Part shown: positions 1 through 64,000 of the stretch, in pieces
Numbering within the stretch: the first letter of the stretch is position 1
Layout of the letters: each line of letters opens with the position of its first letter
Assembly: GCA_017654855.1 (NCBI GenBank)
Contig: CM030337.1
Location: forward strand, 682,001 to 746,000
Direction: 5' to 3'
Source of the DNA: Podospora anserina
Lineage: Eukaryota
DNA: 64,000 nt
Position numbers and translations under genes: made by a program
Notes under the pieces: generated by a model
What the model saw: only the letters and a program-made list of their open reading frames with translations
Told to the model about the DNA's origin: nothing
Database searches by the model: none

Positions 1-523
1 GCGAGCTCACCTCCAATCGATGAGACAGCCATACCTGGGAGCACAACTCAAGGCAACCTCTCCATATGGCGACCACAAAATCTCGCAGCATTAGAGAGTG
101 CCCAATGGGTAGCACGAATCACGAGCACCGCAACGCTACACCTGGACGCCATGCCCAAACTTCTCCTACCCTTCGTGCTCTTTTAGCCTTTTACCCTCAG
201 CCTCTGAACAGCAAGAACAAGCAATTGCGACACGCCAGCAAGCTTTCTTCGGTAGTTCTGCCATGGTCACATTCATCTCGTCCGTACTCTCCCTTCAGCT
301 CGACCAGCTCGATGATCCCCAAAAAGCAAAACTGGTCAAGGTGGTCCTTCGCGTGGCTGGCCCAACATTTCTTTCAGTTCTTGCGGTTGGATGCTCCTTT
401 TACTGTCTCTCTGATAGAGACAAAAAGAAACCGGTTCCTATCCGTCATCTGCAGTCTAGGCCCCATTCTCTGGATGTTCCTGAAACGCAACCCTACATCT
501 GGGGCGCTCCAGAACGGGGATGA
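1..523 (+). pseudogene. Possible 3' remnant of a membrane protein with two C-terminal hydrophobic helices (CorA-like tail)
   Basis: Frame 2 reads ...QQAFFGSSAMVTFISSVLSLQL...LVKVVLRVAGPTFLSVLAVGCSFYCL followed by a basic tail. Two in-frame TAG codons lie upstream (about 92 and 110). Family assignment is by eye only. Confidence 0.25.
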
Positions 524-1687
524 GGGTGCTGGTGCTTGGATCGATGATGCAACTTTGGTTGGTGTCGTGGCTGTTGTCGCTGGTATCTTGAATGCAGAGC
601 GTAGTCTCTTCGTGAGGGATGACTTGGAGGGGGGCAACCACCCCGTCCTCCCTGAATTGGAGTCCGGCGGTCGGGACGGTGCCGGCATCAACAGGAGCGG
701 CGTTGGCCATCAGCCAGGAGGAGATGGGGGTGCCGAGATTACGTCCATAAACTGATGGCAGTTGAGCATGACTATCAGGTAGATGACGAAGCAGTGATAT
801 ATGTGGGGGCAGGCTTTGGATATTAGCGATAGGGGTCTTTATTCGGCGCTGGGTCCAAGTCATTTGTATATACTGTTCTAGCTTTACTTTACTCAGATAC
901 CTCTTACGATTTTATTGAGAATATTATACCAAGCTCACAGGAGAAGATGTAGAGCCAGTGACGGTTTTTCTGGCCCTGACGACAAAGGTGATGCGTGGAT
1001 TATCAAGCTGAATTTCTTTGGCTTGGTAACTGTTGGGGTGGGAATATTGAATGCGGAATTTGGACTTTGTGGACATATTACGGCTGCTTTCGCGAATGGC
1101 GAAGAGACCAGAAACGATGATGTTGATGGCACAGGTGAGACCAGCCGCATTCTTCGCAACGACAAAGAGAGTCAGCAAACACACCCTAGTGACAACAATC
1201 CTTGTTTCACCGAGTCTGGCTTCATGTCCGTCGCCATGCAGACTCTGGCGGGTACGAGTGGGTAAAAACGCAGGAATAGTTTTGAGGTTGAAGAGAACTT
1301 GCAAGTCTCTCATGATGGATAACGCCCTGGATATAAGATAGCATTGCCTCCTGACAGCTCTGTAGCCCCGAGATTACTTTTCATACGAAACACCGAATTT
1401 GATGAATAGAAAGACAATATGGTCAGTTTAATATGCAATGTAAACCGCCGAGTTCCAACACCGCTCCAAGTGATAGCGAGGAACCAAAGACATCAAAAGA
1501 AGAAGTGGTCATAGCTCCTAGCTTCAACGGAAGGTCTTGGCGTTACTTAGGTCGCTTTTATGACCCACCACAAGCTCCATCGAATCCCTTCCCCACCACA
1601 GCTTTCTGTGGTTCGATCTCTCAAAGAAAGCCAACATCAGACAACCTCCCCGCCCTGCCATTGACAACTTCACCAACCGTCGCACTC

Positions 1688-3328
1688 ATGAGGCCATCCT
1701 TGTCAGGTGTCGCGGCATCCAAGCCGTTCACCTGCCTCCCATGTTTCCTCCGAACCTCAACCAGAAACAGCTTCCAGCGCCCCGTCCTCACCTACACAGA
1801 AAGAACCACCCCCAGGTTATCAACAGCGCAATTCTCCCACAGCGCCCGACAGCTCCACGCCCAAGAAGCCCCCGACCAAACCGCCGCTTTCAACACAGCC
1901 GCCTCCCTCCGCCCAACCACAGCCCCTAAACCCCTCCTCGATATTAAGCACATCCGCCTCAATCCCGACCTCTACTCCCAAAACTGCATCGACAGAAACT
2001 ATAAATCCCTCGCCGAATACCCCCACAAGATCAATACCTTGTTTGCGGAATGGCAAGCTCAGCAAAAAGCCGGCCGCGCCCTCAGGGAAAGGGGAAATAT
2101 TCTCCGCCGCCGGTTGGCTGGTCCGGGCGGCGCCTCCCGTGACGATCCCCGCGAGATTATTGACGAGTTTGGTGACATGAGCCGGGAGGAGATTTTGGAG
2201 GAGGCGCGGAAACTAAAGGCTGGCTTGGCGGGGATTGAGGAGACGGAGGGAAAGCTGCAGGCTGAGATGGAAAGATTGGCGCTGGCGATCCCGAATTTGA
2301 CGAGTGATGAGACGCCCCGCGGGACGGAGCCGGAAGTCATGAGTTATATCAACAATCACCCCGAGCCTGAGCCGGCGTTGTCGGATAGAGTGTGGAGGAG
2401 TCATGTGCATGTTGGTGCGGAATTGGGACTTTTGGACTTTGCCGGGGCGGCGTCTTCTTCTGGGTGGGGGTGGTATTACCTTTTGGATGAGGCGGCGGAT
2501 TTGGAACAGGCCTTGATCAGCTATGCTTTGGCTACGGCTACACGTGCAGGGTGGAGGCAGGTCTCCCCTCCGAGCGTGGTGTATGGGCATATTGCTGCTG
2601 CTTGTGGGTTTCAGCCGAGGGACGCGAATGGGGAGACGCAGATTTACGCTATTGCTCAGTCGAGGGAGGACGCGGCGAGGGGGAAGCCGGAGTTGGTGCT
2701 GGCTGGGACGGCGGAGATTCCATTGGCCGGGATGAAGGCTGATACTGTGCTGGACGAGGCTGATTTGCCATTGAAGAGGGTAGCGGTTTCACGATGCTAC
2801 AGGGCGGAAGCGGGGGCTAGAGGGAGTGAGACGAAGGGGCTTTACAGGGTGCACGAGTTCACAAAGGTGGAGATGTTTTCTTGGACGCTACCGGATCAGG
2901 TCGAGACGGAGGAGATCTTTGACGAGATGATTGATCTCCAGACGGAAATCTTGGGCGGGCTAGGGCTACACTGCCGGGTCTTGGAGATGCCCACTGCTGA
3001 TTTGGGGGCGTCGGCTACGAGAAAGTGTGATATTGAGGCGTTCTTCCCATCCAGAAGGGAGCGGAATGATGGCTGGGGAGAGGTTACGAGCGCCAGTATT
3101 TGCACCGACTACCAGACTAGGAGGTTGGCGACTAGACTCAAGACCAAGGAGGGGAAGCTGGTGTATCCGTGGACTGTCAACGGGACTGCTCTTGCTGTTC
3201 CGAGAGTTTTGGCGGCGATTTTGGAGAACGGGTGGAATGAGTCGGAGAAGAGTGTTTTGATCCCTGAAGTGTTGCGACCTTGGATGGATGGGAGAGAGAA
3301 GATTGGGCCGAGGCACCGGATGAATTAG
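1688..3328 (+). CDS. DIA4: Mitochondrial seryl-tRNA synthetase (class II aaRS), intronless
   Basis: SerRS motifs LLDIKHIR, IPNL, LAGTAEIPL, SRCYRAEAG, GLYRVHEFTKVE, EVTSASICTDYQTRRL and NGTALAVPR. The N-terminus from ATG 1688 is R/S/T-rich like a presequence. The ORF is open from 1433, but 1688 is the likelier start. Confidence 0.92.
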   Translation: MRPSLSGVAASKPFTCLPCFLRTSTRNSFQRPVLTYTERTTPRLSTAQFSHSARQLHAQEAPDQTAAFNTAASLRPTTAPKPLLDIKHIRLNPDLYSQNCIDRNYKSLAEYPHKINTLFAEWQAQQKAGRALRERGNILRRRLAGPGGASRDDPREIIDEFGDMSREEILEEARKLKAGLAGIEETEGKLQAEMERLALAIPNLTSDETPRGTEPEVMSYINNHPEPEPALSDRVWRSHVHVGAELGLLDFAGAASSSGWGWYYLLDEAADLEQALISYALATATRAGWRQVSPPSVVYGHIAAACGFQPRDANGETQIYAIAQSREDAARGKPELVLAGTAEIPLAGMKADTVLDEADLPLKRVAVSRCYRAEAGARGSETKGLYRVHEFTKVEMFSWTLPDQVETEEIFDEMIDLQTEILGGLGLHCRVLEMPTADLGASATRKCDIEAFFPSRRERNDGWGEVTSASICTDYQTRRLATRLKTKEGKLVYPWTVNGTALAVPRVLAAILENGWNESEKSVLIPEVLRPWMDGREKIGPRHRMN

Positions 3329-3959
3329 GAAAGGAGGGTTCTCAAGGTCAAGGTTGGGGAAAACAATGGCATTGCGGGAGGAGGTTTTCTGTATTACTGC
3401 CCGCATCACTAGTGTGTACTTGTACTTTGTATTGTTAAATGTGGGGGAATGAACCTGATGTTGATGATCATGGCGTGTGTCTCGATGTTCTGAGTTGTGG
3501 GTGTTTGGTGTTTTGGTTTCTGGATCATTCTTTCAAGCGGCTTGCGTTTTCGGTGTTTGGATGCAAGGGTTTTTGCCTGATGTTGGCTCAGCAACATTGA
3601 GAAGGGAAACTGACAGGAGAAAGGAGCAAAAGAAATGCAGGCAGGCCCAAACCGACCAAGAGTGGGCTTTGCTAGACCTCTTTGTCTGGGTTTGAAGTGT
3701 TTCTGCTTCTGCAGTGTTTGACAGTCCGGATTTTGTGGGGAAATCAGTTTGGTTTTGCTTTGGCAAATGGTTCGGGTATGCTCGATGCTGATTCTGCGCT
3801 TGACAGCTGAGAGCAGGTATAAAGCAGTGGTGACTCTGCTCCTTGCTCGTCAACATTTTCTTCATGCTTTCCAACATCGAAGTTTGATCTCATTGGAATA
3901 TCCGTCTACTCATCCTATATATACCTATCCATTTCACCACGATTCTGTCTCAGAAAGAC

Positions 3960-6900
3960 AGATGTCAACGAACCAGTTCCTTCATCAACCACCTCACAGT
4001 AATTGGTCACGAGCACGTCTTTGCACCGTTCGACCGCTTTCTTCATCGGCTACAACAGAAGACAAACCACAGTTGAGAGCGCCATTGCAGAACCTTTTGC
4101 CTCTCCTCGAGTCCTTCCACCTACTCTTGGATTTCACGCCAATCAGCAGCACATCAACTGAGCGGCACCTACCCATGAGGATGCACCATGACTCCCCGGT
4201 GTACCTCACTTGGGTTTGCCGTCTTCCAGGGTATTCCACCATCCCGATGTCAGCCCCTGTACATTTTGGGCATGGCGTTGTGCCAACCATATCTTCATGT
4301 AGAAGGAATCTCAAGTGGGGGCGATGAGCACTCGTCCATTCCTAGGAGAGCAACAGACTGTGCGACAGAGCCGTCTTTTCAACCAAGATCAAGACAGATC
4401 AATTCCTCTCGTCGAATACAAGGTCGGGTCAATTCTCCATCAGTTAGCACATCTTCCAGTCTTTTCTACCAGTTGCGTGGTTAGTCTTTTATATATATTT
4501 CACCATCATGTCCTCCCTTCAAGATTCTCCATCTACGAAGGGCACCTACCTACCAACCTTCTTCCTACCAGCTCTAGATCCATGGGCTTATGATTATGGA
4601 CGAGACGGAGGCAGGAATCGGCGGCTTTATGTCCGGAAAGCCGAAGTTTGGGCAGAGATACAGGGCGTCTGTTCTGTTCATTCTTTGGAGTTTTCTAAAA
4701 AAGATTGCACGTCACTCTACCTCATCTACCTAGGCTAGTGCTTTGACCAAACGATCCCGATATCTAACACTGCAGGGCTTTTGGTTGGAGAGCCGGGAGC
4801 CTTCGTGCTGTTGACCTGGAAAGCAACGAAGCAGAGGACTCCGTGGTGCTGTTCCCTTCATCTTGGTGCTGTCTCAACCCGCGGCTTACTACCCTGAAGA
4901 AGAAGGGACGTGAAGACTGGTATGTGTGCTGAACAATGATCTCGACGGTCTTCCATCAAACTTGAAGGTTCAAGTGGCCAGATTAGCTAACCTTCTTGTT
5001 GTTGACAGTCTTTCTACTCAAGACCGCCAAGCCCGACGGCTTCCGTCTGGTCACCTCGTCGTCTTCATCGTCTTGACATTTCGGATCTTCAAAGATCGGC
5101 GTCAAGAATCTTTGATGCCATCATTGATCAAAGCCAGATGGTAGATGGCACTAGACGAACCAAGAATGGCACCAAGCAGAGTGTATACGTAGAAAACCTT
5201 TCCGACGTCCAACTTAGCGTCTTGTCTCAGGTTGTTTAGACATCATATAGCCCCATACCTACCCTACCTTACCTCCTGCGGTTTGACCTTTGGGGCACGG
5301 CTCGGATTATCACCTCCTGGATCCGAACCTGTATATTTACACTTCCGCTCCTCCGCCAAAGAACCTGGAAGATCACTGCGTTGCTGTCCCACAAAACCCG
5401 AGAAACCCCCCCAATACAATTCGTACATCTTTTGTTCTTGTCAATATACCACATCATTACGCATTAATCGGGGACACCTATGGATTTCTGCACCAAATGG
5501 TAGCTGCGACTTATTTAGGCTTCATTCTTTTGGCAACGACATACCGAACAGCACTCTGACAGCAACTTTAGGTCTTTTATTGTCACAAAGCAGGGAATTT
5601 TGCTACTAATCTAATTCATGAGATGCCTTGTCATTCTCACCTTTAGTTTCTATATATATAGTTTACCTACTTTACCAACTTCCCTTTCACCTTTACCTTG
5701 GTGTCTTTTACTCACCACCCAAGTCGGCAACTGGAACCTCGCAAAGACGACACCTCATCATCGCCGAGTCTCATACGAGGACGGCAATCACATCTGGGCC
5801 ACTCAGAGACCCGATCACATATTCAGATGCGGCAGCAAGAGGTTCTTGCAGTTGTCGAATGCATGGTACGCCGCCCAGTACCTAATGATTTGCGCTCTAC
5901 CTGTGGACATATCAGCTAACTGGTTCACAATGGAATAGATGATCGACGTGCCGGAGCCCTGTCTGAGCTCATGTCTAATATCCCTACACCTTCCATGAGC
6001 CTTCGGCGCTGCCGGTGTTTGTTCTCAGTTAGACCGCAGAAGGACAACGCAACATCGGAGGGTTGAAAACCCGGAAATGGAAAGAGCTAAAACATTCTGA
6101 CTGGGACCCCCCAAATCACCTCCCGGGACCGGCTCTCCTACCTTCAGTCGAGAGCCAACATTCCACACGCAAACCCTCTTGCCGACGTCCTAGCCCCGAC
6201 TGCCTCGATGGTATTCGTCCTCTGCCTGAAAACGGAGCGATATCTTTCAGAATCTTCAGCAAGGGGTCTCTGAGAACAACTGTTGCACGATTAGCCCAGT
6301 GCTCTGTCTTTCGGGTCGCCTCTTCACCCACGTCCATATATATAGCAGAATCCTTCAGCTTTAGTCTTTTCTAGACTCACCAACGCCTGATTGAGAGACT
6401 CTCCCCATCTATTTCCCCTGACTTGGTCAACAACGGAACTATCACCTACCTGCCCGGTTTCCAAACCTCGCCATACCTCCCTCCGTCAGGATCATCAGCC
6501 TGACGCCATCCCCGATCCGCAGTCTGGTGAGCAGCGTGAGCCACCTTTTATCCCGCCTCCATTCGGTCCCGTCGCGACTACCACCAACGATCTGTAGGCT
6601 GGGAACTAGTTGTGGAAGGGCAAAAAGAACCGATTTGATGGTGAAAAGCAAGTACCTGGTGTTTACAAGAAGCGTTGCTACCCTCAGGCATAGTTCGCCT
6701 TTCCGTCCTTCCACGGCAACAATGCCATGCCGCCTGTCTCCGGCGCCCATCTGCGGTGTTTGGCGTATACCTACCTACTTTCAGCTATTCTGCTACCACC
6801 ATGGATCCCACCTGCCTGCCTCCTGGGAACTGGAAATTGTCGAGGCAGAACACGTCCAGTCATTGCACCTTTTCCCACGTCAATTTCAGTCGTGGGCTCT

Positions 6901-8900
6901 CCGAGTTCGAGGGTCGACTGGCAACATCCCTGCCAAACAACTACCGGGGGCTCGAATGTCTTTTAGAGTTCGACCCTTCTGTTGTTCTTTGCTTGGCTCA
7001 GATCTTCAGACACAGGCACACGATGGTCATTATGTTGTTTTGTATATATTCAGTCACCCTATCAATTCGAGTTTATCTACCTTACCGCTTTTGTGGTCTC
7101 TGACCTTACCCAAGCTTGAAAGCAAGAAACAAGACGCTTACACCGACTTGGAAATTGAACATCGTACTTTCACGGCCACCTACCTACTCAAACAACACCA
7201 CGTCCATATCCCCAGCCACCAAGGGTCAACTACATGGGATGTGCTGCTGTCTGTGGCTCAGCTTTGGCTACCAGCTGTGACAAGGTACCTCTCAAGCATC
7301 AAAAAACTGGCAAGTTGGCCAGCCTCCAGAGAAGCTAGATCATTCTCAGTGCATTGCCACTCACTCCGGCATCTTTGAGGCGTGCCATATTGTTCCATAA
7401 TGTGCCGCTAAGAAAGACTCGACAGTAGCAGGGATGAAGAATACGTTGTCTATCTTGCGGAATTTTTCTTTCTCGATGAAGATAGCCTCTCTACCAAGGC
7501 ACCTTACCACAAGTTGTTGCTGCTGAGGGTCAAGGTAGACTGTTAGGAGGGCGATATGCCTGACGTACCTTATCCAGCATGTCAGAATCGCAACCATCCG
7601 ACAGCTTGAACTTGAACTTTTTCACTGTTCGACCATTACAAGAAATTCAAACATTTACGGTATGATCATCACCTGAGCTCTGAGACGGTCGCCCGCTGGG
7701 AAGCCGTGTTATTGTGCCTCGGAAGCAAACCAGACCCTTCACACTGTCGAACACATGAACGGGCTGGAGCATGCTTTCGCCGTAGATGAGACGCCAGAAT
7801 CATCCTCCATCACGTTCACCTCTCGCATATGAACTCACACTTTCCATCCCACCATCCGGAACCAAAATGCCAGAATGACCACAGTCAAGATGGAACGTTC
7901 ACCGACAGATCGCCTTCAGGTCGCCGACCAACAACACTGCCCAAAGCAAAGCTGCGTCGGAGCAACACTGGACCGGAAACCGCCGGCTATAGAGTTCATG
8001 AGAACTCCAAGCACAGGACGGCTCCAGTAACTCTGTCTCACTAACCCCTGGAATCCGCCACCCAAGTTCAGCAACCTGCAGCACAGGGCCAAAACAACAA
8101 CACCCTCCTGCCCCTGCCTCAAATACCTCACTCACGTACTTTGCAGAATTAATTGCCTTGCCTCCCAGACCATCTTCAATTCACCAGGCCCCCCCCCCCA
8201 CCTCCACCAGCCATGTAGGCTCGTCCCCTCGACCCTCCACTGCCACCACTGGCTTGGGAAAACCGGAGGAGAGCTAACTTCATCCGGTCGTGGTGTGAGG
8301 GCGAGAAAAGCGCTAGCCAATTTACCTTCCTCTCAAGTCGACCCCGACAACTGGTAGTAGCGGGGGGGGTTGGCAACGTCCAAGAAAATCTGTTTTCCAA
8401 ACAGCAAACCGTCTCTTTCTCTCCACCAACCCTTCCGTTTGACTCAAGACGGAGAGAGACAAACACTCTCCGTAACCTGTCTACCTGATTACCTGCGCCA
8501 GCTTGCCAGGTCCTCCTGTATCCCACCGGCTGCAGCAACCGGGACTCCCCAGCGATGAGGCCACAGCAGCTGGCAGTAGGGAAGGGCGAAGCAAGCTATC
8601 AAACCAGCAAAGCTCTCCTTTACCTCCCGACGCTCTGCCCTTCTGAGCAGCTGCTGCGGCCTTCCCCAGGACCACTCGGCACCTGCGAGTTAGTGGTCGG
8701 GGGAAGACGGTCGCATGAGGCTGAAGCAACACGAGAACTAGCTTGGGCGTTTGGTCGGCGAAAAGATGAAGATAGCTACGCCACAGGACTTTCCTGGGCT
8801 GTTTGTGCGGGACACCTTTCACCTGGACACTGAAGTCATGTAACTGGACCTTAGTTGTGGGTTGTCGTTGCTCATCCTACTCCTTACTTTTGCATCTTCA
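3960..8900 (+). pseudogene. Accessory region of fragmented ORFs, probably one or more decayed genes
   Basis: Overlapping + strand ORFs of 60-283 aa in shifting frames (e.g. 4315-4738, 5290-5938, 6527-7378). I found no consistent splice model and no recognisable domain. Confidence 0.3.
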
Positions 8901-9310
8901 CAATTTACGTAATATCGACCAAGTGGCACTAATCGGGACGTCAGATAGAGGTTGCTATCGACTGGGGTTCAGGTTACGGGAACGAGACAGAGGAAGAGCA
9001 GGGGAAGAGAAGACCTGGCGGATGTTCTTCTTGTATATTTACGAACACTGTACAACTATGGGATGACAATAGAAACAAGGACGATATGTAAGACAATGTA
9101 ACATGTACCATTCAGTCAAAACACATCACATCACATCAGACACTTCATCCAGCACGGTAGGTTCTCCTCAAAAACGTATTCCATTCAAATTCCACAAAAC
9201 TATCCCAAAAAATGCAAGTGATCATCCCTCCTCTTGTCCATCTATAATCATCATCCATCATCACATAGACCCTTAACATCCCTCCCAGTACTCAACAAAA
9301 AACAAGATTA

Positions 9311-9440
9311 AACAACAGCAACAGCAACAACAGCAACAACAGCAACAACAGCAACAACAGCAACAACAGCAACAACAGCAACAACAGCAACAACAGCAAC
9401 AACAGCAACAACAGCAACAACAGCAACAACAACAACAACA
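9311..9440. repeat. 9-bp tandem repeat (ACAGCAACA)x~12 with flanking (AAC)n
   Basis: Directly visible perfect array. Confidence 0.95.
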
Positions 9441-10494
9441 TCAAAGAAAAAGCCCGTTGAGAAGCCCAATAAACACAACTTCAAATCCACGAAAAAATCC
9501 ATCTTTTGTTGTTCCCCCCCCACAAAAAAAGGGAAAAAGAGTCTATCTAACGCTTTGCACATCCAAAGAAACGGTCTATATAAATCCCCAACAAGTGATA
9601 ATGATGATGATGATGATGATTGATGATCCCTCTTTTATCCGATCCGAATTTTACCCGAATGCGTTCGTTCCCTTCTCTTTCTTTCCAACCCTTGTGATAC
9701 AAAAAAAATGGTGAATACATGAGGAGGAGGTTGCCCAAGAAACTGTTTAACAAAAATGATGTTACAAAAAAAGGGTGGGGGGTATAGGGGTATAAAAAAA
9801 ATCCATGTCCAAATGTGCAAAAATTCCCAAAACAGTTGCTTCATAAAAAAAAAGGGCCAAGAAGCAAAATTGTGGTGATGTTGAAACAAACATAAAAAGC
9901 CGTTGAAAACACCAGGGTCCCTGATGATGGAGATCGTGGGAAAGGGTTAGGAAAGGTGGTGGTGGTGGAGAAAAAGCTTGATGAACCCCCTTGTCGACCC
10001 GCCCTTCCCGAAAATCTCCACTCGGCCAATGACAGAATCAAGTGGAGCGCCATGTGAACTCTGGGCAGCCGGGTCGACCCGCACAGTCAGCCCCCAGTCA
10101 GCTAAAAAGGTATTGTGGGGGGCTGATTCTGGAAAATATTGGCGCATAGTTTTGTGTGGCTGATGTAAGACGGAAGGAATTGAACTCGGCGAGCGGCGGC
10201 CTCAAGGTGAACAGAAAGAGCCGCAGCTGACCAGAGATGAGTTGTCGCCGGGACAATGTGACGGTGTTGTTGGGTGGTAAGGGGCGTGTAAGTGAGGCGT
10301 GGGGCTGATCAGAGCTGACAACCCTGAAAGAGATGGAGAAGAAAAAAAAGAAGCAAAGCATCGGGCGCCAACCACAGGCTTCTGCGACATATCGTCAGGT
10401 ACAGGCCAATCGGAAAGTGCACGCACGACCCAAACAATCGGGATTGGAGATCATGATTCGCGTTTCCGGACCAACCGAACTTGTCGTCAGCACA

Positions 10495-11526
10495 TCACCT
10501 CCGCTCGCTGCGACCGGTCCTGACTTGATGTGGGTGGTACGCAGCTTCCTCCTCCTCGTAGCCGTACTCTCCGCTGGCAATGTAGACCTGGGGGTGAGCC
10601 GGCCGTTGAGCGCCCTGTGCGTAGGCGGATGGCTCGCGAATGCTGGCATACGTGGTCGAGGGTGGGTATCCAGGGGCCGTGTAGGAATGATGGCGCGCGG
10701 GCGAGGGCGGCACAGTCTGCTGTGGTCTGGGGGTGCTGAGACCCAGTGGCTCGATATAGCTGCTTGTCGGTCGGCTTGCTCGGGCGGTTTTGGAGGAAGC
10801 AATGCTGCCGCTCTTGGCGTCGCTCTCGTCGCCAACGCGATGCTTGTCGAACCGCTGGCGCAGGCGGTCAATTGTGTCGTCTTCCTTTTCGGCAGGCCGT
10901 TCGTGTTCGCGGTGTTGTTCCTTTTCGCGCTTTTCCCTCTTGCGCTCCTTTTCGCGCTTCTCCTTTTCGCGGTCGGCGTCGCGCTCCTTTTCCTTCTCAG
11001 GTCTGCGCTTGCTGGCGCTGCGCCGTGGCTTCTTGTCCTCGGTGGACTCGGACGTTGTGGAGCTGGCGGCTGTTGGCGAGCTGGTGACGGTGCTCTTGCG
11101 ATTGGACTTCTTCAGCTTCTCAATCGTGTCGTCGAGCTGCTCCTGAAGCTGTGTGTTTTGTTCCGAGAGCTCCTTGTTCTTCTCGGCGAGCGTCTTCTTT
11201 TCGTGTGTAAAGAGCTCATTCTGGTCCGTGACGGCGCGCACATGGGCCTTGTTCTGCTCAATCTCGTTGCGCAATTGACGGACGGTGGTCTCGAGCTCGG
11301 CGATCTTTTTGGAAAACTCGTCTCGTTGCTGGCGCGTCTGCTCAAGAGCACGCTGCAGTTGGTAGATGGTTGTGTTGTCCTCGTAGCCAGAAGCCAAGAA
11401 GTTGCGGTCGCGGTCGGTGTTGGAGGTTCGACTCTCGCAGTCGCTGAAGGAACCCACACCCGAGTCGCTGCGCTGATGCTCGTAGTGCCCTTCGGTGGGC
11501 GAGCCCCAGCGGACTGTTCTGCTCAT
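10495..11526 (-). CDS. Uncharacterised coiled-coil protein with charged disordered C-terminus (MSRTVRWGSP..., ~343 aa)
   Basis: Intact ORF with biased codon usage, a heptad region (LQRALEQTRQQRDEFSKKIAELETTVRQLRNEIEQ), a KEKRE-rich segment, GCC-ATG context and TATATA about 140 nt upstream. Confidence 0.8.
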   Translation of the reverse strand: MSRTVRWGSPTEGHYEHQRSDSGVGSFSDCESRTSNTDRDRNFLASGYEDNTTIYQLQRALEQTRQQRDEFSKKIAELETTVRQLRNEIEQNKAHVRAVTDQNELFTHEKKTLAEKNKELSEQNTQLQEQLDDTIEKLKKSNRKSTVTSSPTAASSTTSESTEDKKPRRSASKRRPEKEKERDADREKEKREKERKREKREKEQHREHERPAEKEDDTIDRLRQRFDKHRVGDESDAKSGSIASSKTARASRPTSSYIEPLGLSTPRPQQTVPPSPARHHSYTAPGYPPSTTYASIREPSAYAQGAQRPAHPQVYIASGEYGYEEEEAAYHPHQVRTGRSERR

Positions 11527-14500
11527 GGCGACGGCAGTTATTCGGTGATGCCCTTGGAAGGGGGAGAAGGCTGTAAGGCTAAAGCAGCTTGAAAAATCGT
11601 GTTGTGCGTTGATTTGACCGTCGGCGTGGGAGGAGCTGCAGAGGTGCCCGACTGGAACTTGGGGGTATATAAGTGAGAAAAAAAAATGTGCGCGGGAACG
11701 AGCCAAAGGGGAAGAAATTGGGCGAATGGCACAGATGGCACAGGCGGCCCCGGCAGACCAGGGGGTACTTTGGACAAGGGGCGGAAGGGCGGGAACAAAA
11801 GTGCTCCAAGGCTAGAAAAAGACCAAGAATGGGTGGTGTCTCGGAGTCGGGTTGGGCCTCAACGATAAAGAGCACTAAAGAGCCTAACCGAGAATGAGGG
11901 TATAAAAAAACCAGATTTAGCCCCAGGTCAGGAACGAAAATCTCGCTTGGTGTGCAGGAGGAAGAATGAAAAGGCCGAATTTCTCACCGTCGCACACACC
12001 TCTCTCCTCTTAAGAATCAGAAGGGAGGGAGGCTCTGGGAGGGGTCCGGCGCTGTTGCCTCGCGCCTGTTACGAATTCAAGGACCACTGGACTTAAACTG
12101 GACAAATCGACTGCGCGACGGAGCACCGCCCGGCTACCAACTCAAACTTGACGCTTTTGGGCAAATGGTGGTGGATTATGTCAGTGAGATTTTATTCCCC
12201 CTCTTCTCCGTCCGCTCACCCTAGGTACCAGCCAGTCCTGGGCATTCAAACAACAAAAATCCGTGTTCGAATGTGGCTCAATCAGCAAGGCGACGAGAGA
12301 TGGTGTGCGGCAGTGCTCCGGAATCCTTTGCGAACCACCACCAGAGCCTGGCGCCTCTGCCTGTCACCAAGGCAGTTTTCTTCTGCCTGTCACACAAGGT
12401 CCAAGCATGCCAAGCTTCCAGTCCGAATGTCTTCTTACACCGAGGGTTTTTTTCCCCCCTTTTTTGCGGGACGTGTGTGTGGAGATTCTCCCATCCATAT
12501 CAAAAACCACACCATATATCAAGCGGTCGCACCGTCCGTCTGGCGAACCACGACACTGGGAGGAGGGTACGGCGGGCCGTGGCGGGCGCACGACAGTCTC
12601 TTTGTGATCATGAAGTCGGCGACGAAGAATTGCACTTTTGTCTTGGGATAACCAACCACAGAGCTCAGACGGCCACAAGCCAGAAATAGAAGAAAGGGCG
12701 CGCTTGTTGGTGGTGTTGGGCCATGGAGTAGCGCGACGGACGGTGAGTCACCGTAATTGTCGGTTATAGGATGTCCACATTTATGCGTTCCATGCAGCCC
12801 TTTTTCCCCCTTCATCTTCTGCTTGTTTTTGTGTGTTTCAGATTTGCAGTCTCATGGAATCCCAAGAGGACTCGTGTTCTGATTAGCTCCCGACCCGCCA
12901 TGGTCAGTTGACCGTTTTCTGCCAGGCCTGCGCTCGAGTGTGTGGACTCCCCTGTTTGTTCTCGAAGAAATGGATAGGGCTGAGCTCCACCCAAAGCAAT
13001 GGCAGGGGAAAGACCATCACCAGTTGATCGGATTCAACAAGAGGTTGTCCAGATGGCAAAACAGGATCAAACATCACGATATACCGTCATGTGCCCCATA
13101 ACCATCGCTCCTGCCCAACCTTTGACATCACCATCACTTGATACCGCTCCTTCCGTCCTCCGTACTCCTCCAAATCACACCATCTGATAACAACCCACGA
13201 TCTAGATTCCCGCAGCACATACCTGTCTTTTTTCCCTCCTGAGTGATCACTCACCCAGCACCATGTTACATCCGTACGCAACGCTTCAGCTCACCATGGG
13301 TTCCGTGACTCTTTTGCCGGCAGCAGCACGGTTACCTGGAAGGATCAAGAAGCATCATCACCAATCCCCGTAACCCCATCCCAGCCCTACCATCGATGGA
13401 GAACCACCAAACGGGTTTGCTCCATCAAACCCACCAGTGACTCCGCCGCCGCCCACACGCCGAGAGAGAAGTGGAACTACTCCTCCGTTCCACTCTCTTC
13501 TTCCCGCCATCACAGGAGCTCCGTCAGGGTCACCACATTCTTCTGCCCCACCCCGGCCCGGAAGGTCACTTTCTTCTCTCTGCCGGTTGACTCAAGCCAA
13601 GCCAATGTTTCTTTAGCTTTCTCATGTACATATGCAACTTTACCCTCCCCTTCCCAACCAACCGCGCGCGCATTTGCGACGAGGACGGATGGGGATCGAC
13701 GAGCAGCAGCCGGACGGCTGATGCCTTGCGTTGCGTTGCGCCTGCAGTGATTCTCACTGCTGCCCCGCACCACCATGCCCCACCCCGCACTTTTCTTCAC
13801 CCCTCCTTCATCTTTTTGATCCTCCTCCGCTCATATGAGCGCGATAGATAGGGTATGTAATTTCAAAAAAGCGCCATTGCGCACTCCACCCTCCCTGTTC
13901 TTGTCACAGAAAATCCTCCGATATGTAATGTAGCTGCCGAGATGTGTCACACGACACAAACAAGACATCTATCTATAAAAGAGACAAAGGGGATCGAGAC
14001 ATGGATAACAGGGAATAGCATGTTCATGAGGGATAGATTATCTATCATCTGTCGACAGTGCTATCGAGTGCTACGTCCGAGTCCGGAGTGCGGCCAGCAC
14101 GAGCATTGTCCGGAGGAGGGTAGAATGATGGGTGGGTGGTATCCGTGGTGGTTGGTTGACACGGGGATTTTCCGCTCTCTCTCGCCTCCGGGCGGTTTTT
14201 ATCGATCTATCTCTGTGAAATTGCGGGGGAGGAGGTAATGGCTTCCGGGTAGGACTTTTTGATTTCGGGGAGATAGACCAGATAAAGGTGAAGCAGGTCA
14301 GTAGGTGAGAGATGCCAAGGTGAGTGCGTGCGCAGGTGCGTATTTTTTGCGCGTGCGAGATACAGTGGTCTGAACTATGGGGTTTGTATGCACGTTCGAA
14401 AAAGGGAAGCTTGTTAACACCGAGGTGTGGGTTTCCCTTTTTCGGGCTGTAGGTGCAGACGTTTCAGTTCGGCCAGGCGTCACCTCATCCTATCCATACA

Positions 14501-14576
14501 ATCTTGAGCTGACGGCGGCGGCAGCTACACCGGATGAATAGCCCTACCGGTCTGGAATCTCGACACAAACCCCACC

Positions 14577-14625
14577 GGTAAGGTAGGTAGGTAGGTAGGT
14601 AGGTATGTTCCTACCTGTAGGTAGG
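14577..14625. repeat. (AGGT)6 microsatellite followed by CCTACCT-gt-AGGTAGG inverted repeat
   Basis: Directly visible. Confidence 0.85.
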
Positions 14626-16630
14626 CGCCATGAGGCGGATGGGGGAAATCTGCCATGTTTATGTTTGTGTCCAAGGTGAGGCGAGCGAGGGTATCACCGT
14701 CTCACCTTGCCCGTTGTTCCACGGGCAAGGTCCCTTCTCCGGGCGCGGGCGGTACTTCCGATGTCAAATCAGTTGTTTTTGTGCAACCTGAAATCTAAAA
14801 CATCCATCACGGGGGCTGGTGAAGCTAACTCGATCTCGTATTTGTTTTCGTTCCACAATCGCCATCGTTCGTCATTCCCCCTCCTTTCCAGCAGGGTGGA
14901 TTTGGGCGGGCTTGGTTTCTCGTTCGACACAAGGGCGCTGCATGATGCATACCAAGAATCCTTCTGCTGTGCAAGATCCCCACTCTGAGCCTCAACCAGG
15001 GTAGTTTGCACAGCCGATGAGAGCTGTTGGTTCGTGACGTCTGTCTTTTTGGTCCTCTTCGATCTGTTTTTCATCGGCTTCGGCTATTTTGACATCTGGA
15101 CTGCATACGTAGACTGGGGATTTGCGGCGTAGTCAACGGCGAGGACCCCGGCAAGGAGGAGCCGAAGCCGCGAGGGGGAGGCCGCGTAGATTTTCTAGGG
15201 GTGAGGTGGGAGGGGAACGGGACCGCAAAGCAAGGTAAAGCCGTCAGGTGTAGACGGAAGGATTCATATCATATCAGGAAGGATTCCCAGATGTGCGGTA
15301 CCCTTATCCGGATGGTGTTGAGATAGGTATGGAAGATTGCGTGTAAGGCGTGCGGTCCTCTCACTCACCCACAGTCCGAAGTCTAGCTCATGTTCGCCAC
15401 TACACACGCACCTGGGGAAGTGACCCAAAATAATAATTAGGCAAATACAGAAATCATAACCCCGAGTAGACATAATTCGAAATGTTGGTGTGTGGGAAAA
15501 TGTGGGGAAAACCCCTCTGCCTGCCTGGAGCCTGCCTAAACCGACCAGTTTAAACCATTTTCCTTGACGGAATGCCCCCTCAACCTCAGCTGTCATGATC
15601 AAGAAACTCCGTTGCGATATCATATCGAAACATACTTCCGAAGGGGTTGAAGCCAAGGTTGATATTGGCCCCATTATTAATATGTCCTGTTTTTTGTGTC
15701 TCGGTAACACGAAACAAATACGGTTGTCAGTTCGGCAAAGCAGTCTTGAGTAACCACCACCACCAACAACCAACCAACCAAATCCCATCTCTTTACCGAT
15801 ACTGTAGAGATTCAAACCCTCTGTTCTTCATGAAAAGACAAAACCACTCATCACGTCTCACAAACCCTCTAAAAACACCAACCACGTGTATAGATCATGT
15901 TGTACAATATCTCCAAAAAAAAGTCTATTTTTTTTGTCTGCCTCGGCTCTGCTGTGATCCGGTTTTTTGTGTGTGACGATTGTTCTGTTGGAGTATTTGT
16001 ATCAAAAAGAAAAAAAATCCATATTCATATTCTGCTGTGAGGCATATCCCTCTTGCTGCCCTGGCCCACCCATTCCCTGTCCCTGCTGTCGTGAAAGTTT
16101 GCTTCCGTCTATTGCATCTTTACGTGCTGCCATACGTCAAATTCTGTAACGTTTCTAAACCATCCCAAGAAAACAAAGTCCAAAAGCAAACCGCAGCAAT
16201 TCCCAAACCCCCCCATACCGTGATACCTTATCATTATTCGTACAAGAAGTGAAAAAAAAGGGATGTTCGTGCTATTCTGTAGCGATCCATCAAAAAATAC
16301 CCAAAACCGAAAATATGTCGTTGTAAGAAAAAGCCAAATGTAGTTATCGTGAAGGAAAAGTTGAGAAAACAATCTGAGGTGCAGCAAAGAAAGCTTGATA
16401 TGTTGAGGTCGATGTTGTCTTTTTTTCTGGTTTTCTGATCGAATGGTTAGTATTCGAGGTTGCCAAGTCATCGGCGAACTGACTCACTCTTTCATCCCCA
16501 TCAAGCCGGCATCCAATGTATAGCTCAGAGAAACAACCGCTGATGACCGCGAGAAGCCCGAGAAGGAAATGTCTGTCGTAATGTACACGCCTCATCGGCG
16601 AATGGTTTTGTCCTCAAGTTCCAAAACCGT

Positions 16631-17296
16631 TCAAGGGTGACGTCGCCGTAGCCGCTCATTCTCCCTCCGAAGCGTCTCGACCTCGGCCTGAAGCACCCGG
16701 TTGGTAGCAATGTGCTCATCGAGATTGTCACGCATCCGGTCAATGCGGCGGTTGGCGTCATCGTATCGTCGGCGCCACTCAGCAACCTGCTGCTTCATGG
16801 TCTCGTACTCAGTGCCGACATATCTCGCTTTGGCCTCAAGAGCGTCCTTGAGCTGACGGCTGAGGTCCCGGATCTTGGTCGTGAGGTTGCTGTTCTCGAG
16901 CTCGAGAAGGGCATTCTTCTTGCGGGCCTCGCGTAGCTTTGTCGATTTGCGGGCTTCGCTGTCAGAGTTGCTTTCGACTGAGCGGCGAAGCTCCGAGTTG
17001 AAGGCCTTCTCCTTGCGGACGTCCTCCTCTAGCTCCTGGACCTGGACCCGGAGGATGTGGTTCTCACGGAAGAGCTGGTCGTAGGTCTCGCGGCTTACGC
17101 CGCCGCCGCGTTCACGGCCCTGCATGTCGGCGACTGGTGTTTCGTCCCAAAGGGTGTGGACTCGTTCGGCACTCCGAGTACGACTGCGAGGCTGGCGAGG
17201 TCCTCGGTTTACGCTCCGGGTGCGACGAATATGGACCTCGGGGACGCCTGGTGTCGTTGACTCAAAGTGCACTCTGTTGCTTCGAGGGCCGTACAT
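16631..17296 (-). CDS. Uncharacterised coiled-coil protein (MYGPRSNRVHF..., 221 aa)
   Basis: Intact ORF with a long heptad-rich C-terminal two thirds (LRVQVQELEEDVRKEK...LQAEVETLRRENERLRRR). Confidence 0.78.
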   Translation of the reverse strand: MYGPRSNRVHFESTTPGVPEVHIRRTRSVNRGPRQPRSRTRSAERVHTLWDETPVADMQGRERGGGVSRETYDQLFRENHILRVQVQELEEDVRKEKAFNSELRRSVESNSDSEARKSTKLREARKKNALLELENSNLTTKIRDLSRQLKDALEAKARYVGTEYETMKQQVAEWRRRYDDANRRIDRMRDNLDEHIATNRVLQAEVETLRRENERLRRRHP

Positions 17297-20200
17297 ATAG
17301 GAAGCGGGGGTCTCTCTCAGTGGTGGATAGATGTTGATGTAGGCTGCTGGTGAGCGGATGTGTCTGTAGGCGTGAATGGTGACGGTGTTGGTAGACGACT
17401 GAGTTAAAGATAGGTGAATGGTGAAGAGCGGTCAAGTCGAGGGACCAGACGGTGTGGGAACCTCGATATTTAAGTAAAATGGGGGGCAGTGACTATGGGA
17501 AGGCTCCGGGTTGCAGGAGATGCAAGCAATCGTGCATGTAAGTGCGTCAGGCAAGGTACGTAGCTTTGAGCGAATGAGATGGGAGAGAGACCCGGCCAAG
17601 GGCTGGACGGCTGAAGAGGCCTATCTTTTATGGGAATGACTCCCAGGCACCGGTCTGGTCTGCGGTCCCCCAAAACAGGTAGTCGGCGGACGGGGAGGGA
17701 CGGGAAAGAAAGAAAGAAAGAGAGAATGACATGACTGATGGTATACAGGTACAACATTAAAAGACGCTTTGCAGCGTGGAAAGTAATGTCAAAGGTGTAA
17801 CTATGTAACAGCCGCAGGTGAGGGTGGACAGGGGTTCGAGGTGAGAAGACAAGGCGCTCTCTGTATAGCACATAGCCACACTGGGCATTATCTGGAAGAG
17901 GGAACATATTGGGTAAACGTCAGCAAGTAGACAGGTTAGTCACCTTGAGTACAGTAGCCCTAGACCACTTGCTTCTGGGATGGTGCATCCTGGCGGCCGC
18001 TAGAGAGAGATGACTGCTCGAGATCATCTTGATGCCTGGCGTCGTGGACTCTTAGTCCTAGACGTCCGGGTATGAGCATGCATGTGGTCCACTGGAGAAA
18101 ACTATTTCTCTGTGATGTAGTCGGTGTTTCAAGTAGGCAGTGCAAACATGTTCGTGGAGTTGATGAGGGCATCCGCAGGAGGTTGGAGTATCCATTGGTT
18201 CTCGGCCTCTGGCATGGGGAACCACGGACAACTCACAAGCTATTGTGAGAGGTGAGTATCAGTCTCAAGATTGAGGTTGCGGCAGATCGACAGGCCGTAA
18301 CCTTAGGCAGTGGTGCGGCGGTTGTTGCGAAACTGTCGAGATAGACGCGATGTGAGGTCACTCATTGACATTGTTGGTTGGTAGAAGAAGTTGAGGTAAC
18401 CGGAGGCCTGGGCCCTAAGCCCCCTCCATTGGTCATGTCAGCCAATCAGCGATGCGTGTGGGAGAACCCTGGGCCCACATTTGATTATCTGGTGCGAAGC
18501 GCGCAGCATTGCATTGTAGCAACCACCACAACCAACAACACAATTGTGTTTCCGTATCTTTGTTCTCTCTCGGAGCCGGACCGCCAACATCGAAGCTTTC
18601 CTTGGTCAAATATTGTTTGTTTCTCGGAGCCTTGAGGACGAATCGACGGCCGTTTCCCTGCATCGACATTCCGGACCGTCCCACCAAGCAGGCTGTTGAC
18701 CTGTCGTTGAGCGTTTTCCTTTGTTTTGCTGAGTTCCGTCCTCCTTTCCGCATCACAATCTCGCAGCCGCATCGTCTGTGGCATCCATTTCGATATCTTG
18801 TTCCGCCTCTTCCTTTTCGACGGGGTCACGCCAGTGTGGGGTGTCCGGAGGAGGAGTGACGGCAATGTCAGTGTGGCTTGACAGCGTCCCTGCTCTTGGA
18901 GACGAGGCTGTGCGGCGCAGTAAGCACTTGCTATCCACATCTTGATGCTCCCTCTTACTGCCTCCCTCTTTTTCAGTATGGATAGCTCACAAAAGGCCGC
19001 ATATCTCTAATTGCTGTGCCAGTTCCATACATAAGCACTACCCTCCAACCTGCCAACTTTGCGCCTCTTTTCCCAGCCGAGCAAAGGAGGTGGTGGGCAG
19101 AGAGCAAAGGGGAGGCCTCGGCCAAAGCCTTGCGATTGCAACTCTCTCTTTCGTCAGCAGTTCCAGGACGATGCAGCCGCACGAGGCTCGCGCGAATCTA
19201 TTATGTGCTATTCGTCCAGACGCTGGTAATGGATGGTATTGGAGCCCTCACTGGTGAATTATTTCTCCTGCTAAAACAATTATCGTGGGCTATTTTCCTA
19301 CTCAGCCACACCTTTACCAGTGTAAAGGGCACCAATGCGGTACGGCACGTACAAGCGGCCTCAGGTTAGGATTCGGATGCTTGAATTGAAGGGTTTTGGA
19401 AAGCGACTTACCCTTTGGTTTCCGGCTTTGACAGCAGCAATATTCCACCTCTCTGCCGGTGTGTGTAGCACCTGAGTGTCAGATGAAGCGCCAAATTCTC
19501 AGGTGGCGTTCTTTGCCCTTCCATCCCGAAGCCACAAGGCAGACAGAAGGGCATCCGAAAGGGATGGGAGGTGGTGGTGGAGGCGTGGTAGGAGGAACAT
19601 ACACCCGCGACACTGTCAACCCCAACCCTAGTGGTGACACAACCGGCGCAGCTCGACCTCCTCGCTCGGATAACTCCATGGGAACTCACACAAATGGGCC
19701 CCTTCGGTAACACATGCCCAGATCGCCGGATTCCCACCTTGAACAAGTTTTGCTGATCACAAGTGAGCGGCCGACGGGCCGTGATCCGCCCGTCGCCTCA
19801 TGGGCATATTCATGACTGATGGCATAGCGCCGAAGTCACACGGAATGTGTGTTCAAGTCCATGGTGTTGCCATCCGAGAAAAGCGAGACCGAATTTCCAT
19901 ACCCGCAAACATCTTCTCGCTGCCTCATCGCCTTTCGGCTCGTGACCTTGAAATAGAACCGCCCGAAATATCTAGCCTTTTGAGCCCTGGCACCCCCTAG
20001 ATATGACGAGTGGTTTACGTATACCAAGACAGGGTGTACTCTAGGGCCACGCTACCGGCCTGGTCACCGGCCTTCGTCATGGGGGGACAATCTGGGACAC
20101 GCACTACCTCCTGGGGAAGAAGGCAGAACGTGAAAGAAGGAAGCAGATCAGGCCAGGCCCCTCTGCCCAGACCGCAGATCCCTTCACAGACAACGGCAGG

Positions 20201-23200
20201 GTCCAGCGAGCCGGTTCTAGATTTGCGAACCGGACCGCGGTCTTCGCCTGCCCGTTTTCTTCCTCGCCAGGCCATCTCATCTACCGGTGTGGCCGAGGTG
20301 GCCACGGCCGGTTGCCTTGTTGCCCAGCTTCCTTCCTGATCTCCGCATCGGATGAAGACCACGGCGTTGCAGAGTTTTCAGTTGCCTTGTCTTCGGTAGC
20401 AAGATGTTGTGATGGCACTCCTCAACAGTTTCGTGGCCTGATGGCGAGACGGGCTCCAAGTCCTTGGCGGTCGTCGGCTGAAGTTCCAGCCCTGGAGCTA
20501 CATCCTGACTGGTGACACCACAGCCGTGTGGACAGTTCCTCGGATGTGTATCTTATGGATTCCTTTGGTTTCTGTCCTCTGATGTCGTGACTGGTCTGCA
20601 TCGATGGCATCCTCCCGCCTCTGTTCAACTGTGCTCATCATTTTGATACTGACCACAGCTCGAAGGATTCCCTCATGCGCTCAGTACTGCTATGCACAAC
20701 TGAACGAGTGCCGCACGACTTGCATTCGACAAGGATACCCCGCCAGCACACAGGCTGAGGAGCCTGGGGGAGATACACAACCATGCCACGGTTGTATACA
20801 CATCGACAGATACCTCGGCCTCACAACCAACCCTCCAGATCAAGACTATCCGCTCACCCATTGGCCTGTCTCCTCGGTGGTCAACCATCAAAATGGTACA
20901 TCATACCGAGCCAACAGACTCCCCTTCAGCTCTGCAAGGATGAACCCGTCCGTCAAGCGTCTCTGCTCATTTTTCAGTTGGGAAAATGGTGACAAGAGCA
21001 CCCGAGCAAGGCAGCAATATCATCTCCTCTCATCTTCTCCCCAGTCCCTCCCATCCCGTGGCCACACCCTCCAAAGATACTGACTGATAGGCCGTCGTGG
21101 ACTCGCCACATCGACAAACCGCTGTCTCGAGGGGGAAGCAGCGGCGTGGTTCCTGCAACTTTCCTCGATATTGACTGAAACGACAGGATACCCGCTTTGA
21201 AGCGTCCTGCTGCCTAACCCCCCTTTCTGTAATGTCAGGTATATCCACGCGGAGAAGGCATCATCATAGATTCCCCAGCCTCCTTCACGTCTTTGACCGA
21301 GGTGAAAAGCCGAAAATAGCGAAGGTATTGCCATCTGCCTTGTTCAAAGGGTTCAATACCCAATTCTTCGGGGGAAGTACAACCGAGAAGATCTCAAGGT
21401 AGACAAAGATCTGTGGAGATACTTCTGCCTTGATTTGCCCGGGTTGACTCCCATCTATTCGGGGGAAGTAGAACCGAAGTGCCCTCGAAGTAGACACAAA
21501 GATGCTGGATATCATCTGTGTGTGAAGGTAGGTACTTCTGCCTTGCTCGTGTTCCACCTTGCCTTGGTTATGTGGTTGTGACTCCTCAAATTCCACAGAG
21601 TCGGGTGGGTGGGCAAGGCAGGTATACAGACAGAAATGTCTCACGGGCGACTCGTTGGCTCTCGTCCTTCCTTGATCATGCCCGCTATCAAACTGTGACT
21701 CCCCAGATTCCACCTGTTCGGTAAGTAAGGCAGGTGGGCAAGGTACAGACACAGTGCCTCCTTTTCTCCTTGTTTCTTTGACCTTCCCTGACTCCTGATA
21801 TGTAGACCTGTGAGACGAGGACAAAGACCGAGCGGAAGCACAAGGAATCCCAACTCACACGTCCACCTTTTTGGGTCAGATCTCGATACGTAGGTAACAT
21901 CCCCTCGGGCCTCTCTTATCTATGCTTGCCAGACGAGATGATTGTGTATCAAAGCGGACCAAACCACACACCCACTTCCAACATGTACAGAGAGCGGGAG
22001 GTGTCAACGTACCTATCAAAAAGTGGCTGCCCATTTCTCGGTCATCTGTGATCACCAACCAACGACGATCAACTGTGTACCCCTTTCTCTTCATGCGGTG
22101 TTTGCCTTTTGGGGGAAAGGAAGCGGTAGGTACATCGCATCCGTCCCAACTGTCTGCTCGCTCTTGTGTACCTATCTCCCCAATCATGGTAAGTTGGAAG
22201 CGAGGTGTTCAGGCCGACACCGCGAACTCTCAGAACCGTTATATCGAACCCTGATGCTTACAAATGCCAATCCAACCAACAACTGAAAGGAAGCCCAGGT
22301 TGTACGGGTGAAGTTGGCGAAAGGTAGGTAAAAAAGCCGATGTGGGAAAACACCAGCTTCAGTGATGTGCCTGCCTGCTCCTTCACACCAGTGCTCGGTT
22401 AACAACTGCATGATCGAGACATAATCCGCATTCAGCTATTTCCTGGGCCGAGAAGAATCCCGACTGTGTTCAACGTCGTCCCAGTCGTGCCGCTTCTTTT
22501 AAGTCTGATGACCACTCCAGGTTGTTGGTGTTTCACGGTGGGTAAGGTAGATTGGGGTGGTGTTGTGGATGGGTGCAGTTGTTCAACGTTGTAACCTCGG
22601 CCTCCAGGACCTTTGGTGTAATATCGTGTGATTTTCTCGACAGATTCTGATTGTGGCAGTCGTCCATATCGATCCGATCAGTAAAGCCAGTTGTGCCGAG
22701 AGTCCGCAAAGGTGATCTTGACTGGACTTGTTCAACCTATGTATGGGTCTCGGCCTTTCTGCAGTGTCTGGTTTCATGGTCCCTCTTCCTAAGCTGGGAT
22801 GATTTTATGTATCGTTTGATCACGGCCGTATAAAAGTTTCGATGTTCCCCAGTATGCTGGGATCGGTTCTGTATTCTCGTGGGCCGTCGTAGACTAGAAT
22901 TGTCGTGTTCCGTAGGACCGGTCATCCACCTAGGTGGTCTTGCTGTAGCAATCTAGACCACACCCCAACCCGGGGCATGGCAGTTCTTGTGCTTGTATTC
23001 CCCCTCCATTTTACCATATCGTGAGGTTGTGAGTCGTGTTCCAGAGGTACGCGTTGTGCGCTGGGCGGTGTCGATTGAGTACTCCCATGGTTGCTGCCAC
23101 AAGACGAAATGCCACAACTGAGAAATCAACAGCTAGAGGCCGGTGACAGCAAGTGGTATTTGAACTCCTCCACCCATTCACTTCAAGTCCGACATTCGTA

Positions 23201-23826
23201 CAAGTGTAGTAGCTGTGACGCGCAGCTGCGGTATGAGTAAGACTTCAACCAGGCTCCGTGACTTCGCCTCAATTCTTAGGTACCGATCCCATAGCCTGGA
23301 ACCACTGAAACCATCGTTTGTTCGATTCTTCCTTTGTTTGGGGATTGAATTCTCTCGCATGCTTACCGACTAGGCGTTTTGGCATATTCTTGGTGTAGTG
23401 GTGCAGTCACATCTTATGATTGGACAGTCGTTTACATTGATGACTGAAAGCGATGTTGGCGATAGTGCGCATGAACCTACAGGCACCCCGATACTACAGG
23501 CCTCGCAAACTCGGGCAAACCGGAAACCAGGTCGTAGATCACTTTAGACCTGGAGTGCGGCCCAAGTGGTCGCTGCTAAAGGCCTTCGAATAGGTCTTTG
23601 CCTTGGTCCTCACTGTCCTAAATGAGTAACATCGACTGACACCTGGCCCACATCAAGCCCATCCGAAATAAGGTCTTGCAGACCAAGATACTTTAAATGA
23701 AAATATTCGCTGGTTGTCTATTTCTCTGCTATAATGGCCCTCGGCAGGCATTATCGTCGAAGACAGCAGGCCAAATCACCCTCTCACGCTGTCCGGCGGC
23801 AAGTATAACCCTCCAACTCCTTATCT

Positions 23827-24703
23827 TTAACAAGAAGCAGCAGCGGCAGCAGGTGCAGAGCCACCTCCACCACCACCCTTTCCACCACCCTCCTTCCCAT
23901 CCTTATCTTTGTTATCCCGACCACCACGCTTGCTCCGACGCGGGTTACGCCTGCTCTCCTTCGGTTGCTGCTCCCCAGCAGGCTTCTCCGGCGCGGTACT
24001 GTTCGACACAGCTGCCGGCGCAGGAGCTGGGGTTGGCGTAGACGCAGTAGTAGCAGAAGCAGAGGCAGCGGCATTCTTCCCCTGGGTAGAACCCGACGAC
24101 TGCCCCCCCTTCTTAGCCGTCATATCCTTCCTCTCCAGCACCTGCACTGTAGCCTGCGCAATCGTGACCGGGCTGGCGGCCATAGCTTTGGCGAGCCCAG
24201 CATGGTCTGTGAAATCGACATACGCGAACCCCTTTTTGCGATCAATATCCACTGAAGTAACAGTGCCATACGCCGACAAGGCATCCTTGAGCAGCGCCTC
24301 GGTGACACCCTGTGAGTGGTTTGCATGCTTAATGAAAGCTCGTGTCGCGCCTGAACTGGGAGCAGGTCCGGCGTTCTTCTTGGAATCTCGGCCGCCACCG
24401 CCATGCTTTGCTGGTGCATTTTTCGGTGCACCAGGTTGGGAGGGTGCGGCTGTCGTCGGTGTAGACTGTGATGCCGTAGCCGAAACAGGAGTGGCAGGTG
24501 CTGATGGCTGCTGACGCTGGGCCTGTGGTGTCTCTTTTTTCTTGAGAAGAAGCACAGGCTTGGCTGGTGCAAGTGCTGGTGCCGGAGGCGTTGTGTCGGC
24601 CTGCTTGTCGGCTTTATTATCCCCCTTTGACTTTCCACCCTCATCACCGCCGCCCCGTCTTCTGTTGCGAGACCTATTGGAAGAAGCTGTTGGTTGCTGC
24701 TGC

Positions 24704-24746
<43 letters not shown>

Positions 24747-25946
24747 GCGACCTGGGTGGAGCAGATGACGACGGCTGAGCAGGAGGGGCGGGTGGTGCTG
24801 GCTCAGGAGCGATTGGGACATTTTCCTTCGCTGGTCCCTTCGCAGCACTGCCCTTGCTATCGGCATCCGCTTTGGCTGCATCCATTCTGGCCTTGCGGTG
24901 AGCGTTGCTAGAGCTCAGACCCAGGTCACGCTGTAGGATACGCGCAGCAGCAGCAATGCCTGCCCTACGGCTCTTCGATGGAGCCTCCGAAGACGCGGAT
25001 GGTGCGCTGGACTGAGTTGACTTTTGGATGGCTGCCACCTTAGCAGCCTCCGCGGCAGCCTCTGCAGCGGCAACAGCCTTCTTGGTCAAGATCTTGACCG
25101 ACTCCCTGGGCCTCTCGGGTGCCTTTTCGGTGGCCCTCTCCCTTTCGGTTCTCGACTCTCTGTCCCGGGTGCTTCTCCTCTTGGGTTCCTCAGCACTGGT
25201 AGCTGGTGCCTTGCCCTTCCCAGTCAGTGACTCCGTTCTGGCATGTTTCATTGCGATCTTAGCAGCAGCGATTTCCTTTGCCTTGGCAGCCTTCCTCTCC
25301 TTCAGATACTCAATCAGAGGTGTCGTGGTGGTCTTTTCGGGTTCCTCTTCGGGCTCCGGTTCAGCAGTGACACCCTCTTTGTTCCCGTCTGGGCTTGCAA
25401 GGCTCTCCAGAAAAGCCATGAACTCCGGGTCTTGATCGATGGTCCCTTGTCGGCCGTCCACACGCTTCTTCTCGCTGGGAATCTTCTTGTAGACGGAGAA
25501 CTCGACGGTTGGTGGAGCGACAAGGGCTGGATCGTTGTAGGTCTCCTTCGCATCTTCCCACTTGGCCTCTTGTACCTTGCGGAGGAGTTCTGGCAACTGA
25601 TCTCTCTGCGAGACATGGAGATATGCCCGAGCTGGTGTCGACGGTTTTGAAGGGCTAGTCTCATGTCAATATGGGGCGAGAGGCTGTCTGATCATGGCAC
25701 TTACTGTTGCGAGACCTTACCAGGATACCACTTGTACCAGTCGACCTTGCCATCTCCGAGTTTCCATTCATTGCCCAAAATGGCATGGAACTCTGCTTCG
25801 GTGAGACCTGGTGGTAGGCGACGGATCACGACTTTTTCTCCATTGGCGTGTGCCTTGGTCTTGGTTGCTTTTGGGGAATCGGCTGAAGACTGGGCGACTG
25901 CTGTAGTGCCGTTTGCCTTTCGTGATAACAACTGTGGAGTTGACAT
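23827..25946 (-). CDS. UPF3: Nonsense-mediated decay factor UPF3/Smg-4 with polyQ tract and a second C-terminal RRM; intron 25655-25704
   Basis: KVVIRRLPPGLTEAEF, YPGK, spliced PSKPSTPARAYLH, GTIDQDPEFMAFLESL and TTPLIEYLKE are characteristic UPF3 motifs. Confidence 0.9.
24693..24747. repeat. CAA/CAG trinucleotide repeat encoding the Q18 tract of UPF3
   Basis: (TTG)n/(CTG)n visible on the + strand; the translation shows the polyQ tract. Confidence 0.9.
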
Positions 25947-26670
25947 GGTCAAGCTGTGTGGTGGTTGAACCAGATATGATGAGGCTACCAGGTATGATGA
26001 TAATTAATGCTCGATGTCTGTGGGTTGGCTCACTCGGTGTAAGCGGGGTTCTCAGAAAACACTGATTGCGCCACGCAATTTATGGGTCTTTAAAATGACT
26101 GAAATGATTAAAGAAAGCGCGACAGCTGGTAGAGAATTCACAGTCCCTTCGTCTAAAGGAAACATGTGACTGAGTGAAAGGGCGCTGGTGACTGTGTGAG
26201 GGTAAGTGACAGTGAGAGATGGCTTTACAAGGTTGAAGGGCCCCAGAAATCCAGACTCCGATAAACAGGTGGGGGCCAGCCTTATCAGCCTCTTCCCTGT
26301 CAATGTCATCAGGGTCCCCTTCCAATTGGCAACGCACGGACCATGATCTTGATCCCACCACCAACTTGGCTGCTGGCTGAGTGCTTGGCTCTGACGCCGT
26401 CGCTGAGCGCGTAAATCTCGGCTGAGAGAGCCTGCTTTCGCTCCCCGCCTTACACAATCACCAACTACTACTTCTCGACCGAGATTGGCTGCTATAAGCT
26501 CTGCTGCTGCTATTCTCGGCCTGCCCTTGATTTGATACCCCCGAGATCACTATCGCTCCGTGTGTAACAAGCATCATTCGACGAAAACAAACGACCGTCC
26601 AGAACACACTTGCGCAATACCTCGTCCCCTCCCCTCCCTCCCTCCCCACCAACCCCCTAATTCCAGAACC

Positions 26671-27969
26671 ATGACCGCAGCGCCAAAGCCGGGCCCGGCG
26701 AATCTCCGACCCGGAGCCGGTCTCGACGAGTGGCTCGAAGAAGCAAAACAATGCCACTACCTACCAGAGTCTGTCATGAAGCAGCTCTGCGAAATGGTCA
26801 AAGAGGTCCTGATGGAGGAGTCCAACATCCAACCAGTAGTCACCCCTGTCACCATCTGCGGCGACATCCACGGCCAGTTCTACGATCTCCTAGAGCTCTT
26901 CCGAGTGGCTGGTGGCATGCCGGGCGACAACAACGTCCAGGCGCCCCAGACAGTCACAGCAGTCATCACATCCGACGACATTGAGCCCCCGAGCGAAATC
27001 ACCGATCCCAAGCTGCAAAAGAAGGTCATAAATTCTGGCCCGGCCCCAATAAGTACAGATCCAAACGAAACGATCGTCGAGGGGGACACAACCACCGAGG
27101 CCATCCTCCCTCCAAACGAGGGGCTCACCCAGTCAGCAGACACCAAGTTTGTCTTTTTGGGCGATTTCGTCGACAGAGGGTATTTCAGTCTGGAAACATT
27201 TACTCTCTTAATGTGTCTAAAAGCCAAGTCTGGATCTCCCTTCCCTTTCTGAGCCCAACCCCCACTAACATCCCTTCCTAGATACCCCGACAGAATAGTC
27301 CTCGTCCGCGGCAACCACGAATCCCGTCAAATCACCCAAGTCTACGGCTTCTACGAAGAATGCCAGCAAAAATACGGCAACGCCTCCGTTTGGAAGGCCT
27401 GCTGCCAAGTCTTTGATTTTCTAGTCCTCGCAGCAATCGTGGACGGGACCGTCCTGTGCGTCCACGGCGGCCTGTCGCCCGAAATTAGAACCATCGACCA
27501 GATCCGTGTTGTGGCTAGAGCGCAGGAGATCCCGCATGAAGGCGCGTTTTGCGATTTGGTGTGGAGTGACCCGGAGGATATCGACACGTGGGCGGTGAGC
27601 CCGAGAGGAGCGGGTTGGCTGTTTGGCGATAAGGTCGCTACCGAGTTTAACCACGTGAATGGGCTGAAGACGATTGCGAGGGCGCATCAGTTGGTGAATG
27701 AGGGTTACAAGGTATGTGTTTTTCGGGATTCTGTGTGTCTGGGGGGTTTGAGGGATGTTTGCTAATGATGTTGTTAGTATCACTTTAGCGAACGGTCGGT
27801 GGTGACGGTCTGGTCAGCACCGAATTACTGCTATCGCTGTGGTAATGTGGCGTCGATCATGACGGTGGACGAGCAGCTCAATACCAAGTTTAGCATCTTC
27901 TCGGCTGTGCCGGATGATCAGCGCCATGTGCCAGCTGGGAGGAGAGGGCCGGGTGATTACTTCCTGTAG
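26671..27969 (+). CDS. SIT4: PP6/SIT4-type Ser/Thr phosphatase catalytic subunit; introns 27228-27281 and 27712-27777
   Basis: [46 protein letters not shown] and C-terminal DYFL. The N-terminus [15 protein letters not shown] is Sit4-like. Confidence 0.92.
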
Positions 27970-28682
27970 AGGGAGGCAGGGGAGGGCTATCGATCCTGGG
28001 TAGCAACCAACCACGGGATGACGTGTTGTAGCGTCTTGTCGGCTAAGAGACCTGTTTTGATGCGGTGCACGAGGGAAACCGGCGTTTTACATGTTGTTAT
28101 ATTTGTCGGGGGCACATGGCAATTGATTTTTTGGACGGGATGATGAATAACTGGGATGAACATTTGATAAACTACTAGCATTGAGTTGGGTTGGTTGATT
28201 GGTCATTTTTGGGAGGGTGGGAGAAAGAGATGCTTGTATATTGTATACTGTCACTTTTTCATCAAGCGGACCTTTTTGAGGGGTGTTTGAACTATTGAGT
28301 GGCTTTGGGCTTTCTGATATACCCGACTTTTGTTGTATTACCTATTTTTTGGGGGGGGGTAAAAATAGAAGACAGACGGGGGGATGGAGATGTCTTGGAG
28401 CCCAAGCGTTTCTGAAGAACTGAAGTGTTGAAAGGTACAAAGAAAGCTGAGTATTTTGATATCTATAAGTTTGATGCTCTCTATACATGATGGGAAATTC
28501 TCAATGCCCGTTCTCCGCCGTGGAAAGCCAAAAAAATAAAATAAAAACTAAAATGTCAAAAGATGGTCAAGAGAAAGCAAAAACGCCCCGTATTATGCCT
28601 GTCCCACCATCACCCCCGTTGCACCCTTCGTACTCCACGGCCCCCCACATCTGGCGTATAATACCCAATCTTCACCTCCTAG

Positions 28683-31165
28683 TTAAACTATTACCCTTCG
28701 CACCTCCACCCCCTTCCCCTTCTCCTTCTCCTCCACCACAACCTTCACCCCGGGCAGTTGTCCCAAACTGCCAGATGACCCCTCCCCCATCCCACCGGAC
28801 CCAGATTGATCACTCCCCGAACTCCCAACCCTCTCCCCCTGGATAACCACTTGTTTTTCCCCCCCAGCCCGGGCACTCACCCTCTCCAGCATCCTCGCCT
28901 GTGACCGTCTCCGTTGCTCCTCAATCTTTTGCTGCTGCTCCTCCTTCCGCTGCCGGATCGCAAGACAAAACTTGGAGTTGGACCTGATCTTGTCCCCCTG
29001 CCAGAGAAACACAAACGGAATAGCACACATGAGCGTGCTCACGCCCCCAAGCAGCGAGCAAGCACCGCTTATCCCCAACTTCTCAAACATGGGGAGAGTA
29101 GCCAAAGGCAAGACAGTAGCGAGCAAAGAGCGGGAGGTTGACGCGGCAGCGTTGGCAGACGCGGCGTAGACTTCGTACGCGTCGGTCAAATAGTTCCTAT
29201 CCCCATCACACCCAACATCAGTAACTATCACGGGAAGGGGGGTTAGGGGAGGGGGACAAACAAGAGAGCCTGGAAAATACACATAAACCCCACCCCAAAC
29301 GGCACCCCCGCCAGCATCGGCACAAAAAAGTGAACCCCCTCCTTCGCCGTCCATCCCAACCAAAAAAGACTAATCACAAACATCGGCCCCCCGACACACG
29401 CGAGCGGTAGCCGTCTGTACTCCTCCTGTCTAGTCCACGCCTTGTTCCTCGCCATCGCCGACCTCAGAACACTATCCCACACAAAAAAGATCGGCAACGC
29501 GAGTAAGCACCCCGCCCCAACGGCCAGATACGTCAACCCGCACTCCCCCGGCGAGAGCCCATAAACCCCAGTGAAAATGATCGGAAACGCCTCAAAACAC
29601 ATGTAAAAGATGGCATAACAAAGCGCGAGGTAAGCACACGAAGTGTTAACGATCGGCTCCGTGACGAGCATCTTGATGGGCCGGTATAAAACAACAGTCG
29701 TCAACTCCCTGAACGACTTCTTCTCCATCTCATGCAGCGCCACCACCCTAGCCTTGGCGTCATGAAGGCGAATCTCCTCAGCGCGTCGCTTGAGGAGGAC
29801 AGGACCGTATGTTTCTGGGAGGAAGAACAAGGGGACAAGTGTGCATCCCGCGTAAATAAGTCCAATCCAGAACGCCCATCTCCAGCCGATTGTTTCGGAG
29901 CAGTAGCCTGATATGATTGGGGCGAGTAAAGGCCCGGAGACGGTCGTCATGAAGAATAACCCCATGTTCCTCCCTCGAGTGCGAGGGTTGGGGGAGATGT
30001 CGGCGATTATCCCTGGGACGATGGCGATGGGGGCGGAGGCGAAGGTTCCGGTTAGGAGGCGGAAGATGAGGAAGAAGATCCAGCTGTTTGCGAGGGCGGT
30101 TGCGAGGGTGAAGGCGGTGAATATTAGGAAGGTGATCATTGTTGGGATTTTGCGGCCGAATTGCTCGGAAAGGGGGGCCCAGAGGATGGGGCCCATGACG
30201 TAGCCGATCAGATAGACGGAGATGGGGAGGACTTGTTGGGATTCGTTGGTAATGTCCCATTTGTCTGAGATAAAAGGCAGGGCGTTGGCTGGGAGGGCAG
30301 AGCCCATGGTTGAGTTGATGATGAGCATCATGCAAGTGATGAGGATGCAGGCTTTCTTGCCGGGGGACCACTCGTGCGGGTTGCCCGTGTCGTGGTCGGG
30401 TTCCCAGGAGACGATCATTTCTTCTTCATCGTCCGAGGTGGCGTGGCTGGAGGCGTAGTATGGAAAGGGGGTAGAAGTGGCGGGTGACTTTTTGAGGGAG
30501 GAGCTTTTGGTGAGGGTTCCGGTTGGTGGTTGGGGGTATTGGGTTTGTTGCTGTTGCTGTTGAGCGGGTTCAAAGGCCGCGATATCAAGCTCGCCGGCGA
30601 GAATGCTCATGCATGTTGGGCAGCGAGGATGAGCCTGCTCTGGAACCTGGGGTTCTTCCCGGTTCTCCCCACTGCTCTCGCCAACATCTCGCGCGGGCTG
30701 CGTGCTTGCCATTGACACCCCTCGGCCCTCAGTGCCTCCAGCGGCGGCCAGGATAGCCTGAACTTCCTCTTTCGACAAGCCCAGAATATCAAAGGAGCAC
30801 TCCCGTTTCACCGATCCATCGGGTGATACCACTCGCTGGCACATATCTGGTGTAGAAACTGTGGCACGAAGAGCGGATGGTGGGCGAGCTCGTGTGGTCC
30901 TGATTAACGGAAACGCTCTGGGGACCTGCGTCAGAGTTGCTTCTTCCGAGACCGTTTCGATCACGTCTTTCTCCTGTGGTGCTTCGACCTCTTTCTCACT
31001 CTCCCGGATAGCTTCTTCGTCTTTGGGTTCCTCAACTACGGGTTCATCAGACTTCTCGGGAACATCGAGTGTTGTCTGAGTGTCATGATAGCTCTGGAAG
31101 GATGGCCTGTGGTGAACATCGTCTCCTCCGTCGTACTGGCTGCTGGTTCGCTGTGGTTCTTCCAT
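28683..31165 (-). CDS. MFS drug:H+ antiporter (DHA1 family) with long N-terminal extension; intron 29197-29261
   Basis: W..D..NPHEWS..KK, WAPLSEQFGRK, IGWRWAFW, LPETYGPVLL, EEYRRLP and spliced ALLNYLTDAY..YAASA motifs; multiple TM helices. Confidence 0.9.
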
Positions 31166-32560
31166 GGCGATCAGGAAGCTTGATCGACTACCCAAAATCT
31201 ACAGCCAGGAGGTGAAGGTTGGGTGTGGAGGACAGGGCCCTGGTGATTGTAAAAGAGTGTATTGGTCGAAGTGTCAGTCACCAAGTCTGGCCAGAAGCAA
31301 AAATCCAACTCCGGGGAGCAGAAGATCAAATATCCCATCCACAGCTCGAGAGAGCGTGGACAGACGGCGCCGTGGGCGAGCTGAAGCAACCGATCACACA
31401 TGTCAGAGTGTAGCCCGCAGCACCAGAAAGAAGGCCACCAAGGTAGTTGGTTGCCGGGCATCACTGTGCATATTCTCCTGAAAAGCTTGAAAAGACCCTA
31501 GGAGAGGTAATGTGTTGGTCCTCTGTAACCATCGGGTCGGTGATAGCCCGGTTGCCGTTGAATTAGCTTTCGAAAAGACGGGACTAATGGGTCTAATGTC
31601 CCGTCTAGTAGGACAGAGTTAGAACGGCGTCGATGTGATAACGTGCACCACGAGACTGGGCCAACTGCAGGCCCGACGAAGGTGAGGTGAGCTGCCTTCT
31701 TTTCGGCGATAGCATTGCATCTCGACTCCTGTAGGGTGTGTGAGTTGACGGTGAGCTGTCATGATCTATCATATCGTGACAATGGACGAAGACAGCACCA
31801 GGCATCTCAGAGGCCCGGCCGAGAAATAAGGAGTCATCTGCAGGACTTGGCGGTCAATTGTCAAGTCCCGCACCCTGCATTTATGGGTGTCGGGTATCTG
31901 AACACCCACTATACCACAGCTCGAAGATGTAGTACGTGGTGGCTACTTCACAAGGGGACCTCCCCCCTGATTGGGGCTGAAACTGGCCCATGGAAAGGGT
32001 ATCTGGAACGCGCAAGGCTCAGTCGTAGGGCCAAACTACCGGGCCGTAGCATCGAGGTCTTGCTACTAAGTTTTGACGCGTTCCTAGCGGGATGATGTCA
32101 AACTCACGTCTGTGGGACATTAACGAAGCAAGTCTTAATGGAGATTCAGATTGGATTTCTTGATATTGCGCGCAAGACGGGATGCTATGTGCATTAGCAA
32201 TGCCCAACCCAACTATCGTGCTTGGATGTAGCTTACGAATTACTACACCCAGACCCCTTCATGAACGAATCTCCAATGGCACTGTAGCCAGTAGATCAAA
32301 TGAGTCCCGAACAAGTGGTGATGTGTCGGTCTCTCTCCTCCATCCCAAACCAGGCGTCGAGTTGGTCACAGGGTGGTTTCTCAAACTTGGATCATTGCCC
32401 CATCGTTTTCCTGCAAGATTCACAGAGTCAGGAGATGTCGGGGAACGGTGGCAGGTGAAAAGTGCAGACGTCGGGCAGGGGAATGCGGGGAGCCATCACC
32501 GCTGACATGCAGTAAGATGTTTCACATGTCTCGCAAAGAAGAGCTGTCCATTTCCTCCCA

Positions 32561-33148
32561 TCATGTCTCGAGGTTGATAGTCTTTCCAAATCGCGCATAC
32601 AGCTCCACCTTCAGCTGCGTCATTTCCTCCCGAATGGTGGCCATCTTGTCCTCCAACTCCCCGATTTCCTCCTCGATCTTGGCTGTTGAGAGGCCAAGGA
32701 GCTCCTGTGCCTGTGGTAGCGGCAGGTGGAAGAAGGCGTCTCCAATCTTGTACCTGGTAAATGTCAGAGCATGTGGCGGGAGATAATGATGCAGGAAGCA
32801 GAGAAAAACTCACGGAACAAGGTCATCCTCGTCGGCGAGCTCAAGTTCCGTCGTGATGTCGTCAAGCTCTTCCTTTTCTTTCTGTGCGGGGTTCAGCAAG
32901 GCTAGTTTCTGAAGCTGTGAACAGAGTTGTCTCACGTTTTTTACTTTGAGCTCCTCCTCGAGTGTGAGTTCGTGGGAGTGGAGGCGGCTGAATTTATTGA
33001 TCTTGTCCTGATCCTCACGGCGGACCTCGATCTCATCCCCTACTGCATCCTCCTCCTCCTTGGTCAACTGGGTGAGAGTTAGCAATGTTGACAGCAGAAT
33101 TCACAGGCCCATCGACGGAAATCTTACCATTCTCCTGCTCAAATTCAT
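32561..33148 (-). CDS. GIM3: Prefoldin subunit 4 (4 exons)
   Basis: Spliced reading EVRREDQDKINKFSRL...ELELADEDDLVP|YKIGDAFFHLP...LKVELYARFGKTINLET. Confidence 0.92.
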
Positions 33149-33503
33149 CTTGGCGGGTTTTGTCTATTTTCCTCTATTCCACGCAACGAGGATATCTGGA
33201 AGTTCAAGAAGGGTTGTCGTCTTGTCAGGCAGAAAGCTGTCGTTCAACTCGGTGGGATGGGGGGGACCCCACCATCAGAGATCTACAAGGTTGAAGGTGG
33301 GGCGAGGTCTGTTTATTCTCCGATTGGCCAGACACCTTTGAAACCTGCAAGTCAACAAACAAGCACCAGCACTTCTTTCATCATCATCAACCTCGTTTTC
33401 TCAATTCTTCTTGAAAGGTGTCGGTCTTTCATCTCATTTATCTATTGCTCTCTTCAAGAGTCACTGTGTGCCACGCGTTTTATCAACAATTCCAGCAGTC
33501 AAA

Positions 33504-33899
33504 ATGCCCGGTCAAAAGCTGTATCCACGTGCGACGGTCAAGAAAATCGTCAAGGCTCACTCCAATTGCAGCGTGAGCAAGAACGCAGATGTCATGGTAT
33601 GCCATTTTCAAGTCTTTATTCACGCGTGTTTTTGGGACTAACCAGGATTTAGATCTTTCTGGACTACATGCTGTTTATGCAAGAGTAAGCTCATCATCAC
33701 CCATCCCTATGAGATGGCACATACTGACTGAAAGTAGTCTGGTGAAAGAAGCCTCCATTGAAGCCAAAAAGGGTGGTGAAAGGGGCATCACGGCACGCAG
33801 TGTGAAGAAGGTGACGGCGGTAAGCAACCCTACTCTCGTTTGCAAAGCACTGGCTGACCTTGTGTTTTCTAGGATTCATTGGCCAAGTTCAAAGGATGA
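33504..33899 (+). CDS. Small histone-fold protein, CENP-W/Wip1-like kinetochore subunit (4 exons)
   Basis: Spliced MPGQKLYPRATVKKIVKAHSNCSVSKNADVM|IFLDYMLFMQD|LVKEASIEAK...|DSLAKFKG matches the CENP-W pattern (PR..VK+IVK...AD.LI.L.Y.LF...L..EA...KFKG). Confidence 0.78.
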
Positions 33900-34689
33900 A
33901 TGACAAGGCGACAAGGCCAAGGGACCCAAAACTAGTTTTGCCGTTGGCTTCGTATTATTGTATGCAGAGAATGGCTTGATGACGCCGTGTCTGTTCACTG
34001 AGGTCCGGTCAAAGCCCGGCAGAGTGGGGATCAACCCGGCCGAGACGGAGCCCGCGACCGAGAGAGAGATCGGGTGTGGGGAGGTGTGCACCGAGATGGA
34101 TGAATGCGAATATCTCGGAGTAGGAGACATTGTGTGACTGCAAATCAGAACACTTTATGTCTATAGGTGGGCACCATGCAGCTGGTAATCAAACCAATAT
34201 AGATGGTTGAGTAGGCACCCGTTGTCTATGGTTATGCTGCCTTGTTGTTTCCTGCTGCTTCTGCACGGTTCCAAACCCTCAGCCTGAGCCTCCAAAGGGC
34301 AGCCAATCGTGTGTGAGGCGTGGACGGCTTGGCCCATGCTTTCAGAAATCCGGGGCGGGAAGGAGCTCCCAAAAGAAAGAAAGCACGCCGCTTTCTTTTG
34401 CAGCTTCAAATTTTCAAGTCGACTCTTTATTTACTTGATACCTTGCCTACATAAACCTACCAATCTCTGTTTTTTCCGATTTCTGCTGAGAAGTCGTGAG
34501 CCAATCTCGAATTGCCACCATTTCTTGCATCCCACCTCCCACCTCCTCCCACCAAGCAACCTAGCCACCGACTCCATCCGTCTGGTCTCTACCCCACAAT
34601 TAGCGGCGCCTTAAGACCAGAGCTCTCTGTTTGGGCTGAACACTCACCACAACACCACAGCTCAATTGTACTATTCACATCGAACCGCC

Positions 34690-36248
34690 ATGGCTCCCAC
34701 TACTGTCCAGAATCCTCCGGCGCCCGTCGAGTCCAAAACCGCCCAGAAGAAGAAGGCCAAGGCTGCTGCTGCTGCTGTCAAGGCCGCTACCGGCACCGAG
34801 TCTCCTGCCCCTGCTTCCGTTGCCGGCGGCGAGAACCCAGATGACAGCTCTGAGAATGGCTACATCCGCGAGCTTTCCAAGTAGGCAGTATCCCCAGACA
34901 AAATGAGTCGATTCAATTGCTGACGCATCGTGCTTGCAGGAACATCCGCAACCTCAACAAGAAGATCGTAAGTTGGCTGCCACGCCACTCCCACCTCGCC
35001 TGCTCCCATCCGCTGACCGATTTCCTAGTCTAATGGTGCTAGAATCGAGAATTTGATCAACGAGCATAGTGGCAAGTCGCTCGAGGAGCTCGTAGCTGCC
35101 AAGATCATCAATGCCGACCAGGCTGCCTCGCACCTGAAACGCCCCTCCCTTCAGAACCAGCTCGCCCAGTTCGAGAAGGAGCTTGCCATGCACAAGCAGA
35201 TCGAGGCCGACCACCGTTCCCATCTGAGCCAGCTGGAGACTACGCTGAAGGAGAAGTTCGAGAAGGAGAAGGAGGAGCTTGTTGCTGAGACAAAGCAAAA
35301 GGTCGAGGCCGAGGCCGACGAGAAACTGAGGGGCTACCTTTTGGCTCTCTCGCAGTTCCTTCGTCTCGCTGCTGCCCGCCGTCTCGCCGAGGCTGATAGC
35401 TCGATTGATGAGAATGCGGCTATCGAAGGTGTTCTTCTCCATATCTACTGTGGTGATAATGATTCCGTCACCGAGATGCTCAAGTTGGTCCAGGGATCAG
35501 ATGAGCGCGTCCTTGGTGTTGAGGGGAGGTTACTGAAGACTACCTGCAAGTTGCTGATCGGTCGCTATTGTCAAAGGTGTGCTAACTCTTTGTAGTTGCC
35601 GATATCAAGGAGGAGGCTTATGCCCATCTGAACCCAAACTACAAGCGTCCCAAGCCAACCGAGCCCGAGTTTGCGGAAGAGCTGAAGTTGGACGAGTACG
35701 AGTCGACCGTTTTGGTCGAGACTGACCCAACAGTTGCCAATGCCGGTCTCACCGAGGTTGACGATGGCTCTGCCGTCGCTTTGACAAACGGCCATGGCCA
35801 GGACGTCTCGTCTGCTAGCGGCGGTGCTCCCGGCAACGCCGATGTCGCCGACAGCGCCGCCAATGCCGCTGGCGAGAACCAGTGGGATACCGGCAACACC
35901 ATCTCGGACTCGCAGGAATGGGTTAGTGTCAACGTTCCCCGCGATCTCGGCGAGACGGAGACCGGTGCGGCCGCTACGCCTGCCCAGCCTACTGCCCCGG
36001 TTACCAACCAGTCGTGGGCTGACGAGCATCCCGAGACGGCGGCCGAGGCTACCACCCCTGCCGATGATGGATTTCACCAGATCCCGAGCCGCAGCCGTGG
36101 CAGCCGTGATGGTGGCCACCGTGGTCGTGGCGGTTTCCGTGGCCGCGGTGGTGGTTTCCGCGGTGATGGCCGTGGACGCGGTCGTGGCCGTGGTGGTGAT
36201 CGCGGGGGTTTCCCCTCGCGTCCTCGCCGGGAAGAAAGCCAGGGTTAG
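34690..36248 (+). CDS. Caprin-like RNA-binding protein: coiled coil, acidic linker, C-terminal RGG box (4 exons, including a 28-nt microexon and a GC-AG intron)
   Basis: ELSK|NIRNLNKKI...INADQ resembles the caprin HR1 region. SWADE and DDGFHQI motifs precede an RGRGGFRGRGGGFRGDGRGRGRG tail. Confidence 0.7.
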
Positions 36249-36981
36249 TAATCCTGGTCTGATCGTTTCTGGGATGGGCGCACACAGGGTTGATCTCGTC
36301 TCGCATCTCTGGTTGACCAGAGTGTTCGTCGTTGTGCATTTCATGGTTTTGACGGCGTTTCCCATATGATTGCACGCACACATACCAAAAACAGGAATTC
36401 ACACAGGAGCATGGCTTGTATGAGCTTTTTAGAAAGAGAAAAAGGAGGGTTACTTAATTTTCATTGCGGCCGCTTCTGCAGGCCTTAATTGGCAATGTAC
36501 ATTACAAAGGGCATCAACAAAAAACGGACTCTGGAGGGAAACATCATGGGTGGCGCGGCGGAGAGATATGGTGGCAACTACAGGACATGAAATGGCGGGG
36601 CGGACGGACTTTATGAACAGGGTGAACAACATAATCAAGCAAAGTCCTAGGACGACACGGGACTTGCGAGACGAGCTTAATTAGGTTGGGTGTTTGTGAA
36701 CTGCGGTTTTTTTTTTTTTGGTTTTTTTTATGGGCGCAGGTATGGAACGAGTTGCTTGTCTGGTGGGCTCTCTGGCTCTCTTTTTGAAGGGGGAAAAAAG
36801 GGGGTCTGGAGTTGTATCATAGGATGGGCGAAAATAAATACTTGGCTCATACTATTATTTGCGTGTGAATTGTGTTGTTGATTTTTGATGTCCCTGTCGC
36901 ACCACCAAAACCATACACCCAGCAGCAACAGAGCCACGGTCCAATCAGGGCTGAAAGACACCTCTCGACGGGGTGATTTCT

Positions 36982-37584
36982 TTACTTGAACCCCCTGAAC
37001 GGTGTCCCCAGGGCTCTCCCCTTGTCGTCGAATTTAACGCCTTCTCTTCTGAGGAGTTCTTTTTTCTCGATGAGGGCGTCTACGCCTCCTACACCGTCGG
37101 GGCTTTTGCGGGAGATTTTGCCTTTGAAGCCGCCTAGGGAGTTGCCTGTTGCTAGGACGCGGTGGCTTTATCCTCGAGTTAGCTTTCAAGTATGATGGAA
37201 GGGGGGGCAAACATACCAGGGAACCCCGGGAGCAAAGGGGTTTTTCCTTAGGGCGTTGCCGACTGCTCGGGGGGAAGACTTCAGATGTGTGGACATTAAG
37301 GCGTAGGTTGTGAAGGAGCCTGGGGGGATGGTGAGGAGGAGGTGGTAGACTTTTTTTTCGAAGGGTGTGATTTTGGGGGAGGTGTTGATTAGGGTTTTGT
37401 AGTTTGGGGGTTGGGGGGCGGTGGAGATGGAGGAGTGTTTTCTTTTGGTGGTGGTTGTGGTGGTGGCGGTGGTTGTGAGGAGAGGGGTTGTTGTTGATGG
37501 GGGTGTGGGAGGGAAGAATGCTGGGGAGTCTCTGGGGGAGGGGAATGTGAAGGGGGTCGTTGGGGGGGCTGTTAGGGTTGTCAT
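36982..37584 (-). CDS. MGT1: O6-methylguanine-DNA methyltransferase (single C-terminal domain); intron 37166-37216
   Basis: ITPFEKKVY..LLTIPPG...TY, PRAVGNALRKNP, spliced active site VPCHRV, LGGF and KKELLRREGV. Confidence 0.82.
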
Positions 37585-38585
37585 TGTGGCGTTGATTGGG
37601 CGGTTGATTCAGTTGTGGTTTGGAGATGATGGAGGGAATATCGATTATTGCGGTGAAGTCAAGCTCCGGGATGAGATGGGGTGGCGATTTTATGGAGTTG
37701 ATCAACGAAGCACAAAAATCTGGAGCAAAAAGGATATTGCTTCAGCGTATGAATGGAGGTGTAAGAAGTTATTCCAAATTCTTGTGAGGAAAGTCAAACG
37801 GTGATCTTTGTCCATGATTACCAAGACGGACCGATGTCACTCCAAGGGCGCGTCTCATCAAGCGTGCACGTGGCTAGGAAGCGCGTCGATGGTGCGCTGT
37901 CACGTGATGCCACCCTCTTGATATCGATGAGACGGTCTTCAGCTCGTGGTCGATAGAACAACAAACAGGAAGAAAGTGGAATATCCAACCCTTTGCGGTT
38001 CGTATTATTCATACCTATCTATTCAGCTGGTACACACTCAAGGTTTCTTCGCCATTGGACAAGCAGGAGCTCGCCGCTCGTTCTTTCCTCGTTCACAGAG
38101 CCTCGGTCAGAAACCGGGCAACAGGAAAGTGCAACTGGCATTTGTTGGCAGTTTCTGTTAACCCGAAGGGTGATTCGAGGCCAGGGACCCTTCTTATTTG
38201 TTGACTAGGCTTCCCACTTCAGGTTTTACTCCTTGAGAGGTTGCATTCGACCAATTCCATAGACGCTCACCAAAATCTTCGTTTGTGATTTCAACGACAG
38301 AAGTCGTTCAAATCCATCACAATACCATATACCATCATTCAAGATACCAGTAACCAAGTTTCCACTCCCAAATAAATCGAGCAGCTGTAAGCCAAACGCT
38401 CAAGTTTCATGTGACGCAGATGTAACAGTGGCGCAAGAAGGCACGGAAAGATGGTGTCGACCCCGCGACGCCCGGCCAAGCTGGTGACCGTCCCGTCAAC
38501 TGAATATATTACCCTATCTTACCCATTAGCAGACCCTACATGATCAATCTTGTCATCTTTCGACTCTTGGTCAACTAAACTCAAC

Positions 38586-40728
38586 ATGAACCGCAAAATC
38601 GAATGCCGGAGTGATGGGTGTGGAAATGAGGTCTTATTCAAGCCCACTCTTGAGGGGGGCTTCAACATCCATCAGCCGAACTTAGACCACTACCACTATC
38701 GCGATCATAGGAGATCGGTAGCTGGTGGGCGACGTCTTTCTCCTTATTGCAAGCAACGTAAGGTCCCTTTCTTAGACATTGTGATGATGAGAAGGCGAAC
38801 TGAGATGCGGTAGACACTTGTGCTCACTTCCACCGTGAAGAGTGCTGTACTAATAAGAAGCCTCCCCATGACACCGTTTGTGCTGTTCGTATGTTGACCC
38901 TGAAATGTCAACCTGCCGTGTGATGTGATGGTGATTAACAATGCCACCAGACACGAGATGTCCCATCCCGGACTGTCATCAAGCTCGGGCTCAGTTTCTC
39001 GACCCCAACTTTGACCCCCTTTCGAATGCTGTGCCGAGATATGCTCGCTATGAAGTGTGTGCTGACCGTATGTCTTTTCTCTCGGTAACCAAAGCTTTGA
39101 TTGCTTGCTGACTGTGGTTGTGAAGACAAATGCATTGTTCCGAGGTGCGCACAGCGAAGAGCGTCGACTAGTACTACCTTCTGTCAGGCTCGTGAGTATT
39201 TCCCTCCAATTCTGACACACAGTATGGTTACTGATATCATCAAGATGGGTGCAGAGCAGACGGATGTGGCAACGAGCGCCAGGACCAGCTTGAGTGTTGT
39301 GAGAAACGTATGTGCAACCTCATTCTCTTCAAACTCTATGAAAGACGGTACTGATACGATAGCTCAAAAGACCGATGTCACGCCAGGGGCTGCGACTTGG
39401 TTGTGGAAGGCAACCATACCCTCTGTGCTCACCGTGGGTGCCACCGCTGAATCCCATCATGGACAGCTGCTAACCACCAAATGCAGATATGACATGCGAG
39501 ATGAACGGCTGCGGAGGAGCAAAGCATTTTGAACCCAACAAAAAGGAATATTTGCCGTACTGCACCAACCGTATGTCCCTGCTTATTCATGAGTTTTGGT
39601 GTCCAGTCTAACCATGACATTTTTCAGATGCCACCTGCCCAGTTGCCCGATGTAAGCAGACGAGACTGGACCGACAGTCAGCTTTCTGCGATGACCATAC
39701 CTGTCGAGAGAGGGGTTGCAACAAGAGCGCCAGAGTGAAGCCGTATTGTGATGATCGTTAGTCTTCCCCCTCCCTGTAACTGCAACCGAGACTGACTTTG
39801 GACAGATCGATGTGCGGAAATCGACTGCGCCTATCCTATCGCCGACAAAACTGGAAGGTTTTGCCCACTGCGTAAGAGATATTTGCTTTGCCTTGACAAG
39901 TAGTACCGGATGCTAACACGAGAACAGATACTTGCCGAGCCGAAGACTGCCTAGAGTTCGTCAACAGTTTCTCCATATACTGTCAATCCCGTGAGACCTT
40001 CTTATCTGACCACCTCTCCGGCAGATAGCAGATACTGACATCAAATAGACGGCTGCTCCAAACCCAAATGCCTCCAACAATCCATCGTCGAGTACCTCTG
40101 CCTAGACCGTAAGCCCACCCCCTCTCCCAGAAACCGCCAACTAATTAATAAAATAGACCTCAAAAAACACTATACCGCCCTCGGTCGCCGCTCTGCCCTA
40201 ACCCCAGCCTCCTCCCAATTCGACACCGTCGCAACAAGCACCATAGCAGAGGACGACGATTCCTCCACTTCAGACGACAACGACGAGAGACGCCCAGGAA
40301 TAAGGAATAAACCCCCTAGCCTGAAAGGCGCCTACCCGTCCTCTTCGACGTTTAGCACCACCCACAGCCATACAAGATCAGCACCCATCTTTGCCCCTAA
40401 CTCCAATTCTGGCAGTGGAGGCAAAGAGACACCATTGACTACGAGGCCGAGCACAACACTCCAGATTCATACTCAGAATAATACATCTGACCCTCATCAC
40501 CCCTCGCCGTCGCAAAAGGGCCCGGGGTTTTACAAGGTGAACACTGCTGCTGATGGTGGTGGTGGTGGTGGTGGTGGTGATGGGGAGAGTGTTAGGGCAC
40601 CGTCACCCAAGCTTGTGCCTATGCCTCTGCCTGTTCCGAGCGACGATGGGAAGACAGGTTCGAGGCCGAAGCTCATGGAGGATATAGAGGGTATGGTGTA
40701 CAATCCTGAGAGGGGGTGCTGGGAGTAG
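38586..40728 (+). CDS. 12-exon protein with ~12 tandem C-x4-C-x~8-25-C-x2-H repeats and an S/T/P-rich tail
   Basis: Eleven GT-AG introns with branch points (donors about 38758, 38889, 39068, 39192, 39308, 39433, 39571, 39757, 39872, 39991, 40109) join into one open frame that ends in ORF 40435-40728. Confidence 0.85.
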
Positions 40729-41050
40729 TGGCCGTGCTAATTTATCTGTTGATTATTCCCATTTGTGAGATTGGAGTAGTGTGAAAGGAGAGAATCGTCC
40801 TTGATCGATTGCAAAGGGTAATTTATTATACCGTGATTTAACCGTGACCTCTCTCCAACACGACAAATCGTGCCCAACTCTATGATCCCCCTTCCCCATT
40901 ACTTGCCCAAGCGTGAGAATCTCTATGATTGATTGTAATGTTTTTTTTTGGATAAAAAAAAAAAAAAAAAAAAGGCCCGGAGCCCGACGCAAGAAAAGCG
41001 AACAGCGGCCTTTCCTACTGTAGCAAACCAAACACCAAACTTTAGTATAA

Positions 41051-41150
41051 TAACGTAAGGCTAGAACAACCTGGAACCCTGAATAGATAGCCCTTAACCA
41101 GACTTTTTACTTAAGGGCCACCCGTTCGGGGCTATTCCAGCCTCACGTTA
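41051..41150. mobile_element. MITE-like remnant (96 bp) with ACGT-ended terminal inverted repeats and TA duplication, Tc1/mariner Fot1/pogo type
   Basis: TA-ACGTAAGGCTAGAA...GCCCTTAA at the left end and TTAAGGGC...TTCCAGCCTCACGT-TA at the right end. Confidence 0.75.
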
Positions 41151-41407
41151 CTAGGCTAATTCTTGTTTTATCACAACAGAAAAGGCCACTGTTCCCGTCT
41201 CTTGCGTAGGGCTCCGGCCCTTTTTCCTTTTTTTTTTTTTTGAAAAAAAAACAAAAAAAACTTTATACCCACTTATAGGCTCATGGGGAATCTCGATCGT
41301 TCCGTTACGCCACCACCTCTCGCAAACGCAATGACACTCCAGCCAAACATCCTCCTCCCCATCCATTCCCCTTGTGCACCCCTTCCATAGATCCTGATCG
41401 ACCCCTT

Positions 41408-42079
41408 TTAATCCCCAGTATCAACCTCCAAATCAACCTGCACCCCATTACTAACCCCGTAATCCCCCAGCGTGATATGATCCTTAAACGGCCTCTCCCC
41501 CTGCCTCTTGAGCAAAATCTCGTGCGGCTCCCGGCCAACCTTCATGGCGACCATAATCTTGAACTGGCCGACCGTGTCGGAGGGAAAAGCGGGGATCTGG
41601 GCTTTGGTGCCCAGTCTATCATTCACCGTGACGACAATCATTTCTTCTTGTGGCGCGATGGGTTGCCTGGGCTTCTCCTTCTTTTCTTCTCTTGGCTTAT
41701 CCCTTGGTCTGTCCCGTCGTGGCGAGCGCTCTCGTCTTGGGGAGCGGCGCCTGTCACGAGTGGCATCCCGTTCCCGGGGGGCAGCAGCAGAGTCGTGGTC
41801 TCGTCTGGTCGGGGAGCGATTTTGCCTTGAGCGATCGTTGTTGCTGTCGCGGTCTCTATCCCGTCTATCATCCCGATCGCGATCACGCCGGGGCGAGCGG
41901 TCGCGGTAGCCGCGCTGGAGGTTCTTGTCGCTGCTGTCTCGACCACCGCCGCGACTGTCTTCGCTAGTAGTAGGACGTTTCTCTTTCCATTTGAACCCGC
42001 CGCTGGCTTTTGGTCGTCTAGGCGGGGATCGACTTCGTGATCGTGACCGGCGACGAGGTGGTGGGTCTGCATCCGCCAT
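41408..42079 (-). CDS. RS/RD-rich protein with C-terminal Hub1/UBL5-like ubiquitin fold
   Basis: MIVVTVNDRLGTK...SDTVGQFK...KDHITLGDYGV aligns by eye with Hub1 (MIEVVVNDRLGKK...DSVGDFK...KDHISLEDYEV). It is preceded by ~145 aa of RSRS/RDRD. Confidence 0.85.
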   Translation of the reverse strand: MADADPPPRRRSRSRSRSPPRRPKASGGFKWKEKRPTTSEDSRGGGRDSSDKNLQRGYRDRSPRRDRDRDDRRDRDRDSNNDRSRQNRSPTRRDHDSAAAPRERDATRDRRRSPRRERSPRRDRPRDKPREEKKEKPRQPIAPQEEMIVVTVNDRLGTKAQIPAFPSDTVGQFKIMVAMKVGREPHEILLKRQGERPFKDHITLGDYGVSNGVQVDLEVDTGD

Positions 42080-42842
42080 TTTGGGGATTTGTTGTGGTTG
42101 TTGAGAGGAAAGAAGAAGAAAAAAGCGGTCGCAGGTTGGAGGAGGGCCTTCAAGGTGTAGAGGCACCTTAGCAGTGACGAAATTTAGGTGGGGCGCCCGG
42201 TTTGGGGTCGGTCAAGTGGCAGATGCCAAAGGGGAAAAAAGGTGAGCAAGAACATGTTAAACTAGCTAGGTAGCCATTAACAATAGAGAAATATGCTTCA
42301 AGAAGATACCTAGATAGATCCGTACGGTCTCCAACTCGCACAGAAGAGCAGAAATTCAAGAGTTGCCTATCCAAGTTTTACGCAATCGTACAAGCTGCCT
42401 GATAGACAACAAGGCGTACACACCATGCCCGAGCATTTGGCGAACACATACTTGAACAATATTGAAAAGGAGCTCCCTAGGTAGATTTCAAACACTGTAA
42501 ACAGTTGGCAGTCTGGGTGTCATTCTATCCGCAGCATCCAAAACTCGTCCCCAAAGAGCTCTCACTTCAAACCAAATCACAAAGCAATAAGACAAAGCTA
42601 GGCCAAAACGTTTATTCTTTTATGCACCAGAGGTCTACATAAACACAATAGGCACCTCCTTTTTCGCCCTTTTGCCTTTTATCATCACGATGTAAAAATG
42701 CAGCGCTTCACATGCATTAAGTATCGCAGACCACACCAGACAAATGCCCCCGTAGACGCCGCCATTACTCCGAATCCAAACGCCGAAGAGTCAACAACAA
42801 GCCCAAAAATGTGCCGAAAGGAGTATCATACAATAGAAGATA

Positions 42843-42864
42843 TAGAGAGAGAGAGAGAGAGAGA
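42843..42864. repeat. (AG)n microsatellite in the NOP58 3' region
   Basis: Directly visible. Confidence 0.85.
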
Positions 42865-42929
42865 GGAAGCTGAAGGGTAAGGAACAAGAGAAGTTACAGA
42901 GCAATTCGAGGTAGCAAAGCCAGACCGCT

Positions 42930-44758
42930 TTACTCCTTGCTGTGCTTCTTCTTCTTCTTCTTGTGCTCCTTCTCCTTTACTGGCGCCGCCTCCTCGTCAT
43001 CATCGTGCTTGCGCTTGGAGCTCTTGGTCTTGGCTGGGCTTTCGGTCTCTTCTGTTGGCTCCTTGGACTTCTTCTTCTCCTTCTTGTCCTTCTTCTCGCT
43101 CTTGTCCTTCTTCTCCTTATTTTCCTTCTTCTCCTTCTTCTCCTTCTTCTCCTTCTTGCTGGCCTTCTCCTCATCGGCAGGCGCGTCCTCCATCTCGACC
43201 TCCTCAATGAGGGGCTTGGCAGTCTCGGCCTCAGCGGCGACACCGTCGGCATCGGCGTTGTACTTGCGGGCCTCCTTGATGTCCCACTTGGGGACAGTGA
43301 TGTTGTTGGGGTTGGGGCCGAGCTTGGTGGAGATGGGCTTACCCTCCATCAAGCGCAGGCTGTTCTCGAGCTTGGCGCGAGACTTGATGCCGAGCTCGGC
43401 GCGAGTCTCATCATCGACATCCTCGTCGAACTCGGAAAGAGCATCAGTGCGCACACCAAGGGCGACCTTGGCGGCGAGCTGACGGGCAATCTTACCCTTG
43501 TTGTTACCAGAAGCCTGGCCAACGAGGGAGGCGTGGTAGATGAGACCATACTTGGGGGTCGCGTGCTTGGTCTTGAGGGCACGGAAAAGAGCCTTTTCGG
43601 CACCGAGAATCTGGATGGTAGAACCGGGGTTCTTGGCCAAGCTGATGAGGGAACCAGCGTGGGCAATAAGACGAGCACCAACAAGGGCGCCGAGAAGCTC
43701 GGTCATGTTGGGGGAGATGGCCTTCATGCGGTTCTCGAGGTACTCGGAAAGCTGCTTGCGGTACTCGGAAAGAGCAATGACACGTTCAGCGAGAAGCTTG
43801 ATGTTGTTGAGATCCTCCTCGTTGATCTCGGTACCCATGGAAATATCAGCGGCAGACTTGACGGCAGCCTCGATTTCGTGAGGGAGAATTTCGGAAAGGT
43901 CGGTCTCAGGAGCGTTGGTGCGGACACCCAGAGTAACGATAATCTTGGCATAAGAGAGGTTGTCGGGCAAAATCTTGGCCAACTCGGGGAAGTGCCAGCC
44001 GTACCATTCCTTGACGCGCATGGCATAGGTGTTGAGCTCCTTGTCCAAATCGTCAAGGAGGGAAACGGCGTGGACAATCATGATGTCGACCTTCTCGGGA
44101 GAGAACTTGAGCTTGTGGCGGGAGAGGGAGTGGGCCAGACCCAGAGACATCTCCTTGAAGTTTTCAGGGAGCATGCCGGGGACAAGCTCGGGAAGATGTT
44201 GTCTGATGGCGCGGAAGAGCTCATTCGTGGTGCTATCGGAGATGGGCTTGATGTTGAGCTCAGGCAGCTTCTTGATGGAGGCGCCAAGCTTGCTCTCGGC
44301 AACGGCAAGGGTGACCTTCTTCTCATCCTTGAACTCGTTGAGGAGGTTCTGGAGGCGTGGTGTGACCTTGCCTTCTACGAGGCCCGAGATTTCCTCGAGA
44401 GCCGAGGCGGCGCTGTCGAATTTGGCAAACTCCTTGTACTTGATCCTGTTGCGATGGTTGGTACTGGTTCTTGCTGTCAAGGTTTTTCGGTGGCTGGGTG
44501 AAAACTTACTCCTTGACGATTTTCTCAGTGGTGGAAAGACGGTCGGTCAGGTTGTCGTCCTCCAAGAGCTTCTTGTCGGAAGCCTTGAACAGGCCATAAC
44601 TGCATTGGCGAGTTAGCTGTCATGTTCAATGCCGGCTCAGGTGTGTCGCGACTCTTGTTCAAGTCAAGCAGTCGCAATCGCGTCTCTACAGAGAGAAGGG
44701 CCCATTGAACAGTCGGCACTTACCCGGCGCTGGTTTCGGTAAGAATGAAAAGACCCAT
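42930..44758 (-). CDS. NOP58: Box C/D snoRNP core protein Nop58 (3 exons)
   Basis: [71 protein letters not shown] and a KKE/D tail. Confidence 0.95.
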
Positions 44759-45232
44759 GGCGACAAAGTGCGATGCTGAGCCGATGTGCTCCTGCAGTTG
44801 TCGTGGGAAGTGGTGGGAAACAGCTGTCGATGGGTGCCGTTCTTTCTGTTCACCAGAACCTTCAAGCAGCAGCAAAAAAAAAAGTCAAGAGCGAAAGATC
44901 AATTTTTTTTACCACCAGTTGGAGTTCGCAGGTGGGGGCAGTGTGGGCCCGTGCGTTGTACCAAGGTGCTTTTTAGACTTCACCGCAGGCACCACAAAGC
45001 CAAGCCAAGAGCTGACTGAGGCTTGATGGCTGCTGTTGCGTCGTCGTTGTTGCTGCACGGTCCACCTACCTACTACACCTTGAGACCAACCAAGACAACC
45101 AAGTTCCCGTCACACATCAACGCCGCCTTGAGCCGCGCCTCACCTTCAAGCTTCCTCTCCAACAACACTTAGGAGACTGACTCTCTGTCACGGTCATCTA
45201 AACCTCCAAGCTTCAGATCAACATTGCCCAAC

Positions 45233-46477
45233 ATGGAGGGCCTCTTCTTCAACGTCAACAATGGGTATGTAACATAACACCTCCATATGTATCTGCATGA
45301 TGCATCACTTACCCCAAGGGTCCCCATCACTGACACTGACACCCCCCCGCAAAGCTACCTGGAGGGCATCATCCGCGGCTACCGCAACGGCCTCCTCACC
45401 AGCACAAACTACACCAACATGACCCAATGCGAAACCATCGACGACCTCAAACTCCAGCTCGGCCCCGCATACGGCGACTTTCTCTCCACCCTGCCCCCCA
45501 ACCCATCCACCTCCAGTCTCGCCACAAAGACAACCGAGAAGCTCGTCTCCGAGTTCCGCTACGTTCGCGCCAACGCAGTGGGCTCCCTCGCCAAGTTCAT
45601 GGATTACATCACCTACGGGTACATGATTGACAATGTCGCCCTCCTCATCACCGGCACCCTCCACGAGCGCGACACCCGCGAGCTCCTCGATCGGTGCCAC
45701 CCCCTGGGTTGGTTCGAGACCATGCCTGTTCTTTGTGTGGCCACCAACATCGAGGAGCTCTACAACAGCGTTCTCATCGAAACCCCCTTGGCCCCTTACT
45801 TCAAAGGCAGCCTCTCCCACCAAGACCTGGACGAGCTCAACATTGAGATCGTGAGAAACACACTCTACAAGAACTACCTGGAGGATTTCTACAACTTTGT
45901 CAACACCCACCCCGACATGGCGGGCACCCCGACAAGCGAGGTCATGACGGAAATTCTCGAGTTTGAGGCGGACAGGCGGGCGATCAACATCACGTTGAAC
46001 TCGTTTGGGACGGAGCTGTCGAAGCAGGACCGTAACAAGTTGTATCCCACTTTTGGCCGGCTCTATCCCGAGGGGACGTTGATGTTGTCGAGGGCGGATG
46101 ATTTTGAAGGGGTGAGGCTTGCGGTGGAGGGGGTGCACGATTACAAGTCGTTTTTTGAGGCTGCGGGACTAGGAGGTGGTCCGGGGGGACCGGGGAATAT
46201 GGGAGGGGGTTCGGGGTCGGATGGGAAGAGCTTGGAGGATATGTTTTATCAGAAGGAGATGGAGATATGCAAGGGGGCGTTTACGAGGCAGTTTGGGGCG
46301 AGTATTATTTATGCTTTTGTTAAGCTGAAGGAGCAGGTATGTTTTTCCTCTCTGCTTTTTCACAAATGGTTATGGAACTAACACGATGAATAGGAGGTCC
46401 GCAATATTCAGTGGATATCTGAGTGCATAGCTCAGAACCAAAAGGAGCGCATTGGTAATTACATCAGTGTGTTCTGA
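45233..46477 (+). CDS. VMA6: V-ATPase V0 subunit d; introns 45265-45354 and 46337-46393
   Basis: MEGLFFNVNNG|YLEGIIRGY, YMIDNV, CHPLGWF, EFEADRRAINITLNSF, KLKEQ|EVRNIQWISECIAQNQKERIGNYISVF. Confidence 0.96.
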
Positions 46478-46803
46478 CCTGGTTTTGGGCGGATGGTTTG
46501 GTGTCTTTTTTCATTGTCAGGCTGAGCTTGATGTCTCTATAGTATTAATGCGCCCTGTTCAGAAGCATGCGTTTTGACTTTTTATTTGCTCTTTTTGTAC
46601 TCGTAGCACCCTAGGCAGGCGTATTGGCGATGTGGAATCTTTACAACGACGAGACCTTGTGTCGTCTCTCTCTCACAATGGCGGGGTTTGTCTCGTCTCT
46701 TTTGGTTCGGTATTGTGTATATTGTACATAGAGGACGTTATACATCTTGCTGTCTTTTTTATACACATCTCACTTTTTTTGCTTTCCCAGGGGGTATAAT
46801 TCA

Positions 46804-47838
46804 TTAAACCTCGATCTGGTTCTTCCAGCACGCCGGGGTGATGCCCAGCGTTTTGAGCATAAACTGCCACCGCTCACTCCCCCTCTCCTTCTTCTCCATG
46901 TACTTGAGAAGCCGTTGCCTCTTGTGGAGGAGCAATCTCAGACTCCTCTTGTTGTTCTTGTCCTTGTAGCCCTTGTGCCCCTCGAGCGAGAGAGCCACGG
47001 CTCTGATCTTGGAGGTTAGAATGGCGATCTGGACCTCGCTGCTTCCCGTGTCTGGGCCGGCGCGGACGGGCTTGGGTCCCTGCGGGGCGTTGATGGAGGG
47101 GTGGGGGGCGGCGTGGTCGAGGGTGACGTCGGTGACGTGACGGCCAAAGGTCTCGATGCAGCGGCGCTTGTTGGCGTGTTTCCTGTCCTTTGCGGAGCCG
47201 TTGTTGAGGTCTGTGATGCGCTGGAGGGCGATGATGGCCTTTGAGACGTTCTCCTCGTGCTGTTTGAGGTCGGTGTGGGTGTCCTCGTCGAGGGGTTTGG
47301 TCAGGCGCTTGGACTGCTCAATGGCCTGCTCGATCTCTTCTTTGGTGAGGAGGTAGTTGGCCAGGTGGGTGGAGGTGGGGAGCTCGTGAGGGGGGGCGAG
47401 GGGGTTGCCGTCGCCGTCGACTGGGGGGGTGGAGAGGGGGGCTTGTCCGCCCGAGTCGAAGGATTCGACGAAGGGGGTGGTGATGCCGTGGATGGGGGAG
47501 CCCCAGGCTTCTTTGCGTTCGGCTTCGAGCTCGGCGCGGCGGCGGAGGTTGGCGTTTTTGCGCTGTTGGGTTTGGGCCCAGCCGTAGGGGTCTTGCTTCA
47601 TGCGGCGCTTCATTTCCTTGCGCTTTTCTTTGGTCTTTTGGGAAACATTGGCTGTCTGGATGAGGGGGAGGTGGGACAGGGCTGGGGTTGTCGTCGAGGC
47701 GGGAGATGGGCGGAGGCATACTGGGGGGTTGTGTTAGTTGCGCATGTCTCTATATCAGGCGCAAGATAGAAGGCAGCTGAGGTATAGCTTACGCGAAAGG
47801 GTTCGCAGCCCCTGGGGGACGGGTAACCTGGGAGGCAT
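46804..47838 (-). CDS. MRPS28: Mitochondrial ribosomal protein uS15m; intron 47721-47792
   Basis: S15 signature DTGSSEVQIAILT...KDKNNKRSLRLLLHKRQRLLKYM, plus a presequence-like N-terminus. Confidence 0.88.
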
Positions 47839-48324
47839 CTTGACTTGGTTGGCGTTGAGGGTGGTCTCCCAGCGCTCTCCGGACCTTCAATCGCTATCCG
47901 TACGTCGGCTCACTGCTCACAACTTTCTCACGGCTGGCCTGCATCTCCCAGATTTTGGGGCCGTTTGCGCTAGACTGGGCCAGGACTAGCGGATGTTCAC
48001 CTCTCCCGACAGGGTCCCTCAACTCGGCGAGACGGAGCCTCAAAATTCCGGGGCTGAATTCTGCCTGGCAAAAGCGGTCAGTAGCACTTCACTTCAGCAG
48101 CTGGCACTCGGACCGGCAGAATCACCTGCCCAGTGCACCCCCGGCTCGCCAACCACACAACCCTGGCGGGGCACCCCACACAAAATCAATTGTGTGTGCC
48201 AAATTCCTGTAGCTCCGCCTTGCAGCCGTCGCGGAGTCCCGAAAAAATATATCCCACCAGAACGTCAATAGCCTCGACCTCTTTCTCCCGTCGACACGTC
48301 CTGCCGCGAGAAAGCACCGTCAAA

Positions 48325-49483
48325 ATGGCTCCCGCTAACCTCCCCTCCATCTTCAATGCCACCAGCCAGGACATTGAGCAGCTCCTCGCTGCTCAGTGCC
48401 ACATCGGCTCCAAGAAGTACGATCATCTCGAATCTCGAAAAGCTGACGATCTTTTGCTAACCTCACTTTCACAGCTTGGGTGTCCATGCGCAGCGTAAAT
48501 AATCCCCTCACGACCGATTGACGAACGAAGAGAAGATTGGGTTATCTGACAGGTTTCTGCTTGTAGCCTACCTCTGGAAGACTCGCGCCGACGGTGTGAA
48601 CATCATCAACATCGGCAAGACCTGGTATGTGGAGGAAACTCGGCTCGGCGAAGCTATTCGCGAAGAACGGGCCAACACCACGAATTCGAGAAGGAAGTGT
48701 GGAGATTAACACTGTTTGCAGGGAGAAGATCGTTCTCGCTGCCCGCATCATCGCCGCCATTGACAACCCGAGCGATGTCTGCGTCATCTCTGCCCGTCCC
48801 TACGGTCAGCGTGCCGTCCTCAAGTTCGCCGCCCACACCGGCGCTCAGGCCATTGCTGGTCGCTTCACCCCCGGTTCTTTCACCAACTACATCACCCGGT
48901 CGTTCAAGGAGCCCCGCCTGATCGTTGTCACCGATCCCCGCACTGATGCCCAGGCTATCAAGGAGGCTTCGTACGTCAACATCCCCGTCATCGCCCTCTG
49001 CGATACCGACTCTCCCACCGAGTACGTCGATGTTGCCATCCCCACCAACAACAAGGGTCGCCACTCCATCGGTCTCGTCTGGTGGATGCTCGCCCGTGAG
49101 GTCCTCCGCCTCCGCGGCACCATTTACAACCGCGAGGCTCCCTGGGACGTTATGGTCGATCTCTACTTTTGTATGTATACCCCTATTTTCGTCGCAGAAA
49201 GGACAAGAACTAACTCGGCATCACAGACCGCGACCCCGAGGCTGAGGCTGAGGAGAAGGTCGAGGAGGAGAAGCTCCCCGGCGTTGATGAGGAGGGTGTT
49301 GCCGCCATCGAGTCCGGCTTCCCCGCTGCTGGTGGTGACTGGGAGGCTGCTCCCGCTGCCTTCCCCGCTGCCGGTGCTGCCACTGGTGAGTGGTCCGAGG
49401 CCCAGGGTGCCCAGTGGGAGACTGGCACTGGTGCTCCCGCTGCCGACTGGGCTGCTGAGCCCGCCAAGGAGTCTTCGTGGTAG
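48325..49483 (+). CDS. RPS0: 40S ribosomal protein S0/uS2 (5 exons, including a 20-nt microexon 48475-48494)
   Basis: [59 protein letters not shown] and an acidic Trp-containing tail. Confidence 0.96.
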
Positions 49484-51022
49484 ACGACTTTGAGAAAATA
49501 AAAAGCAATTTGGGGTCAGGCGTATCGGCGATATGGGCTCTGGCTTGACTACTTGTCAACACTTTTTCTCTTTCTCCCCTTTCTCCAGGCTGGCTCTCAG
49601 GCTTTTCGTTTGCAACCATTGTGTCCTTGGCGCAGGTAAAATTGACCTGCACTAATGAGGGAAAGATATCCTCTTTGGTGGCTGTCTCTGTTGCTGCCGC
49701 TGGAGAGGGGGAATGCCCTGTGGGGTCAAGAAGAGGTGGACTTGATCGTTATCTCGCCTCGCCTCGGTACGGTTGTATTTTGGACTGGGGCAATCTGGTC
49801 TAGATGGGGGGAATGTTTAGACTTTTTAGCTAACGGGAGCTGACCTGCCCTACTTTTGTGGTACTTTGTGATGTTTGATGTGTGATTATGTTTCCAAAGG
49901 CTGGACTTTTTAGTGACTCTGATCATATCATGAAAAGGGGCTTCTTTGAGGGGACTTGGGCTGGGGGTGGCTTTGACCCTGTAAATTGAGAGTCTCGAAG
50001 AGAAGAGTTTGGTCCTCGGGAAGGTACATTGTATTGATGTGGGTACTCTTTTCAAGAATTGGGAATTCACAGTCAGCCCGTCGGATGCTTTCTTTGGATT
50101 TGATGATTCTGTCTGACAATGGGGGGTTGCGATTGATGTGTTCATCTTCATGGTCAACGGGGATGGGAAACGGTTTGTGCTCTCTTTCATGGTGCTGACG
50201 AGGTAGAAGTGAAAGTATTTGTTGTAGTCTTATTGGAGGAGGTCACTCGATGATATTTTATCACTACCTCTTTCACCAGATTATGGAATAGCGTCAGGCT
50301 TGAGCTAGCTAGGCTGTTGGTTGAGGGGGGTTTGGTGTGTGTGGTTGTGTTTGAAAGAGGGATCTTTTCACGCTTCATGATCATGATGTCAGTGATGTGT
50401 GATATTATTGTCTGCCTTGTGGTGAGGGGTCTGTATGTGTCTTCCCGTGCGTGTTGAGTGTTTGCGTGGATGTGGTGGTTTCGTGTTGATGATGTGCTGG
50501 GGGGGTTGGGTTGGGGGACTGGTTGCTTGCTGTGAGTGGGATCTTGGAGAGGAGTGGCTGTGAGGCTGCTTTTGAGGCGGGAAGGTGCGTTGATGAGGTG
50601 AGGGAGGGTTGGTTTGGTTGGTTTAGATGGAGAGATGCGGAGGGGCGTTTGGTGGGGGGGGAGGAGGAAGGATGTTGTTTTGGGAAGAGGGAGGTGGGGG
50701 AGAGGAGAGGGTGGTGTTGGAGGTTGAAGATAAATAGTCTGTCTTTTTGCCCGGGTGGAGTTTATTTCTTTTTCTCTTCTTCATCATCGTCTTGCGGCAT
50801 CATCTTTGGACATTCGGTTCACTTCTTCCTTTCTAATCTTTCTCTACTTACTTTGGACTTGATGCTGGTCGTCTTGCTCCTTCATCTGACTTCTGATGTG
50901 ACATCTCGTCTCACCTCTTTCTTGACGCTCTTGCCTTCTCGATCTTGCCGCTGCCTATTTGTACATGGTTATTTTCATGTCTTTTTACTTTCAAGAGTTC
51001 ATCTCCCTTCCCGCTTGCCAAC

Positions 51023-52258
51023 ATGGATAACCACCGAGGGGAGCCTCACTCCGGCCTATTCGACATGGGAATTGATCTGTCCGCCTATCTTCAACAACAA
51101 TGTTGTGGGTTTCAGCCTGGTGCTTGACATCGCTCCTGAGGTAATCCTTCCTCCCATCAGCTTGTTTCGATATTCTTTTGAGCCAATGAGACTGGCAAGC
51201 AACAGGTCTCTTATTTCTCTTGAACGCCGTCTCGAGATGAGATTCTTCAGCTCCAGCAGACACTCGGCGATCGCGGTGATCTTCAGCTCTCACCACCTCC
51301 TACAACAGCCCCGGCGACGAGTTATCCCCTTCCACACCCCTTCTCGCATTTCATCCTCTTGACTCTCCTATGTCGCCTTCTATATACTCAACACACAACA
51401 ATATCTCCATCGCCGAACCTAACGCCGTTGTCATGTTCCGCCACCGGAGCCTTTCTATCTTGTTTACCTACCCACTCACCTACCATTTCGACCTACCTGC
51501 TCTACATACAGCACCCCACCTACCGTGCTTACCAACACCTGCACATGCCACCATTGCCTACTGGACTTACGAGCGCAACCCTACCACCTCGAACCACGGC
51601 CCGTGTGTGTAGCAGACTCCCCCGTGCCAAGGTCCTGGCCTTTTTCAGGCACCCCAGAGCCATACCAACAAGCGAGATCAGTGAACTCGCCTTGCGAAAC
51701 TTCCCTCTGGTTGGAGTCACTGTCGCTTGTGCTCTCTGGGAGTACGAACTGATATCCGAAGCCATGCCTGACTGGCCAGAGGACTTGGCGAACTGCTTGA
51801 GGCTATGAGCCAGCCGACCAAGAACAACGCGGAGATACGTTGGGCGGTTCGCCGTCAGCGATCGGCACCGCAAGCGTTATCGTTGTCGACCAGTGGTTCT
51901 CCTGCTCAGAGTCCCCCATGGTGGGGCCTGCCCTTTTGTCGAACCGCGAAACCGACCTACCTAGCGGGAAACATACCTTGTCACGGTGCCTTCCCGGTGT
52001 GCATATGGGCATCGAGGGCATGGCGGTGGCCAGCCAACGGCTCGTCCAAATGTCCAGCTTTTTAACTGGGAGACCACCTTCGACCTGTTTATGGAGAACA
52101 CCTCGGGGTCGAGGCCTTCACGCTTTGTCTGGACCAGGAGGAAGAAGTGCGATTGTTGCAAGAGCCTTAAAGTCACGCGAGAAACGCGTGACTATACCGC
52201 GACTCACGTCAACTCCCACATCCATTTCTGCACAAGGACTGGAGACTTGCGTGTGTGA
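51023..52258 (+). pseudogene. Candidate decayed gene of unknown family
   Basis: Strong CAAC-ATG-G start after a pyrimidine-rich leader. One frame runs ~410 codons with about six internal stops. Confidence 0.3.
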
Positions 52259-54241
52259 AAGGTGGGATTGGGGAAGAGAAACTGAGAGAGAGGGTGTAGT
52301 CTGAGAAGCAGGAACAGGGTCACGATAAAACGAGGTTTATACAATGGGGTTTGCTTATTTTTGGGGTTTTTTTGAGCTTTGATTGGGCCCGGAAGGATAT
52401 GATGATGGAGATGAAGGGTGGTTGCTAGGTCTCTAGTGGGTACACAGGAGTTTGGGTGGATGTTGGGGAGTTTGTGAGAGACGGTTGGGTTGTTGCTCGG
52501 TTCGGCGATGTGAGGAAGTATTGTGTAGGTACGGTACCTATATTGATCGAGACCTGAACCGGCAGGCGCGGGTGATAATCGGGGTTTTGTGATGACGTAG
52601 AGATGTTTGAGTTATTGGGAGATGATGGTGAATACAAGCGTGCTACAGAGCTCGACCAAGTTCTCTTCCAACATGTGATGTGATGTTGACTTCGGTGATC
52701 GCGGACGACTGTTTCCTGCCCGCATTTATTGGTGATCAGGATATGTGATGCCAGCATTTGGACATAGGTTCGTTTGGTTGGGAAGATGAGTAACTCCATG
52801 GAGGTACTCGGATAATTTTGAGAAGTGATGCCAATCAAGATGAAGACAATAATATCTCGACAAATTTATTTTCAAGGGAGACTCCCCATAGTTGAGATTG
52901 AAAAGGATATAAAAGTCCATTAATGGTAAGTAGGAAGCAACTGCCAACCGTTGATATTTCTTGGGCAGCATAGCTTGAGTGAGAGGACCATCTTTCCCTC
53001 GCGGGTGCAATTGATAACTCTGTCGAAAGATGAATGCTTCAACTTCAACCACTTTCAAGATTCAAACACCACAACACCAGAAACCACCACTCCAACCCAC
53101 TCACCTCAGCAAATCTTCCCAACCCACCTTGACCCAGCCAATCTCAACTCAACAACGTCCGATTCTGAGACATTCATAGCACCCCATCAAGTCAGCACGT
53201 GGTAGCAGTCAGCCTCACTCTCAACAAACATTACCATCGTCGATCGATCCCGTCATTACTTTCCCTTCCCATCCCAAGAGCTGACTTGACCCCCACCTTC
53301 CCCGACCGCCCCCGCTTTCATCCCATCTTTTTCCCGCACTCGCTTGATCATTTCGGCCTGCATACAACTTGCATGCAGCCATTCTCAAACTTCGGTTATG
53401 CCAGGAACAGAAACATGAATACTACTTACTCCCAAAAACCATTGCTTCCCTTCCGCTGGTGTGAATTCCCGGGGCCTGACCAGCCCAGCCAAGAGTAAGA
53501 CGCGACAGAACCACAAAGCGATACCCCAGAACGAAGTCAAAACGGTCCCAATGGGACAGTCAGATGCGTACCAGGGTGGTTACCATGCAGGAGGACATCC
53601 TTTGTATTGGGTTTGACAGACGAGAGAAAAAGAAGAGACAAAGCAACAGCCAGTTGACAACTGATACCTCGGCAGTTTTCTTACTCGTGTCAAACACCGT
53701 CACAAGACTCGGGTAAAGAAAGTCGTGATGTCTCTCAGTTACAAGTTCACCCTCGCCAAGCCCCGCCTGACCTAGCAGTCGATCGCCATCAGTCAGATCT
53801 CGATTGGCAAGGTATGACCGCATCAAAAAAAGCCCCCAAGAAAAGATGTGTCTGTCGATCAGGCACAGGAACAACAAAACTGCCTGTGGGGAACAGTCTC
53901 GTTGTTGGATGTTCAAAACAGTAACACAAGTAATAAGTGACGTTGCCATCGCCCGCCCTCCGGCCAACCGCATGGTCATGTCATGTGCATATCCGTACAT
54001 CACCTACCTCGCATTGCATTTCTTTTCTTTGAAGAAAAACAAAAACGCAGTGAAACGTCTGTCGGCATAAGCGGCGGCGGGCGGCGGCGCGGGGTTAGGA
54101 GGAGGGATGGGAGGGAATTGTCAGCGCGACGTCATTGCATGAGATCAGGGGTGGGCGGCCCAAGAGAAGGGAGAAAAAAATAAAGGCAGACGCCACTCCG
54201 CAGATGTGAACTGAACCGGAGTGGTGGGAATTTGTTGAGAT

Positions 54242-54281
54242 TGTGTGTGTGTGTGTGTGTATGTGTGTGTGTGTGTGTGTG
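54242..54281. repeat. (TG)n microsatellite with one interruption
   Basis: Directly visible. Confidence 0.92.
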
Positions 54282-55615
54282 CATTTGCCTCATTTCCAAC
54301 GCAGAACCCTGGTCCCGCAGTGTCACTCCTGCAATTTTTGGGTGTACTAGCTATGAAACTGTGATTTGAATCTGATGAGAAGAATGGCCCGAGGCAGCAC
54401 GTGGATTTTGGGGTTTAACTTCCCACAACATGGAGAGAAAGAATAGAGACCAGACCCCGAAGAGCTAAACATCATCATGCATGACCACGCGGGGAACAAC
54501 AGCATGAATGAGGGGTAGCAAAAGACCCAATCTCCAGGACTTTTCCCAGGATGTGGGTTCCAGGAACTGAGTTGACTCGTAGGAGACCCCCTTCTTTATC
54601 CCTTCTGGAAGCGCTGTCTGGCGGAGCACGAGGAGCTGGCCGTTCAAGCTAGAAGGATTGGAACGGGGACCGCTCGGACACGGCGCCGTTATTATGGGAT
54701 GAGGAGATCTCATGACCCGATGTCGGTTCGGTTCGAGGAGGAGGACTCATCTTTGTTCCAGTCCACTGGTTATTTCTTTGCGGTCCGGCCATTCCAGAAC
54801 AGAGGAGGACAACCCTGAAGAATTGGATTTGAGGGGGGCCGTAGTGTACCGGGGGACGGGGTGTAGTTGTGTTTGCTGGTGATGCTTGAAGCCCCACGCA
54901 CACCTGTCCCACATCACGGTCGAGGATCTCTCTCGGTTCCCAGCCGCCGAGGTGCATGACGCAGTGTTCAGGAAGACTGCGAATCATGGGGAGAGACGGG
55001 GTGCTGCTGTGGTGACACAGAGGTGGTGTTGAACTTTGAAACCAACATGGAAAAAGAATAAGAAAAAATAAAAGCAAGAAAGATGAATATGAGGATGTCA
55101 TGGTCAAGACCAGTCAGTGACTGAAAGTGAGGTGGTCTGGGCAACGCGTGTGATCCCGGATTGGATGATCGAGGAAACCTTGCTCACCCGCATCGGCAAC
55201 GCTAGTTCTGGGTCGAACCGTGCGCGCGGTACAGTACAACACTTTTTTTGGCCAGTGGTGTCGAGGAAACGCAACTCGGGCCCATCTGAGGGATTGTCCA
55301 TTGCTGCAGCTAATGGTGTAGACTCTCTCGAGACAATAGTCAACAGAATGACAGAATGATAGAGTGACAGAGTGACAGCGAAAACAACAAGAGAGGAAGG
55401 AGAAGAAAAAGAAAAAGAAGTGATGAAATTGGTTCCCCCGGTTCCATCTTTCATCCCATGCAGCCCGGTCCCACAGGCAAATTTCCTACACACGGACCTT
55501 ATCCGCGCTGAGCTCAACTCACGGTTCTCCATGGCGGGTGGTTCACCGGTTGGCTGGCTCCCGCCTTGTCTCCTGTCACCTGTGGCTGCTGCACTGCATT
55601 GCATCCTTGGTATTC

Positions 55616-55710
55616 TCCAATCCCAATCCCAATCCCAATCCTAATTCCTTGTCCTTGTCCTTATTCTTGTCCTTGTCCTTGTCCTTGTCCTTGTCCTTGT
55701 CCTTGTCCTC
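55616..55710. repeat. Compound hexamer array (TCCCAA)n + (TCCTTG)n upstream of the RasGEF gene
   Basis: Directly visible. Confidence 0.9.
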
Positions 55711-56112
55711 GTCTTATCCTCGTCTTCCTCTTTTGCTGGCTGTCGCTGTCGCTGTCTGTTGAGGATTTGTTAGAATCGCAGCTGCGTGTTTGTATCACCC
55801 GTCCGACCTTTATGGCGTCGTGCAATACCCGTACGTGACTCCCTCCTGTGCTCGTTTGCCCTCCTCTGTCCTTCCCTGGCCTGTGTGATCAGGACCACCC
55901 AGACTCGCACTGGACGACTGTGCTCGCATCATCGCACTCTCCCTTTCTTCCCCTTGCCTTGCCTTATGCAAAAACTCACCCACCAGCCAAGCCCCCTCGA
56001 ATCTGCAAGTCCGTTTGACTCATTCATGTCTTGCATCACAGACGTCGACGCGACAAGGAGAAGCAGCAGCATTCATCGCCGCTCTGCACAATAGGAGCTG
56101 GTTCCCCCCGCA

Positions 56113-59100
56113 ATGGAGGCCGAGCAGTCGTCGGCTCCCCTAGCGACTAGCCCGACGACGACACTACCGATAATTCCCCAATCACCACGGTCGCCAAAAA
56201 CAACAACGACACCGCGGGATGGACGCTTCCGAAAGACGCCGCCAAGGCTCAGGAAGGATGGCGAGAGGCCAAAGACGGGAGGAGGCCGGGGCGCCGCCGC
56301 AGCAGCAGCTATCGGACTGGCAAGGACGAAACTATGGGCATCATCCTCAGCTGCGCATTCAAAACCGCTGCTTCCGGTGACGGAGCGGAGGTCTCAGGAA
56401 GAGAACCTGGCGGGGCGGAGAGCAAAGAAGGCCAGTGTGGACGATGAAAAGTGGGATATTGCTCTGGATGGGGGATCGGCCGGCCGAGAAGGGCGGAATT
56501 TCGCTGTCGCAAATGTCGGGCACAACGGTCGAATTTATTTGAGGTAAGCGAACACGGTGACCGGGTTCATGTTTGCCCCCCACACGGTGGGCGTTTTTGA
56601 CATCTCGCTTGGGGTACCCCCGTCCCCTTGGTTGACAAAGGGGGCTTGATATATTGACCATTGTTCCTAGGCCAACCGTCCGCCCTGCCAACCAGCGTTA
56701 CCCGCAGCCTCCGTTTGTGTTTCCCATGACACCGCCGGGTACTGCCGGACTTGAGCCTCTGCCATCAGATAGACGTCGGGATCACCGGGACGACAACGCG
56801 CAGGGAAGGCCAGGAACTACTACTCGCCCGCAGTTTCCCCCGTCAACACCAAGCCTGACTCGCCAGGACTCGGGGGAGAAGCATGTTCAGATACGCCAGA
56901 GACATCGTCGAGCCATGTCGGATTCCACAGTGCGGGAAACCAGCGTGGCCAGGGAGTCGGAGCCGGGAGAATTCAAGATCGTCATTACTCAGCCGGGGGA
57001 GAATGAAAGACCACGAACGGTCGAGGACTTGGACATGACCAGGACGCCGCTGATCGAAGTGTCGATTCCGTCATGGAGGATAGGAACGCCTCGGTTCAGC
57101 GTTCGCGGCACGCCGTTTATTCGTGGTTCGTCTTATGCCCCTACTGAGGATGTTCGATCAAGCCGCGCTTCGTTCTTCAACTACACGCCCGTCGATGCCA
57201 TTTCCAGCATATCCAAAACCCCAGATGCAACACGACAGCACCCGCACCCTCCTGCTATGCCGCCCAACCAGGATGGAAATGCAGTTCCTCCCTCGGTCCC
57301 ACTACGGGCGCCATATCTTTCGACCCATCTCGTGATAGAGCCCTCCATGTTTGACTCGCTGACTTTTAAGCCGGCCTGCGATGACCGATCTATTGTGAGA
57401 TACTCACCCTCGGGATCCGTGACGGCAGCCACTCCACCGCGGCTCGTGGCCGAAATTACATCTCCGAGCTTTCTCGACTACGAACTACTCTCGGATTTTT
57501 TTCTCACTTACCGATCGTTCCTAGAACCATCAGATCTTCTCCGCATGCTCTTTGCTCGCCTCAGGTGGGCATTGGGAAGGAGTGACGAGGCGGGCATGGT
57601 GGTTAGAGTCCGAACATTTGTTGCTCTGCGGCACTGGATTCTGAACTACTTCACCGACGACTTTGTAGTCGACTACGACCTCCGGTTTGCCTTTTGCGAG
57701 TTATTGAACGAGTTTGTCGACGAGATCTCCCAAGACGCGATAGCAAAGAAGGTGCCGCTTAAGATTCTGGCCGAGCTGAAAAAGTGCTGGAGGAGGGTGT
57801 GTGCCCAGTTTTGGGACGGGCCAGAGTTTGACGCTTCGCTCCCGACGGGCGTCCCGATATCGCCTGGTGGCATTGCTGGCCATCGTGATCCCAGTCTGGA
57901 CCCGACTTTTTGGACGGCAAAGGTTGATGATGATGCTGGGCCGCCGCAGATTGATGGGCTGATTACGCCTGTTAGTCCGAGAGGACACACGAGTTTTTTG
58001 GCCGAGGTTTCGAGGGCCGGGCATATCGACTCGGTGGTGGTGGGGGAGCGGCCGGCGACGCCTGAGAACCCTACCATACCGGATACGGAGTTTACAAGGA
58101 ACCAGCAGGCTTCGCCCGGCAGCATCACTAGTGTTGATGTGGTTTCTTGTTCGCTTCCTACCAAGAGCATGCGGTTTCATCACAGCGCCGGATACCCGCT
58201 CGCTGCTCACCCTGCGGACTTGAGCTCGATGTATAATGCTAGTTCTGACCCTATTGCGATGACGCCGAGGGCGTTGGTGGGCAAGCGGGTGCGTCCGAAT
58301 CACTCGCACAAGCGCAACGCGAGCCTGAGTGATTCTCTGCGTGATCATGCCACCATGACGGAGAGGGTTATCTACAAGAATGCAGAGTTTCTGCTTACGC
58401 TGCCGTATTCGGGGAGCTTGGTGAGGGGTGGTTTGATGCCGCCGTCGCAGGCGTTTGTGGAGGTTATTCCTGGCTCGTCTGGGGCGGGGTCGAGGCAGAC
58501 GACTTTGTTTCAGCCGGCTGCTGAGTTGCCCAAGGAGAGCAGGCTGGTGGCGTCGGCGATGTCGGGCCAGGGGATGAAGAAGCTTTTGGGGAGTGTGCGG
58601 AGGGCACTGAGCACAAGGGGGCAGGCGCTCTCATCGTCTACGCAGACGTATGTCAACATCTCGCCTATTGGCCCCAAGGGCGCGACGACGAATAGGTTAC
58701 CGGGTACTGCGATAGTTCCGCAGTCTCGGGCCCGGCAGAATAACGGTGCGGGACCCCCTGTGAGGATTGATTTGTTGAGCGCGGAGATCGCAGAGGACTT
58801 TAAGAAGGCTGTGCGGGAGGATGCTGCTGCCGAGGCGGAGAATCAAGGGTGCGAGCCTCCGTCGGCGCCGGCTGGGGAGTATTCAGCCGCGCATATGGAC
58901 ACCACCTTTGACTTTGGACCCGATTTTGGGGTTGGGGAGATGAGGCCGACGAGCGACATGGGGATCACCACGGGGAGCAAGTCGATTGTGATTGTGGATG
59001 ACACCCTGCTGCCGGAGAATGATTACCCTGCCATGACGGGGGCTTTACCGGCGGTGAATTCGAACTCGTCAATGGAGGCTTTTGCCGAGACGTTTATGCC

Positions 59101-61819
59101 CCACGGTGGGGATCCCACTCCGCCGACGACGCCGCCCGGGGCGAGGGATATGGGGGTGCCGAGGAGGTCTTCTTATATTCTTGGGCATCAGCCGTTGCGG
59201 CACTCGCAGTCTGCGGATCCGTTGCCGCCGTTTGTACCTGACATGGCGACGTTGGGGTCGTCGGAGAGCGGGAGGCCGTCGCATGACTGGGTCAGGCCGT
59301 CGTTTGATTTTTTGAACCAGACGCCTAACCGGCCGCCGTTGAGCGGTGTGACGGCGCAGGGGCAGGGGCATACGAGGCAGGGGTCCAGCAGGTCGTTTGT
59401 GTCGAGTCGGAGTAGAGGTCCGAGGAGGTATGCGTCCTTAACGAGTGGGATCATGCCTCGCCGGTCGACGACGGTTAGGAGTTTTGATGCGACGACGTAC
59501 TCGGAGGGAAGTGTAATTGGGGGGGCGGATGAGTCGTCCCAGGCGGTGATGATTCCGGAGCCGTTGAGGGTTTTGAGGAGGAGGCCGGGAGGGGATTTGA
59601 GGGCTGTTACTAACGTTGGCGAGCTGGATCCGGCGGGGGTTAGGAGGTCGAGGAGTGTGGGGAGTTTGACGACGTATACGGATTCGATCAACAGCTCGTC
59701 GTTTGTGAGGAGTCCGGTTCTGGAGATGGGGGGTGGGTATGTCGATGTGGTTGCGAGTGACTACTCGCCGCGGAGGGGGAATGAGGCTTTTTCGTTGGGG
59801 GCGATTACGAAGAAGCAGCAGCCTGTGACGGAAAAGGCGGAGAAGAAGTTGAGTTTGTTCAGCACGCACTCTTCCAAGCCGATTATGAGGCCGAGTTTTG
59901 AGGCCGAGGCGCAGAAGCTGGCGCAGATTCCGGATGATGTGGATGATGATGGGGGGGTGGAGTCGGCGTTGTTGAAGTTGGAGGGGAGGTTTGAGAGGAG
60001 GGTCCCAGGGGGGAAGTTATCGATGGATTTGAAGGGGACAGTGCCGCAGATTGATATTTCGGCGGAGGAGAGCGAGACGGTGGATGAGAGTAGGGTTTCG
60101 AGGGAGGAGCATAGGCATGTCCACCTGGGTGATGAGGGGGCGCATCCGTTGTCGCTGTCGACGATTCCGACTACGATCAGTGTGCAGGGGGGATTGTTGG
60201 ATGTGGCTGGTCGTCAGGGGCGGAATGCGGATGTGCAGTCTTTTCTGTCGGATGATTCGAGGGCTTCGTATTCGACGCCTTTGTTAGAGATGGATGATGA
60301 GGGCAGCAAGAGGACTGTGACGAGGGAGTGGACGGACCGGTCGGTGTTCCAGGGGCCGGATGAGGATGGGGCGACGCCGATGGATGGGAGGAGTGTTCAG
60401 GGGTCGAACCCCTCTTATGATTTTATTATGAAGACGGATAGCATGGAGAGGATGAGGGGCGGGAATGCACTGACGGTGCCGGAGGGGGGGGCGAGGAAAA
60501 GTGCGGAGCAGTCGTTTCTTGATGTGGAGAGCGATCATGACAGCGATCTGTCTTCGGAGTTGTCGATGGAGGTGATTGACTATCGTGAGGCTGATGTTGA
60601 TCCCTATGCACCGTCGAATATTGGGATTGCTGTGTCGACCCTTCCGGCACACCCACTGGCGGATGTTACACCGGGCTATCAGCCGTCCCATCAGACGGGC
60701 TCTAGTCCAACAAACCCCCCGTCACCGCCAATGACGCTCATCCAGGCTCTTCACCTGTCTCCGGAGACTGCTTGCGTCCCAACGTTGGAGGACCATCAAG
60801 TCTGGGGCGAGAAGCCACTTCCACCTACTCCGGATATCACGCCTACTGTGACAGCCGCACCTCCCTACGACACAACACAACTGCCACGCGCCTCGCCCGC
60901 TGACCCGACAGGCACGAAAGAAGCCTTGCGAAACGCGCCTAAGCTCGAGATTCCCGATCCTCTTGCGTCCCCGGATGCTTCCATCACGGCCCCAGCAAAA
61001 CTCAACGCCCATCTGCCCTTCATCCTGGCCTTCGACAGCGACATTCTCGCCCAACAATTCACCCTCATCGAAAAGGACGCCCTGAACGAAATCGACTGGA
61101 AAGAATTGATTGACATGCGTTGGAAGAACGCCGAGCAAAAAGCCGGCGGGGGGATCAACGCCCGCTCCTGGGTTTCGTTTTTACGGGACACCGACGCGAG
61201 GGGTGTGGAGGTTGTGATTGCGAGGTTCAACATCATGGTCAAGTGGGCCATTTCGGAAATCGTGCTCACGCAGGACATGGAGGAGAGGGCGAGGTGTCTG
61301 ATCAAGTTTATTCACATTGCTGCTCGTTGCAGGTGGTACCGGAATTTTGCCACGATGGCGCAGCTGACGATTGCGCTCACGTCGAACGAGATTTCGAGGT
61401 TGACGAGGACTTGGTCCATGATCCCTGCGTCTGACACCAAGACGCTTCAGGAGCTGGAGCAGTTGATGTCGCCGATGAGGAATTTTTACAATTTGAGAGA
61501 GGAGATGGAGGGAGGGGGGAAGATGGGCGCCAGGGCGAGCATGGAGATGGGGTGTATTCCCTTTGTGGGGATTTACACGCATGACTTGCTGTTTAATGCG
61601 CAAAAACCGTCAGAGATTGCGAGCTCGCCGACGGGGGCGCCGCTGGTGAATTTTGAACGGTGCAGGGTCGCGGCTGGGGTGGTGAAGACGTTGCTGAGGC
61701 TGCTGGAGGCGAGCACGGTTTATGAGTTTGAGGCTGTGGAGGGGGTGACGGAGAGGTGTTTGTGGATGGGGGCGTTGGAGGAGGGGGAGATTAAGAGGTT
61801 GGTTGGGTGGTTGGAGTAA
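56113..61819 (+). CDS. LTE1: Lte1-like RasGEF (N-terminal REM domain, long S/P-rich linker, C-terminal CDC25 domain); intron 56544-56670
   Basis: DYELLSDFFLTYRSF and RVRTFVALRHWILNYF (REM). LAQQFTLIEKDAL.EIDWKEL, RNFAT, CIPFVGIY and LVNFER (CDC25). Confidence 0.85.
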
Positions 61820-63698
61820 TAGAACTGCGGGCGGTTTTTGCGACACACGCGCACACACATCATCACATCTCGTCATCACTCTACGGCATTTATTTGGCAC
61901 ACGCATTTGTACTATGTTTTTTTGTACAAGTACGCCGACACATTATCATCATCAGGAGCACCATCGATACCAGCCCCCCCCCCCACCTTTTTTTGTTTTG
62001 TTTCGATTCTCGTTTCTTGGTTTCAGCATTTTTGTTTCATTACAACACCACCAGAGTGGGTTTTCGCTTCGATTGTGTTTATTCATTTTTTTTTTATTTC
62101 TCCGAGACGAGATTATCAGACCTTGCTTAGTTATGGTGTTTTTTAAACGCTGGGAGGGGTTGATTGGTTTGATTTTCGGTATGCTTTTTTATTTTTATTT
62201 TTGGATTGATTGGAAGGAAAGGAGGGAGTTTTTTCTCACAATTTGGGGTGAGGGTTGTTTGATATATATGGCTTTGTTTTGTTTGGGAGTGATTATTATG
62301 TAATTTTGGGAATGGGAATGGGAGAAATATTTAGATACCAAGTTTTAAAGATAAAAGATGGAGATGGGGGTTGATATGGGGAAACGGAGGGCGGGGGGGT
62401 TGAGAGGGGGAGGGGGGTATAGGGGGGTTTAGGGGTGTTGGGTGTTGGGTGTTGGGTGTGGTGGTGGTAGTTGGAGATATAGGTGAGATAGGGTGGAATA
62501 AATATAAAGTCAAGAATTGAAGCTTTTTATGATGTCTTTGGACTGTTATGGTGGTGACACACATATGTGATGTCTGTCGATCATCGATCGGTATTTGTAA
62601 ACAACCCGAACCCTTTTTTTTCTTTTTTCTTTTCTTGGCTGTGAGGGGTTTGGTCACTACCCAACCCCAGCCCCTGAATCTCCAACAACAACCTTTCCTC
62701 ACAAACAAACCAGAACACACGCTCACGTTACACCAACCCCCTGAAACTGACTTCACACCACTTCTCGGTGTGGCTTCTCTTTTTGGTCCGGAACTTTGAT
62801 CCTGACCTAAAAAAGATATCGTTTTTTTTTGTGGTGGTAGTGGTGGGTGTGCGTGCTAGATGCAGCGATGTTCCACCTAGCAGCATGCTACCTCAAGCCA
62901 AACGAGGAAGGAATCATGAGGTTGCACACCGCCTCCAAGCTGGCCGAGGAAAAGGGAGGGAAGGGGTTTGCTGCTGCGAGTGGTAGTAATGTGGAAAAGG
63001 TTAACAGAGAGGAAGGGGTGGACCGGAAGCAGGAAGGAGAGCAAGGGGGTCGGGAGGATCACAGAGATGAAGTGAATAAAAAGGATGAGAAGGATGAGGG
63101 TATTGTCGAGAGAAAAGATGGAGAAGGCGACACTGTTGAGATTTTGGCTTGACATGACGGAAGTTTTTTTGAAGGGGGATTGCAGAGGAATGGTCGGTCT
63201 TGGTGCTTTTGCCCACGACGGTGCAAGGTGTGAATGAAGCACGGCGGTCAATCTAACATACCTACCTAGCAAAGCAGAACCCGCCATCTTCATAAATCCC
63301 AGCATCTTTTCTCAATAGTAAATCTCAAAGTTTATATTGCGCTACGGCAGCATATCGCCGCACGTCATACTCTCTATTCTCGCTGCTTACACCCCCTCCT
63401 CCCCTTTCCCCGCAAGAGTAAAGCACCCAGGGTATATACACCCATCGACCCCAACTTTCCCAACCCCAAAAAATATCACAAACGCCGAAACCCCATTTTG
63501 TATGAACCCTCCTTTTATTTCTCCCAAAAATGCCAGTCCAACCCCTCCATGGTATCATCGTACGTGAAATAGGTAGCCTTCCCCCCTCCCCAAAGAACTC
63601 CTCAACATGTCAGTCTTTCCCCCTCATCCCCACCATCCCTCACTCCACTCTCTCTTAAAATCAACACAGAGCTCCTCTGTGCTCAGCACCGCCCACTC

Positions 63699-64000
63699 CT
63701 AGTTAGGCTGAACAGCCAGAGCAGCCTGCAGCGACTCCAACAACTCCTGATCTTGGTGATCAGGGGTGGAATGATGATTAGGGGGTATTGGCAGCCCGGG
63801 AACTGCCGGCGGCGAGGCCTGTGCTGGTGACGGCTGGGCTGTCGAGGCCTGGGGCTGGGGCTGGTATGCCGTTTGAGCCGGCTGAGCCGGTCGTGGTGGT
63901 GCCGGCGATGGCTGCGATGTTGTTGGCGAGGGGATGTGACGGTGTGGTTGTGCCTGAGGCTGAGCCTGCTGCTGGACTTGTTGCTGGGCCTGCCGGTGTT
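63699..64000 (-). CDS. 3' end of a Q/P-rich protein that continues beyond the window
   Basis: Open frame ...HRQAQQQVQQQAQPQ...DQELLESLQAALAVQPN* with TAG at 63699-63701. Confidence 0.65.
   Translation of the reverse strand, partial: HRQAQQQVQQQAQPQAQPHRHIPSPTTSQPSPAPPRPAQPAQTAYQPQPQASTAQPSPAQASPPAVPGLPIPPNHHSTPDHQDQELLESLQAALAVQPN

Follow-up and report, generated by a model that had tools for sequence, protein, structure and literature searches.

The locus at 38586-40728 on the plus strand of the window, i.e. of the whole 64,000-nucleotide stretch of Podospora anserina DNA that was analysed, is a genuine Podospora gene that is expressed and encodes a conserved, uncharacterised protein with 12 tandem putative zinc-binding repeats. 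Quite probably, the gene is constitutively spliced from 12 exons, its array arose by ancient duplication of a finger exon together with its intron, and the product would form a rod of 12 zinc modules that binds a partner. The locus tags of the orthologues end in _604890, and the gene is presumably P. anserina Pa_6_4890, as judged by the Podospora naming scheme. Literature searches for this assumed name and for the N. crassa identifiers B19C19.090 and Q8X064 retrieved no paper.

Gene structure and splice junctions

Removal of 11 GT..AG introns from the locus with a splicing script gave 1530 nt, comprising 509 codons and a stop codon, with no internal stops (Table 1). All 11 introns are in phase 1, each interrupting the His codon at the end of a CxxH motif after its first base (C|AC or C|AT). 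The encoded protein includes 12 CxxH-terminated repeats, nearly each of which has an exon of its own. The 12 CxxH His codons represent the 11 inter-repeat junctions and the end of the array, and 11 of the 12 are split by an intron. From repeat to repeat, the position of the intron is homologous (11/11), and all 10 internal exons (75, 117, 66, 63, 63, 84, 129, 66, 63, and 60 nt in order) are of phase 1-1 with a length divisible by 3. If 11 introns were placed at random among 1529 internucleotide sites, all would fall on the 12 phase-1 His sites with a probability of P=4.7e-27, and the probability that 11/11 introns are in phase 1 by chance is 5.6e-6. Hence, chance is ruled out as the source of the intron periodicity.

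The introns are 48-63 nt long, and a CTRAY branch motif is located 10-16 nt from the 3' splice site in nine of them. Read-through of intron 5 meets an in-frame stop. Beyond the last finger, exon 12 encodes a short helix that is conserved, then a disordered tail that is Ser/Thr/Pro- and acid-rich and includes a (GGT)n Gly run, and finally a conserved C-terminal acidic/Trp end. The neighbouring genes are unrelated housekeeping genes, with an MFS transporter, a weak ubiquitin-like ORF, a Nop56/58-like gene and V-ATPase subunit d.

Table 1. Features of the 12-exon gene and its leader, with positions in the window and the basis for each
Feature	Position	Strand	Basis
Upstream ORF of 12 codons in the 5' leader	38540..38578	+	Sequence; ends 8 nt before main ATG
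Exon 1: start codon, repeat 1 (Cx4C, long spacer, first base of CxxH His)	38586..38757	+	Splicing, contigs
Intron 1, 56 nt, phase 1 in His codon	38758..38813	+	Junction 38757>38814 in X1, X3, X4
Exon 2: repeat 2, irregular, Cx7CC instead of Cx4C	38814..38888	+	Splicing
Intron 2, 62 nt, phase 1 in His codon	38889..38950	+	Junction in X1, X3, X4
Exon 3: repeat 3, long spacer	38951..39067	+	Splicing
Intron 3, 58 nt, phase 1 in His codon	39068..39125	+	Junction in X3, X4
Exon 4: repeat 4	39126..39191	+	Splicing
Intron 4, 53 nt, phase 1 in His codon	39192..39244	+	Junction in X3, X4; retained in X1 contig
Exon 5: repeat 5	39245..39307	+	Splicing
Intron 5, 63 nt, phase 1 in His codon	39308..39370	+	Junction in X1, X3, X4
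Exon 6: repeat 6	39371..39433	+	Splicing
Intron 6, 53 nt, phase 1 in His codon	39434..39486	+	Junction in X1, X3, X4
Exon 7: repeat 7	39487..39570	+	Splicing
Intron 7, 57 nt, phase 1 in His codon	39571..39627	+	Junction in X1, X3, X4
Exon 8: repeats 8 and 9, His codon between them not split (CAT, 39696-39698)	39628..39756	+	Splicing
Intron 8, 49 nt, phase 1 in His codon	39757..39805	+	Junction in X3, X4; retained in X1 contig
Exon 9: repeat 10	39806..39871	+	Splicing
Intron 9, 56 nt, phase 1 in His codon	39872..39927	+	Junction in X1, X3, X4; retained in X1 piece
Exon 10: repeat 11	39928..39990	+	Splicing
Intron 10, 58 nt, phase 1 in His codon	39991..40048	+	Junction in X1, X3, X4; retained in X1 piece
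Exon 11: repeat 12	40049..40108	+	Splicing
Intron 11, 48 nt, phase 1 in last His codon	40109..40156	+	Junction in X1, X3, X4
Exon 12: helix, tail, stop codon TAG at 40726-40728	40157..40728	+	Splicing

Assembled contigs from sequencing runs X3 and X4, which belong to two different studies, include one contig of ~1470 nt each with 11/11 predicted junctions at the exact coordinates, and run X1 includes 8 of the 11. In the DNA run X15 the stretch is covered in one collinear piece with 0/11 junctions. X1, X3 and X4 are not on record as RNA and were judged to be RNA-like from the spliced junctions; as these junctions are absent from X15, the contigs of the three runs derive from spliced RNA. The RNA-like contigs start at 38494 and 38499, though contig starts need not be true 5' ends, and a synonymous T>C substitution at 39021 in exon 3 is seen in the RNA-like runs.

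A first-pass annotation of this DNA had proposed the same gene model, with every intron in phase 1 in the terminal His codon and a single intron-free junction, which is the one inside exon 8. Both the open frame with its canonical splice signals and the transcript-like contigs bear this out. It had also, correctly, implied a Sordariales origin of the DNA and stated that the six-frame ORF track misses the gene, which appears in the ORF list only as fragments, the longest (229 aa) being the last exon. That the internal exons could be skipped in frame, as it had further claimed, is arithmetically true for all 10.

The putative zinc-binding module and its relatives

Each module has the form x-C-x4-C-x(9-42)-C-x2-H, and the 12 modules follow one another head to tail in the N-terminal two thirds of the 509-residue protein; the first Cys of a module is separated from the His of the preceding one by no more than 1-2 residues. 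His occupies the fourth ligand position in 12/12 repeats. Given that the array opens with Cx4C and closes with CxxH, the 12 first and 12 second halves pair without orphans, the Cx7CC of repeat 2 standing for a first half. This composition suggests that zinc would be ligated within each repeat by three Cys and one His.

Annotated orthologues with the same architecture were found in other Podospora species, Sordariales, Xylariales and Lulworthiales, all named hypothetical or uncharacterized. The locus flags, for the study of protein families, a conserved Sordariomycete protein that is everywhere annotated as hypothetical; phmmer retrieves 221 cluster representatives at E<=1e-3, among which 53 reach E<=1e-10 and 21 reach E<=1e-30. 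A comparison of repeat number across relatives, as suggested in the first-pass annotation, showed that 12/12 repeat positions align repeat for repeat in 21 of the 25 aligned annotated orthologues; the other four (P0010, P0012, P0024 and P0029) have one or two repeats that are absent, incomplete or garbled. The alignment has 24 invariant and 27 nearly invariant columns, 48 of which are Cys or His, and all 12 His columns hold His in 15 of the 25 sequences. Among nine Sordariales sequences, many non-ligand residues that are unique to single repeats are invariant. For the P. comata orthologue (509 aa), identity is 98.8% over the array and 93.7% over the tail. Conservation of the array also exceeds that of the tail in comparisons with Cercophora (87.5% vs 64.9% identity) and Triangularia (84.0% vs 55.1%).

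Structure prediction, likewise suggested earlier, was confident over the array. The AF2 model has a pLDDT of 78-90 for residues 51-330 and <50 for residues 336-478, with a helix at residues 318-333, and the mean pLDDT of a 77-residue three-repeat piece is 84.9. Together, the invariant Cys/His columns and the confident AF2 models suggest candidate tetrahedral Cys3His zinc sites. Each module would bind one Zn, giving a predicted 12 Zn in all. With a pI of 8.0-8.5, the array is not strongly basic. It may be pictured as a rigid, rod-like and mildly basic structure whose individually conserved fingers would bind nucleic acid or an extended protein ligand, and the disordered tail, which closes with a conserved acidic/Trp stretch, may provide a second interaction site. 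The protein is described here as a putative multi-zinc binding scaffold.

It is possible, but unlikely, that the zinc unit is instead a compact knuckle, C-x2-H-x(1-2)-C-x4-C, formed across each exon junction, in which case the introns would halve the zinc sites and the exons would encode linker loops with a half-site on either side instead of complete fingers. The CxxH-x(1-2)-Cx4C spacing is nearly invariant whereas the spacer between Cx4C and CxxH ranges from 9 to 42 residues, the peptide stretches with the highest conservation cross the exon junction, and a CxxH-x-Cx4C site across the junction is sterically possible. However, this pairing orphans the N-terminal Cx4C (C7, C12) and the C-terminal CxxH (C317, H320), which are conserved in at least 90% of sequences. 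In the AF2 model, a β-bridge extends from the residue before the first Cys to ~9 residues further on, giving a hairpin around Cx4C, and CxxH starts a short helical turn in 4/12 repeats (2, 5, 6 and 7). A hairpin followed by a helical turn is the order of knuckle-then-helix fingers, which argues against a junction-spanning knuckle, and the last repeat superposes, with weak Z, on A20-type fingers of that topology. Ligation within the repeat is thus preferred below.

The A20-type finger (Pfam zf-A20), with the four-Cys ligand pattern C-x2-4-C-x11-C-x2-C, shares with the module a Cx4C knuckle that is followed, after a ~10-residue spacer, by a C-x2-ligand pair where a helix begins. Superpositions on A20 fingers were obtained for the last repeat and helix only (Z 2.8-3.2, rmsd 1.3-2.7 A, 30-44 residues). 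Residues 298-331 superposed on A20 ZnF4, A20 ZnF7 and the ZNF216 A20 finger with rmsd 1.3-2.1 A over 30-33 residues at a weak Z of 2.8-2.9, and on Rabex-5 with Z 3.2; Z values this low can be due to chance. In contrast to the module, in which it is His in all repeats, the fourth ligand of A20 fingers is Cys, and head-to-tail packing with linkers of 1-2 residues is not known for A20 fingers. No hmmscan match to the A20 family (PF01754) was found at E<=10 with the exons or the full-length orthologues.

Wider structure comparisons gave little more. In the wide VIA-align search, the three-repeat internal model had 0 matches with Z>=2 among 48,161 chains, and the whole model matched 10 chains at Z 2.0-3.2, all on residues 275-344. 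Foldseek against the PDB returned nothing at E<=1e-3 for the whole-array or the three-repeat model, a result that does not prove a new fold. The best, non-significant Foldseek match of the whole array (E 0.18) was the tandem LIM protein LMO2. A LIM domain consists of two sequential zinc modules two residues apart, and resembles the array in that the last ligand of one module lies 1-2 residues from the first of the next, giving a continuous rod; it differs in ligand spacing and in having two modules rather than 12, and no Pfam LIM match was found.

By sequence, neither eight exon translations nor four full-length orthologues (P0001-P0004) matched any Pfam family at threshold. HMMER filters drop most matches above E ~0.1, and the sub-threshold matches (Zf_WRKY19, E 0.11; CxC6, E 0.045; DDE_Tnp_1_2, E 0.18) were treated as noise or leads. 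Among Pfam zinc-finger models, only the 24-position PF24906 Zf_WRKY19 gave any score with repeats of this type, namely 12.8 bits (E 0.11) for exon 8 and 20.5 bits (E 4.2e-4) for the distant relative P0072. Both scores are below the curated cut-off of 27 bits and P0001-P0004 have no match, and membership of this family is not supported. A literature search on PF24906 and Zf_WRKY19 found no paper.

In searches of the PDB, the whole-array profile A1 gave low-complexity tail matches only (E 2.7-8.2), and the single-repeat profile A3 gave Cx4C-knuckle matches only (ZNF410, E 0.089; MyT1, E 2.1). The best ESM Atlas clusters were named "hypothetical protein" (0.87) and "NFX1-type zinc finger-containing protein" (0.84), both below the 0.9 level and leads only. 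That automatic cluster name is the only pointer to the NF-X1-type finger (PF01422), to which there is no Pfam match, and the assignment was not adopted. The repeat should not be filed under the classical CCCH RNA-binding finger (PF00642) either. The two have three Cys and one His per unit in common, as the label "C3H" given to the gene in the first-pass annotation suggests, but the classical pattern C-x8-C-x5-C-x3-H is unrelated in spacing and no zf-CCCH match was obtained at E<=10. As judged from the listed results, literature on zf-C3Hc3H, KANSL2 and INO80D includes nothing on this fungal family. Searching with the repeats, a step also put forward in the first-pass annotation, has therefore placed them in no Pfam family at threshold and matched no solved structure by sequence; the fold matches are weak, A20-type and confined to the last repeat.

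The array-bearing relatives P0041 and P0054 are encoded on prokaryote-style contigs without introns, hence arrays of this module can form without introns. Partner domains in distant relatives include Exo_endo_phos with MORN, PH with WW, methyltransferase, zinc ribbons, DUF285 with B-box, and pilin N-methyl; one relative has a Diedel-family match in which no stretch passes alone. No family match at E<=0.001 was found in 17 of the 26 distant proteins scanned. The partners are heterogeneous and indicate no single function.

Origin of the periodic introns

A metagenomic orthologue, L001, is 48% identical to the protein encoded in the window; in the alignment of the array, 186 of 356 columns are identical. 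L001 has 10 introns, all in phase 1 in the terminal His codon, and 10/10 are at the sites of window introns 2-11. Intron 1 is absent at the equivalent junction of L001, and the repeat 8/9 junction is intron-free there too. L001 is the one genomic orthologue in which intron sites were compared, a thin basis. It was the one locus found by a metagenome scan with a 9-sequence alignment, the patterns of which span an exon junction, and relatives with introns at those junctions escape detection.

No intron-intron similarity beyond shuffled controls was found (observed maximum 0.077, shuffled maximum 0.051), and no DNA repeats among the exons beyond one 15-nt chance direct repeat in the array DNA. 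Single repeats share the Cys columns only, with a mean column identity of 29%. The sharing of sites with L001, taken with the lack of residual DNA similarity of introns and exons, indicates that the periodicity is ancient. Absence of residual similarity between duplicated introns or exons fits great age and is no positive proof of duplication.

The pattern would best be explained by tandem duplication of an exon plus its intron, followed by two precise intron losses. Growth of the array by exon-plus-intron duplication, as the first-pass annotation had envisaged, remains the most economical explanation, now as a presumed ancient event, given the intron sites shared with L001. The ancestral unit would have been one finger exon with an intron after the first base of the terminal His codon, and its amplification by unequal recombination would have produced the symmetric phase 1-1 exons. 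This amplification probably predates the divergence of the Sordariomycete orders, and introns and exons would since have diverged beyond DNA recognition. One of the two precise losses, at junction 8/9, would be shared by the window and L001, and the other, at junction 1, would be confined to L001. Today, the short introns would be removed one by one to give a mature mRNA with all 12 fingers.

It is very unlikely that the introns were instead gained independently and repeatedly, at the His codon after Cxx, in a pre-existing intron-less array. Such gains would account for the lack of relationship among the intron cores; the module also forms arrays in apparently intron-less genes of other organisms (P0041, P0054 and P0047), and junction 8/9, as well as junction 1 in L001, could be sites that were never hit rather than losses. 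Yet 11 independent insertions would be needed at the identical nucleotide of the same codon. The usual proto-splice site is MAG|R, and the exon flanks here, NNC|AYN, are unlike it; introner-like shared sequence is absent. Moreover, the coincidence of 10/10 L001 introns with window introns would require that all gains were old and then ceased.

Repeat-per-exon genes that arose by exon duplication, with symmetric exons of the same phase, are classic in animal mosaic and repeat proteins. The Podospora gene shares with them one repeat per exon, phase 1-1 exons and homologous intron positions. It differs in that it belongs to a filamentous ascomycete, has introns of 48-63 nt that split the codon of a putative metal ligand, and would stem from a duplication too old for DNA similarity, with no alternative exon use seen. 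The literature on exon duplication and phase in fungi, as judged from the listed results, includes nothing relevant.

For intron evolution, the locus offers a clean fungal repeat array in which nearly all repeats keep an intron at one and the same nucleotide of a predicted metal-ligand codon. Intron sites that are kept in a 48%-identical orthologue, with two junctions precisely intron-free, may be useful for dating exon duplication, and such loci for quantifying precise intron loss in a lineage with short, singly removed introns.

Exon use and annotated gene models

The first-pass annotation had gone on to suggest that subsets of exons are skipped to give a "combinatorial recognition array". 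Contigs from two studies include all 12 exons and no skipping junctions, and what is observed is a single constitutive isoform with an invariant repeat number, which the annotation itself had named as speaking against this part. In the three RNA-like runs only the 11 adjacent-exon junctions were listed, with none between non-adjacent exons, and the sole splice variants were retained introns 4, 8, 9 and 10 in X1. As the evidence consists of assembled contigs, from which rare variants are dropped, minor or condition-specific skipping could be missed. Mix-and-match exon skipping is not supported, and at present the locus gives no evidence for a new regulatory mechanism.

Three annotated models are short by exact exon units: P0012 from Schizothecium is without repeats 4 and 12, P0165 from P. 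bellae-mahoneyi is without repeat 11, and in the old N. crassa model P0174, which has further defects, repeat 4 is absent. Little credence is given to a reading in which the repeat is a new head-to-tail C3H module class whose exons are occasionally or conditionally skipped, e.g. in sexual development or under stress. Were it true, skipping would shorten the zinc rod in finger-sized steps, and the exon-lacking Schizothecium, P. bellae-mahoneyi and N. crassa models would trace real isoforms or exon loss and not prediction errors. However, the repeat left out of the old N. crassa model is present in the close relative N. intermedia (P0169), hence at least that omission looks like a gene-prediction artefact.

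That the symmetric exons are alternative cassettes, the regulated skipping of which yields many in-frame isoforms, is barely credible: any subset of the 10 could be dropped with the His codon regenerated, and the exon-lacking models would fit, but X3 and X4 each hold one full-length 12-exon contig, no non-adjacent junctions were seen, and repeat positions that align across orthologues, each with its own conserved non-ligand residues, are not expected of interchangeable cassettes. Exon skipping does occur in P. anserina; in a published survey (PMC9801653) it is reported for 138 genes and is the rarest splicing class, compared with alternative 3' sites in 1016 genes, alternative 5' sites in 758 and intron retention in 438. 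Constitutive splicing of all 12 exons is therefore the preferred reading.

In alignment A1 of the 25 orthologues, Arg is present in five His-column cells (twice in P0010, and in P0158, P0029 and P0023). It is followed by an unalignable insertion in P0158, in P0029 and at the second P0010 site, and the P0023 model stops 11 residues after the Arg. A gene model that reads C|GT through the intron at that site would give such Arg-for-His cells, and this read-through signature is present in four annotated orthologues. Gene finders mis-handle the locus: since omission of any exon leaves the frame intact, the annotated models within one species complex are 321, 372, 503, 509 and 510 aa long.

Gene structure and transcripts

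Removal of 11 GT..AG introns by coordinates, using a script, left 1530 nt comprising 509 codons and a stop codon, with no internal stops. The encoded protein has 12 repeats ending in CxxH, 11 of which take the form C-x4-C, spacer, C-x2-H; in repeat 2, C-x4-C is replaced by C-x7-CC. All 11 introns (48–63 nt) split a His codon between its first base, C, and the AC or AT that opens the following exon, and nine carry a CTRAY branch motif 10–16 nt from the acceptor. The 10 internal exons are 75, 117, 66, 63, 63, 84, 129, 66, 63 and 60 nt long and all are phase 1-1. One His codon, joining repeats 8 and 9 inside exon 8, is unsplit. The probability that 11 random introns all fall on the 12 His phase-1 sites is 4.7e-27, and 5.6e-6 for phase alone; the pattern is far above chance expectation.

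Fourteen public sequencing runs contain around half the words sampled, the share expected of spliced RNA, though the RNA label is a guess, and six contain about all of them and were taken as DNA. Three of the former, from three studies (X1, X3 and X4), and one of the latter (X15) were compared in detail. X3 and X4 each gave one contig of about 1470 nt with all 11 junctions placed exactly as predicted. X1 included 8 of 11 junctions, and further X1 pieces run unspliced through introns 4, 8, 9 and 10. The DNA run X15 covers the stretch collinearly with no junction. Among the pieces listed for these four runs (assembled contigs, from which rare variants drop out and minor isoforms could be missed, with 19 further pieces beyond those listed), none joined non-adjacent exons. 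The gene is expressed and its mRNA is fully spliced with 12 repeats. The gene model of the first-pass annotation, with its phase-1 His-codon introns and its one junction lacking an intron, is confirmed by the open frame and by the RNA junctions that it had named as a check.

A 12-codon ORF in the 5' leader stops 8 nt short of the main ATG. RNA-like contigs begin at 38494 and 38499, upstream of this ORF, which is therefore probably part of the mRNA and could influence translation. All three RNA-like runs show a T>C change in exon 3 that is not seen in X15. It is synonymous (CTT>CTC, Leu) and most likely a strain polymorphism; A-to-I editing would appear as A-to-G on this strand.

Features of the gene and its surroundings (window positions)
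Feature	Position	Strand	Basis or remark
MFS transporter	29243-31198	-	E 1.8e-39
Upstream ORF	38540-38578	+	12 codons
Start codon ATG	38586	+	sequence
T>C change	39021		exon 3
Unsplit His codon CAT	39696-39698	+	joins repeats 8 and 9
Conserved tail end	40680-40725		
Stop codon TAG	40726-40728	+	sequence
Inverted repeat	40943-41031 / 41163-41251		89-nt arms
Convergent ORF	41408-42211	-	ubiquitin family, 20.3 bits, E 4.7e-4 (cut-off 25.4)
Nop56/58-type snoRNP protein	42930-44546	-	Nop domain, E 1.3e-79
V-ATPase subunit d	45278-46381	+	E 8.6e-84

Orthologues and conservation of the repeats

The C-terminal exon, used as query, matched annotated full-length proteins of Podospora comata (P0001, 509 aa), Cercophora samala (P0002, 526 aa), Triangularia verruculosa (P0003, 533 aa) and Triangularia setosa (P0004, 591 aa). 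Identity between P0001 and the product of the window gene is 98.8% over the array and 93.7% over the tail. Proteins of four more Podospora species fall in the same 90% cluster as P0001; three of them have locus tags ending _604890, and by that naming scheme the P. anserina gene would be Pa_6_4890. Further orthologues were found in the Sordariales (Rhypophila, Cladorrhinum, Lasiosphaeris, Lasiosphaeria, Sordaria, Neurospora including N. crassa B19C19.090, Copromyces, Madurella, Trichocladium and Schizothecium), Xylariales (Durotheca, Daldinia, Seiridium and Pseudomassariella) and Lulworthiales (Zalerion), named hypothetical or uncharacterized throughout. The gene is already annotated in relatives, as hypothetical, and the papers searched contain no mention of Pa_6_4890 or the N. 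crassa identifiers.

In an alignment of 25 sequences the 12 repeats match position for position, with 24 invariant and 27 nearly invariant columns, 48 of which hold Cys or His. All 12 terminal columns are His in 15 sequences, and the other 10 deviate in one to three columns. Five deviating cells are Arg (Trichocladium twice, Lasiosphaeria miniovina, Zalerion and Daldinia). An unalignable insertion follows the Arg in the database proteins P0158 and P0029 and at the second site in P0010, and the P0023 model stops 11 residues after it; a gene model reading C|GT through an intron at that site would give such Arg residues. In P0020 (L. ovina) and P0158 (L. miniovina), a 30-residue Cys-free segment stands at repeat 8, where either the finger has degenerated or the exon is mis-modelled, and the other 11 repeats keep their ligands.

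The array is conserved above the tail at every distance compared. When repeats are compared with one another, the three Cys columns are the only common positions; many residues that are not ligands and that characterise one repeat only are the same in all nine Sordariales sequences compared. These residues, together with the 12 aligned positions, indicate that each finger has a long-conserved identity. The tail is poorly conserved except at its C-terminal end, where an acidic stretch is followed by Gly and Trp at or next to the C-terminus (orthologues P0002, P0003, P0005, P0009, P0169 and P0178). The AlphaFold2 pLDDT climbs to 78 at the last residues, and this end may be a short linear interaction motif.

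The zinc module and its possible ligands

The module is uncharacterised, and no Pfam family matched the exon translations or full-length orthologues at threshold; the closest, PF24906 (Zf_WRKY19, cut-off 27 bits), scored 12.8 bits against exon 8 and 20.5 bits against a distant relative. A phmmer search of 1.84 billion representatives gave 221 proteins at E<=1e-3, 53 at E<=1e-10 and 21 at E<=1e-30. Distant relatives have long arrays of the same module beside unrelated domains (Exo_endo_phos and MORN; PH and WW; methyltransferase; zinc ribbons; DUF285 and B-box; a pilin-type N-terminus); another has a Diedel-family match with no stretch passing alone, and in 17 of the 26 relatives scanned no family reached E<=0.001. 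No solved structure related by sequence was found. AlphaFold2 with the orthologue alignment was confident for residues 51–330 (block means 78–90) and predicted a helix at 318–333 and a disordered tail; a 77-residue, three-repeat piece had a mean pLDDT of 84.9. Foldseek gave nothing significant (best, the tandem LIM protein LMO2, E 0.18). VIA-align gave weak matches only (Z 2.0–3.2), all on the last repeat and helix; six of 10 were A20-type fingers (A20, ZNF216, Rabex-5), the closest four with rmsd 1.3–2.7 Å over 30–44 residues. The internal-repeat model had no fold match.

The array opens with Cx4C and closes with CxxH, both conserved. Thus, with a separate zinc for each repeat, its 12 Cx4C-type halves (Cx7CC in repeat 2) and 12 CxxH halves would all have a partner. 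In predicted models a beta-bridge hairpin surrounds each Cx4C, and CxxH lies at a short helical turn in repeats 2, 5, 6 and 7 of the 12. Each exon would then be one finger to within one base, the intron marking the finger boundary. A compact CxxH-x-Cx4C knuckle straddling the exon junction is attractive for its invariant 1–2-residue spacing, but would leave two conserved half-sites orphaned, and we consider it unlikely.

The gene is conserved and expressed, and its fully spliced mRNA encodes a protein of 12 Cys3His repeats. With one zinc per repeat, 12 putative sites on 1–2-residue linkers would form a stiff rod, to which the extended LIM arrangement offers an analogy in principle, and its individually conserved surfaces may bind a macromolecule. 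The array is mildly basic (pI 8.0–8.5) and the tail acidic (pI 5.5). The ligand may be nucleic acid or protein: one distant relative fused to an exonuclease III-type nuclease hints at DNA, and the weak resemblances to LIM and A20 point to protein, though neither hint is strong.

Origin of the introns, exon symmetry and neighbouring features

The orthologue on metagenomic contig L001, the single locus used to compare intron sites, shares 186 identities over 356 alignment columns with the array. Each of the 10 introns in its model splits the terminal His codon of a repeat in phase 1. These introns follow repeats 2–7 and 9–12, the same ten sites as introns 2–11 here; intron 1 is absent from L001, and the intron-free repeat 8/9 junction is common to both. 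No mutual similarity of the window introns exceeded shuffled controls, and direct repeats within the array DNA were limited to one 15-nt chance match. The simplest history would be that a unit of exon plus intron was amplified before the Sordariomycete orders separated, after which the sequences diverged completely and a few introns were precisely lost. The tandem exon-plus-intron duplication proposed in the first-pass annotation, which had also suggested comparing intron positions, is reasonable given the shared sites, but concerns an ancient event that left no DNA similarity among introns or exons. Independent insertion of introns 11 times at the same nucleotide has low probability, because the exon flanks (NNC|AYN) are unlike the usual proto-splice site and introner-like sequence is absent from the window introns.

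The same annotation had proposed that any internal exon may be skipped in frame, giving isoforms with different finger subsets. Skippability is a real arithmetic property of these exons, but a combinatorial array is not supported and appears very improbable: the transcripts seen are full length with retained introns as the only variants, orthologues align at all 12 repeats, the conserved identity of each finger argues against interchangeable cassettes, and PMC9801653 reports exon skipping in P. anserina for 138 genes against 1016, 758 and 438 for other classes.

Symmetric exons visibly confuse gene finders; annotated models in one species complex are 321, 372, 503, 509 and 510 aa long. Public models P0012, P0165, P0166 and P0174 differ by whole exon units or frame excursions. 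The Schizothecium model lacks repeats 4 and 12, that of P. bellae-mahoneyi has neither repeat 11 nor the N-terminus, and that of P. pseudopauciseta is frame-shifted over repeats 3–5. Several repeats are missing from the old N. crassa model, among them repeat 4, which is present in that of N. intermedia. All these differences are probably annotation errors arising from the symmetric exons; real exon loss is less probable. The gene belongs to known kinds, the zinc-finger array and the exon-duplication repeat gene, and one intron per finger inside a ligand codon, kept across distant orthologues, makes it a neat rather than revolutionary case.

The flanking genes are ordinary housekeeping genes unrelated to the array gene. 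The convergent downstream ORF, with its weak ubiquitin-family match, adjoins a gene whose last finger bears a weak resemblance to ubiquitin-binding fingers of the A20 type, adjacency in fungi being weak evidence. Between the stop codon and this ORF lies an inverted repeat whose arms are 79% complementary and separated by 131 nt, bordered by long runs of A and T; RNA-like contigs reach at least 40900. The inverted repeat looks like a MITE-type element.
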